In this document: positions 1-64,000 of the stretch, in pieces | How positions within the stretch are numbered: position 1 is the first letter of the stretch | Layout of the letters: every line of letters starts with the position of its first letter | Virus record (IMG/VR): IMGVR_UViG_3300036985_004624 | Length of the DNA stretch: 64,000 nucleotides | Origin: a virus | Direction: 5' to 3' (one strand) | Translations under genes and position numbers: made by a program | Notes under the pieces: generated by a model | What the model saw: only the letters and a program-made list of their open reading frames with translations | Databases searched by the model: none | Told to the model about the DNA's origin: nothing

Positions 1-157
1 AAAATTCGTCATAAGATAATGTTATCTTAGGTACAGAACCATAACTAAACTGGTTTGTTTTTATAGTGCCTATCTCTATATCTAATTCGTTTGCTTCGCA
101 AAACGTCTTAATTAATGGTATGTATCCTTCAGATATACAGGTTACTATTGTTTTCAT
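1..157 (-). CDS. hypothetical protein, partial (runs off window start)
   Basis: ATG at 155-157 just after the uvsW stop; open frame MKTIVTCISEGYIPLIK... to the window edge. Confidence 0.5.
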   Translation of the reverse strand, partial: MKTIVTCISEGYIPLIKTFCEANELDIEIGTIKTNQFSYGSVPKITLSYDEF

Positions 158-163
158 TGCTAT

Positions 164-1624
164 TCAATATGTTATCTTTAATACAGAGTACGGATACTCC
201 TGCTCTGTGTAAAACTTCTTTCTTTTTGTCAAATGTCTCTTAGAAAACTTACAATTAGAACATATATCATACACATTAACAAAATCTTTGTCGGGTGCTA
301 CACGGATGCCGCGTCCAATACTCTGAATAACACGAACAAAACTCTTTCCTGCTTCAAATAGTATTAAATTATATATTCTAACAATATTAATACCGGTCGA
401 TGCTACACCATATGTTGCTATAATAACTTTCCCGTCAACTTCTTGAACTTCTTTATACTCTGCTTTTCGATCTTTCGACTTCATTCTGCCAGAAACAAAT
501 ATTGAATCCGGTATAAGTGATTGTAACATCTCTCCCGTCTCTATGCGATCAACCAATATAAGAGTATTGCCGGTTTCTGATATCTCTTGTACTTTACCAG
601 CCACAAATTTTAATCTTGGCTCATTTGTTGTCAGCCATTTAAGTTCTGTTTGGTAGTTACCTGATGCAGCGGCTCCGACATCTTGCATTTGTAACACATT
701 TACGTGTAACTGAGCCAGTATTCCTTTATCCTGCAGATCTTTGGTGTTGATCTTGCCTAGTAGTGGCCCAATACATGCAACCACACCAACTTTATCGCCC
801 TCTTCTTCGGGCATTGTGCCAGTTAATCCCCACCTAATAGGTGCATTATTTAAATAGGTCGATAATAAACGTCTCAATACATCGGCTTTTGCTTTGTGTA
901 CTTCGTCTACGATAACGCAGACTACTCCTTTGAAGAAAGCGTTTATATCTATCTCTAAATTGTGTTCTTTTGATTTCTTTGCCAGGCTTTCTAAGCTTTG
1001 CCATGTGCATATTGTGTGGGTCTTTAAATACTCTTTCCTATCACCGAAGAATACACCCACATCTAATCCCATATTAATATAATCTTCTTCAGTTTGTGTC
1101 ACTAAATCCTTAGTTGGCACAATTACTATGCTGCGACCATATGGCTGCACTTTGTGGCTAAGAATCGCCGTTATTAGGGTTTTTCCCGAGCCTGTTGGGG
1201 CGATATTGATCCCGGTTATGTTAGTTAGATAGGAATTGATTACTTCTAACTGATGTTCCTTAATTAAGATAGGATTGCCTTCATATGTATGTCCTGCCGG
1301 CCAGCATAAATGACTATAACTATCTTCTTTGACTAACTCAAATTCAAAATTCTCATTTACTTGACGTTGGTCGTCTATTTCTACATCATATCCGAAGTGC
1401 TGAACGATAGGTAGCAGTTTATCTAATAAATTTAGATATGATCGTGCGCCTATATCACAGTAACTCATCTTACCATTCCATCTGCCCAATCTGACTGCGG
1501 GAGTATATTGGGCGCCCGGTACATAAAATTCGAGAGACGATGTCATCTTACGACGACATTCGGGAGATAAGTCTGTAAACTTTATGTTTACTTCATCTAA
1601 TATTTGTAAGGTTGTTGTTGCCAT
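164..1624 (-). CDS. uvsW: UvsW-like SF2 DNA helicase
   Basis: Walker A APTGSGKT, DEVH, GLTGT and QSIGRGIR motifs; adjacent to uvsY/uvsX. Confidence 0.9.
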   Translation of the reverse strand: MATTTLQILDEVNIKFTDLSPECRRKMTSSLEFYVPGAQYTPAVRLGRWNGKMSYCDIGARSYLNLLDKLLPIVQHFGYDVEIDDQRQVNENFEFELVKEDSYSHLCWPAGHTYEGNPILIKEHQLEVINSYLTNITGINIAPTGSGKTLITAILSHKVQPYGRSIVIVPTKDLVTQTEEDYINMGLDVGVFFGDRKEYLKTHTICTWQSLESLAKKSKEHNLEIDINAFFKGVVCVIVDEVHKAKADVLRRLLSTYLNNAPIRWGLTGTMPEEEGDKVGVVACIGPLLGKINTKDLQDKGILAQLHVNVLQMQDVGAAASGNYQTELKWLTTNEPRLKFVAGKVQEISETGNTLILVDRIETGEMLQSLIPDSIFVSGRMKSKDRKAEYKEVQEVDGKVIIATYGVASTGINIVRIYNLILFEAGKSFVRVIQSIGRGIRVAPDKDFVNVYDICSNCKFSKRHLTKRKKFYTEQEYPYSVLKITY

Positions 1625-2085
1625 TAAATACTCGCATCGTCGAGTCCTGCAACCCGTAATTTAATAATATGCCCTGTCATGAAGTTTTTAGCTTCAAAAC
1701 CTTTACTAATAGACAAATACTTGTTTCTTAATAAAGCTACTTCATTTATTAGTAATGTTGTATCCACTATACTTGCCACACCATCTACATATTTTTCTGC
1801 GTCTCGAGAACTAAGACTTTTCTGATATGCTTCTAAAAACTTCTTAAATTCTGCCGACCTATCTTTACGCAATTGAATGTTGAGATACTCCAGTACTGCT
1901 TCTATCTCTTGTAATTGGGTAAACCGTTGTTCAACGAGCCCAGGTAACTCGGCTGCATGTTTTTCCAACGATTTACCCTTTAAAGATAATTCTGTTCGTG
2001 CATCTTCTAATTCTTTTTCGAAGTGATCTATAAAATCGGGGATTAATCCCAGATCATTAGTTACTTTGTAAAACCAACTGCTCAC
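1624..2085 (-). CDS. uvsY: UvsY-like recombination mediator
   Basis: 153-aa helical protein (SSRDAEKYVDG) directly upstream of uvsW, as in T4-like phages. Confidence 0.7.
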   Translation of the reverse strand: MSSWFYKVTNDLGLIPDFIDHFEKELEDARTELSLKGKSLEKHAAELPGLVEQRFTQLQEIEAVLEYLNIQLRKDRSAEFKKFLEAYQKSLSSRDAEKYVDGVASIVDTTLLINEVALLRNKYLSISKGFEAKNFMTGHIIKLRVAGLDDASI

Positions 2086-2408
2086 AATCCATGCACTCTT
2101 TTAATTGCTATTTCCATTGCTTGCACTAATAACACAGCCTTTTGCGTTCTTGACATCAATACTCTTTTTATCATCATAGCTCTGGGAGGGACATTCAAGT
2201 CTTCCGCTAGAGCCTTATGTACTCTAGTCAAATTCACTGGTTCTGAAATCCACACAACGTAATCCGCACCTACAGCAGGATCTTTCATACTTTCTCTAAA
2301 CTGTTGGATCTGCGTTACGGATTTCAGAACATCCTTACTATTAATGGTCGAGAGCATGGCCTCGCCGAATTCAATCGCTGGAGTAGTCATCTTCGTCATC
2401 TTCGTCAT
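2082..2408 (-). CDS. hypothetical protein (real start probably the third Met, MTTPAIEF)
   Basis: ORF; the MTKMTK N-terminus derives from the acidic repeat of the overlapping upstream gene. Confidence 0.55.
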   Translation of the reverse strand: MTKMTKMTTPAIEFGEAMLSTINSKDVLKSVTQIQQFRESMKDPAVGADYVVWISEPVNLTRVHKALAEDLNVPPRAMMIKRVLMSRTQKAVLLVQAMEIAIKRVHGL

Positions 2409-2619
2409 CTTCGTCTTCTGTATATTCCGATAAGTGACTTCTTGCAGCGGCCCTAAGTTCTTTATCGAGGTCTTCGTCTAATAGTTCTTCATCAACTAAA
2501 CTGAATTCGTCAAATACTACCATCAGAATGTCTGCTACTTCCAATCTTTCTTTAGGCTGAATATGGGATTTGATACGGGCCCATAATTCCATAATCAATT
2601 CATGATTTTCATTAACCAT
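2371..2619 (-). CDS. acidic hypothetical protein
   Basis: ORF tightly packed behind uvsX, with an RBS. Confidence 0.6.
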   Translation of the reverse strand: MVNENHELIMELWARIKSHIQPKERLEVADILMVVFDEFSLVDEELLDEDLDKELRAAARSHLSEYTEDEDDEDDEDDYSSD

Positions 2620-2621
2620 AA

Positions 2622-3716
2622 TTATTCTCCTGTTTGTACAACAATTGCAATTTTCTCTTCTTCGCTATCAGGAATAACAACACGCAGATCATCCTGTGTG
2701 AATTCATCCATGATTACTTTCATTTTATTAATATCATTCCAGTCTTTTCTGAAGTATTTCATCTCTTCTTTAGTTTTCTTGGAAACATATTTATATCTAT
2801 TACCCTCTTTTATTAACACACCAGACTTTTCAAATAAGTCAAACAATCCGGAGATTGGATTCATACCCGATTCCCATGGAATATCTAGCTTGATAGATTC
2901 GAACGGCTTAGAGTATCGAGTTTTAACAACTTTACAAGTTGCACGAATACCTTTTACATCTGTGACCTTGTTACCGTCTTCGTCTTCCTTTAACTTATAT
3001 TTCTTCATAGCAACAATAATGCTCGAAGCAAACATAAATCCAGATCCTCCAGAAATTTTATCATCTGGATCAAACATATCCTGACTTGCATATGTGTGAT
3101 TAGTTACGACCATACCTATATTCAGATCGCCAAACATATTAACGCAGTTTGATACGAACGCCTTAAGCTGTTTAGCTTTACGACCCATATCGCCCTTCAT
3201 ATCTCCTGCTTGGAATTGATTTACTTCGGTAGGTGTTAATAACATACCTAAAGAGTCTACAATGAATAGAATTTTAGGACGTTGGTCTTTTGGAATATCT
3301 AGATAGTTTGTCTTATACTCTGTAACAAAGTCATGCACAATCTTTGCTACTTCATCTATCATAGATGCGCTAATGCGAAGCATCTTATCTTCAGATGTTT
3401 CTACACTTAAATTCTTTAGCCATTTTTCATCTAAAGCATTTTCCGTGTCAATCATAACCACAAAAATGTTTTGTTCTTGTGCTGCTTTCGCAATATTCCC
3501 GGAAACAATATAAGATTTACCGGCGCCGGATTCGCCTGCAAATACTGTTACCTTACCCATAGGAACCCCTTTATAGAAGTCTCCGCTGATAAGATAGTTT
3601 AACCCATAAGATCCTGTGCTGATCCATGTGTCTGGATCATTGAATCCTGTTGAAATACCTGTAATGTTTTTTGTTAAGTTTTTACGAAACTTTGATATGT
3701 CGAATGGCCGAGTCAT
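2622..3716 (-). CDS. uvsX: UvsX/RecA-like recombinase
   Basis: Walker A GESGAGKS, Walker B ILFIVDSLG, GDMGRKAKQ motif; AAGGAG RBS. Confidence 0.93.
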   Translation of the reverse strand: MTRPFDISKFRKNLTKNITGISTGFNDPDTWISTGSYGLNYLISGDFYKGVPMGKVTVFAGESGAGKSYIVSGNIAKAAQEQNIFVVMIDTENALDEKWLKNLSVETSEDKMLRISASMIDEVAKIVHDFVTEYKTNYLDIPKDQRPKILFIVDSLGMLLTPTEVNQFQAGDMKGDMGRKAKQLKAFVSNCVNMFGDLNIGMVVTNHTYASQDMFDPDDKISGGSGFMFASSIIVAMKKYKLKEDEDGNKVTDVKGIRATCKVVKTRYSKPFESIKLDIPWESGMNPISGLFDLFEKSGVLIKEGNRYKYVSKKTKEEMKYFRKDWNDINKMKVIMDEFTQDDLRVVIPDSEEEKIAIVVQTGE

Positions 3717-3735
3717 GGCTTCTCCTTAAAGATGT

Positions 3736-3760
3736 ACGGGACGGTATTTAGCCGTCCCGT
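3736..3760 (-). terminator. GC-rich hairpin between gp32 and uvsX (terminator or processing stem)
   Basis: ACGGGACGG / CCGTCCCGT inverted repeat; weak U-tract. Confidence 0.5.
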
Positions 3761-3769
3761 TGTTAAGAC

Positions 3770-4819
3770 TTACTTATTGCGATTTCTCAACATTGCAAGA
3801 ATTTCTTGCGGAGATTTACCTGCTGTAGGTGCAGCAGGTGCTGCAACTGTTTCCTTTACTGCCTCTGCCGGAGCATCTGGTGTAAAGTCTTCATCCGAAT
3901 CGTCATGAACGATAAGAGGTGCTGCTTTTGTTGACTCTGCAACTGGTGCAGGCTTTGTTGCCGCTGGGCGCTGAACGTAAGCAGTACGTGTTACTGTTTT
4001 ACCTTCTCCGCCATCTGCATCATCTGTACCTGCATCAAAGCCAAACGGCTTGTAATGCTGACCCCAGCGAGCTGGATCATACAGTTCGCCGTCTAACGAT
4101 TCCTGGAACATTTCAAAGATGATTGACAATTGTTCAGGTGTTGGACGCTTAGGCAAATATGTTGCCAAATCTACCGGACTGAATTGTGCAATTGCATCTT
4201 GCATATCTTCTGTTAAGCTGGATTCTTTTCTGGCCCACTTAGATGTGCCATAATCTGCATATCCGCCCTTGCTTGTCTTAGATACAATAAAGTCTGTACC
4301 GTTGACAAAGTCAACTGGACTATATGCCATATCAGGATCCATTAATGCAGCCTTAATGATTGCAAAAAGTTGCGGACCGATAATAAACTTACGAATCGGA
4401 TTTTCAGGTGGTTCGCTTTCATTCATCGGATCTTGTTTAACAAAACCCTGCATGTAATATGTGCGCTTTGCCCAATACTTACGTGCTCTATCTTCCAACG
4501 ACTTATCCTTCCACCATGGGCGAACTTCATTCAAGATAGGGCAAGTCATCTTACCATCCCACATTTCGATACAAGGTACTTGAACAACAACTGGCTTACG
4601 CTCGTCTTGTCCTTTGATACCTGCGAATGGGAGTTTAATAAGTTGACGTTCTACCCAAAAGAAAGTGTTATCTTCGTTTGCGTCTGGTAAAAAGCGGAGT
4701 GTTGTTGAAGTGCCTTCTGGAATATTCCAGTGTGGATAAGTTGCCTTATCTCCTGTACCGCCCTTGCGGTTATCTAATGCTTGTAATTTCTTACGGATTT
4801 CTTCGAGTGTCTTTGACAT
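3770..4819 (-). CDS. 32: gp32-like single-stranded DNA-binding protein
   Basis: LRFLPD, Cys ligands (VPC...TCPI), KGGYADY and SKW motifs, low-complexity acidic tail. Confidence 0.88.
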   Translation of the reverse strand: MSKTLEEIRKKLQALDNRKGGTGDKATYPHWNIPEGTSTTLRFLPDANEDNTFFWVERQLIKLPFAGIKGQDERKPVVVQVPCIEMWDGKMTCPILNEVRPWWKDKSLEDRARKYWAKRTYYMQGFVKQDPMNESEPPENPIRKFIIGPQLFAIIKAALMDPDMAYSPVDFVNGTDFIVSKTSKGGYADYGTSKWARKESSLTEDMQDAIAQFSPVDLATYLPKRPTPEQLSIIFEMFQESLDGELYDPARWGQHYKPFGFDAGTDDADGGEGKTVTRTAYVQRPAATKPAPVAESTKAAPLIVHDDSDEDFTPDAPAEAVKETVAAPAAPTAGKSPQEILAMLRNRNK

Positions 4820-4933
4820 GATTTTTATTTCCTATGCTTTAAAGTTAAATTGAACGCTTATTAATTGAACTGCAACCTACTAAGGCAGCGTTATGCCTTT
4901 TCGCGTCTTCTGTGAATGTCTTCGTATGCAGTT

Positions 4934-4962
4934 AGTATACGAAATTCTTGTGTGTTTGTCAA
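4934..4962 (-). promoter_or_regulatory. sigma70-type promoter upstream of gp32
   Basis: TTGACA-17 nt-TATACT. Confidence 0.7.
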
Positions 4963-5005
4963 GAACTCCTATAAAGTTCTTGTATGTTATTTATCTGTTT
5001 CTAAA

Positions 5006-6520
5006 TCAAAAGAATATATTGTTGAATCTTTCATAATACAGTTCGAAATCGGAAGATTCTTTAATTTCTTGCTTATCTTTAGCAACTTTTTCTTCTACCT
5101 TGGCATTTTCTAAAACTTGTTTGAGTACAGCACGCTCGAAATCGTTTACTGTACCTTCTTTACATAATTTTGTACCAATTTTGTTCACAAAGGAAGATAG
5201 TTCGTCGTTCTCCATAATACGCAATGCGAATTCATTTAATTTAAATCCTAAACGAGCATTTTCGCTTGCAAATTCAAATATGGGAGTAGTACTCAGCGAT
5301 TCTCTGCGTAGAATAATTGGTGCGGCGGCTGCTTCTTCGATTCTTTTATGGAAAGTATCTTTCTCTTGCACCAACTGTTTAACAATAGGCAAAACTTCTT
5401 CGAACTTCTCGTCGAATCTTCGAATGGTGAACAAATCCTTTAGTTGAGTTGTGTCATCCTCAGCTAATGCTTCACGTTCGAATGTTTCTAAACGAGCCTT
5501 TACTGTTTCATAAGTCTTAACGCCTGTCAATTTCTTCAATTCCGTACGAATAGTCTCGATATTTTCCTTAACTGTTTCGATAATACCGGAACTATCTTCA
5601 TTTATTAACTTATTTGTTGTTACATATCTGTTAAAAGACTGTAATTTTAATAAATTACTGGTACTTTCACTAATATATTGCCCGACTTTATCGTGCATTG
5701 TTCCACCGTGTGACATATGTTGGGCCATAGCACGGGCACCGGGGAGGTAATTAGATTGGAAACGAACTCTTTCACCATTACATTCTAAGAAAATTGCACT
5801 AATGTGGCGTGAACGAGATCCACGAACATTTTCGTCGACAGGTGTCTTATGCTTTACTAAAATTCTAACATTTTCTAGAGTCTGTTGTGATGTTTTCATC
5901 GAACCGAACATCTTACTGAAACTTTCTACTATTGCTTCATCAACTGTCAATGAATACATAATATCTCCATGTGCATCTGGCTGTGCTGTTATCTTACCAT
6001 TCTGAACTAATCTATTCAATATGGGTTGAATTTCGCTAAGGTCTATTCCTAGATCGTCGGCTAATGTATGGGCAGCGGCCGTGCCAAAATATTTAACTCT
6101 ATGCGATACCTTACCCATTAATTGATGATTGTACGGTTGAACTAAATTATTTTCCATCATTGCCTCGCCTTTTTTTATTTTTGCTTGATATGCATAGTCC
6201 CTTGGCTGAATCGTCTTACCAAAAACTGTTAATTTAAAGTTTAAAGGTGGTACGTTAGTATCTGCCAGATCTCTTACTAAGTTTTCTATAGACTTTGTAG
6301 AATCACCCACATTAGCACCTTTGCTAAATTCTACGTTACCATTATTTTTATCAGAAGGCTCGTTGATTGTAATCATTACATTAGGGTTGAGCACAAAAAA
6401 TCGTCGACCTGTTCCGGGATCGGTTGTATCCGAACCTTCAACATCGAAAATTTTTATCTTTAAACCGTTCCCTTTTAGCAGAGAAAATATTTTGCCCGCT
6501 AAATCATTCATTTCTTCCAT
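5006..6520 (-). CDS. hypothetical protein (late gene), possible central winged-helix segment
   Basis: 504-aa ORF preceded by the GATAAATA motif (6540-6547). Confidence 0.7.
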   Translation of the reverse strand: MEEMNDLAGKIFSLLKGNGLKIKIFDVEGSDTTDPGTGRRFFVLNPNVMITINEPSDKNNGNVEFSKGANVGDSTKSIENLVRDLADTNVPPLNFKLTVFGKTIQPRDYAYQAKIKKGEAMMENNLVQPYNHQLMGKVSHRVKYFGTAAAHTLADDLGIDLSEIQPILNRLVQNGKITAQPDAHGDIMYSLTVDEAIVESFSKMFGSMKTSQQTLENVRILVKHKTPVDENVRGSRSRHISAIFLECNGERVRFQSNYLPGARAMAQHMSHGGTMHDKVGQYISESTSNLLKLQSFNRYVTTNKLINEDSSGIIETVKENIETIRTELKKLTGVKTYETVKARLETFEREALAEDDTTQLKDLFTIRRFDEKFEEVLPIVKQLVQEKDTFHKRIEEAAAAPIILRRESLSTTPIFEFASENARLGFKLNEFALRIMENDELSSFVNKIGTKLCKEGTVNDFERAVLKQVLENAKVEEKVAKDKQEIKESSDFELYYERFNNIFF

Positions 6521-6557
6521 GGTAACTTCCTTGTTCTCTTATTTATCTATGTAAGGG

Positions 6558-8132
6558 TCAAATACACATTGGCATCGGAGCCGAAGAATCGGATTCTTCG
6601 CCGGAGCCTACGTTACTATTGATTGCCGCCTGAGACTTATCATCCCAGGTAGAAATATAATCTGTCATTCTTATTGCAAGAATCATAGCCATAATTAAGT
6701 CGTCCGTCTGGCCTATTCTGGCCTCGTATGTATTACCTCTAGAAACAAATACTTTAAGTTCAGATAGTAGTCCACGCGAATTTATAGTTAACTTACCGGA
6801 CTCAATTAAGAATTTCAATTTAGCACAAGCTTCTAATTTTGATTTATTCGTAGTTACAAATCCTGCTCTGCGGCCAGATCTACCTTGTAATCTATTTTTA
6901 GGATCGTGCAGCATAGTACCGCGGAAGTTTTCTTCGCCTGTATCCCTGATAACAACTAATGCAGCTTCACCTAAAGAATTGCTTTCTACAGACCAATACA
7001 TTTCAGGCTTGGCTAAATCATATAGTTCTTGTAAGATTTTCTTCATTGTTCTTACTTGTTCTTCAATAGGTGTTTTATTGCTACTCCACTCTGCTACTTG
7101 TACTAGGGTAGGTAATTCTAACACCTGAATTGCTGCATTGTCGCCACCTGTCCCCATAGACGGGTCTAAGGAAACAACATATGTCATATGTGGCTTAATA
7201 TCGGCATACCATCTAACTTGTCCCGATTTACGTATAGGTTGTGTAGGTTCCAACTGAGCAAGCTTAACGGGATTAATAAGAGTTTCTTCAAAGGTAATGA
7301 ACTGACACTTATGTTCACGCAAGAATCTATCTTCACCCAATGCTGCTAATTCTGCATCTGCCCACGTCTGGTCTCTGTCTGGATGAACTTCCCAGGTGGA
7401 CATATAAGGTCTGAACCCGTTAACGCCAATGTTTGTTTCATTTCCGTTTGCATCAACTAATTTATTTGCTCCGAACCATATATCTGCAAACTGATCTTCG
7501 TCAGTATTAGGCGTCGATGTAATAATACACTTACCACCTGTAGACAAGGTAGGAGATAATGATGTCCAAAATTCTTTAGCTATGTTTGGTTCTACGAATG
7601 CAAATTCGTCTAAATAAACTAATGATAATGACATACCACGACCTGTATTTTCCGTGGTGGTAGTTGCCACAATACGTGAATTATTATCAAAATCGATGGA
7701 ACGTTTATTATAAGTCTTTACACCTGCCCGAATATGATCCGGTATGGATTCATATGCATACCGTACTCTATGCATAATTTCCTGTGCGCCGTCATATTTG
7801 TTTGATGCAATCAGTATTGTAGAATCTTCGTTAAACATCGCATACCATAACAGATAACCTGCTGCAACAGTGGTTTTACCCATCTGTCTGGATACCATAT
7901 TAACAGACTTTCTATACTTATGATATGTGTTTATTAGATCTACTTGAAAAGAGTACAGCGATAACTTCTGGCGTCCTTGTGTAGGATGCTGTATATACAT
8001 GAAGTTGCTCATGAAATAGATGGGGCCTGTTTCGGGGTGCAAACATGCCGCTAACTCATCTAATTGTTGCTGTGTGTAATCTGTCTTTTTATTTGCTCGT
8101 TTTACAAGTGAGTCGTCTTGATAAATTGCCAT
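6558..8132 (-). CDS. 17: terminase large subunit
   Basis: SRQMGKTT Walker A, LVYLDEFAF Walker B, ITSTPN, nuclease residues SLDPS...DD. Confidence 0.95.
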   Translation of the reverse strand: MAIYQDDSLVKRANKKTDYTQQQLDELAACLHPETGPIYFMSNFMYIQHPTQGRQKLSLYSFQVDLINTYHKYRKSVNMVSRQMGKTTVAAGYLLWYAMFNEDSTILIASNKYDGAQEIMHRVRYAYESIPDHIRAGVKTYNKRSIDFDNNSRIVATTTTENTGRGMSLSLVYLDEFAFVEPNIAKEFWTSLSPTLSTGGKCIITSTPNTDEDQFADIWFGANKLVDANGNETNIGVNGFRPYMSTWEVHPDRDQTWADAELAALGEDRFLREHKCQFITFEETLINPVKLAQLEPTQPIRKSGQVRWYADIKPHMTYVVSLDPSMGTGGDNAAIQVLELPTLVQVAEWSSNKTPIEEQVRTMKKILQELYDLAKPEMYWSVESNSLGEAALVVIRDTGEENFRGTMLHDPKNRLQGRSGRRAGFVTTNKSKLEACAKLKFLIESGKLTINSRGLLSELKVFVSRGNTYEARIGQTDDLIMAMILAIRMTDYISTWDDKSQAAINSNVGSGEESDSSAPMPMCI

Positions 8133-8133
8133 A

Positions 8134-9321
8134 TTATTTCTTAGACGACTCTTTTAAATAATCTCTGTAGCCATATACCAGTTCTTTGTGAACTTCTGCT
8201 ACCTGCATTTTTTTCTGTTCCGGATTATCGCCATAACGGGCACCCGACGGACCGGCATTTTTCACAACAGGGCCATCTGCACCGTCAGGGAAATAATCCT
8301 GCCCATCGCCTTTAGTTCCGCCATATCCATTATTTAAGTCTATTGCCTCTTCAAATGGGCCATCATATGGCTCAAAATAGTCATCCGGTTCATCAAAATC
8401 GTCTGGGTCTCTTTCTCTTTTTTCCACACCCGAACCGCCACAAGATCTACAACTCGCCCCATCATACATACCTTCTCCTGTACCATCGCAGGTTCTGCAC
8501 GTATCATCGTAGTCTTCGTCGTCAACAATCTCGTCTACTTCATCAAATAGATCATCTATACCTACATCATTCTTTGCTTTATCAATAATACCGTCTGTAT
8601 TTTCATCCATCGGATCATAATCACCATAGTCGCCATAATCTTCATCTGAGCCGTGACCTGCACTTGCTAAAGCATCTGCGTCATCAGACATATCATCCGA
8701 ACCGTGTGGTTCCCCATCATCCATATTATCACGCATATCTTCGTCGTGTAAATAATTTTCTATGCTATCCATTATACTAAGTACCTCGTCGTTATCGAGG
8801 CCTTGGTCCCTTAAATAACGAGATATTTCTACTAAAGTTTCTTCTTGATCGCCAAAGGCATCGCTAGAGCTTTGAAGCATATTCATAATTTCAGCATCTA
8901 CGTCGGAATAATTCGAGAAAGATCCTTCTGCAATACCAACTTCCTTTGCGCGATTTGCTAGCCACTCTTTATTTGTCGGGTTCTCTTTCTTTAAATCGCC
9001 TGTCGATACTTTCCAGTCACCTTGCGGTTGTGCAGCTTTACGCTGAACTGCCGGGATTTCGCTTTTCTTTACTTCTTCCTTCATAGCATTACTAAGAGCA
9101 TTGTCGGGGGCAACTCGACCGGACTTCGGATCTATATTTGAGCCTACTCGTACTAGCTCATCAAGTTGCTGTGATGCATCGTATGCTGCATAAGCTTGAT
9201 TGCGCCCCACTGTCCCAGCGGTTTGCATGTCAGACTCACTATTCGTTCCAATACCCGGAATCGCCATAACACCCTCTGTAAGCTTAATACCTGCTAATTG
9301 TTTCATTCTTTGTAAATTCAT
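8134..9321 (-). CDS. highly acidic protein with two CxxCxGxG (DnaJ-type zinc finger) repeats; probable head/scaffold-associated
   Basis: CRTCDGTGEG and CRSCGGSG; RMKQLAGI N-terminal motif; position in the packaging module. Confidence 0.6.
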   Translation of the reverse strand: MNLQRMKQLAGIKLTEGVMAIPGIGTNSESDMQTAGTVGRNQAYAAYDASQQLDELVRVGSNIDPKSGRVAPDNALSNAMKEEVKKSEIPAVQRKAAQPQGDWKVSTGDLKKENPTNKEWLANRAKEVGIAEGSFSNYSDVDAEIMNMLQSSSDAFGDQEETLVEISRYLRDQGLDNDEVLSIMDSIENYLHDEDMRDNMDDGEPHGSDDMSDDADALASAGHGSDEDYGDYGDYDPMDENTDGIIDKAKNDVGIDDLFDEVDEIVDDEDYDDTCRTCDGTGEGMYDGASCRSCGGSGVEKRERDPDDFDEPDDYFEPYDGPFEEAIDLNNGYGGTKGDGQDYFPDGADGPVVKNAGPSGARYGDNPEQKKMQVAEVHKELVYGYRDYLKESSKK

Positions 9322-9992
9322 TATACAACTCCTGCTCTAGATAAACTAGGCTTTTTGACGCGACCGAAAAGTCCTAGGTCGTCTTTCTTTAAATTCTTTG
9401 GATCGTTAAAACTATCATAATTCTTTGTTAAGGTAGAATGATCTGTTGATGCTGCTGGACTTAAAGCGTTAGTAACAATAGTGATATTCCTCTCTTTTGT
9501 CACTTTATCTAATGCCTTCAGAAATTCTGTATTGTATGCTGCGCCATAAGGCACATCTTCTGCATCGTCGGGTTCACTTCCCAAACGCGCCTTATACGAT
9601 TTTTTATACTCTGGAGAATTTCTATCTAAATATAAATCTGTTTCTATTTGGCGAGGATCATTTTCGGAATATACAGCAAGTTGGCTAGGCGAAATTCCTA
9701 AATTATTGCATACGTATGTTCTTAGAAAATCCAATGACCCTGGATAACCCAGCGTTAAATCGCAAATAAAAACTGCCGTATTCTTTATATTAGGAAAATC
9801 TAAAGGACTTTCTTGAATAGGTGTTTTTCTGAACGATGATGCTTTCTTTAGATCGTATTTTGTTAAACTGGTCTCCAGTTGATCAACCATATCATCAGTC
9901 ATTTCATTTACAGCGAACTTTAAAACATACTTGTATTCTGTCTTAACTTCAGCAACGTAAGTAGCGAATGATTTCTTTTTTTCTTCTGCCAT
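9321..9992 (-). CDS. hypothetical protein (late gene)
   Basis: ORF with GGAG RBS and the GATAAATA motif at 10015-10022. Confidence 0.65.
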   Translation of the reverse strand: MAEEKKKSFATYVAEVKTEYKYVLKFAVNEMTDDMVDQLETSLTKYDLKKASSFRKTPIQESPLDFPNIKNTAVFICDLTLGYPGSLDFLRTYVCNNLGISPSQLAVYSENDPRQIETDLYLDRNSPEYKKSYKARLGSEPDDAEDVPYGAAYNTEFLKALDKVTKERNITIVTNALSPAASTDHSTLTKNYDSFNDPKNLKKDDLGLFGRVKKPSLSRAGVV

Positions 9993-10013
9993 ATGATAAC
10001 TCCAATATTGCTA

Positions 10014-10511
10014 CTATTTATCGGTCTTCTGAGAATTAACTATATATCTAAGTAGCTCATTCCTGTCAAATTCTGCGCCGCCCGGTGCTCGCTTATCGCC
10101 GTTTCCCTGATCTAAGTCTATTTGTTCTGAACGAACCTTTTTAAGTTGCAGATCTATCATCTTTAATTTTCTCTCTGCCTTTGCATTTTTAGCTTCAAGG
10201 GCAATCTTAAGCATTTGGGCGCCAACTTCATAAATCTTACCGGCGTGCATATCGGGCACATTCCCGCCAAGTGCAATCAGATCCTCAAATGTCTTAATTG
10301 CCTTCTGTGAAATATCATCCATTTCATTATCGTGTGTGTCTAATCCGATAACCGTAGGTAATGCGTAATTCACCTTTTCTGCTGTCGTTAATGAAGAGTA
10401 AATTTCTCTTGCTTCTACCATAAGTTCTTCCCTAGATTTACCAGGTGGCGCTTCTTCTACCACCGATTCAACGGGTGGCAGATTGAAAAAATCTTCCATT
10501 TTGCGTGTCAA
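10014..10511 (-). CDS. putative terminase small subunit
   Basis: helical 165-aa protein with C-terminal DRNELL near the large terminase; inference from size, location and style. Confidence 0.45.
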   Translation of the reverse strand: MTRKMEDFFNLPPVESVVEEAPPGKSREELMVEAREIYSSLTTAEKVNYALPTVIGLDTHDNEMDDISQKAIKTFEDLIALGGNVPDMHAGKIYEVGAQMLKIALEAKNAKAERKLKMIDLQLKKVRSEQIDLDQGNGDKRAPGGAEFDRNELLRYIVNSQKTDK

Positions 10512-10514
10512 AAC

Positions 10515-10952
10515 TTAGCCCTTTCCTTTAGGATTATTAAAAATATTACCCTCATTCATGACCCTAAAAGTTAGGCCATGCGCCTTCGCAAATGCTTGTG
10601 CTGCTGCCCATTTGAATGTATTCAATGCGACTGCTGCCTTAGCCTTTTGAGACTTTGCTTGTTCTAAGAAAGTTTCTTTAGCTGGCTTTACTTCAATAAT
10701 CTCTGCTCTCTGACTACCTTTAGCGTCTACATAAGTAACCACAAAATCAGGCACATACACAGTATACTTACCTGTAAAGGGATTCTGATAGGGTATTTTA
10801 AGGGATTCGCTGGCCCAGGTTAGTATATTAGGATTAGTATCGAACATAACCATTACTTTATGTTCCCACGATGAGCGAAATATTATGGGATAAGTACCCA
10901 CATATTTACTCGGATTTATGGGTTTATACTGGCCTTGTACATAAGATCGCAT
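10515..10952 (-). CDS. 4: gp4-like head completion nuclease (TnsA-like PD-(D/E)XK)
   Basis: NPSKYVG, RSSWE, WASE, YVPDF, IEVKP and KWAAA motifs. Confidence 0.9.
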   Translation of the reverse strand: MRSYVQGQYKPINPSKYVGTYPIIFRSSWEHKVMVMFDTNPNILTWASESLKIPYQNPFTGKYTVYVPDFVVTYVDAKGSQRAEIIEVKPAKETFLEQAKSQKAKAAVALNTFKWAAAQAFAKAHGLTFRVMNEGNIFNNPKGKG

Positions 10953-11426
10953 CTAGGACCTTATCTGTCTAGCCTGAAGGCTATATCTGTTATCGACGCT
11001 AGTAGCTCTTCCGACTTGATGACTTGTATCTCTTAAAAGGTTAAATGCCCTATAAGCATCGGGCGTAAGAACTGTCTTACCATTAACTTCTGATCTAACT
11101 AGAAGTTCTGCAGGAGATATACCGAGTATAGTTGCTATATCTATTGCTAATCCAGTCATTGTTTCGGAATAAACTTGAGATCCACCTCTTGATAAGAAAT
11201 AACATAATACCGAATTATAGTCCGATAAAGAATAACTGCCCGGAACGCCTGCACCTAATGCAGCCTGAGAAATACTACCCGGACTAGGAAATACAGTAGT
11301 TCCGGTTGCATACTTATATGTATTTCCTATACCCCCAAATACATTTTTAACAGTTCGTTGTGTACCCAAATACGTTAGCATCTGCGAACTGAAGCGGCCG
11401 ATTGAAGAAATACTAGTATTAGCCAT
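10953..11426 (-). CDS. hypothetical virion-module protein
   Basis: ORF between the tube-like gene and gp4. Confidence 0.6.
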   Translation of the reverse strand: MANTSISSIGRFSSQMLTYLGTQRTVKNVFGGIGNTYKYATGTTVFPSPGSISQAALGAGVPGSYSLSDYNSVLCYFLSRGGSQVYSETMTGLAIDIATILGISPAELLVRSEVNGKTVLTPDAYRAFNLLRDTSHQVGRATSVDNRYSLQARQIRS

Positions 11427-12673
11427 TATCCTCCACCTGCTCTATCCATATCAGGGTACATGGTTGTATCGGGAACCGCAGTAGAATTAAAAGGTCTAGT
11501 CTGAATATAAGGTGAATCTTGTACATTAATCGGTGTGGGAGATATATCTACACTACCGGCAATTGCACTAGAACTGGTTCTTACTCCGGATATATCTAAT
11601 CTTCTGGGGTCGGTCGCTGCAAACGGTGATGTACTCTGTCCTCCACCCGCATCATTTACAGTTCCTATATCTGCCTGAAGATTATAGTTATCACGATCAA
11701 CATTTCGATTCACAAATTGTGCATCTGGTTGTTGGTTCGGTGTTTCTATAAAATCCGGATCATATTGAGTAAATGAAAGATTTGTTAGTTCCAAAAAGTC
11801 GCCATGTTCAAATTGTGTTATCGTAGAATTATTATTTGGCTCGCCCGCACCTAATTTCATATTCTGTATTGTGTAGAATGCATATTCATATTCCCACGTA
11901 AATGTAAGTTCGAGTGTCTTATCACTTGTCGCATAACTTAGCACATCATGAGTAAACGCTGAAATTCGGGGATTTACTAATGTTACTTGATTAAATCTTC
12001 CACCGTGTACCTGGTATATATCTATTGTTTGAATTAAATTTCTTATATTTTGAATGGTAGGTAAATTAAATCCAAAATTATGATTATCTAAGGTATCTGA
12101 TACAATATTTTGTATACCTTGCTTCTCGCCGTCTGTATTAGTGGATGAAGATATACTATTTGCTAAAACCTCGCCCTGTGAGCCTCGACCGGCGCCAGCG
12201 CCGCCTCCGTCTTGATAATAGGTTCCGCCGAAAGATTGTACATAGTCACTCCTGCCTTTATCTATATTCTTACCCGGCTCACTACCATCCATAAAATAGT
12301 ATCTGTAATACATTTCCCAAAACTTTAATGTTTTTCCATCTGCTACATCATGAAACACCATTTTGACAGGCTCAAATGCTATTTTTGTCTGACTTAATCG
12401 TTTTCTATTATATTGATTAAGTGGTGCAGTTTCAATTTTAAAGGCCGGCATATCAACTGTTTTCACTAAAGGCATAATCTGCTCTAAGTCGGGCCCATTA
12501 AAAAATTGAGATATAAAGAACTGTGCTGTACTTACATTATTTAAATTAATATTAATATAGTACTCAAACGGAAATCTTGGTTGGTTTCTAAATAAGGACG
12601 GAGATTGCTGATTAAAATTATACGCAGCATGATGAGAAGATTTCTCATAATAAAATTTAGAGGAAATTGACAT
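11426..12673 (-). CDS. tail-tube-fold baseplate/tube-initiator protein (gp48/gp54-like)
   Basis: VKTVDMPAF...NQYNRKR...FEPVKMVFHD resembles the gp19-family fold; adjacent to the tail tube gene. Confidence 0.6.
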   Translation of the reverse strand: MSISSKFYYEKSSHHAAYNFNQQSPSLFRNQPRFPFEYYININLNNVSTAQFFISQFFNGPDLEQIMPLVKTVDMPAFKIETAPLNQYNRKRLSQTKIAFEPVKMVFHDVADGKTLKFWEMYYRYYFMDGSEPGKNIDKGRSDYVQSFGGTYYQDGGGAGAGRGSQGEVLANSISSSTNTDGEKQGIQNIVSDTLDNHNFGFNLPTIQNIRNLIQTIDIYQVHGGRFNQVTLVNPRISAFTHDVLSYATSDKTLELTFTWEYEYAFYTIQNMKLGAGEPNNNSTITQFEHGDFLELTNLSFTQYDPDFIETPNQQPDAQFVNRNVDRDNYNLQADIGTVNDAGGGQSTSPFAATDPRRLDISGVRTSSSAIAGSVDISPTPINVQDSPYIQTRPFNSTAVPDTTMYPDMDRAGGG

Positions 12674-12714
12674 AATGTACTATTTACCTTCTTTTCATTT
12701 ATAGGAAATTAAAA

Positions 12715-12743
12715 AAATATAGGGGCTAAATGCCCCTATATTT
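12715..12743 (-). terminator. intrinsic terminator after tail tube gene
   Basis: AAATATAGGGGC / GCCCCTATATTT stem followed by a U-tract on the minus strand. Confidence 0.75.
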
Positions 12744-12758
12744 AAGTAGATAAAAATC

Positions 12759-13376
12759 TTAAGCGAACGTTGTGCCGCCTGTTGGGCTAGGAATGTTCGG
12801 ATACGGATCAGGTCCGTTGTAGTTAGGATTATTTCCTGCTAAGTTCGTAGCATTGTCAAATCTAATTGTTAATGTAACTTCCTGTGGATCGCCACTTGCA
12901 TAATCTGCTTCAGAATATGTTGCTGCATTAATCCAGCAACCTTCTAAGAACCAGGATTCTATTTCTTCATTTGTCGTACCATCCAACGAATGAACTTCCA
13001 TAGAAAATTTATAATTTATACCTGCGGATGCACTTGTCTGCTCGAAGTGATTCATTTGCTTCTGCACCTGAGCACCTACACTAGCTACAATTGAATTAGT
13101 TATATCGTCACGCAGTTTAATTTCGAGTGGATCAAAACTGTGTTTACCTGCAATCCATGCTACTGAATTATATGAATCTAGTTTCACTTCTTCGTATGTA
13201 ACCTTTGGGCGGCTGCATGTCATAACATTTGCTGTCATTGTGTTTGCACCGACTCCATCGCCAAATCCATACCACATAACTCTAAAGCGATACTTTTGTT
13301 TAGGGTGTAAAATACCCTGATTTTGTCCGTCAATCGGAACCCCGAATTTGGATAATGTTGAAAAACTCTGTGCCAT
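12759..13376 (-). CDS. 19: tail tube protein
   Basis: PKQKYRFRV, AGKHSF, WFLEGCW and LTIRFDNA motifs; follows the sheath gene. Confidence 0.88.
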   Translation of the reverse strand: MAQSFSTLSKFGVPIDGQNQGILHPKQKYRFRVMWYGFGDGVGANTMTANVMTCSRPKVTYEEVKLDSYNSVAWIAGKHSFDPLEIKLRDDITNSIVASVGAQVQKQMNHFEQTSASAGINYKFSMEVHSLDGTTNEEIESWFLEGCWINAATYSEADYASGDPQEVTLTIRFDNATNLAGNNPNYNGPDPYPNIPSPTGGTTFA

Positions 13377-13454
13377 CTTATTCTCCTGCTATAAAAGCTA
13401 ATACTATTTATCAAATCTGTCGAATTTTTCTTCGAGAGGTATTAAAAAGGCCAA

Positions 13455-13486
13455 AATAAAAGGGCAAGTGCTTTGCCCCTTTATTT
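13455..13486 (-). terminator. intrinsic terminator after tail sheath gene
   Basis: AAATAAAAGGGCAA / TTGCCCCTTTATTT imperfect inverted repeat. Confidence 0.65.
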
Positions 13487-13498
13487 GATAGTTTTCAC

Positions 13499-16045
13499 TT
13501 ATGCTGTTAAACTAGCTCCTGTATTTTTAATTCTGATAGGAATGTAAATAAATTCAATTGCTTTAACAGGTTGAATTGCAACGTCAATCCACAATTCGTT
13601 TCTATCTATACGAGCAGGTGTGTTGTTGCTCAAGTCGCAAACAACCAAGAAGTCATATAAACCACGCAATGTAATAAGTTCAGATAAGAATCTATTGAAT
13701 GCATCTAACACAGATTTACGTGTTGTTGTATCATTAGGCTCGAATAAGAACGGTTGTGCAAGATTGTTCAATTGATAACGTAGGTAATTTTCCAAACGAA
13801 CTACATTGATACGGTCTGTTGCACTCGAGTATGGTTGACGTGTCTTTTGTCCAAACACAACAATACCACCTTGTGGCATAACACGAATTGGATTAATACC
13901 GTTTTGATATAAAATATCACGTTGGCCTTCATTCAACTTAACTGTAATAAATTGTCCAGACGAATTAACATATCCGACTGCCCCTGCATTATTTACAACA
14001 CCGCGTTGTAATCCAGCTGGTGCAAACCAAGGATAAGCAACTTGATCGTTATAAGCAATTGTTCGTAAAGCCATATGGGATGGTGGAACAACTACGTCTG
14101 TACCATCGACATTTGTACTTAATCCGCTTGGATACCATGCGGCAAAGTATTTGCTTGCAGAAACAAGGCCATCTGCTCCGTTACCGTAAGCAACACTATG
14201 ATTTGTTGCCCAATTCTGTAAAGATGTTCCTGTTGCACTTAATGTAAACGGTGTATCTCCTACTACGAACGCTGTGTCTTTACGGTCATCGTTCAACACA
14301 AGCATTTCGTCGATAGCTTCTACATAGCCTGGTGCAGCAATTAAGTTAAAATATAAATCTTCTGCACGAATATCTTCGTTAGAAGTAATAGTTGCTTGAA
14401 TTGCTTTTACGATAACAATTTGTTGTGCTGCTGCACCCATATATGGTACGCCGCCCGGATTATTACCTGATATAGTTACCCAACGACCCAAAGAGTCGTT
14501 ATTGGTATCATCTGGCTGCGCTGTTACGCCATCAAATACATACGGTGCTTCCCAAGACTTAACATTGTTTGTAGAATAGCGTGTATTCCATAATAAGAAG
14601 CCTTTCGGATATAATGCAGCTTGTGGTGCATCTGCATCTAAGTCAGGATTTGTGCCACCTGCATTATTCTCTCCCGTGTATGCGCCATCATGATATAATG
14701 GGCCAGGACGAGCATCCTGGAAGATAATACCGTTAGGTGTTGTCTGATCTGTATTGTCCACTAGTACCCAAGCAGTTCCACTCCAGCGATTAATAACAGG
14801 ATAAGGGACTGCATCGGTGTTGACCCAAATATCACCAGCATCTAATGCCGGAGTAGGGACATTATCTAGTGGATCATCAGGCTGCGGATATAAAGTGGGT
14901 TCGCCCGGTAATACTGTATAAGTGAAACCAGGAAGATTAATATTTTGCCATGCACCTGTACCATCAGCAATTAACACATCTACTGTAGATTCTCCATCAC
15001 TATTTAATCCTAATAATGCATTAAACCACGACTGGCCGTTTACCGGACCTGCCGTAGGTGCTGTGGCTGAACCGACAATAGTGGTCAGTGCTGCCCAGAC
15101 ACCGTCTGTACATAACATAAATCTGAATAAATTTGGTGTGGTAGATTCTGCACCTTGTGCAATCTTAATATATACCTGGCCATTAGATCCTGCAGGATTT
15201 GCAGCATAATATGTATTTGCTGCTGCATCATCAACAAGTATCGGTGCCTCAACTTGCAAGAAAGATCCTGTCGATGCGCTCATCTTTCTTAAAACAAGAT
15301 CTGCACCTTGTGCTGCCGAACCCGTCTTAATCCAGTACGTCTGTGTAACTAACACATCTGTTAAATCAGGCCATACAGACTGGATAACTACGCTCGAATC
15401 TAATGTGGGGTCTTGTAATTTTACCCAGCTGCCTTCTAAACTTACCCAATAAGATAATTCGCCTGGTTCTGTTTCAAACACCACTGCAACGTCCAATTCG
15501 TCGGCCGTAGCCGTTGGTTCATTAGCTGTACCTGTTGCAAAATTATATACATATCTTGGTGTAACTGGCGACCATATTTCAGAACCTGGCGCGCCTGTAC
15601 GTATGAATAAACCATATGAAGATACAGATTCATCTAACCAATATGTTCCGGCTGCTGCAGGACTTGTTGGTGCAATCGGTGTAGGCTCTAATTGAGCGGT
15701 ATTCACATCTGCTCTAACAACTCTGCATAAATTAGAAATACCTAAATATGAATAAGCTGCTAAAAGTCCGTATTCATTTAATGGATACCCGTTCAACGAT
15801 GTACCACTTACTGAGTAGAAAGTAGGATCGCCGAAAGTTTGTACCAAATCACGTTGAGATGTGATAGACCATACAATGCCGGCATTAGCCTTTGTTGTTC
15901 CAACTGCAACAGTTGTCCCAGCTGGAATGGTTTTATCTTGTTGTGTGGCGATAAAAATAAGTGGAACTGTTCCTGGACCAGCGCCAACATTGATGCTTTG
16001 GTCGATAACTGAAATACTTACGCCTGGGGATACTAAAACTGCCAT
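13499..16045 (-). CDS. 18: contractile tail sheath protein
   Basis: LVSPGVSISVID, PWFAPAG.RG, RINVVRL, FEPND and PVKAIEFIYIP motifs. Confidence 0.95.
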   Translation of the reverse strand: MAVLVSPGVSISVIDQSINVGAGPGTVPLIFIATQQDKTIPAGTTVAVGTTKANAGIVWSITSQRDLVQTFGDPTFYSVSGTSLNGYPLNEYGLLAAYSYLGISNLCRVVRADVNTAQLEPTPIAPTSPAAAGTYWLDESVSSYGLFIRTGAPGSEIWSPVTPRYVYNFATGTANEPTATADELDVAVVFETEPGELSYWVSLEGSWVKLQDPTLDSSVVIQSVWPDLTDVLVTQTYWIKTGSAAQGADLVLRKMSASTGSFLQVEAPILVDDAAANTYYAANPAGSNGQVYIKIAQGAESTTPNLFRFMLCTDGVWAALTTIVGSATAPTAGPVNGQSWFNALLGLNSDGESTVDVLIADGTGAWQNINLPGFTYTVLPGEPTLYPQPDDPLDNVPTPALDAGDIWVNTDAVPYPVINRWSGTAWVLVDNTDQTTPNGIIFQDARPGPLYHDGAYTGENNAGGTNPDLDADAPQAALYPKGFLLWNTRYSTNNVKSWEAPYVFDGVTAQPDDTNNDSLGRWVTISGNNPGGVPYMGAAAQQIVIVKAIQATITSNEDIRAEDLYFNLIAAPGYVEAIDEMLVLNDDRKDTAFVVGDTPFTLSATGTSLQNWATNHSVAYGNGADGLVSASKYFAAWYPSGLSTNVDGTDVVVPPSHMALRTIAYNDQVAYPWFAPAGLQRGVVNNAGAVGYVNSSGQFITVKLNEGQRDILYQNGINPIRVMPQGGIVVFGQKTRQPYSSATDRINVVRLENYLRYQLNNLAQPFLFEPNDTTTRKSVLDAFNRFLSELITLRGLYDFLVVCDLSNNTPARIDRNELWIDVAIQPVKAIEFIYIPIRIKNTGASLTA

Positions 16046-16085
16046 ATATTTAACTCCTATTGAAGATGTTTCTTCTAGTTGCTAG

Positions 16086-16093
16086 TATTTATC
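16086..16093 (-). promoter_or_regulatory. T4-type late promoter variant GATAAATA (representative copy; at least 17 in window)
   Basis: recurs upstream of structural genes on the coding strand; one base from the T4 late promoter TATAAATA. Confidence 0.8.
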
Positions 16094-16132
16094 AGGAAGG
16101 GTGTTAAATATGCTGCAAATAAAGCACCAATC

Positions 16133-16765
16133 TTACAATTTATTGGAGAATATTTTCTGTACCTGGCCTTCTAGATTTTCTAATGTACTATCGTTATTTA
16201 GCTCATAATCAATTTTCGACCCCACCCATGCCCATTCACTTAAATGAGCAGCAGAATATGTCTCAGTCATCACTGCTTTTGCGATAGAATTTCCCCGATT
16301 TGCTAAGATAGCTGTTTCATACCAAATGGGTGCAGGGCCACGATTTACCTTAATTAACGTGCCGCCTTGCTCTTGAATAAATTTTATTTCGTTAGGAAAA
16401 CGAACATCACTAATAACTACATTCTGATCAGGATTTTTACGAATTCTGTTTCGAAGTGTTAAGAACCACATATCTTGATGGAAGTTATTACGCATAACAT
16501 CTGTACCAATTACTTGCAATGCAAGTCTGGGACTAAAATTAGGCATGTTCAATTGTTCGGCCCACCACGGGTCTACAATTTCACGCCATTCCCGAGACTC
16601 TTTTGTATCGCCTTCGAGCATATGCCTGGGCCAATCAAACATAACGGCACAAGCATCTTTCAAACCTGCTGCAAAACTATCTTGCCTAAAATCATATCTA
16701 TTGACAAGTTGCGATGCAACAGTACCTTTACCGCTATTAATGAATCCGAGTAGGCCTACAATCAT
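16133..16765 (-). CDS. 1: deoxynucleoside monophosphate kinase (T4 gp1-like)
   Basis: GFINSGKGT P-loop, SFAAGLKD, PRLALQVIGTD, ISDVRFPNE and HLSE motifs. Confidence 0.88.
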   Translation of the reverse strand: MIVGLLGFINSGKGTVASQLVNRYDFRQDSFAAGLKDACAVMFDWPRHMLEGDTKESREWREIVDPWWAEQLNMPNFSPRLALQVIGTDVMRNNFHQDMWFLTLRNRIRKNPDQNVVISDVRFPNEIKFIQEQGGTLIKVNRGPAPIWYETAILANRGNSIAKAVMTETYSAAHLSEWAWVGSKIDYELNNDSTLENLEGQVQKIFSNKL

Positions 16766-16834
16766 AAGAAACCCCTAAGTTAATGTTTATGTAGTTATAC
16801 ACAAACCGCTTAGGGGTTGAATAATTTTGTTATT

Positions 16835-17587
16835 TTAACCGATTACAAAGCTATATCCATCCGAAGCAGTTACGAGATTTTGTAGTTGTAATTCTAACTT
16901 ATCCATCTCTACCTGAGCTTCTTGCTTAATAGTAGCACCATTAAGAGTAACATTGCCATTCGGTCCCGGAAAACCTCCCGGAAACTTATCTCTTGCTTCG
17001 CCTAACATATACTTAGAATATGCTGTAGAATAAGAACGTAACCAAGGCCCTGTATAAGGATCGTTAATGATATCATCTTCCGATTTGCTTGCATAAACGC
17101 GCACCGCTACCTCTTCGTCTGCTGTCGGTCGGCGAATAATTTTCAATGTATGAGAATTTACGTCCCATGTGAAATTCATCTGACTTGCAAATAATCGTTC
17201 GGTTGTTTCCAAGAATTGATTATACATATCCCATGTAGCCAATCCGCCGGACCTATTTGGTTGCAACATATAGATATTATAGAATGCAGCATCTACTGGA
17301 TCAAAATTGATACCGCCGTTTGTATATGCACCGACGCCCCGGCGATATAGTCTTCTAACTTCCTGAACTTCGTCCGGTAATGTATATTCTGTTATATCTC
17401 GTGTAATATGTAAAAAGATATCTTTCTCAAGATTAGCGCCATCCGATTGTTGACGCAACTTTTGAATACCAATCGTAATACCTAAATTTATGTGTTCTTG
17501 GTCGAGTTCGACATCCACCATCTGAGAACCGAGCAAAAGCTCTATTTGGCGAATTAGCAGGGATCTCGGTGTATATTGTGCAGACAT
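16835..17587 (-). CDS. 13: neck protein gp13-like
   Basis: LG.QMVDVELD, LGEARDKF, PGPNGNVTLNG motifs and C-terminal FVIG. Confidence 0.82.
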   Translation of the reverse strand: MSAQYTPRSLLIRQIELLLGSQMVDVELDQEHINLGITIGIQKLRQQSDGANLEKDIFLHITRDITEYTLPDEVQEVRRLYRRGVGAYTNGGINFDPVDAAFYNIYMLQPNRSGGLATWDMYNQFLETTERLFASQMNFTWDVNSHTLKIIRRPTADEEVAVRVYASKSEDDIINDPYTGPWLRSYSTAYSKYMLGEARDKFPGGFPGPNGNVTLNGATIKQEAQVEMDKLELQLQNLVTASDGYSFVIG

Positions 17588-17619
17588 AGTGTATCAACTC
17601 CAGTGATACACTATTTATC
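17586..17619 (-). promoter_or_regulatory. late promoter overlapping an 11-bp hairpin that covers the gp13 RBS/start
   Basis: GATAA-ATAGTGTATCA-CTGGAGT-TGATACACTAT-G. Confidence 0.7.
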
Positions 17620-18079
17620 AATATCCTAAGGTTGCCTTCTTCATAATAAATGCATCATCCAATGCATTATGTGCATCATATCCAAATTTAACCAATAGTG
17701 CTTCTTCTACAAGATCCGACACCCTAACAGGAAATATCATATTCTTTTCTAAATTTTCAGGCCAAAGTGTTTCTACTAATCTTCTTAAATGCGGCCAATC
17801 CCATGATGGATTATCGGAAGCAATAATACATGGCACATTTCGTTCTTCTATCCATTTACTTATGGCTAAGGAACATTCGTAATGCGTCATTCTGTGCGGC
17901 CCTGGCCCTCTCAGAAGTACCAATACATCCGATTTTACAAAATCAGAACAGTCTTTCAGTTCGTATGTATCGGTTAATTCAGCATAAAAGTAGTTTTCGT
18001 CTTCGTCGACCAAAGCAATGCTGATCAGCTTATTGCCGGGTATTAGATCAGTGAATTCAGTATCTAAAAATAATCTCAT
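17618..18079 (-). CDS. DEDD 3'-5' exoribonuclease (Rv2179c-like)
   Basis: FLDTEFT...LISIALV...HNALDDA. Confidence 0.8.
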   Translation of the reverse strand: MRLFLDTEFTDLIPGNKLISIALVDEDENYFYAELTDTYELKDCSDFVKSDVLVLLRGPGPHRMTHYECSLAISKWIEERNVPCIIASDNPSWDWPHLRRLVETLWPENLEKNMIFPVRVSDLVEEALLVKFGYDAHNALDDAFIMKKATLGY

Positions 18080-19224
18080 TTATCAATCCTCAGAATAACA
18101 TGATTCTCGTTAAGTTTGCCGCCGCACGGAATATCGAGTGTTGTTAAATCCTTCAAAAAAGTGCGAAGTTTGACCTTACTTGCCTTCTTGAAGTCTGCGA
18201 GCGTCTCGACAGGCTTACGCAGTGTTTTTTCTACAGAATCTGACGAATAATTCAGTAAACTTGCGCCTTTAACACTGAGCCCGCCTGCGTCAACTGCTTT
18301 GTACTGAGATAACTTGCGTGTTCTAACATTGTATGTCCATACTTCCTTAGCACCAATTATTTGTGTAGGATTCAAACTAACAATACCCAGTGTTTTATCA
18401 TCCTTCTTATATTTTAATTTAGATACAACTTTATCGGCAGAAACAAGTTTCTTTTTGCGGGGTGCTCTTTCTACCTTTGCAGATTCTTGCATCATTGTGC
18501 AAGCCTTAAATAGATTCCTATTGAATAGATCTGCCTTCTTCAATTCTGCATTAGTATAATTAGAATATGCTTCTACCAATTCTTTATCTTTACCTTGTAG
18601 TGCTTCGGCCATCTCCTTTAGTCGACCTTCAAACTCTGCTTGTATGAACTTCATGTGCGGTGCTTTTAATTCATTTGATTTAAATAAATTCACAAAATCC
18701 TCCACCGACTTTACAGGAAGTTTTTTATCCATACAGAAGTCGTCTATCCATCCTTCTATTTCTCCCGCAATCTGACACGATTTTTCACGCAACCTGTCCT
18801 GAATAGAGATAACTGCTTTAATAGGCTCTTGAACTTTGAGAACGGATCTATCCTGTGATTCTTTTTCAACTGCCGCAAGCCTTTTTTCTTCTTCATATAT
18901 TACTTTCTCCAAGGCGGGCATTAATTTAGGAAAAACGCTATCGGGTATATCGCATCCGTGGTTTAATAGATACATATACTTTCCCACAGTAGCAAATCTA
19001 TTTTCGTGCATATCTTTAATACGATCCAGTAATGGATGTTTTAGATTAATTGATTTAAGATACTTTATTACTTCCTTTTTTAATTCTGATGTTGAAAGTT
19101 CATAATGAGCATATAGCATGGCACTGTGAAAATTTCTCACGAAGTGCTTATTTGTTTTTACCGTATATTCGAAATCGGGTTTGGGCCAACTCACAAATAC
19201 ACCTGCCGAACTCTTTGTTGCCAT
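18076..19224 (-). CDS. hypothetical phage protein
   Basis: 382-aa Lys-rich ORF. Confidence 0.65.
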   Translation of the reverse strand: MATKSSAGVFVSWPKPDFEYTVKTNKHFVRNFHSAMLYAHYELSTSELKKEVIKYLKSINLKHPLLDRIKDMHENRFATVGKYMYLLNHGCDIPDSVFPKLMPALEKVIYEEEKRLAAVEKESQDRSVLKVQEPIKAVISIQDRLREKSCQIAGEIEGWIDDFCMDKKLPVKSVEDFVNLFKSNELKAPHMKFIQAEFEGRLKEMAEALQGKDKELVEAYSNYTNAELKKADLFNRNLFKACTMMQESAKVERAPRKKKLVSADKVVSKLKYKKDDKTLGIVSLNPTQIIGAKEVWTYNVRTRKLSQYKAVDAGGLSVKGASLLNYSSDSVEKTLRKPVETLADFKKASKVKLRTFLKDLTTLDIPCGGKLNENHVILRIDK

Positions 19225-19323
19225 TTCTTATCCTTATGATATAAGATTATTTTAGCATCAGCCAAAAATAATCGCAACTAATCTTGGTTAGCTGCTCAGA
19301 GGATATTTATACGATCGGGTATC

Positions 19324-19494
19324 TTATTGGCCGGATTCAGGCTTCTTAGGATGTTTCTCTTTGCGAGTAAACTTCTTTTCCGTATGAGAGCCAGCACCTG
19401 AAGTAGGTGCGTTTTTCGCTACAAAATTGCGGGGTATGGTAGCAGGTACTTTTTTCTTATCAGTTTTTGCTTCAAATAATTCAAACAGTCTCAT
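19324..19494 (-). CDS. small basic late protein MRLFELFEAK... (start corrected from 19569)
   Basis: GGAG RBS before the ATG at 19494; late motif at 19595-19602. Confidence 0.6.
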   Translation of the reverse strand: MRLFELFEAKTDKKKVPATIPRNFVAKNAPTSGAGSHTEKKFTRKEKHPKKPESGQ

Positions 19495-19611
19495 ACGCAC
19501 TCCAAATATAAAGATAAGGAACGGTAGCGAATCGTTCCTTATCGACGCCTGCGTTAGCAGTAGCCACAACGGTCCTAGAGGTAGTTGTTAATTATATTTA
19601 TCTAAAATACA

Positions 19612-20094
19612 TTAAATATTAGGATCAGGTCGTGCCAGTACCTGAAAAATTTCATCTGCTGATGTTAAAGATCCACCCCACATCTCCACGACAAAAGGTG
19701 CTCTGTAAGTACACTTCGTAACAAGTCTATTATACTGCGCGTCAGTGATTACTCCTGCGGCAACAAACCCATTAAGCATGGATTGTGTTTCTACTGTGCT
19801 AAAATCTAAAGGATTAGGATTGCCCGATTGAAGATAATTAATTAAAATCGCACAAGCATTTTTAATCATATTATCATCCGGCATAGTACTGTCTTGCGAA
19901 ATCTTAAAAATCTTAATCCATAACCCCTCAATTCCCAAAAATGTAAGAAGCCATGACGGTGTAACGGGGCCTAACTTAGGAACTGTCATAGCATTTAGAA
20001 TCTCAGCAATCTCTTCATATTTTTCTCCTGCTGCTAAAGTAGCAAGGTTCGTATCGGCAAAGATATATGCCTTCATGTCACTAAATCGATTCAT
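19612..20094 (-). CDS. hypothetical protein
   Basis: 160-aa ORF with GGGGG RBS. Confidence 0.6.
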   Translation of the reverse strand: MNRFSDMKAYIFADTNLATLAAGEKYEEIAEILNAMTVPKLGPVTPSWLLTFLGIEGLWIKIFKISQDSTMPDDNMIKNACAILINYLQSGNPNPLDFSTVETQSMLNGFVAAGVITDAQYNRLVTKCTYRAPFVVEMWGGSLTSADEIFQVLARPDPNI

Positions 20095-20273
20095 AATTAA
20101 TTCCCCCGAATCTTATCCGCATTTATCTAAAAATTCTTTAAATTTTTCCATTGTGTTAAACTTAGCAACACTGTACTCGTACAGCATATACTCCTGTATT
20201 GCGAAAAAATATTCCACAGGAGTTTTAGACTTTATTAATTTAGAAGTTTGCCAAGATCTCATTATTCCAGCAC

Positions 20274-20642
20274 TCATTTTCTTTTATACCTTATATAATT
20301 ATCTAATATTGATTCTATATTTATCGTCCCTGTTGGGTTCTTACTATGCACAGTAAATGAGAATTTATCAGGCATAGAATTTGTATCCATGTCATATTCC
20401 ACCAACCATTTGGCAAAATCATATCCTGTTTTTTCATCAGAATAATCATTTGCATAATGCATCAAACCCAGATCATGGTCAAACGATATTACGTCTGGAA
20501 ATCCGTTATCTTGGACCCATTTAATTGCTTCATCGTAAGACCTAACAATTTGCCAATCTGCACCCCGTGAGCCAACGCCGCCGATAAGCAGCCACTTAAC
20601 ATCTGCAGGCATTCTTTCATCATCTAAAAATAAATATTTCAT
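20274..20642 (-). CDS. cyclic-phosphate-processing receiver-like domain protein
   Basis: LFLDDER...ISFDHDLG...GYDFAKWL...VHSKNP pattern. Confidence 0.75.
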   Translation of the reverse strand: MKYLFLDDERMPADVKWLLIGGVGSRGADWQIVRSYDEAIKWVQDNGFPDVISFDHDLGLMHYANDYSDEKTGYDFAKWLVEYDMDTNSMPDKFSFTVHSKNPTGTINIESILDNYIRYKRK

Positions 20643-21499
20643 TCTTTACTACCGGTTAATCTAATTACTGTATTGACTAATTCTGTTTCTCTTAATACAG
20701 TTAATCTATTTTCTTTATCGAATCCAATCATCGCCTTAACATCCTTAGGGAAGCAGGTGCCTCCATACCCGAATTGCCCATCCGGTCCAGGCACATCCAG
20801 ATGAGAATGACCGATCCTTAAATCAGTGTCTAGCAGATTTATGAATTCAGACCAATCCATGCCTGATACATGATCGTAGTCATCGTATGTATCTTTATAC
20901 AACTGATAAAGTTGATTCATAAATACGACTTTGCTTGCAAGATAAGAATTTATAGCATATTTGGCTAATGCTGCTGCTCTATAATCAACAATATTAAATA
21001 TAACATCCGTACAATTAATATTAGAATGATTTTCATATATTGATTGTAAGAGCTTGCAATCAAAAAAACTTCCTGCCATAATTATCTGATAAGGTGTTAG
21101 GGCATCTTTTTCCCAATCTCTTTCTCTTAGAAATTCGGGAGAATATATGTATCGTAAAGGCCCCTCTTTATTCATTACCTTATCTCTACCAAATCTAATA
21201 TAAAGATCGTCGACTATGGTAGGAGGCAATGTACTCTTTAATACAACAATACCTTTATATTCTATATTTACTAATTGTTCGAATATGTTATAAATTACTG
21301 ATGCGTCGACCGACCTATCATCTAAGGTAGGGGCATTTATCGAAACAAAAACAAGCGGCGGCTCACGTATTCGTAAATCTGATATTACTATATTCGAATG
21401 TCGCGGATCGATTATAATCGCTTCCGTATTATGCTCGAATGCCTTATGACATGCCTTGCCTACAAATCCGTATCCTATAAATGCAATGCTTTTTAACAT
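20639..21499 (-). CDS. ugd: UDP-glucose/GDP-mannose 6-dehydrogenase family
   Basis: GYGFVG Rossmann motif, KSTLPP, SPEFLRE, GYGGTCFPKD. Confidence 0.85.
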   Translation of the reverse strand: MLKSIAFIGYGFVGKACHKAFEHNTEAIIIDPRHSNIVISDLRIREPPLVFVSINAPTLDDRSVDASVIYNIFEQLVNIEYKGIVVLKSTLPPTIVDDLYIRFGRDKVMNKEGPLRYIYSPEFLRERDWEKDALTPYQIIMAGSFFDCKLLQSIYENHSNINCTDVIFNIVDYRAAALAKYAINSYLASKVVFMNQLYQLYKDTYDDYDHVSGMDWSEFINLLDTDLRIGHSHLDVPGPDGQFGYGGTCFPKDVKAMIGFDKENRLTVLRETELVNTVIRLTGSKE

Positions 21500-21512
21500 A
21501 TTTCCCTTTTAT

Positions 21513-21542
21513 CAAAAGAATAGGGCTTAACGGCCCTATTCT
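21513..21542 (-). terminator. intrinsic terminator
   Basis: AGAATAGGGC / GCCCTATTCT stem followed by TTT on the minus strand. Confidence 0.7.
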
Positions 21543-21726
21543 GTGTGTACTGGATTCCCCTGTTAAACTTTTACATCTAACCCCAGTTCCCCGTCCTATA
21601 TTAAGGAACCTCCGCGGTTACATTTCTCTTGTAGGAAAAAGTGCCGCTCCATCAATAAATAAAACGCATGTATACCATGCACGGTATTTTACACATAGGC
21701 GCCATCGATCAATCATAGGTACACAA
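21543..21726 (-). ncRNA. candidate structured ncRNA (unknown family)
   Basis: non-coding gap closed by TGTGTAC/GTACACA and followed by a terminator. Confidence 0.35.
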
Positions 21727-21749
21727 ACCGGCTCTACATAGCCACACAC

Positions 21750-22115
21750 TCATTTTAAAACACCTAAATTATAATACGTCTCGCATTGCGATGCTGCAAG
21801 AGCTGCTATTTTATCTTCGTACGGTGTCTCATCTATTAACTTTTTCTTTCCGTATATCTTAGAAACTACATTATTAAAATTATGTATCAAATCATATAAA
21901 TTGTTCTGTACAATTTTGGTATACGAAGTAGACTGTTTCTTTATATACTCTTCAATGCACGTTGCAATTTTCGCTTCTTTGATTAGATCTATATGTTCTA
22001 CGGAAGGTGTTATTTCTGGAAATATGTCGTTCGATTTTGCTATACTACTCAAAGGCAACATACATACCAAAAATAACACAGTAATTATGCCTACTCGGAG
22101 GCATAATTTCTTCAC
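21750..22115 (-). CDS. secreted/periplasmic hypothetical protein
   Basis: N-terminal signal-like hydrophobic segment; two Cys in the mature part. Confidence 0.6.
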   Translation of the reverse strand: MKKLCLRVGIITVLFLVCMLPLSSIAKSNDIFPEITPSVEHIDLIKEAKIATCIEEYIKKQSTSYTKIVQNNLYDLIHNFNNVVSKIYGKKKLIDETPYEDKIAALAASQCETYYNLGVLK

Positions 22116-22120
22116 TGGAT

Positions 22121-23191
22121 TTACTCCAGTTCTTCGTCCGTTCCGGCAAGAACAATCTTCAACATAGCCTTCTTTTGCTGACTATTCTTCTCGACGCGAT
22201 CTGTGGCTTCTTCCAATGTCATATCAGTGTATTCGACCCAACCGCCATAAACACGGACCAAGTCGTACAACTGATCTTCATCTTCGTCCTCGAATTCGCC
22301 ATCCTCGTGTACGCATGTACAACCTCCACAATCGTCCGAACAATCGTCTTTAGGGAAAGGCCAGCTGCCACTAGGAACATCCGGCGATGTAGTGAACGGC
22401 CACGCAGATTGTGGACTTAATGTAGTAGTCTTTGCCTTGGGCGAGTATTCGCGATTGACTACTTCATTGAATGCTTCCTTAGGATCGCCACCGACCTGGC
22501 CCACAACTTCGTATCTGCAGCAACGACCTTTTGCACCGTCGTAATCGGTAGGAATACTAACAACATCGGCTGGATTGATCTTCAAGATCATAACGGGGTC
22601 GTCAACGCAGCCGAAACCGGCCAAATAGCTTTCGCTACAGAAGTGTAGACCTGACGAACAGTAAGAATCAGGGTTATCGTCAACCAAATTTCGTTCCATT
22701 TCTACAATTTGTCCGATACTGTTATCGATAGTCCTTGTGTGAAGATCTTTATAATTAGTGTTCACCTTCTTAAATGCAAGGAAATAGCCATCTTCCGTGA
22801 TAGGCAAACTATTCTTTTCCAAGAACCCATATACTTGTTCTACAGACCGCTTAGATGGATTATCCATCAAGTTTTCCATAAAATTAATCATAGGATCAAC
22901 AGGAAAACCTTCCTGATACATTTCCAGCATACGCACAGACAATGCATTATGGAATGGTTCTTCCTTCCACATAACAATGCCGTCTTCTACTGTAACAAAA
23001 CCGCGACCAAAATTGATGATTGCCTTCTTAGGTTCGACTAAATCACGCAATTCGTCCCAGTCCGAGTCCTTCAATGCTTCGACAATCTTCTCATAATTCA
23101 TATGAGTGTCGCGACTAATGGTATGACTTTTACCGTCCAATACCAAAATAATGTTTTTACCTTGCAAAAGATAAGCGGGAGTTGAGTTCAT
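22121..23191 (-). CDS. rIIB: RIIB protein
   Basis: NLMDNPS, LPITEDGYFLAFK, CSSGLHFCS, INPADVVSIP.DY and KGRCCRYEV motifs. Confidence 0.9.
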   Translation of the reverse strand: MNSTPAYLLQGKNIILVLDGKSHTISRDTHMNYEKIVEALKDSDWDELRDLVEPKKAIINFGRGFVTVEDGIVMWKEEPFHNALSVRMLEMYQEGFPVDPMINFMENLMDNPSKRSVEQVYGFLEKNSLPITEDGYFLAFKKVNTNYKDLHTRTIDNSIGQIVEMERNLVDDNPDSYCSSGLHFCSESYLAGFGCVDDPVMILKINPADVVSIPTDYDGAKGRCCRYEVVGQVGGDPKEAFNEVVNREYSPKAKTTTLSPQSAWPFTTSPDVPSGSWPFPKDDCSDDCGGCTCVHEDGEFEDEDEDQLYDLVRVYGGWVEYTDMTLEEATDRVEKNSQQKKAMLKIVLAGTDEELE

Positions 23192-23216
23192 AAAATGCCT
23201 TTCTGTGTAATGTTAA

Positions 23217-23245
23217 ATTATATAGTGAAAAATCTACAATGTCAA
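23217..23245 (-). promoter_or_regulatory. consensus sigma70 promoter for rIIB
   Basis: TTGACA-17 nt-TATAAT, perfect consensus. Confidence 0.8.
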
Positions 23246-23259
23246 ATATGGTTGTATAT

Positions 23260-25392
23260 TTACCCTTTATCGACCAAGTTAATATAATGTGCTACGTGAC
23301 CTGCATCAGCACTGGAAATATAGTCTAGCAAAGGATACTTATTCTTAATCTTCTTCTTTTCGTCGGCAATTTCCTGACGTATCCGATCCACACGAATTGC
23401 CTTACCGTATGTACCCGATAAAGAAACAATTGCGTCCAAACCAACTTCTTGTTTCTTTATATTACCATATTTATTAACAAATATAGCATAATCGGATGTC
23501 GGTAATACTTTATTGGCAATACTTTTATTGGTATATATTTCGTGACCATACTGAGTAAGGACAGAAGATGCAACCATCGCCGAAACCATAGCATCTGATA
23601 TTTTAGCTGTTTCTTTATGCAAAATATCTTCTATCCACTTCCAGTTCTTTAAGTTTTTAATATCCTTAATGCGACTCTTTTGCACACCGATGACACTAAT
23701 CTCGGTCAAACTATCAATTTTCGCCGTATCGATTAAATCTTTGACATGTTTTATATTAAAAGCAGTACCGTCGAGTTTAGTCGAAGTTGTATTGGTCAGA
23801 CAAACATAATTGTATGTTGTCTTATCATCCAAATCTTCACGATACGGTGCCCAAACATATTTACATTCAGAACCGCCATATCTTTCATATGTAGCCTTCT
23901 TAGTCAAGATCATAATACCTTGATTAGATAATGCTTCGCGTTTAACTGTTTCTTTCTTGTTAAGTGTGCTTGCCATTACCACAATCGGCGGATTATGTAA
24001 TTCTTTAATGAACTTATTGTATTCGACTTGACGTACGGCTAAGTCCGGTGACGAATGCGATACGCAATATACATTAACCGAAGAGCCAGGCAGATTAGAA
24101 TAATGATACTGAGCTCTTGCCACTGCACCAGTTTTCAGATCGTTCAAAACAATGATGACATCTTTATCGACAGGAATCTTCGAAGTTTTTACATATACAC
24201 CATTTATATGATCAGTACCGTCACCAATCTTATGACCGGATCTGCTCGAATTAACATACCGAGCCGAAATACTAAGTCCACGAGTAAGTAAATCAGAAAC
24301 AGGAAATGTAAATATTTTCTTTCCGCAATATTGATCTTTATCATACAAAGGGAATTTTGTATCCTTCGCATATTTCTTTACCGCGCTGCCGTAGAGTTTG
24401 GAGTTAGCCTGTTCATTCAGATAAAATGCACGTTCCCATTCACTTGTAAGTGCATCTGCCTTTAAAGCAAGGTGCTTGGCCAAATTAGCATTCAGTAAGT
24501 CTAATTTACGCTTAATGCTTGCGATAGTGATAGGAACATAACTCAACACTTCACGAGATGCTGCAAAATCTAGTTCTCCAATGTTAAATTCGAGAACCAA
24601 TCCACAAGACAACAATTGAGCTGTATCCGGGAAGTGCTTTTCTGGTTCCGAAATATTCAACGGGTAACAAATATTGCCCATCAATGCAATAGACGTGGAA
24701 TTGTAATTGTATCCCGATTCCATTGTATGAACGCCAGGAACAATATCTGTCTCAATATACTTAGGTGTTGTATGTTCAAATCGAGTGCCAATAACTTTAG
24801 GTTTATTCTTAAACCACTTGAATACATTGGATGATTCATACTTAAAGCTGTCATAGTCTTGCCTATTAACAACACTGAATTTTACTTCAACACCGTTGCC
24901 TGCTTCAGTAGGCTCAGTATTCATCTCTGCAATACTAGGCACACCCATATCGTTAATAAATGCGCTATAGATACGCTTAATGCCATCCTTAATAGCTGTA
25001 ACTGTAAAATTCTCAGTATAACTAAATGGCGATTTAGATCCAAGACCCAATGCACCAATATAGTCATTGGAATCCGTCTTAGTAGACTCGAAATAAGTTG
25101 TATAGATATTAGTTACTTGATCGCCATCCAAGCCAAGACCAAAATCTTGTACGGAAAACCAGGGTTCTAACATAGAAGGTAGATGCACCTCGAACGGCAC
25201 TTCTGTTTTTCCTGCTGCAACATGACTATCCACCGCATTGCACGATAGCTCACGAATGATAGCTTTAATCTTATTCGAATATAATCCGGAACTAAGAATA
25301 GAAAAAGCTTTTGCTGAATTGCGAATTCTAAATTCGCCTACTGTACCCACATTAGTTAGTGTAACTACATTTACATCGTTGCTAAGTTGCAT
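23260..25392 (-). CDS. rIIA: RIIA protein (GHKL ATPase N-terminus)
   Basis: LYSNKIKAIIRELSCNAVD, QDFGLG and GALGLGSKSPF motifs; upstream of rIIB. Confidence 0.92.
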   Translation of the reverse strand: MQLSNDVNVVTLTNVGTVGEFRIRNSAKAFSILSSGLYSNKIKAIIRELSCNAVDSHVAAGKTEVPFEVHLPSMLEPWFSVQDFGLGLDGDQVTNIYTTYFESTKTDSNDYIGALGLGSKSPFSYTENFTVTAIKDGIKRIYSAFINDMGVPSIAEMNTEPTEAGNGVEVKFSVVNRQDYDSFKYESSNVFKWFKNKPKVIGTRFEHTTPKYIETDIVPGVHTMESGYNYNSTSIALMGNICYPLNISEPEKHFPDTAQLLSCGLVLEFNIGELDFAASREVLSYVPITIASIKRKLDLLNANLAKHLALKADALTSEWERAFYLNEQANSKLYGSAVKKYAKDTKFPLYDKDQYCGKKIFTFPVSDLLTRGLSISARYVNSSRSGHKIGDGTDHINGVYVKTSKIPVDKDVIIVLNDLKTGAVARAQYHYSNLPGSSVNVYCVSHSSPDLAVRQVEYNKFIKELHNPPIVVMASTLNKKETVKREALSNQGIMILTKKATYERYGGSECKYVWAPYREDLDDKTTYNYVCLTNTTSTKLDGTAFNIKHVKDLIDTAKIDSLTEISVIGVQKSRIKDIKNLKNWKWIEDILHKETAKISDAMVSAMVASSVLTQYGHEIYTNKSIANKVLPTSDYAIFVNKYGNIKKQEVGLDAIVSLSGTYGKAIRVDRIRQEIADEKKKIKNKYPLLDYISSADAGHVAHYINLVDKG

Positions 25393-25557
25393 TGTGTTGT
25401 TCTTTCTATAAATTAAACAATGTAGCTATTATGCACTAAATAGCGATTTGAGTCAAGTCCGGTAAGTAGATTGATAAATAGTGTACACTGTGGAAATAGT
25501 TCCACATTGAATGATGGAGATCCCCTATTAAGGGAGTACCCATTCAAGGAGATTATC

Positions 25558-26922
25558 ATGGGAAGACCCATACAGAAAAAATGGTTCGGACCGGCCACAG
25601 GCACAGGTTCACAAATTGTAGTTAGCGGCGTTAAATTTGCCGACGGAACTACAGCAACAAGCGATTTTATTATCAAACAAACAGGCTCTAATGCTTATGT
25701 TGTGCAAGATTCCGCATTATCACATGATGCAGAAATTGTATTCATGGTTAATGCAACAGACGTAGGAGATTTAAACCCCGGCGAATGTTTCATTCTTGCT
25801 ACACCATTTGGTGGTTCTGCTCTACCATGTGCAAAAATTGCACAATACAGAGTAGATCTATTTGAGGCAGATGGCTCGGTTGCAAGTTATAGTTGGTCAA
25901 CAATACCTGCTGCTGCGCCGGGCGAAGCTGATTTAATTACTGGATCGGGCGGTGTTGGTGCATTGTTAACACTTGCTGTCGACGTTGCCGGGTCTGGATA
26001 TTTTACTGCACCTGCTGTAACACTTACAGGCGGTGGTACAGGTGGTGCTGCTCACGTAACTGTCGCAGGTGCAACTGGAGTAGTAGCAACTGCGGTTATC
26101 GATTCAGCTGGATGGGGATATTCAGGTGTGTCGGTTGCTGCTCCTCCTGCATCAGTTACTGCTGTTTTAACTCCGACGTTGACAAACGGTGTGTTGAGTT
26201 TAGTTGTTGCTAATGCTGCTGCAAATGGATACTATAATGCTGTTCCAGCAGTAACAGTTGCCGCGCCACCGGCCGCTACAACTGCCACTGCCACTGCCAC
26301 TATTTCTGCTGGCCAAGTAAACGGCTATATAACACTTGTAGGCGGCGGTTATTATCCGGCTATACCTTTAATTGCTGTCGGTGCTCCACCGGCACCCGTT
26401 ACTGCTACCGCAACACCCCCATTAAATGATGGTGCTGATGGTGTAACACTAGGCGCATTGGTAATAACTGCTGCTGGCGGGTATTATTCCGTAGAACCAG
26501 TAGTCACATTAGGTGGCGGTAATGGTGATGCTGTTGCTGTCGCAACTGTAGCCAACGGTGTAGTTACTGGTGTAACTGTTACTGGCGCTGGAACAGGCTT
26601 CGTCGGGCTTGTCACTGTTTCTATTGCTGTACCCGACGTGGCACCCGTTCAGGCGGTTCTTAGCGCAGTATTAACAAACGGTGCTGTGACAAGTATCTCC
26701 AGAGATACACTGGGTGCAGGATACCTTGCTGCACCTGGTCTGGTTTTTGATGCTCCTCCAGCGGCTGTTGCTGGTGCTGCAACTGCTACACTGACTGCTC
26801 ATAGAGTCACATCAGTGGCCGGTGTTACTGGGTCTGGATATTTCACAGCGCCGGTAGTGTCGGTTGCGGCAGCAAATGTTGCGCCAGTTCAGGCCACATT
26901 GACTGCTACATTCTCTGTCTAA
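25558..26922 (+). CDS. Ala/Gly/Thr/Val-rich virion structural protein with GxGYxxxPxV repeats (start corrected from 25471)
   Basis: AGGAG RBS before MGRPIQKKWFG; GATAAATA at 25473-25480; repeats GSGYFTAPAV, GGGYYPAIP, GAGYLAAPGL. Confidence 0.75.
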   Translation: MGRPIQKKWFGPATGTGSQIVVSGVKFADGTTATSDFIIKQTGSNAYVVQDSALSHDAEIVFMVNATDVGDLNPGECFILATPFGGSALPCAKIAQYRVDLFEADGSVASYSWSTIPAAAPGEADLITGSGGVGALLTLAVDVAGSGYFTAPAVTLTGGGTGGAAHVTVAGATGVVATAVIDSAGWGYSGVSVAAPPASVTAVLTPTLTNGVLSLVVANAAANGYYNAVPAVTVAAPPAATTATATATISAGQVNGYITLVGGGYYPAIPLIAVGAPPAPVTATATPPLNDGADGVTLGALVITAAGGYYSVEPVVTLGGGNGDAVAVATVANGVVTGVTVTGAGTGFVGLVTVSIAVPDVAPVQAVLSAVLTNGAVTSISRDTLGAGYLAAPGLVFDAPPAAVAGAATATLTAHRVTSVAGVTGSGYFTAPVVSVAAANVAPVQATLTATFSV

Positions 26923-26936
26923 GAAATTTAGCTCAA

Positions 26937-26964
26937 CAAAAAGCCCACTTTATGTGGGCTTTTT
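26937..26964. terminator. bidirectional intrinsic terminator
   Basis: AAAAAGCCCAC-TTTAT-GTGGGCTTTTT between convergent units. Confidence 0.8.
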
Positions 26965-26966
26965 AT

Positions 26967-26992
26967 TGGTACCGCTAGTAGGAATCGAACCC
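26967..26992 (-). pseudogene. 3' remnant of a disrupted tRNA gene (T-loop, acceptor 3' strand, CCA)
   Basis: minus strand GGTTCGATTCCTAC-TAGCGGT-A-CCA. Confidence 0.75.
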
Positions 26993-27023
26993 GGATCTAA
27001 TCTATAATGATGATAAATACTGT

Positions 27024-27689
27024 ATGATTAAATATATAAACTGCTGCCATTGTGGAATACATACAGAATTACCTAAATCAAACCCATATAAAAAGTTTTG
27101 CTCGATTAAATGTGGAGCATTATTTCAAAATAAAGATAAAATAAATCTGTTAGCGATCGAATACGAAAAATCACCTAATATATGTTTCACATGCGAATGT
27201 AATCTGCCGTACTCAAAAAGACATAATAAATATTGTTCACGATCTTGTTCCGCGAAAACTACGAAAAATAATACCACTCACGGAAAATACATAATAACAG
27301 AGAAAGAATGTATTATATGCAAATCTATAACAACCAATAACAAAGTATGTTCGACATCTTGTAGGGAAATTCTATTATCAAAACCAAGAAAATATTTTAC
27401 AGAGGAAGAAAGATTACATGCTAAACGAGCAATACAACGTGAAGCAAATGCCAGGTATTGCGCTAAAAAGAAATATAATACACCAGTTGACGAAGATTTA
27501 TCCGCTATAAAACTTTTTTACAGAAACTGTCCGCCGGGATATGAAGTGGATCATAAAACACCCATATCTAAAGGCGGTGCCCACTCCTTGGTTAATATGC
27601 AATATCTCACAATTTCTGATAATAGAAAAAAACATGCTAAACTAGATTGGTGCCCCGGGGGCGAATCAAACGCCCGACACCATTCTTAG
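27024..27689 (+). CDS. HNH endonuclease with N-terminal Cys-rich zinc-binding repeats (putative homing endonuclease)
   Basis: YEVDHKTPISKGGAHSLVNMQYLTISDNRKK HNH motif; repeated CxxC...FCSxxC; own late motif at 27012-27019. Confidence 0.85.
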   Translation: MIKYINCCHCGIHTELPKSNPYKKFCSIKCGALFQNKDKINLLAIEYEKSPNICFTCECNLPYSKRHNKYCSRSCSAKTTKNNTTHGKYIITEKECIICKSITTNNKVCSTSCREILLSKPRKYFTEEERLHAKRAIQREANARYCAKKKYNTPVDEDLSAIKLFYRNCPPGYEVDHKTPISKGGAHSLVNMQYLTISDNRKKHAKLDWCPGGESNARHHS

Positions 27690-27723
27690 GAGGAATGTAC
27701 TCTATTCACTGAGCTACCGGGGC
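27648..27723 (-). tRNA. tRNA-Arg(CCT), with A19/U56
   Basis: GCCCCGG/CCGGGGC acceptor, CATTC-CTCCTAA-GAATG anticodon arm, encoded CCA. Confidence 0.9.
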
Positions 27724-27750
27724 CTATTCTATCCATTGAACTATAGCGAT
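27724..27750 (-). pseudogene. 5' remnant of the disrupted tRNA gene (acceptor 5' strand + D-arm)
   Basis: ATCGCTA-TA-GTTC-AATGGATA-GAAT; ATCGCTA pairs with TAGCGGT of the 26967-26992 remnant. Confidence 0.75.
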
Positions 27751-27751
27751 T

Positions 27752-27985
27752 TTATGTTTCACTTAACGCCTGTCGAAATCCTGTATATCCGCCCGGAACA
27801 AAAGACCCATCTATAAAAATTTGTGGCACAGTTCGTACTTTTGTACCGATTCTATCTTCTAAAGTTTGAAGATTCGAACCTTCTCTAACATTTATATAGT
27901 TGTATTGTATATCATTTGTTTCACATAATTGAACTGCTTGTGTGCAATAGGTACATGAATCCGCTCCGTAAATCTCTACCTGCAT
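27752..27985 (-). CDS. glutaredoxin
   Basis: CTYC active site, TVPQIF and GGY motifs. Confidence 0.88.
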   Translation of the reverse strand: MQVEIYGADSCTYCTQAVQLCETNDIQYNYINVREGSNLQTLEDRIGTKVRTVPQIFIDGSFVPGGYTGFRQALSET

Positions 27986-28029
27986 ATTGTGTCTCCGTTA
28001 AGTTACTTACTTACCTAAAAACTTGTAGG

Positions 28030-28239
28030 TTAATCTATAAATGACATAAATTCTAGCCGACCATCTGGATACTCGAATAGCCCCAATAATGATACATTTT
28101 CTCTACGATTTCGTCCCTGCGGATATTCTGCTATCTTAATGACTAATACATTTTTTCGGTATGTTTCTGTTATCTTAACTACTTCGCCTTTGTATCCTTC
28201 GAACTGAAGTTTACTGCCTTCTTTATAATATGATGCCAT
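28030..28239 (-). CDS. hypothetical protein
   Basis: 69-aa ORF with RBS. Confidence 0.55.
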   Translation of the reverse strand: MASYYKEGSKLQFEGYKGEVVKITETYRKNVLVIKIAEYPQGRNRRENVSLLGLFEYPDGRLEFMSFID

Positions 28240-28250
28240 TATGCCTTTTA

Positions 28251-29180
28251 TTAAATCCCCGGAATCGTGCCAGTAAACGACGGAGAAGATTTTATACCTT
28301 CTAAATCAGAATATGTTGTACACATTGGCAATTTGCATATAATGGGCTCCTTAGATAAAGTAAATCCTGTAAAAATATTACTTAAATTTGCACCCTGATT
28401 ACAGCAAGTATTCGAAACATTGCCTATTTCATCAATCCGAACATAGGTATTAGGTACATGACATGTCCACCCGGTATATCTGTTCATATTTTTTGATACC
28501 ATCTCTGCTGGATCTGTTCGATATATAATTTCATCATTGTGATTATATATCCGTACCCATTTATCCACTGGATATGCCGATTCCGATATCCACGATATCT
28601 GTTCGGATGTATATCTTTCATTAACAGTTTGCCAATTATCCATAATTGCCTTTGTTGTCACAGAAAATCCGGCAGCGACTAATATATTATATACTGCAAT
28701 GCATTCATCCCATCTGTCGGGCAGCATCATTAAGCAAATTTTTCCTAACTTCTTATGCACGTTATAGATGAGATCAGCAATAGCTATAAATCTATCTAAA
28801 TTAGCATACTCTAAATGATAGGATAGAAATACAGCATTTATCATTGGTGTAATTCTTTCCCAGAATGCAATAGGTCTTGCACCATTACTTAATAAGTTAA
28901 TATTAATATAATCTGGTTTCTCTAAAATAATCTTTTCAATATCTGGATGATACGTCGGTTCGCCGCCACCTAATAACACATCACACGGTGGTAATTTTTT
29001 CAATGTATCCTGTACCACCTGTGTATTATGAAACGGAGAATTCCCCGAATAAAATTTAGGAATACAATAGCTGCACCGATATGTGCATATGTTGCCTAAT
29101 ATCCAGTATACTTTTATATTTCTGCGAGATTTGCCATCTATATAAGCTACTTCCGGATCATAAATATTCAATTCATTCAT
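28251..29180 (-). CDS. radical SAM protein with C-terminal Cys-rich (SPASM/twitch-like) segment
   Basis: CTYRCSYC, GGGEPT. Confidence 0.85.
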   Translation of the reverse strand: MNELNIYDPEVAYIDGKSRRNIKVYWILGNICTYRCSYCIPKFYSGNSPFHNTQVVQDTLKKLPPCDVLLGGGEPTYHPDIEKIILEKPDYININLLSNGARPIAFWERITPMINAVFLSYHLEYANLDRFIAIADLIYNVHKKLGKICLMMLPDRWDECIAVYNILVAAGFSVTTKAIMDNWQTVNERYTSEQISWISESAYPVDKWVRIYNHNDEIIYRTDPAEMVSKNMNRYTGWTCHVPNTYVRIDEIGNVSNTCCNQGANLSNIFTGFTLSKEPIICKLPMCTTYSDLEGIKSSPSFTGTIPGI

Positions 29181-29446
29181 ACAATACTTATCTGACTTGC
29201 TGCTATCATTTTTGCTGCAATTTCCTCTGCTCTGGCCTGTATATCCGATTTAGTCATACACGCTTTCTTCCTGATTAATGCATCTCTTACCCATTGCGGG
29301 AAATGAGATCCTTCTAAGTTGGCAAGTTGCTCGGCCGTATAATTATCTAAATTATCTAGTACAAGTTGAACGTCTGGCTTCTTTTTCATTTTATTAAAAA
29401 ACGAATCTTTGTATCCGCGTGGGCCTAAAGCATAATTACCTTCCAT
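29177..29446 (-). CDS. hypothetical protein (likely start MEGNYALG)
   Basis: the internal Met abuts the upstream gene's stop. Confidence 0.5.
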   Translation of the reverse strand: MEGNYALGPRGYKDSFFNKMKKKPDVQLVLDNLDNYTAEQLANLEGSHFPQWVRDALIRKKACMTKSDIQARAEEIAAKMIAASQISIV

Positions 29447-29447
29447 A

Positions 29448-29921
29448 TTAATATACCATCTTAGATTTATCGAACTTAAAATAGTATACTCGGCCGTTAC
29501 CATATGAGCTAGGTATATATTGATGCATACCGCCGCACTCGACAGCTTTATACATATACATCCTGCCTTCATAAAGAAATATGAGTGCTAGGTAATCTAA
29601 CCTCTTAATCTCTGCTGCCTTCTTGTATTGCTCGAATTTATCATCTACCGTAAAGCATTTATTACCATTTATTGTATATATAGAATTTTTAGATTTTACA
29701 TCTACCGCAAATGTTCCTTTGGTAGGATTTTTATTATATACTGCGAAATCTGGGAGAACTACTTTACCTTCTGTCCCGTATAAGCAAGGTCCTGCAAATT
29801 CTCCGTGTTTCTGTTGCCGGAGATCTTCTACGTAGCTATTATGTGCCACCAAATATGGATAGACCAGATTCTCTGCATCTATCCCCATCTCTAATTTTTC
29901 TTTAAAGTGCTCTGATTGCAT
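29448..29921 (-). CDS. PD-(D/E)XK nuclease-like protein
   Basis: AE...LPDF...VDVKSK. Confidence 0.6.
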   Translation of the reverse strand: MQSEHFKEKLEMGIDAENLVYPYLVAHNSYVEDLRQQKHGEFAGPCLYGTEGKVVLPDFAVYNKNPTKGTFAVDVKSKNSIYTINGNKCFTVDDKFEQYKKAAEIKRLDYLALIFLYEGRMYMYKAVECGGMHQYIPSSYGNGRVYYFKFDKSKMVY

Positions 29922-30380
29922 CTCTTACACGCATTAAAGTAATACCTAATAAGTTTTGGCCACGCCAAGTGTTTTGATCTAGTGCGCGTGGATCCTCTTC
30001 GGTGAGTCCAATACCCCAAATTCTGTCAACGGGGCTTGCCTCAACAATGATTGTATCGCCTGTATTTAATAGTGCTTCTTTCAATAAAGGGTTCTGATTA
30101 AATTTTTCAAATAAACCTTCTACCATTATATCGACTCGCTTTGCTGACCAGATTGCTTCATCATAATTAGCTACCATTCTGCCTAAATCTTTCTGTTCTT
30201 TAGGATTTCCGGTTAAGAGGATGGCATGAGCGGTATTGATATCGCCAAACATAATAGCTTTTTGGTACATCATGTATTGTTCGCCGCGGGAAAAAGAAAT
30301 ACCGTTATGAGTAAAAATACTAGGGTACCAATTTGAGAAGGGCATCTATTCTGCCAAAAAAATGTAAAGTTATGTGTCAT
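29902..30380 (-). CDS. NADAR (YbiA-like) family protein, apparently frameshifted near the N-terminus
   Basis: PFSNW, EQYMM.QKA.MFGD, IVEASP.DRIWGIG and GQNLLG motifs; upstream MTHNFTFFWQNR lies in another frame. Confidence 0.75.
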
Positions 30381-30397
30381 TGTTTTCTTTCGTTATT

Positions 30398-36998: not shown

Positions 36999-38027
36999 TT
37001 AATCTTTCTCTTTTAAAAGATGTCGATTAGAGATTACTTTGAATGATGCTTCACATTCATTGCACTTGAATACTAGCCCTTCTCTTTCGGGCCCGTTGAT
37101 GTTTCCCATAACAGACTTACCTTCAGCCAATGTTAATAGGTCAGCAATAGTTTCCGTAGAGAACGACTTTTTAGAAGTAAATACAGGAACATGCCGCAAT
37201 CCATACTTCGTAATAAAGGCCTTTCTTTCAGCTGGAGTGAAATATCTGCCATTCTTAACATCATAAATATCAAAGATAAAGAATTCCTGATCTTTAAACA
37301 TGTACGGATTACCTTGTATTCCGTTCCCTACTATTTCACCTTGCAATGCTAAATCGGGATTACCATCTTTTAGAATTTTTTCTAAATCATAACGAATTGC
37401 TACTTTCCATAGCGAGTTATTTTCGTCTCTCTTTAAATCCAAATTACGAGAACATACACCGAAATCTTCTTCGAGTAAATAGACAGTCATAGAACTGCCG
37501 TTTAGCTTTTCTGATTCTTCCCAAGTGAATCCTGTTTCTTTCCAGAATTCAAATTCCTTAGGTAAATTTTGAATTCTTTCTTGATCAGTCTTTGGAATTC
37601 TAGACGGAAAGTTTCCGCGAACAGTCCCTGCCAAGTTTGCAGCGATAGGTGCTTCGTATTTCTGAATATTAAGCGGTAAGGAAACATCTAAACCCTCGAA
37701 TAACATAGATTCGATGTTAGCACAAGTCGGCTCGAGCGGCATTAATAAACCCTGAGATAGCTGCTTTTTTAGCCGAATTGTGCGTAATTTTTCGCCCTTA
37801 ACCCCGTTATACTCCCTAGGCTCTTTGCCTTTAGACAAAAACGGTGCTAATTCGATGGGAATCCAAGAATCCGGTTCTGCATATACTACTAGATCATCAA
37901 TGGCATATTTTCCGACCGAATCAACTACCCACCAACCGTCCACCCGATAGGCACAGATTAAATCTGCTTCGGGTATTGCTTTAATCTCAACAATTTTACG
38001 AATTGTTGCCATTTTTCTTTCTGTCAT
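36999..38027 (-). CDS. RNA ligase (DRB0094-like/Rnl2-fold) with N-terminal OB domain
   Basis: IPKTDQERIQN, EKLNGSS (motif I), LQGEIVG, FDIYD, REGLVFK and SFKVIS motifs. Confidence 0.85.
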   Translation of the reverse strand: MTERKMATIRKIVEIKAIPEADLICAYRVDGWWVVDSVGKYAIDDLVVYAEPDSWIPIELAPFLSKGKEPREYNGVKGEKLRTIRLKKQLSQGLLMPLEPTCANIESMLFEGLDVSLPLNIQKYEAPIAANLAGTVRGNFPSRIPKTDQERIQNLPKEFEFWKETGFTWEESEKLNGSSMTVYLLEEDFGVCSRNLDLKRDENNSLWKVAIRYDLEKILKDGNPDLALQGEIVGNGIQGNPYMFKDQEFFIFDIYDVKNGRYFTPAERKAFITKYGLRHVPVFTSKKSFSTETIADLLTLAEGKSVMGNINGPEREGLVFKCNECEASFKVISNRHLLKEKD

Positions 38028-38028
38028 A

Positions 38029-38484
38029 TCAATCCTTTACATATCTATCTTCTAACGGCCTATTTAAGTATTCTTCATCCTCTGGTCGATCCGGGTGCCA
38101 TTTTGTTATTGGCTTAATCCAATCTGAAAATGCAAGTTTGAACATAATAGCACTATTCTCATTTTCAAAACTAAATCGATACCAAGTATTATGAATATCA
38201 TATTTCTTTTCCCATTCATAACTCTTCCCGTAATACTTCTTATAATCCATCTCGACACTATCGAAAATAACAGTGTCCGGTATTAAATTTTCTATCCAAC
38301 GGCGAATTTCTAATTTGCGACTTGCATATTGGAATTCATCTCTGTGCATACATAGTTGATGCGGAAAATTCTTACTAGGCCAGTCAAATCTATAACTACC
38401 TGCACCCGAATGTACCCAATACGCATCATCAAAAAACCAAGTAGCATCTAAGCCTAAAGTATTAAGTGTAACTAATCTGCCCAT
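38029..38484 (-). CDS. hypothetical protein
   Basis: 151-aa ORF. Confidence 0.6.
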   Translation of the reverse strand: MGRLVTLNTLGLDATWFFDDAYWVHSGAGSYRFDWPSKNFPHQLCMHRDEFQYASRKLEIRRWIENLIPDTVIFDSVEMDYKKYYGKSYEWEKKYDIHNTWYRFSFENENSAIMFKLAFSDWIKPITKWHPDRPEDEEYLNRPLEDRYVKD

Positions 38485-38499
38485 TTGCTAGTATAAATG

Positions 38500-38527
38500 A
38501 CAAAACCGCTTATTGCAAGCGGTTTTG
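38500..38527 (-). terminator. intrinsic terminator
   Basis: CAAAACCGCTT / AAGCGGTTTTG inverted repeat. Confidence 0.7.
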
Positions 38528-38542
38528 TTTGGTTAAAGAAGT

Positions 38543-39487
38543 TTACTTCTTTTTAGCTGGCACTGCAACCTTAGTTACTGGCAATTCATAATAGGACCAC
38601 TTGCCTGTATTATCTGGATTCACTGCATTCCACTTTTTATGCATACCCGTAGTTTCTTGCAATTCGGCAACATTGGCCTTAAAGCATCCGCGGAGTGCGC
38701 CCAGCGACTGAACATACTTTTCTGTCTTATATGCACGAGTTACAAACAGGGATTCTGTTGCAATAGATTGCACACCTGAACCGCCTTGACCCATACTCGA
38801 ATAGTTCAACTTAGCAGGAACATACACGCTCTTCAACTTACCCATAGTTGCCTCAGGGAAGGAAAGCAATTTGTATGTATTATTGAGTGCCTTAACATCG
38901 TCCATCGGCTGGCCGCCGACCATTACAATAGCTGCCACCTGACCTGCATCCAATGCTGCCTTAGCTGCTTTGAAATCAGCTACTTCGACTACCGTAAAAC
39001 TAATTTCACTTTGCAGACGAATAACTTGCGCTGTAACAATACTACCGCCCCATGCTGCAACAGCACGGCCTTGGAGATCATTCACAGTATTAAATACTGC
39101 TGGCTTCTTGCCCATACCCAATGTACCACCTTCCAAGATGGCGCTTGTGGCAGAAGTAATCACATGCACTTCTTCAGGATACAATGCAAATAGTGTTTTA
39201 ATGCCCCCCAAGTCTTCATTTCGGGCACGATAAAACAGTACATCGGTTTGTACAATAGCTGCGTTCACTTCATTACCAAGCAACTTATCCATATTATCGA
39301 CAGAACCCTTCGACGGTACTTCGATCTGCATAATTTGATCTTTACATGCTTGCTGGAACTCAGTAAACATACGGTGATATGTGCCAGTTACTCCGCCTGT
39401 TGCTACTTTAAGTTGTGCTTGAGCCATTGCCCCTGCAGAAACCATAAGCATGGCGCTAATTGCAATAATCTTTGAAAATTTCTTCAT
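38543..39487 (-). CDS. TAXI-family TRAP transporter solute-binding protein
   Basis: signal peptide, VATGG.TGTY, SKGSVDN, IVQTDV and LYPEEVHV motifs. Confidence 0.8.
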   Translation of the reverse strand: MKKFSKIIAISAMLMVSAGAMAQAQLKVATGGVTGTYHRMFTEFQQACKDQIMQIEVPSKGSVDNMDKLLGNEVNAAIVQTDVLFYRARNEDLGGIKTLFALYPEEVHVITSATSAILEGGTLGMGKKPAVFNTVNDLQGRAVAAWGGSIVTAQVIRLQSEISFTVVEVADFKAAKAALDAGQVAAIVMVGGQPMDDVKALNNTYKLLSFPEATMGKLKSVYVPAKLNYSSMGQGGSGVQSIATESLFVTRAYKTEKYVQSLGALRGCFKANVAELQETTGMHKKWNAVNPDNTGKWSYYELPVTKVAVPAKKK

Positions 39488-39506
39488 TTGTGTGTCTTTC
39501 TTTAAG

Positions 39507-39671
39507 TTAGTTAATTTTCAGGTTTTTCAAATCTGCATCAGACGAACCTTGCGGTTGTGGCTGACTTTGCATTGTAGGACCTGCAGGGCTTTGATGATCG
39601 CCGCCCGTTAAAACAAACAATGCTACCAGGATAACAAGTACCAATAATGATCCAAAAATTCGTGTCTTCAT
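39507..39671 (-). CDS. 54-aa single-TM protein (not in ORF track)
   Basis: MKTRIFGSLLVLVILVALFVLTGG...; ATGA overlap with the upstream gene. Confidence 0.6.
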   Translation of the reverse strand: MKTRIFGSLLVLVILVALFVLTGGDHQSPAGPTMQSQPQPQGSSDADLKNLKIN

Positions 39672-40426
39672 TTAACACCTACTTTCTGTGTTTCGCGAAC
39701 TTGTACATCAAGCACAACCGGCTCGCTATTGCTTAATTGTACAACAACCGCGGTCGGTTTGTCATCCACATCCACATCTAACGCTGCTGCTACCTCAAGT
39801 TCAGCGAATGCACGATTCATACTTTCGAATACTGCATCGACTGCTGTATCAGCTTTTAACCGTTCAAATTGGTCGCCCGTATCCATACCTGCTGCCTTGT
39901 TGGCTGCTTGAGCTGCTTGACTCATTTCCCAATAAGCCTTCATTTCTTCCAATTTATTATGACCTTCCTCAAGTACATGTTCGGCATCATTTAATGCCTT
40001 TTTCTTTCGCTCAACCAAGTCAGTCATCCGAACAAGTTGTGTTTTAAATTCGGGTGCTCGCGCAGGATATTTTAAAGCAAATGCTTCTATCTTACTTTTA
40101 AAGTTATTTCTTGCAGTTACAGCAGTTGTAACATTGATCTGGAATTCTTTAAATGCCACCTGCTTTGCTGCAAGCAAATTAACCATAGTTTCGATTGGAT
40201 TTTCTTTGGCCTCGGCCATAATTGCCCTAACTTTCCAATTCGCAAACTTCATTGTCACCCATGGCGTAAAAGTTACTACTGCCAATCCCACTACACCGGC
40301 AATTACTAAGCCGATAAGCCCCTGTATTGCTAAAAAAATTACCGGAGCAACAATTAAACCAGTCAACCCCACTAATCCAACGGTTGCCCATTTCTTTACG
40401 TTAGCACGTCTTGTATCGATATCCAT
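39668..40426 (-). CDS. membrane-anchored coiled-coil protein, possibly PspA/IM30-like
   Basis: two N-terminal TM segments, then ENPIE and a long Ala/Glu-rich coiled coil. Confidence 0.55.
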   Translation of the reverse strand: MDIDTRRANVKKWATVGLVGLTGLIVAPVIFLAIQGLIGLVIAGVVGLAVVTFTPWVTMKFANWKVRAIMAEAKENPIETMVNLLAAKQVAFKEFQINVTTAVTARNNFKSKIEAFALKYPARAPEFKTQLVRMTDLVERKKKALNDAEHVLEEGHNKLEEMKAYWEMSQAAQAANKAAGMDTGDQFERLKADTAVDAVFESMNRAFAELEVAAALDVDVDDKPTAVVVQLSNSEPVVLDVQVRETQKVGVK

Positions 40427-40492
40427 ATGTGTCCTTTCTGTGTTAGACGCTGCTATTATATAACAGCGCCCATGTTAAAACAACCGATTTTA

Positions 40493-40975
40493 TTACTTCA
40501 GAGCAGATATAGCAGATTCATAGATCTTGTTATAAACACCGTGAAACACTTTCTTAACCAGTATTTGAATTCCATCGATAATATCGAATACCAAACTATC
40601 GATGATAGAGAAAGGCCATACAATGATCCACGATGTAATTGTCGATAACATTGCCTTAGGACTCAGATATTCAAGTGCATGAGTCTTTAGATGTTGCTGA
40701 GCGTCTTTATACTCTTCAATAACATCAGCAACATGCCGTTTATATCTCCAAAAACTCCATAATAGACCAGCTGCTACATAAACTACTGCGCCAATCGTAA
40801 GTGTTAACAATGGTACACTGAAGAAGAAGAACAGAACAACGGCAGTAATTAATGCAATAAATACTGCCCATCCGTGAGCATCGTTGTGCTCGAACAGAAC
40901 ACCTAGCACCAAAAGTACTATTAATGCAGGCCATGTTAACATAACACCCGCTATAAATCCTAAAACTGTAAACAT
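40493..40975 (-). CDS. multi-pass membrane protein
   Basis: several hydrophobic segments. Confidence 0.65.
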   Translation of the reverse strand: MFTVLGFIAGVMLTWPALIVLLVLGVLFEHNDAHGWAVFIALITAVVLFFFFSVPLLTLTIGAVVYVAAGLLWSFWRYKRHVADVIEEYKDAQQHLKTHALEYLSPKAMLSTITSWIIVWPFSIIDSLVFDIIDGIQILVKKVFHGVYNKIYESAISALK

Positions 40976-41095
40976 TTGATTTCTTTCTATATTAATCGGT
41001 AACTAAACTGTCACCAAATGTCAGCTTATATGATTATTATATAGATGTCAATTTATTCGATTAGTATTGCTACTCAAAATTACTAATTTGTGATT

Positions 41096-41704
41096 TTAAT
41101 GGTGCATCTCTATAAATATATCTGCAGATATTTCTTTTAGATGCATTTGTATCGTTCTTATTTCTGATTCGGTAGGTTCGGCAGTTAAATATAAATTAAC
41201 AATACCTACAAAATTACCATATGATGGAGGAATACTAGTTGAGCAAATTGTTTTTATAAAAGATGCCGAGGCCGGAAGATTCTTAAATAACATGCTTTCG
41301 CTAATAGGCGAACACACGAATTCATGATTTATAATTCTAATCATTCGAGCATTACTTGCTTCATTATTATTTGTAAAGATGGGAGATATATGCGATATCT
41401 TATTAGAAATATAATTCATATATATTTTCTGAAATTCATTAGATTCTAATTGGCTATATACAACATGCCTGGCATTTTTCGATAAATCCATTGCCATTAC
41501 TTGTATTCCCATATAATCGGGATGACTATGTAAGAATTGATCAATTTTTATAATTACTAACGGGCTTAATGTGGAGAACTCTGTATCGTATGAAACTAGT
41601 TTATATACTAAAAATGATAATAATAAAATAACAGAAACTATAATAGGTATCACTGTTCTTAAGCTTATTCTTTTTGGTGTTTTTTGTCGTACAACCTCTG
41701 TCAT
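41096..41704 (-). CDS. single-TM protein with GAF-like periplasmic domain (T4 holin T-like, tentative); paralog of 41961-42653
   Basis: TM, then HEFVC...TICSTSIPPSYGNFVG. Confidence 0.45.
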   Translation of the reverse strand: MTEVVRQKTPKRISLRTVIPIIVSVILLLSFLVYKLVSYDTEFSTLSPLVIIKIDQFLHSHPDYMGIQVMAMDLSKNARHVVYSQLESNEFQKIYMNYISNKISHISPIFTNNNEASNARMIRIINHEFVCSPISESMLFKNLPASASFIKTICSTSIPPSYGNFVGIVNLYLTAEPTESEIRTIQMHLKEISADIFIEMHH

Positions 41705-41710
41705 TTTAAA

Positions 41711-41980
41711 TTATCCCAATAGTGCAGCAATTAACAAATACTCTTCCACCATCTCTATATCTGCATTAACTTTACTTAATATTTCTATTGCCTTAATTTT
41801 CTTCCCTCGTCTGGCTTCGACTTCTGCCTTAGATAATTGAGTAACTCCCTGTTGTAAATTTTTAACAAATCGTTGAATATCTCTCCGATTAATAAGTTTA
41901 CTACTTTTATGTAATATGTCTGATTCGATCGCAGTCCATTCTATGCTAGAATTAATTCGTTTATTTAATGTCGCGTTCAT
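41711..41980 (-). CDS. hypothetical helical protein
   Basis: 89-aa ORF. Confidence 0.55.
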   Translation of the reverse strand: MNATLNKRINSSIEWTAIESDILHKSSKLINRRDIQRFVKNLQQGVTQLSKAEVEARRGKKIKAIEILSKVNADIEMVEEYLLIAALLG

Positions 41981-42653
41981 ATATTTTAGATGCTAAATTT
42001 CTTGTTACTTCTCTTAACTGGGCGATTTCAGAGGCGGTAGGATTTCGCTTTAGTATAACACTTACTACGCCGCTAAAGATACCATAAAATGGGGGAATTC
42101 CGTTAGAACAGACCGTATTTGCAAAAGGTATTGTGGTAGGATTAAGCATGGCATCGATCGAATCACTATATGAATGGCACGTAAATTCACCGTTTATAAG
42201 ATCCACCATTCTACTATTGTTTATAGTATCTGTATTAAATAATGGTACATCTCCCGATAATCTTCTATCATCAGTGTCATATATTTTTCGTAAATTACTA
42301 TCATCGCTATTCTTATATATAATATAACGAGTATTCTTTTGAAAATCTACCGTGGATATAATAATAGATACAATTAAGTCGGACTGCACAACAAGCATAT
42401 CTATTTCTTCTCTGCTTTTTTTAGTCAGTGCCTGTGGAGGACTTTTATATTGACCTATTCGCTGATGTTTTGTGTATTCTATAAAAACAGATCGTGTTTC
42501 ATATAACGCAACAGCTAAACCGACTATAATAAAAAATACAGTCAATTGAAGGAGTTTAGTCCATGTAAGAATCTTCAAGAATGCTTGAATTAATGTAAGA
42601 TTGCCTGCGGCATTACTGGCAACATTATTTGCCACATCAGTTTTTATACTCAT
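41961..42653 (-). CDS. single-TM protein with GAF-like periplasmic domain (T4 holin T-like, tentative)
   Basis: TM, then GEFTC...TVCSNGIPPFYGIFSG. Confidence 0.45.
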   Translation of the reverse strand: MSIKTDVANNVASNAAGNLTLIQAFLKILTWTKLLQLTVFFIIVGLAVALYETRSVFIEYTKHQRIGQYKSPPQALTKKSREEIDMLVVQSDLIVSIIISTVDFQKNTRYIIYKNSDDSNLRKIYDTDDRRLSGDVPLFNTDTINNSRMVDLINGEFTCHSYSDSIDAMLNPTTIPFANTVCSNGIPPFYGIFSGVVSVILKRNPTASEIAQLREVTRNLASKIYERDIK

Positions 42654-42742
42654 TACACCTGCTTATTTATTATAACAGGTAAAAATACCACATTATGACA
42701 ATATTTACCTATATATTACCAATAATGGATGTGAGTAGTTAA

Positions 42743-42817
42743 TGGTGCCCATTCCGAGAATCGAACTCGGGATCTTCTCTTTACCAAAGAGATGCTTTAC
42801 CACTGAGCCAAACGGGC
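42743..42817 (-). tRNA. tRNA-Thr(GGT)
   Basis: GCCCGTT/AATGGGC acceptor, TCTCT-TTGGTAA-AGAGA anticodon arm, CCA. Confidence 0.92.
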
Positions 42818-42899
42818 AAAAAGAGTAGGTATATTATTTAATAATATATCTGGGCCGGTGTGTATCTATTTAGATAGCACCACGCATACTCTGTATTTA

Positions 42900-43100
42900 T
42901 TATTCTGCTAATGCAAGCGGATCTTTATTCCGCAGATTAGGTGTCTTAGATTTTAAGGCCTGGCGGCGGGCCGCCGCTTCTGCCAATTCACCTTGAATCA
43001 TTAGGTATTTATAATGACCCCGATCTTCGTTCGATTTGCAGAGTAATGCAATTTGCGTTTTGGCTCGCTTGGAAAGTCTAAAATTCTTATCAGGTGTCAT
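42900..43100 (-). CDS. hypothetical protein
   Basis: 66-aa ORF, ATGA-coupled to the upstream gene. Confidence 0.55.
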   Translation of the reverse strand: MTPDKNFRLSKRAKTQIALLCKSNEDRGHYKYLMIQGELAEAAARRQALKSKTPNLRNKDPLALAE

Positions 43101-43462
43101 ATATCTTTTCTTTCTTTATTTTCGCGTTGTGTACGCTGATTAATATTTTTTCTTATAGAGCCGATTTGCTCATTAAGCGAACGGGACTTCTTATCAGATG
43201 CATCCTGCCGCTTATTTACTGCTACTATAGCATTTTGCACCTCTCGCAGTCTACCGGTTTCGGAATTTTCTGAATGACGCACTCTGGCAATATTCTCTGT
43301 TACGAGCACAATAATAGTCTGCTCTTCTGGTATGAATGAACGGTGTTTAACAATCCATTCTTCGCCACTAATAACAACCATATCTCCGGGCATGGGAGGA
43401 AATGCTTCTTCGCTACCCCAATATAATTTAGTCCCGTATTCGTCTTCGTAATGTATTTTCAT
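43097..43462 (-). CDS. hypothetical protein
   Basis: 121-aa ORF. Confidence 0.6.
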   Translation of the reverse strand: MKIHYEDEYGTKLYWGSEEAFPPMPGDMVVISGEEWIVKHRSFIPEEQTIIVLVTENIARVRHSENSETGRLREVQNAIVAVNKRQDASDKKSRSLNEQIGSIRKNINQRTQRENKERKDI

Positions 43463-43479
43463 ATTGTATTTATAATAAA

Positions 43480-43712
43480 TTAGGTGAGTGTCTTGCTAAT
43501 CGGTCATCATAGCTACAAAGTGTGACTCAAACGGTTTGCCAAATCTATCACACTATACGTTATATTTCTACTGCTATATAACTTTTCTGTCCATTTTCCC
43601 GACACTCGGGAGGAGATACCGTAAGATAGGTCAACATAGGATGGGTTGAGATTTATCTTTCTGCCCATATGTTCCACCGGCTGTATCTCTTTCTTGACTG
43701 CCTTTTACCTAA
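43480..43712 (-). ncRNA. candidate multi-stem ncRNA (unknown family)
   Basis: terminal TTAGGT/ACCTAA stem plus at least five internal helices. Confidence 0.5.
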
Positions 43713-43718
43713 TATCCG

Positions 43719-44327
43719 TTACATTGCGCCCGGGTCTGTATAATTGCACTTCTTAAATGCCCACGCACGTTCTCTACATTGCCAGCATAAATTACATCTT
43801 AGTGTTTTCGATTCTGTGCAAGTATGCGTTATTTCCATAATCTCTGTTAATCCGCGATCTATACACAATTGTAGCATAACATCTTTTGTATAGTCAAAGA
43901 AAGGTTTATATAGTCTCGGATGATCGCCCCTTTTTCGTGGAGGTCCACCCGGTACTTCGTCTATCGGCGGTACTATGTTATCGCCTGTCAATAATACTTC
44001 AAATTTAAAATTTATCAATGCCTCACTTATGCCACTACTAACTTGTTGAGTAAAGTGTAAATCTGGATTACCTACAATATGCCATTCCGTAGGAATTTTA
44101 TTAAATTTATTGTCAATATAATCGATAATTCGTTTGGCATGAATAACTGAATCATCATATCTGGGAACAGTAAAGAATTCGAATGCATTATTAGTCTGAT
44201 TTTTTTCTCTTAGATCATGCACCAAATACGTCAGTAATGTACTATCAAACCCACCCGAAACAAGCAGGCCTATATTTTTATGCGTTGACAGTATATATTC
44301 TAAATCTGAAATAATTCTATGGTTCAT
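43719..44327 (-). CDS. QueC-like PP-loop ATPase
   Basis: SGGFDS and C-terminal THTC...CNLCWQCRER zinc motif. Confidence 0.7.
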   Translation of the reverse strand: MNHRIISDLEYILSTHKNIGLLVSGGFDSTLLTYLVHDLREKNQTNNAFEFFTVPRYDDSVIHAKRIIDYIDNKFNKIPTEWHIVGNPDLHFTQQVSSGISEALINFKFEVLLTGDNIVPPIDEVPGGPPRKRGDHPRLYKPFFDYTKDVMLQLCIDRGLTEIMEITHTCTESKTLRCNLCWQCRERAWAFKKCNYTDPGAM

Positions 44328-44344
44328 ATAATTTATAAATTAGT

Positions 44345-44552
44345 GCTATAGACGGTAAATCTATATCCTGACACATTTATGAGCGTATTGCTCGACCGTC
44401 CCGCATGTACACTAGGGCGGACTTATCAGACACCGGCCAAAAGCGTGACCGCCCACTTTCTGGATGTAGGAGCTCCATTACTGAAATGGCAGTAATCACC
44501 AGCCCATAGTCCCGGACAAGGCATTGAGGCACCTTTCGATGTACCATCCCCA
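44345..44552 (-). ncRNA. candidate GC-rich structured ncRNA (unknown family)
   Basis: GC clearly above the flanks; several hairpins. Confidence 0.4.
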
Positions 44553-44559
44553 AGATTCA

Positions 44560-44742
44560 TTATACTACTTTCTTACGCTCTTCGCAAGTAATATTCTTAA
44601 TAATAACTGTTTCGCCGTCAATATCCATATCAAGAATATCATCTACCAACCAGCCTAACTCGTCTACCATCTCTTTTGGCAAAGGTAATACTGCATTACC
44701 TTCTTCATCCTCTTCAACTGTGACTGTCCATGTTTTATTCAT
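44560..44742 (-). CDS. AbrB/MazE-like DNA-binding protein
   Basis: GNAVLPLPKEMVDELGW..DD.L.M.IDG..VII. Confidence 0.7.
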   Translation of the reverse strand: MNKTWTVTVEEDEEGNAVLPLPKEMVDELGWLVDDILDMDIDGETVIIKNITCEERKKVV

Positions 44743-45134
44743 TATCTCTCCAATACTGTATGTGGTTTATTTGTTTTTCTTGCATGGCGAATTGTTGTCC
44801 AAGATCCGCTGCGCCATACTTCTTCTGTAGTTAACGGTGCACCTAATAGATATTCTGTTTCGTTTACTATATCTTTGTCTCGTTTAATATATGCTTTTGG
44901 TATTCTATGTTCATCACCTTTTCTAAATGCCTGAGTATAAGTTAATTCCGGCGGATGAACAACAATATGCACTTCAGGAAAAAATTCTCTAACGATATCG
45001 TGTGCTTCGGCATCGGCTCCTTTACAATCGCCATGATGGAATTCTGTTGGACCAAGTTCAAATAACTTAAGAACAAATTGTTCCTTTTGGGATTGACTCA
45101 TTCCTTGTCTTGTGCCTGTAAATCCTACTCTCAT
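44742..45134 (-). CDS. SLOG/DprA-like nucleotide-binding protein
   Basis: VGFTGTR, HHGDCKGAD, R..DIV and SGSWTTIRHA motifs. Confidence 0.7.
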   Translation of the reverse strand: MRVGFTGTRQGMSQSQKEQFVLKLFELGPTEFHHGDCKGADAEAHDIVREFFPEVHIVVHPPELTYTQAFRKGDEHRIPKAYIKRDKDIVNETEYLLGAPLTTEEVWRSGSWTTIRHARKTNKPHTVLER

Positions 45135-45589
45135 AATACTTTATACATATTGTCGAAATAACCTTCTATAACTCGTCTACCATAATACCTGTACCATTCG
45201 GGTTTTTCACTTATACGTGCAGAGATTCTCTCTATATTTATATCTACTTCTTTCTTATCTGGATGCCAGTCTACGTGGTTAAATTCTTTCGGTAAATCTC
45301 CGAAAAAATATCTAAAATCGGGATCACTGTTTATGTTATATTCACGTTTGACAAGTTCTCCTGTGAGTAATCTATAACGCTCTGTCAGGAACTTCATCTT
45401 ATTATAGAAGAATGTAACATGGCCTGTATTAAGTGTATATTTGCCAGGTATACTATTCTGAATAACCTGAATCGATTTCGTACGTAAAGATCTACGTAAT
45501 GCAGCAGGCACCATCTTAATTTCTCGCCATTCTGCGAATAAATGTTGATCGGCAAGATTTTCTACAGGAACTAAATTAATACGTGTCAT
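45131..45589 (-). CDS. denV: pyrimidine-dimer DNA glycosylase / endonuclease V
   Basis: MTRINLVP..L.DQHL.AEWREI, YTLNTGHVTFFYNK and KPEWYRY motifs. Confidence 0.92.
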   Translation of the reverse strand: MTRINLVPVENLADQHLFAEWREIKMVPAALRRSLRTKSIQVIQNSIPGKYTLNTGHVTFFYNKMKFLTERYRLLTGELVKREYNINSDPDFRYFFGDLPKEFNHVDWHPDKKEVDINIERISARISEKPEWYRYYGRRVIEGYFDNMYKVL

Positions 45590-45768
45590 AGTGACCTAAT
45601 AAGATCTTCAATCCGTGTTACAGTTCTTGCCTGCATATGAACATCACCCTGATACCATCGATAAAGTTGACACAATGATAGAATACGATCCATAATAGGG
45701 GCATTTGTATCATCAATAAGTTTATTTAACCTTTCACGTTCATCGACAAAATTGTGTTGTGTTCTCAT
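45586..45768 (-). CDS. hypothetical protein
   Basis: ATGA-coupled small ORF. Confidence 0.5.
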   Translation of the reverse strand: MRTQHNFVDERERLNKLIDDTNAPIMDRILSLCQLYRWYQGDVHMQARTVTRIEDLIRSL

Positions 45769-45983
45769 ATTTCCGATACCCCTCCAAAAACAAGTTTAAA
45801 AATTAAAGCTGACTCAGCATCGTAGAAGTGAAAGGTAGAATGACCGTGTCTCGACCAGAGCATATATCCTCCGTGGCCAAAATTTCCAACTTCTATATTC
45901 ATTTTTAGCCATTCTACCATTTTTTCAAAATGTGCTTGGCCCCGATCTTTAACATATATGATATTAGTGATGGATTTTCTCAT
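45765..45983 (-). CDS. hypothetical protein
   Basis: small ORF; C-terminal F...ALIFKL motif shared with 38029-38484. Confidence 0.55.
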   Translation of the reverse strand: MRKSITNIIYVKDRGQAHFEKMVEWLKMNIEVGNFGHGGYMLWSRHGHSTFHFYDAESALIFKLVFGGVSEI

Positions 45984-45990
45984 AATAAAT

Positions 45991-46065
45991 TGGCGCCTTG
46001 TGTGGGAATCGAACCCACTGCCAGGAAGTTTAGAAGTTCTTGCTCTACCGTTGAGCTAACAAGGC
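45991..46065 (-). tRNA. tRNA with CTA anticodon (putative amber suppressor; weak anticodon stem)
   Basis: GCCTTGT/ACAAGGC acceptor, canonical D and T arms, AGAAC-TTCTAAA-CTTCC, G73-CCA. Confidence 0.65.
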
Positions 46066-46101
46066 GTGTATGTGCCATTTTACTGGCACATTTGATTATT
46101 G

Positions 46102-46428
46102 TCAATCGGCTGGCCTATATAGATCCCATTTCTGAAAGAATGCTCGCTCTTTCGGATTAATTACAGGTCTTGTGCAAATTGCACTATAACCCATATCATT
46201 ATCGGGCTCGTGAAATATATAATATCCAATTCCGGCTCGACTAATCCTTGCAGCAATATCTAATAAATCGTCCTCATCTTTAGCAGATAATAAAATCAAA
46301 CTCGATGTATGTTTATGCTCCCATTGATTTAATAATTTACCTGCTTCATGACAAGCATGGCCGAGTTGCACAATCTTTTGAGCGGGTGAAATATCCTCCC
46401 GGATAAAAGTATAGATATACGAGTTCAC
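46102..46428 (-). CDS. peptidyl-tRNA hydrolase type 2-like protein
   Basis: FIREDIS.AQKIVQLGHA...ILLS..DEDDL...FHEPD...SAICT.P. Confidence 0.65.
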   Translation of the reverse strand: MNSYIYTFIREDISPAQKIVQLGHACHEAGKLLNQWEHKHTSSLILLSAKDEDDLLDIAARISRAGIGYYIFHEPDNDMGYSAICTRPVINPKERAFFQKWDLYRPAD

Positions 46429-46796
46429 TTGAATAACTCCCTTAATGTTGTAATAAGATCCGTAGTAAAAATAACACCATATTTTTTACCTAATGAATCA
46501 ATTCGTTCTTTTTCTTCTGCTGCGCGTCTTGCTTTGCGTTCAGGTGTATCTTGTGGCCACATTGCATTAGTGTCGCGTATTTGCCATTGTGCATCTTTTT
46601 TTGCTATGTCAAAAGAATTCCAAGGCGATATACCGTTTGCTAATTTATTTGCTGATTGAATTGGACTAAAACCGCGTTTAAGGTCGTGTCCGCGAAGAGC
46701 GTTGTAAAAAATGTGATCCGTAGCAGTACGGTTTATAATTTTGTTCCAAGCAACGATTGCACTTAGATACTCTTCTTTATTGATAATGAAATTCAT
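46425..46796 (-). CDS. hypothetical protein
   Basis: 123-aa ORF with AAGGA RBS. Confidence 0.6.
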   Translation of the reverse strand: MNFIINKEEYLSAIVAWNKIINRTATDHIFYNALRGHDLKRGFSPIQSANKLANGISPWNSFDIAKKDAQWQIRDTNAMWPQDTPERKARRAAEEKERIDSLGKKYGVIFTTDLITTLRELFK

Positions 46797-46926
46797 GATT
46801 ATTGTCCTTATAAAATGTAATCAAATTTGTTTTCTAACTTACTAACATTTGATTAGTTTTATGGCGGACCGTTGTTTAACACCTATTGCATATTATCTCC
46901 TTTTAAGTTGTGAATGTATTTATATA

Positions 46927-47179
46927 TTGAGTAGACCCTCCCGGCTCAAATCCGGATATGCTTAAACACTCTTATACTCGATTTTTATCTATCAAGTAGC
47001 CACTCATTTCCAAGCGTCCTCGTACTCAGTATGTAACACACCTCTATACTTGATAGATAAAAATACTGATGATACAAATAAATATAGATTGCCTTACCGG
47101 TAACGCTCTTGCCAGGCTCTCTGCTTTCGCAGCGCATTCTTTATGCTACTTTGGTATATATTTATTTGTGTGTCTCAGT
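46927..47179. repeat. three adjacent long inverted repeats enclosing 40-70 nt loops
   Basis: includes the perfect 18-bp ATTTTTATCTATCAAGTA/TACTTGATAGATAAAAAT (46981-47064). Confidence 0.7.
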
Positions 47180-47197
47180 GATTAGATTATAACGGCC

Positions 47198-47980
47198 CTA
47201 TCGAACTTTTGCAACCGATAATATTTCCGTAAGTGTGGGTGCATAACATCCTAAATGCTGTACTGTGATAGAACTTGCATCAATTGCAAACTGGATAGAT
47301 TTTTCCATATCTTCAGAACTTAGATATTGATAGACAAGTGCAGACAAGAATGTATCTCCGGCTCCACAGGCATCTATTACATCTAATTTAACAGCAGGAA
47401 ATATCTTATCGTCCCATTCTACACCATTGCCCCCGCAGGTCACTATTGTGGAGTGCATATCCGGTTTACTAATTAAAGAATTATATTCTAGTTGATTTAT
47501 TTTAATAATACAACCTGTTATTTTGGCTAAATTCTTCTTCTTCGTATCAACAAATATCGGACCACGAAAACGTTCTCTTAACTGTTGTATTAATTCGTAA
47601 CTAATGGCACCTTTTTCGTAATCGCTTATCACCACAGCATCATACGTGGATAGATCAAGAGTATCTAAAAATAAAGGGCAGGAAATATCATCGTTATCTA
47701 TACGAATAATATGCTGTCTACTTCGAGTATCTATTAAACGTGTCTTTGTACTTATATTACCATATAAGAAATAAACATTACACCCCAACGATTCTAAATT
47801 ATTACGAACATTCCCGGCCATCCCGGGCTTACGTTCTTCGTGTGTAAATTTAAATACAGGTACAGGTGCTTCGGGGCTAATTCGCTCAACTATGCCATAC
47901 TGGTATATGTCTGTGCAATTATCCCCTATCAATAATACTTTGAATTTTGTTTGTCGTTGAGTACTTTTCGAGCCGGTCAT
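47198..47980 (-). CDS. PfkB-family sugar kinase, HldA/RfaE domain I-like (heptose-7-phosphate kinase)
   Basis: RISPEAPVPV, ISDYEKG and DACGAGDTF motifs. Confidence 0.85.
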   Translation of the reverse strand: MTGSKSTQRQTKFKVLLIGDNCTDIYQYGIVERISPEAPVPVFKFTHEERKPGMAGNVRNNLESLGCNVYFLYGNISTKTRLIDTRSRQHIIRIDNDDISCPLFLDTLDLSTYDAVVISDYEKGAISYELIQQLRERFRGPIFVDTKKKNLAKITGCIIKINQLEYNSLISKPDMHSTIVTCGGNGVEWDDKIFPAVKLDVIDACGAGDTFLSALVYQYLSSEDMEKSIQFAIDASSITVQHLGCYAPTLTEILSVAKVR

Positions 47981-48323
47981 AGAATTTTATATGTTTACAG
48001 TATTTAGCACCAATAATCGGCTGGTCGCGATAATCGCTACCTTTAATCATAATATCTGGCGCAAACTTACGTATCAGTTCTTCTAATTCTTCATCAGAGT
48101 CAAACACATCAACTCTGTCTACACATTTAAGTGCGAATAATAATGTGCATCGTTCGTATTCATTATTTACGGGACGGGTTGGGCCTTTTAGTTCACGAAC
48201 GCGACGATCACTGTCTATCAATACCGATATATAGGAATCTGGCTGAGATCTTGCAAATTCTAATAAACGTATATGTCCTAAATGAAGAACGTCAAATGTA
48301 CCATTTACGATTATTCTAGACAT
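47919..48323 (-). CDS. cytidylyltransferase-family nucleotidyltransferase, HldC/RfaE domain II-like
   Basis: NGTFDVLHLGH, LKGPTRP, KGSDY and STT motifs. Confidence 0.85.
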   Translation of the reverse strand: MSRIIVNGTFDVLHLGHIRLLEFARSQPDSYISVLIDSDRRVRELKGPTRPVNNEYERCTLLFALKCVDRVDVFDSDEELEELIRKFAPDIMIKGSDYRDQPIIGAKYCKHIKFYDRLEKYSTTNKIQSIIDRG

Positions 48324-48436
48324 ATTATCTTATACCGACTGTTGCCCTTACCTATGCGGTAATTATCTTCTATACTATCAGGTGTACTAACTTCAATCCA
48401 CCAACCTTTCGAAACCGGCCCGTTTAATCTCGTCAT
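48311..48436 (-). pseudogene. internally deleted cupin-like sugar isomerase remnant (41 aa)
   Basis: MTRLNGPVSKGW joined directly to IEVSTPDSIEDNYR; both ends resemble a phage cupin family but the cupin core is absent. Confidence 0.5.
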
Positions 48437-48437
48437 T

Positions 48438-49340
48438 TTATAGAATCTCCAGTCCTGTTCCACACTCACTGCAGAATTTTGCATTTGCTTTATTTACCTT
48501 ACCGCAGGTACCACATCTCTGTTTATTCTTTACTAAAATTGGTGCAGCAACTTCTACAGTCCCAATCATACCTACCATTCTAAGAATGATAACGTGTGAG
48601 TTAAGTTCTGATTTAAAGCCGAATACAGGTGTAAACTTTTGATCTACCTTAGAGCCTGGCACAGTAATGCCTATATCACTGACAGGGATTGCACGATTAT
48701 CGGCACATACTGAGCCCATATGTGGATCAACAGTAGCAGAATCATATGTTTCCGATACTTGATTTACCACACCCCTTAATGACGATGCACACGATGCATT
48801 CATAAATTGTGAATCACCTAATGACCCACTTGCACCACTAATACCGGTGCTCACACAACCATATCTCCCAATTATTGGTGGCCACGTATATGGCTGATGA
48901 TAGTAATCACGGTAGTGATGCTTATCCCAATAAATATCATTTATCTTTATTTCCGCTTGTTCTTGCTCAAACCAAAATTCAACACGAACGACACCATCGT
49001 CAACGTTGATACCACGCGGTCCGTCTTCTACAGATTTTGTTCTTTCTATGAATTTAAAGGCATTACCTTCATTCATATTTCCATTGCGAATGAATCGTTT
49101 TACTTCAACTTCAGAATTCCCTCTTACAATAATCTCTTCTCCATCGAGTACATCCGTACCATCTATGTGCAATATAAATTTTGCTCGTCTCGAATTCAGA
49201 TTTTTAACTAATACACTAAATTCACTACCATAAGGTAAGTGTACTAAGTCTTTGTTTTCACGGAGGATTTTGCCGTTATGTTTTATTGCCACGGCGAAGC
49301 GATCTTGATACATGTTCATGTTTTCCTTTATACATCGCAC
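48438..49340 (-). CDS. hypothetical protein with C-terminal zinc ribbon
   Basis: CGTCG..N..NAKFCSECG. Confidence 0.65.
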   Translation of the reverse strand: MRCIKENMNMYQDRFAVAIKHNGKILRENKDLVHLPYGSEFSVLVKNLNSRRAKFILHIDGTDVLDGEEIIVRGNSEVEVKRFIRNGNMNEGNAFKFIERTKSVEDGPRGINVDDGVVRVEFWFEQEQAEIKINDIYWDKHHYRDYYHQPYTWPPIIGRYGCVSTGISGASGSLGDSQFMNASCASSLRGVVNQVSETYDSATVDPHMGSVCADNRAIPVSDIGITVPGSKVDQKFTPVFGFKSELNSHVIILRMVGMIGTVEVAAPILVKNKQRCGTCGKVNKANAKFCSECGTGLEIL

Positions 49341-49421
49341 AGACTAAGCGATCGATTGTTAAAGTCTGTTAGGTGCTACACTGTGTAGCAAATTTATTTA
49401 TCTTATGCAGATATTTTAGTC

Positions 49422-49448
49422 AAAGAAAAAGGCCTTGCGGCCTTCTTC
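49422..49448 (-). terminator. intrinsic terminator after porin gene
   Basis: AAGGCC-GCAA-GGCCTT followed by a U-tract. Confidence 0.7.
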
Positions 49449-49461
49449 TGATTAGTTTTGT

Positions 49462-50349
49462 TTAGAAACTATGTGATAGTCCAAGACCCAACTGGCGTGT
49501 ATCAACTGTATCATTAACATTGCGTAAAGCAACATTTACAGAAGTACGCTTAGACAAGTCATATTCGGCACCAACTGCATATGCAGTCACTCTAGTTGCG
49601 ATGTCACCAGTCTTCACACCATATGAGCCTTTAAGGATCAATGGCAGACCTGATACTGGAAGAGCAAGACCGACTAAAGTACCGCGTGTTGTACCGGCCA
49701 CATCAGCATCCAAACTGGTGCTAGCGAACAACTTGTTACCAGCGTATGCGCCTTGCACCGCAAGAACAGTGCTCTTAGCATCACCTTGTTCAAAACGAGC
49801 AACAGTAGCAGAGACTGGACCAAGCTTACCTGTTCCGCTGTAGCTAGTAGCTTCAACACCACCTGTTACGGTGCGATCAAATGCGATAGAGGCAGGACCT
49901 AAATTGTAGTTAAGGAACACTGCGTTGCCGCTACGAACTGTGCGAACATTGTGAATGTCGCCGGCGATTGAGCCGTAGTCAGTATCGAATACGTCATTGC
50001 TGGTGATTGCCAGGAAGTGACTGTTCAACTTACGACCTAAATCGACCGAACCGTTCTTTGATGCCAGACCGATTGTGCTTTGGCGATTACCAATCTTGGT
50101 ATCAGCATTGGCAGCAGGATCATTGCCGGAGAAGCCAGTTTCAACAACTACGCGGGCGGATAGTCCGTTGCCAAGTGATTCGTTTGCTTTGAATCCGATG
50201 CGACTTGTATCGTCCACCATGCTTGTAACAGTAGTATTACCTACCTTAGTGTTGTCAACATATTCACGAACTAATCCGTAAACGGCAACTTGAGCCGATG
50301 CTGAGAGTGATGCGGCGACAAGAATTGTCGCTAATACTAATTTTTTCAT
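49462..50349 (-). CDS. Gram-negative trimeric porin (betaproteobacterial/Neisseria-type)
   Basis: signal peptide, SRIGFK..ESLGNGLSA, RQS.IGL, YDLSKRT and C-terminal GLSHSF. Confidence 0.88.
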   Translation of the reverse strand: MKKLVLATILVAASLSASAQVAVYGLVREYVDNTKVGNTTVTSMVDDTSRIGFKANESLGNGLSARVVVETGFSGNDPAANADTKIGNRQSTIGLASKNGSVDLGRKLNSHFLAITSNDVFDTDYGSIAGDIHNVRTVRSGNAVFLNYNLGPASIAFDRTVTGGVEATSYSGTGKLGPVSATVARFEQGDAKSTVLAVQGAYAGNKLFASTSLDADVAGTTRGTLVGLALPVSGLPLILKGSYGVKTGDIATRVTAYAVGAEYDLSKRTSVNVALRNVNDTVDTRQLGLGLSHSF

Positions 50350-50444
50350 TATATTTCCTTTTGTTTGTTCGCCTTTTAAAGTGCGAATCTATATTTATCT
50401 CAATCTTAATTGTATTATAGTATTTTAGAATTGTCAACTTATCA

Positions 50445-51437
50445 TTATAGACTTAATTTCTTCCAATCTGCTCTAATTTTATCTTTAACTGACTTGGGAA
50501 GCGCAACATAATCTAATTCATCTGCTGCTTTATCGCCACTTGTAAATGCCCAATCAAAGAACTTCGTTGCTACTTTGACTTGTTCAATGTTGTCAGGCTT
50601 TTGATAGATAAGAATAAATGTTGCGCCGCTGATTGGCCACGCTGCCTTGCCATTTTGGTTAGTAAGAATCTGGTAGTATGTCTTGTTCCAATCGGCGCCT
50701 GCGGCTGCTGCTTTGAACGCATCTTCTTCTGGAGCAACCCAAGTGCCTGCGGCATTTTGGACTTGAACATAAGTCATCTTGTTTTGATTCACATACGCAT
50801 ATTCGACATACCCAATTGATCCCGGAAGCTGCTTAACCATTGCTGCTACGCCCTCATTACCTTTGCCACCGGCCCCAACTTTCCAATTGACTGCGGTCCC
50901 TTCGCCCACCGTGTCTTTAAATTCTTTACTCACTTTACTTAGATAGTTAGTCCAGATAAATGTTGTACCTGATCCATCTGCTCTACGCACTGCCATAATA
51001 TCAACTGACGGTAGAGCAAGGGTCGGATTCAATGTTTTGATTGCCGTATCATCCCATTTCTTAATCTTACCAAGGTAAATGTCAGCAAGAACGGTACCAG
51101 TTAGTTTCATATCGCCAGGATTGATACCTTTAAGATTAACTACAGGAACAACTCCACCAATAACTGTTGGGAATTGGAATAGACCCATTACAGCTAACTT
51201 GTCATCTGTAAGTGGCATATCACTTGCACCGAATACAACAGTCTTGCCTTCGATCTGTTTAATGCCGGCCCCTGAACCAACACTTTGATAGTTGACCTTA
51301 ATGCCCGTTTCTTTGTTGTAGGCTGCTGCCCATTTCGAATACAAAGGAGCAGGGAATGTTGCTCCGGCTCCAGTAATGTCTTGTGCTGTTGCAGTTATTG
51401 CGACAGCGGCTAATAGAATTGCTAATAGTTTCTTCAA
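50445..51437 (-). CDS. pstS: phosphate ABC transporter substrate-binding protein
   Basis: GAGATFPAPLY, YQSVGSGAG, FGASD, RRADGSGTT and GKGNEGV motifs. Confidence 0.95.
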   Translation of the reverse strand: MKKLLAILLAAVAITATAQDITGAGATFPAPLYSKWAAAYNKETGIKVNYQSVGSGAGIKQIEGKTVVFGASDMPLTDDKLAVMGLFQFPTVIGGVVPVVNLKGINPGDMKLTGTVLADIYLGKIKKWDDTAIKTLNPTLALPSVDIMAVRRADGSGTTFIWTNYLSKVSKEFKDTVGEGTAVNWKVGAGGKGNEGVAAMVKQLPGSIGYVEYAYVNQNKMTYVQVQNAAGTWVAPEEDAFKAAAAGADWNKTYYQILTNQNGKAAWPISGATFILIYQKPDNIEQVKVATKFFDWAFTSGDKAADELDYVALPKSVKDKIRADWKKLSL

Positions 51438-51478
51438 TTGTAACCCCTTTTAAGTAAGCTAATATTTAGCAGACTTTT

Positions 51479-51507
51479 GTTAAATATTTGTTACGGTTTT
51501 GTTACAG
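51479..51507 (-). promoter_or_regulatory. putative Pho box upstream of pstS
   Basis: CTGTAAC-AAAA-CCGTAAC-AAAT-ATTTAAC, 11-nt periodic direct repeats resembling CTGTCAT(N4). Confidence 0.65.
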
Positions 51508-51540
51508 TGATATTATATTATAAAAGTATAAGAAAATTAA

Positions 51541-52689
51541 TTATAAATCTCTGTCTATTAACTCAATCAATTTCGGTATAACTGTAATCGGATCTATACC
51601 AGATCTTATACCATTCGTTATATATCCGTCTTGTATTATTTTTAAATAATTTTCACATGGAAGATTATCGAAACTATTTATAAATTGATTAATTTCTACT
51701 GCATATTTGTTTATGTAGGAATTATTATAAATAGGTTCTACATTGACTAATTGTCTACTATATACACCCAATGTACTTATTGCCATTGTTGCAGGGCCAG
51801 AAACGTGATTTATTCCAAACCTGAACCATGTATATTGTCCAAAACTATCTAACCAATACAGAAATTCACGAAGACCTTCAAGACAATATAAGTTTAATGT
51901 AGGAATAACAGTAACAGTTAAATTTTTATGTGTTAAGGAAAGATTATATAATTGTTTAAAATTATTATCAAATTTATCCCATTTTAAACCTGTTCGAATA
52001 AATTCTGCCTGCGACCCTACGGATTCTATGCTAATCCTAAATATAAATTTGATATTTTTATTTTCTTCTACATATTTACGTATGCGGACAAAATGAGAAT
52101 CGTTAAACATTGCATTCGAATACAGAATTATACTAAGCGGTTTAGTCCTTAGCGCAACTATCTTATCCAAAATAGTATAAAAAGAGGGCATGATTGTTAC
52201 TTCACCGCCGATTAATTCTATATTAGACAGTTCATCACTAACAATGACGCGCTCTATCCACTTCATTGCTGGTGTTTCAAAGTCTGTACATGAGTGACTT
52301 ATGATAGGTATGTTTTTTTCTACTGCCCAAGTCGTGCTATCTTTTTCAGAACAATATACGCAAGCAAGATTGCATAAATTTCCTAAGTTTATAGATAACA
52401 TCTTTGGAAAGGCAACATATAAATCAAAATTATTAGTTTGAAGTACAGGTATCTGTTTACTAAATTGTCTTTTACTGAGTTGGTTCTTATCTTCGAGTAC
52501 CCAGCAACTATCACAATCGGTTGGACGAGAGCCTTGTAGGAACTCTGTTCTTCTATCTATTAGGAATTTATTATTAAAGAAATCAGTTTGGTCATCCACC
52601 CACGGTGTTCTACCACAACTTCTAATTTTACCATTTGCAATATTTATTTCTAGCCATGTCCACGGCATATGACAGCTTATTTCTTTCAT
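51541..52689 (-). CDS. radical SAM protein with N-terminal twitch/SPASM-like motifs
   Basis: CHMPW...SC...CDSCW, CNLACVYC, IGGE. Confidence 0.85.
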   Translation of the reverse strand: MKEISCHMPWTWLEINIANGKIRSCGRTPWVDDQTDFFNNKFLIDRRTEFLQGSRPTDCDSCWVLEDKNQLSKRQFSKQIPVLQTNNFDLYVAFPKMLSINLGNLCNLACVYCSEKDSTTWAVEKNIPIISHSCTDFETPAMKWIERVIVSDELSNIELIGGEVTIMPSFYTILDKIVALRTKPLSIILYSNAMFNDSHFVRIRKYVEENKNIKFIFRISIESVGSQAEFIRTGLKWDKFDNNFKQLYNLSLTHKNLTVTVIPTLNLYCLEGLREFLYWLDSFGQYTWFRFGINHVSGPATMAISTLGVYSRQLVNVEPIYNNSYINKYAVEINQFINSFDNLPCENYLKIIQDGYITNGIRSGIDPITVIPKLIELIDRDL

Positions 52690-52731
52690 CTATTACCTAT
52701 ATATTTAATATTTATCGCAATATAGTCCATT

Positions 52732-52754
52732 AAAATAGGGACCGAAGTCCCTAT
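52732..52754 (-). terminator. intrinsic terminator after tmRNA (CUUCGG tetraloop)
   Basis: ATAGGGAC-TTCG-GTCCCTAT-TTT. Confidence 0.8.
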
Positions 52755-52759
52755 GTGAT

Positions 52760-53125
52760 TGGTTTGGTTACAAGGTCGTTCTACCTCGGAGTTGGTGTTT
52801 CTTAGGCAACCATTTCCATAGCCATATCGCTATCAGCGAAAGCCGACAGGTCAAGAGCTACAAAAGACTCAGTTGTATATGCGTTTGCATTTACAGATTT
52901 GCTTGATTAACGGTCATCGCCTACCGTGTTGCCGTCTCTACTATCTCACGCAATCGATTACCGGAGCAGGCCCATCATAAAGAAATTACAGACTATATTC
53001 GTCCGGAATAAACGGGACATATTCTTCTGGTAGTTCTAATATATTCATAAATTTCCTTATGGTGGACCTGGCGAGATTCGAACTCGCGTCTTGCTTGCCT
53101 TCATTTCAAAGGGATTACAACAATT
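52760..53125 (-). ncRNA. ssrA: permuted (two-piece) tmRNA; tag ANAYTTESFVALDLSAFADSDMAMEMVA; outer ends approximate
   Basis: acceptor piece ...GACGCGAGTTCGAATCTCGC-CAGGTCC-A-CCA (ends 53060) precedes the coding piece starting GGGCCTG (52973); G3-U70; tag ORF 52802-52888 after TAAAT. Confidence 0.88.
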
Positions 53126-54211
53126 CTATCCTACAAAATTATGAAACAACGGAATAAACACATTTCGCTGATTCTTTTCCTTAAATGCATATGTTTTTGT
53201 CATCGCAATAATACACCCATTCCTATCATTATTACTTACCTTAACTATACGATCAAACCCCACCGATGTATCAATATTAATATTACTAAGAATATTCGAT
53301 ATTAAGAATCCACTTCCTACAGGAATATACATATCTTGATCACATAATAATATCCACTCGTTTGAGGCTATCTTACTACCTTCTAAAAGTGCTTCCTCTG
53401 CATTTGTTGTATTATATACAGGAATAATCTCTGCGTCAACCTCTGATAATCCCGGAGATCTTCCTACATTAATTTCAAATACAGTAGGATCATTTACTGG
53501 AACAATTACACTAAATGTAATAGGGCGATTAGTTATAGGCTTAGGTATCTTTGTGCCCGTGACACATATCTGATAACTATATAAATTTCTTTCTGCTACA
53601 GCTCGGGATATTCCGCGAAATTCTGCTGCATCTATCAATAGATTAGCAAACTTTATATCTTTTTCTCCTCCATTACCCACTCCCACATAGCGTGTAGTTT
53701 CTATTGTAGGAAACCATCCCGAATCTAAAAATAATTTAATTGTTGAAGCAATTGACATAAATCTTAAATGTGTAGAATCGAGCAGACCGTATTCGTCATA
53801 CGATAAATCGCCTAGTAACATACGTTCTATAACACCTATATTTGTCATGATAGGCATACAACACGATATCCGAGCAGCAGGACTGCTAACTTCATATACA
53901 AATTTCATAGCATCTATTGGATTTGTTAAATGTTCGAGCACATCACCCATCACAACTGCATCATAATTACTGCCAGGTAAATCGGATTCTTTAGGATTAT
54001 TAAGATCCATAAGAACTACTTCGTCCATGCGCTTTATTGCTTGAGAAAGTGACTGTGAACTTACATCGACACCTGTCCATTTTGCAACAGGATGTAAACT
54101 CTTAAATACTTCGGCTAATCGACCGCCTGAACACCCTAACTCTAATACATTAATTGCTTCTGAAGAAACTAATCTCAGTAATTCATTGTTTATATTGTCA
54201 TATTGTTTCAA
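53126..54211 (-). CDS. class I SAM methyltransferase fused to a glycosyltransferase-like C-terminus
   Basis: VLELGCSGG, GDVLEH, GLLDSTHLRF; C-terminal FSVIVPV...LLCDQD. Confidence 0.75.
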   Translation of the reverse strand: MKQYDNINNELLRLVSSEAINVLELGCSGGRLAEVFKSLHPVAKWTGVDVSSQSLSQAIKRMDEVVLMDLNNPKESDLPGSNYDAVVMGDVLEHLTNPIDAMKFVYEVSSPAARISCCMPIMTNIGVIERMLLGDLSYDEYGLLDSTHLRFMSIASTIKLFLDSGWFPTIETTRYVGVGNGGEKDIKFANLLIDAAEFRGISRAVAERNLYSYQICVTGTKIPKPITNRPITFSVIVPVNDPTVFEINVGRSPGLSEVDAEIIPVYNTTNAEEALLEGSKIASNEWILLCDQDMYIPVGSGFLISNILSNINIDTSVGFDRIVKVSNNDRNGCIIAMTKTYAFKEKNQRNVFIPLFHNFVG

Positions 54212-54222
54212 TGTTATTCAAC

Positions 54223-54414
54223 CTATTTAGTACCGATATGCCCGGTTCCCCACATAATTGCTATTACGGGCAATGCCACATGTTCAAATATTTCATATAA
54301 TGCCCATAGCGTGAGCCCTAATGCAAACCAATTGCTTGTCGTTGCTTTTCTACTTAGCCAACCAAAGAATTGTCCGTGCCATTTACCTATATTTCTTGCA
54401 AATTTTACTATCAT
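54223..54414 (-). CDS. small membrane protein
   Basis: 63-aa hydrophobic ORF next to the spanins, GGAG RBS. Confidence 0.55.
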   Translation of the reverse strand: MIVKFARNIGKWHGQFFGWLSRKATTSNWFALGLTLWALYEIFEHVALPVIAIMWGTGHIGTK

Positions 54415-54476
54415 CTAAGATCTCCTATTGCATACTTACCTGTCGAATAATATAGAGATCAATGTTATTCGATATA

Positions 54477-54746
54477 TTATTTTACACAAGAATTCAATGC
54501 AGTCAATAATTCGCCTTCATATCCCATATGTAATTTTCTATCTGCCAACAATGCTTTTGTCTTATCAAATACCGTCTGTTCTGCTTTTAATTTATCAAAA
54601 TTAAAATCTGGTTTCACAGGAACTACTGCTTTACATGGTACGGCAATCGGAACTTCTACACGTTGTATAACAGTATTAATAACTGGCTCGGTAGTAGCAC
54701 ATCCAGAGAGTAAAATAATAGAAAGTATTAGAATATTATTCTGCAT
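54477..54746 (-). CDS. o-spanin (Rz1-like lipoprotein)
   Basis: lipobox LSGC, Pro-rich VEVPIAVPC; overlaps the i-spanin end. Confidence 0.75.
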   Translation of the reverse strand: MQNNILILSIILLSGCATTEPVINTVIQRVEVPIAVPCKAVVPVKPDFNFDKLKAEQTVFDKTKALLADRKLHMGYEGELLTALNSCVK

Positions 54747-55140
54747 TTTGAAGTTCCTTATTAATTAGGTTGTTCGATGCTTCACAATTAGATTCGGTAG
54801 GAGGCACTTTAGAATCCATTAATTCTTGCGCTTGTTTCTTATAAGAAATTGCTATGGCGCGTGCTTTATTAATTTCAATTTGATGGGCGGCTAATCGTGC
54901 ATCGATCTCTGCTTTCATTTTATCTATTGCTGCATTTTGATCTAATATAGCTTGTTGCAAGCCTTTTACTGAGGCTTGAGATACTTGTAATTCTGCAACA
55001 ACGACATTCTTTTCAGCTATTGCTGCCGAAAGATCGGACTTTAATATCTTTATATAAATGCCAGCACCTAAAATAGCTGCCGCTAATATGCCTACTAATA
55101 CTAAATTCTTATTCTTTAATAAAAATGCAATCATGCCCAT
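54736..55140 (-). CDS. i-spanin (Rz-like)
   Basis: N-terminal TM, coiled coil, C-terminal Cys. Confidence 0.72.
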   Translation of the reverse strand: MGMIAFLLKNKNLVLVGILAAAILGAGIYIKILKSDLSAAIAEKNVVVAELQVSQASVKGLQQAILDQNAAIDKMKAEIDARLAAHQIEINKARAIAISYKKQAQELMDSKVPPTESNCEASNNLINKELQNAE

Positions 55141-55168
55141 ATCTTACCCCGTTATGTAATTACTTATC

Positions 55169-55942
55169 TTAGATGCTTCTACCACCATCAACTTCAATAC
55201 ATACACCGTTGATAAATGCAGAATCATCGCTTGCTAAGTAAAGAGCAGCATTTGCTATATCTTCCGATGTAACAAATCTTCGCATAGGAATTGCAGCAAT
55301 TCTTACAGCAATCCTCTCCTTTGTTAGTGGGCCGCCTGCAAACGATTCACTTAAATTCGTGTTAGGATTAAACCCCGGATTAATGACATTCACCCTGATA
55401 TTCTCGGGTCCTAATTCGGCGGCTAAAGATTTAGATGTAATAATCAACGCCGCTTTCGAACCATTATACCATGTTAACCCGGGCGGCGGCCTTAAACCTG
55501 CTGTAGAACCTATGTTAATAAAATTTCCAATACCTTGTTTTCGAAAGATAGGTACGGCGTGCATCGTAGATAGGTATAAGCTCTTTATATTGGTGTCATA
55601 ACACTTGTCAAATTCTTCTTCGGGTACATCTAATGCAGGCTGATAAAAATGCGTCCATCCTACATTATTTACAACAACATCTATTCTTCCATATTGTTGC
55701 ACTGTATGTTGCATAAGATTTTTAACTTCTTCAGTTTTTGTCATGTTTGCATAGACAAACTCTGCTCGATTACCGCAATTTATTATATCGTTAGCAATAC
55801 GATTACCATTTTCTGTGTTTATATCATTTACAATAACTATTGCACCTTCACTCGCTAACTTAGCTGCCATCACTGAGCCGATTCCCGAACCTGCACCTGT
55901 CACAATTATTACTTTATCTTTTACTCTCATATTTTCTTTCAT
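55169..55942 (-). CDS. short-chain dehydrogenase/reductase (FabG-like)
   Basis: TGAGSGIG, NNVG, YNGSK and VDGG motifs. Confidence 0.9.
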   Translation of the reverse strand: MKENMRVKDKVIIVTGAGSGIGSVMAAKLASEGAIVIVNDINTENGNRIANDIINCGNRAEFVYANMTKTEEVKNLMQHTVQQYGRIDVVVNNVGWTHFYQPALDVPEEEFDKCYDTNIKSLYLSTMHAVPIFRKQGIGNFINIGSTAGLRPPPGLTWYNGSKAALIITSKSLAAELGPENIRVNVINPGFNPNTNLSESFAGGPLTKERIAVRIAAIPMRRFVTSEDIANAALYLASDDSAFINGVCIEVDGGRSI

Positions 55943-55962
55943 ATTTTATTACTTATTACTTA

Positions 55963-57351
55963 CTATGCATTTAACTGATAGTCTATATAATTACGCACTA
56001 ATCTAGTTTGTTTATCTAAAAAATCTAATACAGGTAAATCTTTTCGTTTTACAAGCAACATTTCATCAAATGTATAACCCAGCCCTACATTCTGAGCAAG
56101 ATCAAACGCAGTAGGCATCGTATATTGGGCCTTGGCTTCAGTATTTAATATATTAGATAAAGAATATGCTTCGTTAAATGTAAAATGTTCATTTTTCCAG
56201 TTTAACCCCTCACTATGTTCAAACGAATATCCATATTTTTGATAGTCTAATTCAAATTCGGATAACCATACCTTACCTACATTCCGTGTAATATATAGTG
56301 CGCCAAAATTCCATTCATACATTTCATTTTCTTTGCACCATTGATGAGTTTCTAATATACTATCCTTACTTTCTCCCGGTAAACCTGTTATTAATGCTAT
56401 CTTCCACGTAATTTTATCATTCCATTCTTTTTTTAATTTAAGTATATAATCTTTAAAATGTTTTCCATTCCACCCTTTTCCCACTGCTTTGGCGGCGCCT
56501 GGATGTAAGGTTTCGATACCAAAGAATGCAGACCTTAAGCCAGAATCTTTCAATATTGTACTTTCGCCTGGTCTACTCCATATTAGGTCAAGTCTATTAT
56601 ATCCTACCCACTCGAGTTTAAAAGGTAAACTCTGTGCTATATTGGCAAGATTTATCATTTTCTCTTCGCTCTCGTTCACGGTATCGTCTGTGAAAAAATA
56701 TCTGGTAGAACCCCATTTTTCATAATTTTCCAGAAATTCTGACTTTACAGATTCCATATCACGTAAATATGTTCCTTTTTTCTTACCTGTCATTGGCAAA
56801 TTACAGAATTTACACTTAAAGTGGCATCCTCGGCCGAGCTCCATAGGTATTATCTCATGCGGTTGTATAAAATCATTTTCTTCAAAAGATTTATATAAGC
56901 ACTTAATATCAAATAATTCACGACGTACAAACTTGTTAGAGTGTTCGTCCATCCATTTAAGTAAAGAATCTTCTGCATAACTTCGGAATTTAATCCATTC
57001 ATTACGTTGTTTGCCTATAGTCGATGCCGTGCCGCCTAAAAGCCAATATAATTTGTGTCTTGATTCTAGTTCTTTTCTACTGTTAAATACCCAGTCAGGT
57101 TCAGCAAATCTATTTACAACATTTTCGAAATCTTGCCAGAATGTAGAACTGACACCTATTGCAATTGTTTCGGGACCTATATATTTTTCGGTTATTGTTA
57201 CTAATTCTTCAGTTGTCATCATATGACAGAAATCAATAACCTTAACAGTGTACCCGTTGCTTCTTAACCAGGATGCTAATTGATACACACCCAATGTCCT
57301 AACCGCAGCATATTGCCGATGCATGGACGTCCATAGTATTAAATTAGCCAT
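55963..57351 (-). CDS. B12-binding-domain radical SAM enzyme (class B-like)
   Basis: LGVYQLASWLR..G..V.VID N-terminus, RGCHFKCKFC, FTDDT, FFGIET and GLPGES motifs. Confidence 0.82.
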   Translation of the reverse strand: MANLILWTSMHRQYAAVRTLGVYQLASWLRSNGYTVKVIDFCHMMTTEELVTITEKYIGPETIAIGVSSTFWQDFENVVNRFAEPDWVFNSRKELESRHKLYWLLGGTASTIGKQRNEWIKFRSYAEDSLLKWMDEHSNKFVRRELFDIKCLYKSFEENDFIQPHEIIPMELGRGCHFKCKFCNLPMTGKKKGTYLRDMESVKSEFLENYEKWGSTRYFFTDDTVNESEEKMINLANIAQSLPFKLEWVGYNRLDLIWSRPGESTILKDSGLRSAFFGIETLHPGAAKAVGKGWNGKHFKDYILKLKKEWNDKITWKIALITGLPGESKDSILETHQWCKENEMYEWNFGALYITRNVGKVWLSEFELDYQKYGYSFEHSEGLNWKNEHFTFNEAYSLSNILNTEAKAQYTMPTAFDLAQNVGLGYTFDEMLLVKRKDLPVLDFLDKQTRLVRNYIDYQLNA

Positions 57352-57384
57352 GGCAATAGAATAAACTTATTTTGTTATAATTCA

Positions 57385-57618
57385 TTAATCTGCGGTGAAT
57401 ACTGTATTGATGCCGCGTTCTGCATTATATAAGCGAACTGCAACATATCCATACAATAATTCTAGATCATGCTGTGTTAATGTCGGATTCTTGGTATGCA
57501 AATATGCAATAGCATCATTTTGTAAATTTTTGGAATCTATCGATCCGTACTTGTAAGTTTTAGCAAATACGCCCACAGTAGCCATAATTAAAATAAAAGA
57601 AATAATTAATTTTTTCAT
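57385..57618 (-). CDS. small secreted hypothetical protein
   Basis: signal-peptide-like N-terminus. Confidence 0.55.
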   Translation of the reverse strand: MKKLIISFILIMATVGVFAKTYKYGSIDSKNLQNDAIAYLHTKNPTLTQHDLELLYGYVAVRLYNAERGINTVFTAD

Positions 57619-57645
57619 AAAAACCTTATGTTAAATGTGTATTTA

Positions 57646-58077
57646 TTAACATTCAATAAATTCGCCATAGATCGCGATTTCCTCAAATAATTTCTTATCT
57701 GCGTAATTCTTAAAAAAGTATTCAAAATTAACATAGTACCATGGACCGGTACATGCCCGATTTATTCTATATCGATTTTGTCTCAAGAACCACGGCATAT
57801 CATCTATCGATAATTCTACACCGTGCCATTCAAATTTTACTTTCACTGAATATGTATAAGTGTTATATCTGCCATCTTCTTCCAAATCAGTAACTGTTGT
57901 AAGAGGCTTATTCCATTCCATATCGCGTAAATCATATATTAATGTCAGCACATTATTACGAAGGTGATCCGGTATCTCTAAATCAGTCTTCTTTAAAAAG
58001 TGAACAATATATCTACATATTACTTTAGGTAACTGATAAGGACTAAAGATAGGATATAGTATTTTGTATATTTTCAT
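57646..58077 (-). CDS. hypothetical protein
   Basis: 143-aa ORF. Confidence 0.55.
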   Translation of the reverse strand: MKIYKILYPIFSPYQLPKVICRYIVHFLKKTDLEIPDHLRNNVLTLIYDLRDMEWNKPLTTVTDLEEDGRYNTYTYSVKVKFEWHGVELSIDDMPWFLRQNRYRINRACTGPWYYVNFEYFFKNYADKKLFEEIAIYGEFIEC

Positions 58078-59300
58078 TATAATACATCTGAAATAGTTTT
58101 AATAATATTATCGATCTGCAATTTCGACATTAAATAACCCGGACTAATAATTAATGATTTAGGATTACCTCGAGTAATAATTCCTCGTTCTCTAATTTTA
58201 GTTGCGAGTGCAGCACCTTTGTTTACAGCGGCATCGATTTGAACGTATCTATCTTCATATTGAGAAAAGTGTAACGCAATAAATAATCCGGAACTATCTA
58301 TTTTATAACATCTAGATTCTATATCGTATTTTTCTAATCTGTCAAGTACATAATTACTCAATTCCGAAATAGTATCGTCTTCGATACAAGTTCTTATAAT
58401 ATCTATAGATGCCAAGGCCGCGGCGCACGATATCGGATGGCCTGCCATTGTATAACCATACGCAATAGCTTGATCACTATCAAACTTAAATGTGGTGACA
58501 CAACAGCCTAATGGCATATAACCGTTTGTTATTGCCTTACTAACAATCAACACATCGGGTATAACATTATATTTTTTCCATGCGAACATTTCACCTAATC
58601 TACCGAATCCGGAGATTACTTCATCTAATATCAAGTATATGCCATATTTGTTTAATAATGTCTTTAATTTAGGTAATATATTTTCCTTCATAAAGAATCC
58701 GCCGCTTGCACCTATCATTGGTTCGGCAATAAAAGCTAGTACTTTTTCAGGATTGGCACGCTTAATCTTTCCCTCTATATAATCTAAATATTCATCAACA
58801 GATCGATTATCATAGAAAGAATAAAAATCGACGAAAATAAATTCATTATTACTAACTGACAGATTGCCCGAAGCAGATAATGTTGCTCTGGTGCTGCCGT
58901 GATAACTACCCGAATAAGACATAACTTTATGCCTGTTTGACCCAGAATGTAATTTACACAAACCAATTGCACTATCAACTGCTTCGGACCCACTATTAGT
59001 AATATATAGTTGTTCAGCAAACGGAATATGTTGTTTAAGTTTATCTTCTAAGGCAGTTAAATATATATTTGTTTGAGAGATTCCCGGTATAATTGAAAAA
59101 ATATGGCTAGATGGTAGATTATTTGTGGCATCAAATATAGCAGTTTTTATAGTATCGGAACTATATCCTAGCGGACAGTTATATAGACCGGATATAGCAT
59201 CCAAATATGACTTATCGCCTACTGTTACTTGATAATCGTTACAGGTCGTTACTTCGGCCAAAGAATTATTTATTTTAGAGAATGGGTGTAATGTTTTCAT
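58077..59300 (-). CDS. class III PLP-dependent aminotransferase
   Basis: YLDAISGL, NSGSEA, SYHG, ILDEVISGFGRLG and SKAITNGYMP motifs. Confidence 0.88.
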   Translation of the reverse strand: MKTLHPFSKINNSLAEVTTCNDYQVTVGDKSYLDAISGLYNCPLGYSSDTIKTAIFDATNNLPSSHIFSIIPGISQTNIYLTALEDKLKQHIPFAEQLYITNSGSEAVDSAIGLCKLHSGSNRHKVMSYSGSYHGSTRATLSASGNLSVSNNEFIFVDFYSFYDNRSVDEYLDYIEGKIKRANPEKVLAFIAEPMIGASGGFFMKENILPKLKTLLNKYGIYLILDEVISGFGRLGEMFAWKKYNVIPDVLIVSKAITNGYMPLGCCVTTFKFDSDQAIAYGYTMAGHPISCAAALASIDIIRTCIEDDTISELSNYVLDRLEKYDIESRCYKIDSSGLFIALHFSQYEDRYVQIDAAVNKGAALATKIRERGIITRGNPKSLIISPGYLMSKLQIDNIIKTISDVL

Positions 59301-60252
59301 TTGATAATATATTAATTAATTCTGAATATTGTATATCTACAGGATAAAACGGGAGTTTTAATTCGGTTACTGTCTTCGTAATTTCGACTAATTCGCGATC
59401 TTCGATATTCCCCCACCGATCTTTAAAGAATAAATCAATATTTTCATATCCCATGTATTTAGGACGAGGTTCCATATCGGGCCATAGCTTGTGATATATA
59501 AATGGCTTTAAATTAGCACTTGCTATACCCATACACGATCTTTCATATTTTACAAGAGTTTTTATATCTTCACAAGTTAACCAAGACATCATCATTTCCG
59601 GAGTATACATAAAGAAGCGATTGACCACATCTTCATCTTGATTAAATGCAGCATGTATAGGGCATATGGAAGTTTGTTCTTCAGAAATAAACATACCTTC
59701 TAAATTCGGGTACCCATTTATACGAGACCTCATCATACTAATGTCTCCTCCACCCAAAATACACAAATACTCTTTACAGAATAATCTGACAGCTTCTGCA
59801 TGTACCATTATGCCAGGTCTTGCCGATTTATACATCTGGGCATCGCCCAATAATCTTTCTTTTACATATTTGTTAAAATCAAAGTCATATAACTTAAACT
59901 TTATATTATTTTCTTTTACATATTTAAATGCATAAGCCGTATCGTGTTCATTAACGACCTCCCCATTATATATTATATTCAATATAAGTGCCTGGCATTC
60001 AACCTTTGCTTCTATCATAGCCCGCAGTATAACTTCGGAATCTACCCCGCCGGAGAAAAATACTAATATGGGTCTTGTTGCAGTCTCACCAATTAATTTA
60101 CATGCATTTACACATTCTTCGCGAAAAGACATCGGCTGTCGTGTAATTTTACCAAAATTAACCCAATAAGGCAATGAGCCATTATCTTCAAAGTTATAAA
60201 TACCTGATCCCCATCCAAACTTAAAATGATTGTTATATGTGTAATTTTTCAT
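59275..60252 (-). CDS. PP-loop (adenine nucleotide alpha-hydrolase) ATPase
   Basis: FSGGVDSE...RPKYMGYE. Confidence 0.7.
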   Translation of the reverse strand: MKNYTYNNHFKFGWGSGIYNFEDNGSLPYWVNFGKITRQPMSFREECVNACKLIGETATRPILVFFSGGVDSEVILRAMIEAKVECQALILNIIYNGEVVNEHDTAYAFKYVKENNIKFKLYDFDFNKYVKERLLGDAQMYKSARPGIMVHAEAVRLFCKEYLCILGGGDISMMRSRINGYPNLEGMFISEEQTSICPIHAAFNQDEDVVNRFFMYTPEMMMSWLTCEDIKTLVKYERSCMGIASANLKPFIYHKLWPDMEPRPKYMGYENIDLFFKDRWGNIEDRELVEITKTVTELKLPFYPVDIQYSELINILSNENITPIL

Positions 60253-60685
60253 GTCGTTAAATAAAATATTGTATTTCCTCGATGTATTTCAGGAAGAAAA
60301 GAAAAAAGAATTCATAGATTTTTTAAAATCGTGTAAGATAAAAGCTATAGATAGCCACCAATGGAACATATATAAGATAACTAATTTACCTTCAGGGCTA
60401 GGTTTATCTGATGATCCATTGATAGTACAATTCAATAAAGAAAAAGAATATATAAGATATAATGTATGGGAATTAGAATTCGAAGATACTGAAGATTTTC
60501 TAGCATGTAGGTTAATATTTAAGGATGTTATATGTTTAAATAAAATACCGAAACAAATCAAATATACATACACTTGTGCGGGTATCGAACAACACATATT
60601 TGCTCTTATAGAAAAATCTGATTGGAAATCCCCGTTTAAATTCTTATTCGTCGACCGTTGTATACCCGGTAATATCTCGTGTTAG
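60251..60685 (+). CDS. hypothetical protein (opposite strand)
   Basis: 144-aa ORF filling the gap between two PP-loop genes. Confidence 0.5.
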   Translation: MSLNKILYFLDVFQEEKKKEFIDFLKSCKIKAIDSHQWNIYKITNLPSGLGLSDDPLIVQFNKEKEYIRYNVWELEFEDTEDFLACRLIFKDVICLNKIPKQIKYTYTCAGIEQHIFALIEKSDWKSPFKFLFVDRCIPGNISC

Positions 60686-61579
60686 CTCACTTAACGTTCT
60701 ACTAACTCTGTTTCTATACTTTAAACCTTTATATTTCTTTTCTAAAAAATTCTCGAACTCTTCTATCTTCTGATCAATTGGCTCGAAACCCGTCATCTTT
60801 TTCCTAGATATTAAATCGGGGTATACTTCCCTGTACCCTAGTATCTTTGTAGAATTCACACCTAATTTACCATAATACTTATCATTTATTAATTCTTTGA
60901 ACCAAAATAAATTCGTATATGAAATCACTAGCCCGGGTGTCCATTTAAACCATTCGCCTATCGCAGGCCTATCAAGATACCTAATATATTTCGAATACCC
61001 GATATCGTGCTCGTAGCATATCGATATCCAATCACCCTTGACATCATAACCTATATTTTCTCCGTCTACCCTATACCAGGATGGATCGCTGGAACAATAA
61101 ATAGGTAAACCATCTGCATAATCTATAAATTTTAATTGTGGTAAGGCCCTTGGAAAATCTATTTGTGCCCTTTCAGAAATTAATTCTGCATCATTTTCAA
61201 AAAACTTGTTTAAGTTAAAATCTATCAACTTATACTCTATATTAAGCGAAGCACATATTGCAATAGCATAACTGACATCTAATATATTAATGTCGTCTTC
61301 GTACCTAAATATAATAACTTCGGGATTCACGCCTATGTCTTTGTATGTTCTTAAAACAATTTCGCTATCGACACCGCCACTAAAAAATATAGTAGGACGA
61401 AGATTCGGATAATAGTCTATCGTACTCTTGGCAGCTTTCTTTAATTCTTCCTTGAAGCTACCTATATGTTCATAACACTTTTTAAAATGTGTACTAAATC
61501 TACTATTCCCTGTCTGTCTACCAAAATGCGGGTCGTCACCATATTGCCAACTATACCAATTATTTTCAGAAGTAAACAT
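60644..61579 (-). CDS. PP-loop ATPase, paralog of 59275-60252
   Basis: FSGGVDSE...RKKMTGFE. Confidence 0.7.
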   Translation of the reverse strand: MFTSENNWYSWQYGDDPHFGRQTGNSRFSTHFKKCYEHIGSFKEELKKAAKSTIDYYPNLRPTIFFSGGVDSEIVLRTYKDIGVNPEVIIFRYEDDINILDVSYAIAICASLNIEYKLIDFNLNKFFENDAELISERAQIDFPRALPQLKFIDYADGLPIYCSSDPSWYRVDGENIGYDVKGDWISICYEHDIGYSKYIRYLDRPAIGEWFKWTPGLVISYTNLFWFKELINDKYYGKLGVNSTKILGYREVYPDLISRKKMTGFEPIDQKIEEFENFLEKKYKGLKYRNRVSRTLSELTRDITGYTTVDE

Positions 61580-62011
61580 TTACTCGACACCCTTATAAGT
61601 TCCAAATAATATATCCCAGTGTGGGAAAAATAGTCCATAATTCTTATTATGCATTTTATGATGTATTCTGTGCCATTTACCCGAAGTTATTAATGGAAAA
61701 TCTATATCTACGTTATGTTCTATACTCTCCTGTATAAATGCTGCCCATATATAATAGAAAATACATAACCACCACTGCCACGTAATAGCACAAAAAATAA
61801 CAGTAGGAATAACTTCGGTAATCCAAAGATCTAGCGTACTTATCCATGTATCATTAAATAAGAATAGATTATTCCAGTGCCAGCCTAAATCATTTGTGTT
61901 GGCATATATATGATGATGCCAGTGTATTCTTTGTATAATAAGTGTCTTATGGCCCAAACGATGGACACAATATAGCATCAACGTCCATAATAAGAAATAT
62001 ACTAAAAACAT
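61580..62011 (-). CDS. fatty acid hydroxylase/sterol desaturase family
   Basis: His boxes HRLGH, HWHHH and HRIHH, then NYG...WD.LFGT. Confidence 0.85.
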   Translation of the reverse strand: MFLVYFLLWTLMLYCVHRLGHKTLIIQRIHWHHHIYANTNDLGWHWNNLFLFNDTWISTLDLWITEVIPTVIFCAITWQWWLCIFYYIWAAFIQESIEHNVDIDFPLITSGKWHRIHHKMHNKNYGLFFPHWDILFGTYKGVE

Positions 62012-62099
62012 AATTAAAATTTATCAATATTTATAAGGTCAGAGTGCATAGAGTTTACTTCTGGACATTCTAAATGTAGTACCTTTAAATTGTTAATTG

Positions 62100-62954
62100 T
62101 TATTCGCCTTTGATTAGTTCGCCGCTGTGTGCAGACTTTAGCCATCTAAGGTTTAAGTCTGCCTGATTACATAAGCTATTATAATTCCATGTATTTCTTT
62201 CAACGAATTTATTGTATATTTCTTTATGTGTCCATGCACCGATCGATCTATCATACAAATGATCTACGGCTGGCGCAAGGCCGACAAAAGACTCTTTCAT
62301 AAACTCGCTTAAATCTGCAAAAATAGGAAGATTATTGTAAAGAACCACTATGCTAGCATCAGATAAATTAAATGTCCAATTTAATTTTATATTATACGCC
62401 TTACAAATTGTTTCCATAAATGCAAATCTTTCCTCTAGCATATATCTAATATTATGCGGATTATTCAGTTTTTTATTGGCATCTAATTGTATTAACCACG
62501 TATTTAATTCTTCATCACTCACTATACCGCCTGTATGACAAAATCTGGCGGAACTCTCTCTTGTACTTACATTATAACACTTCCCTGATTTATTGACATA
62601 TTCGTATCCATCAAATCTGGGTATTGTCATGTATACATATTCGGGTGCTCCAAAATTCTGTATATAAGCATACAGTCGCCGTACCATAGACGGAACACCA
62701 GATCCTACTGTACCCAAAGCAATAAAAGGTTCATTTGGATGAAAGTCAGTATGATGCATAACAGGCCACCTGTATTCTACATCTAGAAGATTCATCATGT
62801 CGCAGGTACCTAAATATACAACTTTACTCGGTTGCAATTTATCTCCACGATACCCCTCCTCATTTATCTCGGTGATAAATTGATTATAGCTTCTATAAGA
62901 CTCTATTTCCCAGAAGCGAAGATGATGATCGGAAGTTTCGTTCCAATATGTCAT
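62100..62954 (-). CDS. hypothetical protein (possibly SGNH-like fold)
   Basis: 284-aa ORF; weak pattern only. Confidence 0.55.
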   Translation of the reverse strand: MTYWNETSDHHLRFWEIESYRSYNQFITEINEEGYRGDKLQPSKVVYLGTCDMMNLLDVEYRWPVMHHTDFHPNEPFIALGTVGSGVPSMVRRLYAYIQNFGAPEYVYMTIPRFDGYEYVNKSGKCYNVSTRESSARFCHTGGIVSDEELNTWLIQLDANKKLNNPHNIRYMLEERFAFMETICKAYNIKLNWTFNLSDASIVVLYNNLPIFADLSEFMKESFVGLAPAVDHLYDRSIGAWTHKEIYNKFVERNTWNYNSLCNQADLNLRWLKSAHSGELIKGE

Positions 62955-63532
62955 ACAATAAATTCCCTAACAGTACTGCTACGATAACCCAATAATCTAT
63001 CTCCTATAAAAACAGAAATTCTGAATCTTCTATCCCCTATGCATTCTGCTTCTGTGACTGTCATTTTTGACATAATGTTATTCTTTATGATATCAGAAAA
63101 TACAGATGTATCCGGGATTTCAAACACGGCAAAGATAACCTTATCATCCGATCCCATAGGCCCATATACTTTCTCGAATCCTTTTTCTATCACGCCGCGG
63201 CAAATATCTGTGATATAATAACAAACATTAAACGGTGTAATCTCGTCATCTATAGCATGACTAGATGCTACTTTAGTTTCCAGGTGAACCTCTGTCGGGG
63301 AATATGAAAAGTAAAAACGAATATCGTTTGTTTCAAATTGCCCAGTTATATAGCCATCTAGTTTATCTGTGCTTATTTTAAATTCACCCTGCGATAAAAA
63401 AGGTTTTCTGAATTGTATTTTGAAGTTTTTTACATTACCATAAATTTTATTTATGACTGTAAGTGCATCGGCTATGACGACAGCATTATTGAGATAGTTT
63501 CTGTCGCCGATTGAGAAGAAGTTTGCTAACAT
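62951..63532 (-). CDS. hypothetical protein
   Basis: 193-aa ORF with AAGGA RBS. Confidence 0.6.
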   Translation of the reverse strand: MLANFFSIGDRNYLNNAVVIADALTVINKIYGNVKNFKIQFRKPFLSQGEFKISTDKLDGYITGQFETNDIRFYFSYSPTEVHLETKVASSHAIDDEITPFNVCYYITDICRGVIEKGFEKVYGPMGSDDKVIFAVFEIPDTSVFSDIIKNNIMSKMTVTEAECIGDRRFRISVFIGDRLLGYRSSTVREFIV

Positions 63533-63579
63533 ATTGTGTCCTTGTAAGGGGGTGTGAATTATTCTATTAACAGTATAAT

Positions 63580-64000
63580 TTAATTAGCGATATTTGTCAA
63601 GAAATGAGTAACGGGTGTATAATATTTCTGGTCGTATTGACCTACACTTTCTTTAAGATGATTTCTTAATGGCATATCCCATTCTTGTATTAATTCAAAT
63701 CCAGTCTTTTTAGTTCTATCCTCAAATTCAAAAATATCAGAGAAACATGCATGTTTATGATCCAATAGTCTTGCTACGTGGGCGGCCATCAATAATTTAA
63801 CTGTAGGTAAATTCAGGAAAGCAGATATTAAGCGACCATCCTGTTTCCAAAATTGAAATACACCCGGAATGTTGTTTAATATACAAAAATTATTTAATGT
63901 AAATTCTCGTTGCTCATCCATCATATAGTACTGTTTGTTCATTAATACTATATCCATCTCACCATTACCTGCAATAAAGAAATACCCTTCCTCTGAACAC
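63580..64000 (-). CDS. C-terminal part of a probable third PP-loop ATPase paralog (starts beyond window)
   Basis: RTKKTGFE motif matches the C-termini of 59275-60252 and 60644-61579. Confidence 0.5.
   Translation of the reverse strand, partial: CSEEGYFFIAGNGEMDIVLMNKQYYMMDEQREFTLNNFCILNNIPGVFQFWKQDGRLISAFLNLPTVKLLMAAHVARLLDHKHACFSDIFEFEDRTKKTGFELIQEWDMPLRNHLKESVGQYDQKYYTPVTHFLTNIAN

Follow-up and report, generated by a model that had tools for sequence, protein, structure and literature searches.

Homing endonucleases that reside in essential genes are thought to hide in self-splicing introns or inteins, or else to sit between genes. In phage Aeh1, nrdA is split by an endonuclease gene. Integrase-borne islands and prophages insert in tRNA genes and duplicate the 3' part of the gene as att repeats. 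Among free-standing enzymes, SegB of phage T4 is an intronless GIY-YIG nuclease that is encoded in the phage tRNA region, between tRNA genes, and that recognizes the T-loop box (PMC2330249). T2L tRNA genes are cut by SegB, which is passed on along with the tRNA genes next to it at the expense of the recipient's markers (PMC2330249). The free-standing endonucleases SegF, SegG, and MobE of T4-like phages spread through break repair with co-conversion of their flanks (PMC2790892), and group I introns with homing endonucleases occupy the anticodon region of bacterial and phage tRNA genes, whose function is kept (PMC3984707). Synthetic Cleave-and-Rescue drives combine a nuclease that disrupts a needed gene with a linked, uncleavable version of that gene (PMC6442612).

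Here we analyzed a stretch of 64,000 nucleotides of viral DNA (IMG/VR record IMGVR_UViG_3300036985_004624; "the window" below), in which a resident tRNA-Arg(CCT) gene is divided into two halves, which we call scars. Our main reading, to which we give a probability of roughly 85% on the basis of sequence comparisons, is that the ∼720 nt between the scars are a mobile "cut and replace" cassette made up of a free-standing HNH homing endonuclease gene and a convergent, overlapping, diverged tRNA-Arg(CCT). A search of published full text, in which subscription papers are only partly covered, returned no description of a cassette of nuclease plus substitute inside a tRNA gene.

The locus shares with SegB an intronless nuclease gene in a phage tRNA region. 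However, SegB is a GIY-YIG enzyme encoded between tRNA genes and reads the T-loop box of many tRNAs, whereas here an HNH protein with zinc ribbons is encoded inside a single tRNA gene, both halves of which are left, and the nuclease always comes with a substitute whose anticodon is the same. SegB had been named as the precedent in a preliminary description made from the letters of this DNA; the parallel is fair for homing in tRNA clusters but does not extend to the type of enzyme or to its place between tRNA genes. Like the present cassette, some of the free-standing endonucleases of T4-like phages land inside a gene. In split protein genes, both pieces still cooperate; the pieces of a tRNA cut in the anticodon arm cannot, and here a complete second gene would maintain the function. 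Group I introns restore the tRNA by splicing, whereas this locus has no ribozyme, an ORF antisense to the tRNA, and a replacement in place of restoration. Integrase islands also target a tRNA gene and also bring sequence that keeps the tRNA working, but they use a recombinase; the present locus lacks both an integrase and direct repeats of the tRNA end, and its substitute is another gene, present in full. Finally, Cleave-and-Rescue is an engineered Cas9 system of animals and plants, whereas the present case would be a natural phage element that homes into the gene that it cuts.

Results

Organization of the split tRNA gene

The features of the locus are listed below by window coordinates. Related contigs are designated by L and a number; L002 has the same split arrangement as the window, and L004 and L139 carry an uninterrupted tRNA gene.

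27724 to 27750, minus strand: 5' scar of the resident tRNA-Arg(CCT), tRNA positions 1 to 27; 27 of 27 bases identical to L139 490 to 516
27648 to 27723, minus strand: replacement tRNA-Arg(CCT), 76 nt, CCA encoded (ARAGORN; Rfam tRNA, 55.9 bits)
27024 to 27689, plus strand: HNH endonuclease gene, 221 aa (Pfam PF01844, phrog_1271)
27012 to 27019, plus strand: GATAAATA box, 4 nt ahead of the HNH start codon
27001 to 27023, no strand: cassette end, spacer separating the HNH start from the 3' scar; identical to L002 at all 18 aligned bases
26990 to 27000, minus strand: 3' scar, donor-type part, with variable-region TTAGAT and 5' T-stem strand CCGGG; identical to L002 and L004
26967 to 26989, minus strand: 3' scar, resident-type part, with T loop, 3' T-stem strand, acceptor strand, discriminator, and CCA; identical to L139
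26940 to 26966, no strand: two-way terminator hairpin and T run, common to the tRNA unit and the convergent structural gene

Read along the minus strand, the order is 5' scar, intact tRNA-Arg(CCT), antisense HNH gene, 3' scar, and terminator. The substitute tRNA begins on the base directly after the end of the 5' scar, and the final 42 nt of the HNH ORF are antisense to this tRNA. These parts, including the intact tRNA-Arg(CCT) on the next base and the overlapping antisense HNH gene, had been placed at the same positions by the preliminary description and were recovered with ARAGORN, the ORF calls, and Pfam. The arrangement is not an assembly artifact, as two contigs from two other data sets (L137 and L138) match 6210 nt of the window with 100% identity.

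The 5' scar consists of the acceptor strand ATCGCTA, positions 8 and 9, a full D arm (4 bp with a loop of 8 nt), and positions 26 and 27. Its D loop is of the resident type, unlike the L002/L004 type. The 3' scar ends at 26967 in TAGCGGT-A-CCA, and its resident-type part differs from L002 and L004 at three positions. The acceptor strands of the two scars pair at 7 of 7 positions, one of them U-G, which reproduces the pairing described before. The earlier limits of the 5' scar also stood, but the 3' scar is longer than first drawn: it reaches 27000 and includes the variable-region TAGAT and CCGGG. This CCGGG, the 5' strand of the T stem, is unpaired with CCTAC, the 3' strand, so the T arm of the 3' scar is not whole. 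In the junction alignment, the spacer at 27001 to 27023 carries a second TAGAT beside the 3' scar's own.

The intact gene at the same locus in relatives

A gapped pattern made from both acceptor strands led to L004. In this contig, an uninterrupted 75-nt tRNA-Arg(CCT) (1283 to 1357) lies between the same neighbors as in the window, the glutaredoxin gene upstream and the terminator and structural gene downstream. The phage group was then traced through the 69-aa gene that neighbors the locus (window 28030 to 28239; the marker gene below), and the nearest relatives of this marker led to further loci. Eight contigs (L128 to L135) contain an intact tRNA gene of the L004 type, with the same sequence in all of them. 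The most informative empty site was that of L139, which at the same locus has an uninterrupted 75-nt tRNA-Arg(CCT) (490 to 564; Rfam, 62.7 bits) and which is nearly identical to the window in the marker gene (98.1% of the DNA, with an identical protein) and in the glutaredoxin gene (98.3%). Its intact tRNA agrees with the 5' scar of the window at 27/27 bases and, counted from the T loop, with the 3' scar at 25/25. Relative to L139, ∼15 nt of the window (tRNA positions 28 to 42, the anticodon stem-loop) are swapped for the ∼720-nt cassette. The anticodon arm had previously been described as missing, which is correct in outline, although the precise loss is limited to these ∼15 nt. The site is polymorphic, being filled in the window, L137, L138, L140, and L141 and empty in L139.

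Because an intact tRNA with exactly these halves is found at the same locus (L139, L004, and L128 to L135), the two halves are not a product of chance, and the proposal that both come from one ancestral tRNA is borne out. Likewise, the uninterrupted ATCGCTA...TAGCGGT tRNA that the preliminary description had expected in relatives without the HNH gene is present at this locus. Descent of the intact allele from the split one is excluded, since the lost anticodon arm could not be regenerated. The guess that one Arg tRNA had been swapped for another was closer than its wording implied: the ancestral gene is also a tRNA-Arg(CCT), with an anticodon equal to that of the substitute. In IMG/VR, an exact search for the 5' scar returned no match, and the INPHARED phage genomes held no relative of the region beyond similarity at the level of tRNA.

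Alleles of the locus within one population

Among contigs whose glutaredoxin is ≥98% identical to that of the window, the locus occurs as three alleles. One is the intact resident gene (L139), and another is the filled site (the window). The third (L126 and L127) has the substitute tRNA without scars and a methyltransferase-like gene instead of the nuclease. The eight bases that follow the tRNA in L126 could still be translated into the -LNW end known from other members of the nuclease family; there is a slight hint that the L126/L127 form may have descended from a filled site after loss of the nuclease. An order from empty to invaded to nuclease lost would fit the usual life cycle of homing endonuclease genes. 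The locus is thus a good test case, with empty, filled, and putative nuclease-less descendant alleles in one natural population.

The HNH protein and its family

The HNH ORF matches the Pfam HNH family at 23.2 bits (cutoff, 21.4) and phrog_1271 at 1.7e-10. All matches in Pfam and PHROGs were of the HNH type, with no GIY-YIG domain, so the protein does not belong to the SegB family. Its 221 aa comprise three zinc-ribbon modules of the Cys4 type, after which comes the C-terminal HNH domain. In the AlphaFold model (pLDDT, 87), the zinc-ribbon modules are linked by long helices, with the HNH domain at the C terminus. Foldseek matches to the PDB were weak throughout (best E = 0.015), the HNH part resembling the HNH of type I-F Cascade and one zinc module resembling YacG. 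We found 79 relatives of the window protein in a large protein collection and aligned 35 of them. Residues D176, H177, N191, and N200 of the HNH motif are invariant in these 35 homologues, as are four Cys residues of the central zinc module. No second copy of the nuclease is present elsewhere in the window.

The C-terminal tails of the homologues fall into recurring classes that correspond to tRNA 3' ends translated from the opposite strand: a Trp codon facing CCA is followed by acceptor and T-arm sequence in varying frames. Most members of the family must therefore overlap a tRNA gene. At each of the nine loci with DNA sequence, the HNH gene abuts or overlaps a tRNA or tRNA-like gene on the opposite strand. 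The relatives in this layout are 40 to 69% identical to the window enzyme, and several lie inside other split tRNA genes. Three of them (L144, L145, and L146; 54 to 69% identical) and one further contig occupy the same glutaredoxin locus. Scars are seen at both ends in L144, where the contig end clips the 5' scar, and in L146, where a different pair of acceptor strands is again paired at 7/7 positions. Only the 3' scar is present in L145, L156, and L157 and only the 5' scar in L152; at the L154 locus, no clear scar was readable. The L152 enzyme (56% identical) abuts a tRNA-Arg(CCT) with the 5' scar ahead of it. Those of L154 and L156/L157 (46 to 47% identical) abut tRNAs with the anticodon CCA, and in L156 and L157 the end of the 3' scar resembles the end of the substitute tRNA. 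A donor with nuclease and tRNA but without scars was not found among the loci examined.

The CCA-anticodon tRNA of L156 (2522 to 2609, minus strand) and L157 (690 to 777, minus strand) is itself unusual. It is 88 nt long and has a long variable arm, and this type II shape is odd for a Trp anticodon.

The word GATAAATA that precedes the HNH gene in the window also stands 5 to 7 nt ahead of the ATG in L002, L144, L145, L146, L154, and L156. The window contains 18 copies, against 8.5 ± 3.3 expected. All but two of these (16/18) fall outside long same-strand ORFs (≥100 aa), and most are 4 to 77 nt upstream of ORF starts (for example, at 25473 to 25480, 27012 to 27019, and 33322 to 33329). The word is probably a promoter element of this phage group, in which case the cassette would bring its own expression signal. 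The T4 late-promoter word TATAAATA was not enriched in the window, and a scan for sigma-70-like promoters gave no more than chance.

The substitute tRNA

The substitute tRNA folds into a perfect cloverleaf (−31.7 kcal/mol; z = −3.3). This cloverleaf is kept in seven relatives of the substitute, with compensatory changes in 13/21 pairs. The substitutes of the window and L126 differ at only two positions, which together form one compensated T-stem pair. Judged by its folding and by this pattern of change, the substitute tRNA is under structural selection. The codon AGG makes up 4.1 per 1000 codons in the long ORFs of the window. Each allele observed at the locus retains one tRNA-Arg(CCT) gene or an equivalent, and this speaks for such a gene being needed by the phage.

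In L144 to L146, the gene paired with the nuclease is tRNA-like and has the anticodon CCT (L146, 1651 to 1723; L145, 2551 to 2621; L144, 1840 to 1932; all on the minus strand). It has a 4-bp D stem, a 5-nt loop, and no linker at positions 8 and 9, and in L145 the CCA is not encoded. Neither ARAGORN nor Rfam called it, and its acceptor, anticodon, and T stems have compensated changes among the three contigs. That the "substitute" of this branch is such an odd gene counts against the homing reading.

The three tRNA-Arg(CCT) alleles also differ in the elbow pair 19:56, which is G:C in L139, U:A in the L004 type, and A:U in the substitute (27648 to 27723; D loop AGTGAATA, T loop TTTGATT). Each variant is a compensated double change, and all are Watson-Crick pairs. 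As a speculation, the altered elbow might guard against nucleases, either SegB-like enzymes that act on the T-loop DNA box or host enzymes that act on the tRNA.

Signs of cassette mobility

The contrast between cassette and flanks was clearest in the comparison with L002. Its HNH gene is 93.3% identical to that of the window, against 76.3% for glutaredoxin, 84.6% for the 69-aa marker gene, and ∼70 to 76% for the structural gene; the excess of identity in the HNH gene over the flanks is significant (Fisher p = 8e-11).

The scars differ in type between the two phages. Those of L002 are identical to the intact gene of the L004 type. Those of the window follow L139 in the D loop, T loop, and 3' T-stem strand, as does the terminator (region 26923 to 26966, 44/44 nt the same in L139). 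The sole exception is the 5' T-stem strand, which is CCGGG, as in L004 and L002, where L139 has GTAGG. The 3' scar of the window is thus chimeric, with donor type next to the insert and resident type further out. This is the pattern expected of co-conversion during break repair, although it could also stem from later recombination and not from the homing event. Going by the scar types, the right-hand crossover would lie between tRNA positions 53 and 56 and the left-hand one between the D loop and the junction. An unpaired T stem of the same kind is found in the 3' scars of L144, L145, and L146. We read this as a sign that the conserved T-loop box may be the first usable homology when the cassette enters a diverged allele.

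Sharing across phage groups was seen in L148 to L151, which belong to another group and contain an array of 27 tRNAs. They have only 27648 to 27744 in common with the window, at 96 to 97% identity (97% for L148). This region consists of the substitute tRNA and 21 nt of the 5' scar, the acceptor strand of which differs from that of the window. Neither a nuclease gene nor a 3' scar was found near the shared tRNA in these contigs. The HNH/flank contrast with L002, the chimeric 3' scar, and the sharing with L148 all point to mobility of the cassette. On the other hand, the substitute tRNA of the window is nearer to that of the nuclease-less L126 (74/76) than to that of L002 (66/76), which counts against the homing reading. 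It follows that tRNA and nuclease recombined apart at least once and that their histories are partly separate, and later recombination may have shaped the locus.

Three of the properties by which homing endonuclease genes are recognized can be seen here: a nuclease of the homing type with intact catalytic residues, presence or absence at the same site in close relatives, and co-conversion with more similarity in the element than in its flanks.

Discussion

A proposed cut-and-replace mechanism

The preliminary description had proposed a selfish homing cassette that replaces its target tRNA. This proposal is strengthened by the polymorphism between near-identical genomes, the contrast in conservation between cassette and flanks, the chimeric scar, and the layout kept with distantly related enzymes. 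During mixed infection, this nuclease, expressed from its own putative promoter, would cut the resident tRNA-Arg(CCT) gene of a cassette-free phage in or next to the anticodon arm. We place the putative cut there because this arm is the sole part absent from occupied alleles. The break would be repaired from the cassette-bearing genome, with crossovers in the short stretches that diverged tRNA alleles share (D arm and T loop). The recipient would be left with dead 5' and 3' halves and would gain the nuclease and the substitute tRNA. The enzyme should not cut the substitute, since its anticodon arm and variable region differ from those of the target. Because the substitute would keep the decoding of AGG, the insertion would cost the phage little. 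Later loss of the nuclease gene would leave the substitute tRNA, with or without a scar.

The main rival to this mechanism treats the nuclease as a bystander. In that case, the arrangement would have arisen when diverged tRNA genes underwent ordinary recombination at their conserved D and T boxes, and the HNH gene would be a passenger or have another role, such as DNA packaging or defense. Crossovers do sit in conserved tRNA boxes, the substitute tRNA occurs without the nuclease in L126/L127 and in L148 to L151, and the tRNA locus is a boundary between 98% and ∼78% identity of the window and L139. These observations have to be set against the enzymes themselves, which down to 40% identity keep the convergent overlap with a tRNA in differing genome contexts, several of them within split tRNAs; so constant a pairing is hard to square with a passenger. 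Moreover, the excess identity between diverged phages lies in the nuclease gene and not in the tRNA alone, and presence and absence inside a near-identical population is what a homing element predicts. We consider the bystander explanation unlikely.

We give even less weight to the idea that the tRNA halves are working parts kept by selection, either as RNA decoys or as a leader of the embedded tRNA or a signal for its processing. In an unrelated phage, the substitute is accompanied by the D-arm part of the 5' scar at 97% identity, which would suit such a role, but co-conversion hitchhiking explains this stretch as well. Similarly, the acceptor strands still pair at 7/7 positions in the window, L002, and L146, but the T stems are unpaired in the window, L144, L145, and L146. 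The scars also vary and decay: a recognizable 5' scar is missing from L145, the 3' scar from L148, and both scars from L126.

An intron-like insertion, or a split tRNA rejoined as RNA, is scarcely credible, for although the halves stand in the correct order on one strand, ∼15 nt of the anticodon arm are absent and the ORF is antisense to the tRNA. Specific forms were examined and rejected. For a group I or group II intron, Rfam returned no intron family at E values up to 10 on either strand, and ∼15 nt of exon are missing. For an archaeal-type split or permuted tRNA rejoined as RNA, positions 28 to 42 are in neither half. For integrase-mediated insertion, the HNH gene is the only ORF in the insert, and the substitute and the scar have no common acceptor or T-arm sequence.

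Wider implications of the cut-and-replace reading

If the cut-and-replace reading is right, it would add a third survival route for homing endonucleases, in which the target is destroyed and a resistant working copy is supplied. The logic of engineered drives would then be found in nature, on an RNA gene. It would also suggest a way in which the tRNA genes of large phages could turn over rapidly and spread horizontally, and the compact zinc-ribbon HNH family may read tRNA-gene sequences with high specificity.

More tentatively, and at somewhat less than even odds in our judgment, the HNH family as a whole could be a radiation of natural "home and rescue" tRNA-gene drives. Each branch would read an anticodon arm, carry a resistant substitute, and jump between unrelated phages, the target being the Arg-CCT tRNA here and a CCA-anticodon tRNA in distant branches. 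Such jumps would be feasible since repair would find barely sufficient homology in the conserved D and T boxes of tRNA genes. A side effect of a radiation of this kind would be the spread of new tRNA variants, including altered elbow pairs, through phage populations.

Other features of the region

In the comparison of window 26750 to 28239 with L139, identity falls from 98% upstream of the tRNA locus to ∼78% in the downstream structural gene, so the tRNA/nuclease site marks a boundary of genetic exchange. Phage nuclease genes have been described as exchange boundaries (PMC10448857). A second polymorphism lies 500 nt from the tRNA locus: a radical-SAM gene (28251 to 29180; region 28243 to 29189) is absent from L126 and from L140 to L143, and L143 is otherwise 99.8 to 100% identical to the window on both sides of it.

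The convergent structural gene (25471 to 26922) encodes repeats rich in Ala, Gly, Val, and Thr, with a GYY/GYF-like motif at the end of each repeat. PHROG matches of its product to head-closure and virion proteins were weak, and relatives vary greatly in the repeat region. Outside the cassette, ARAGORN also called a suppressor-type tRNA with the anticodon CTA (45991 to 46065; labeled Pyl) and a permuted tmRNA with a 28-residue tag (52711 to 53152).
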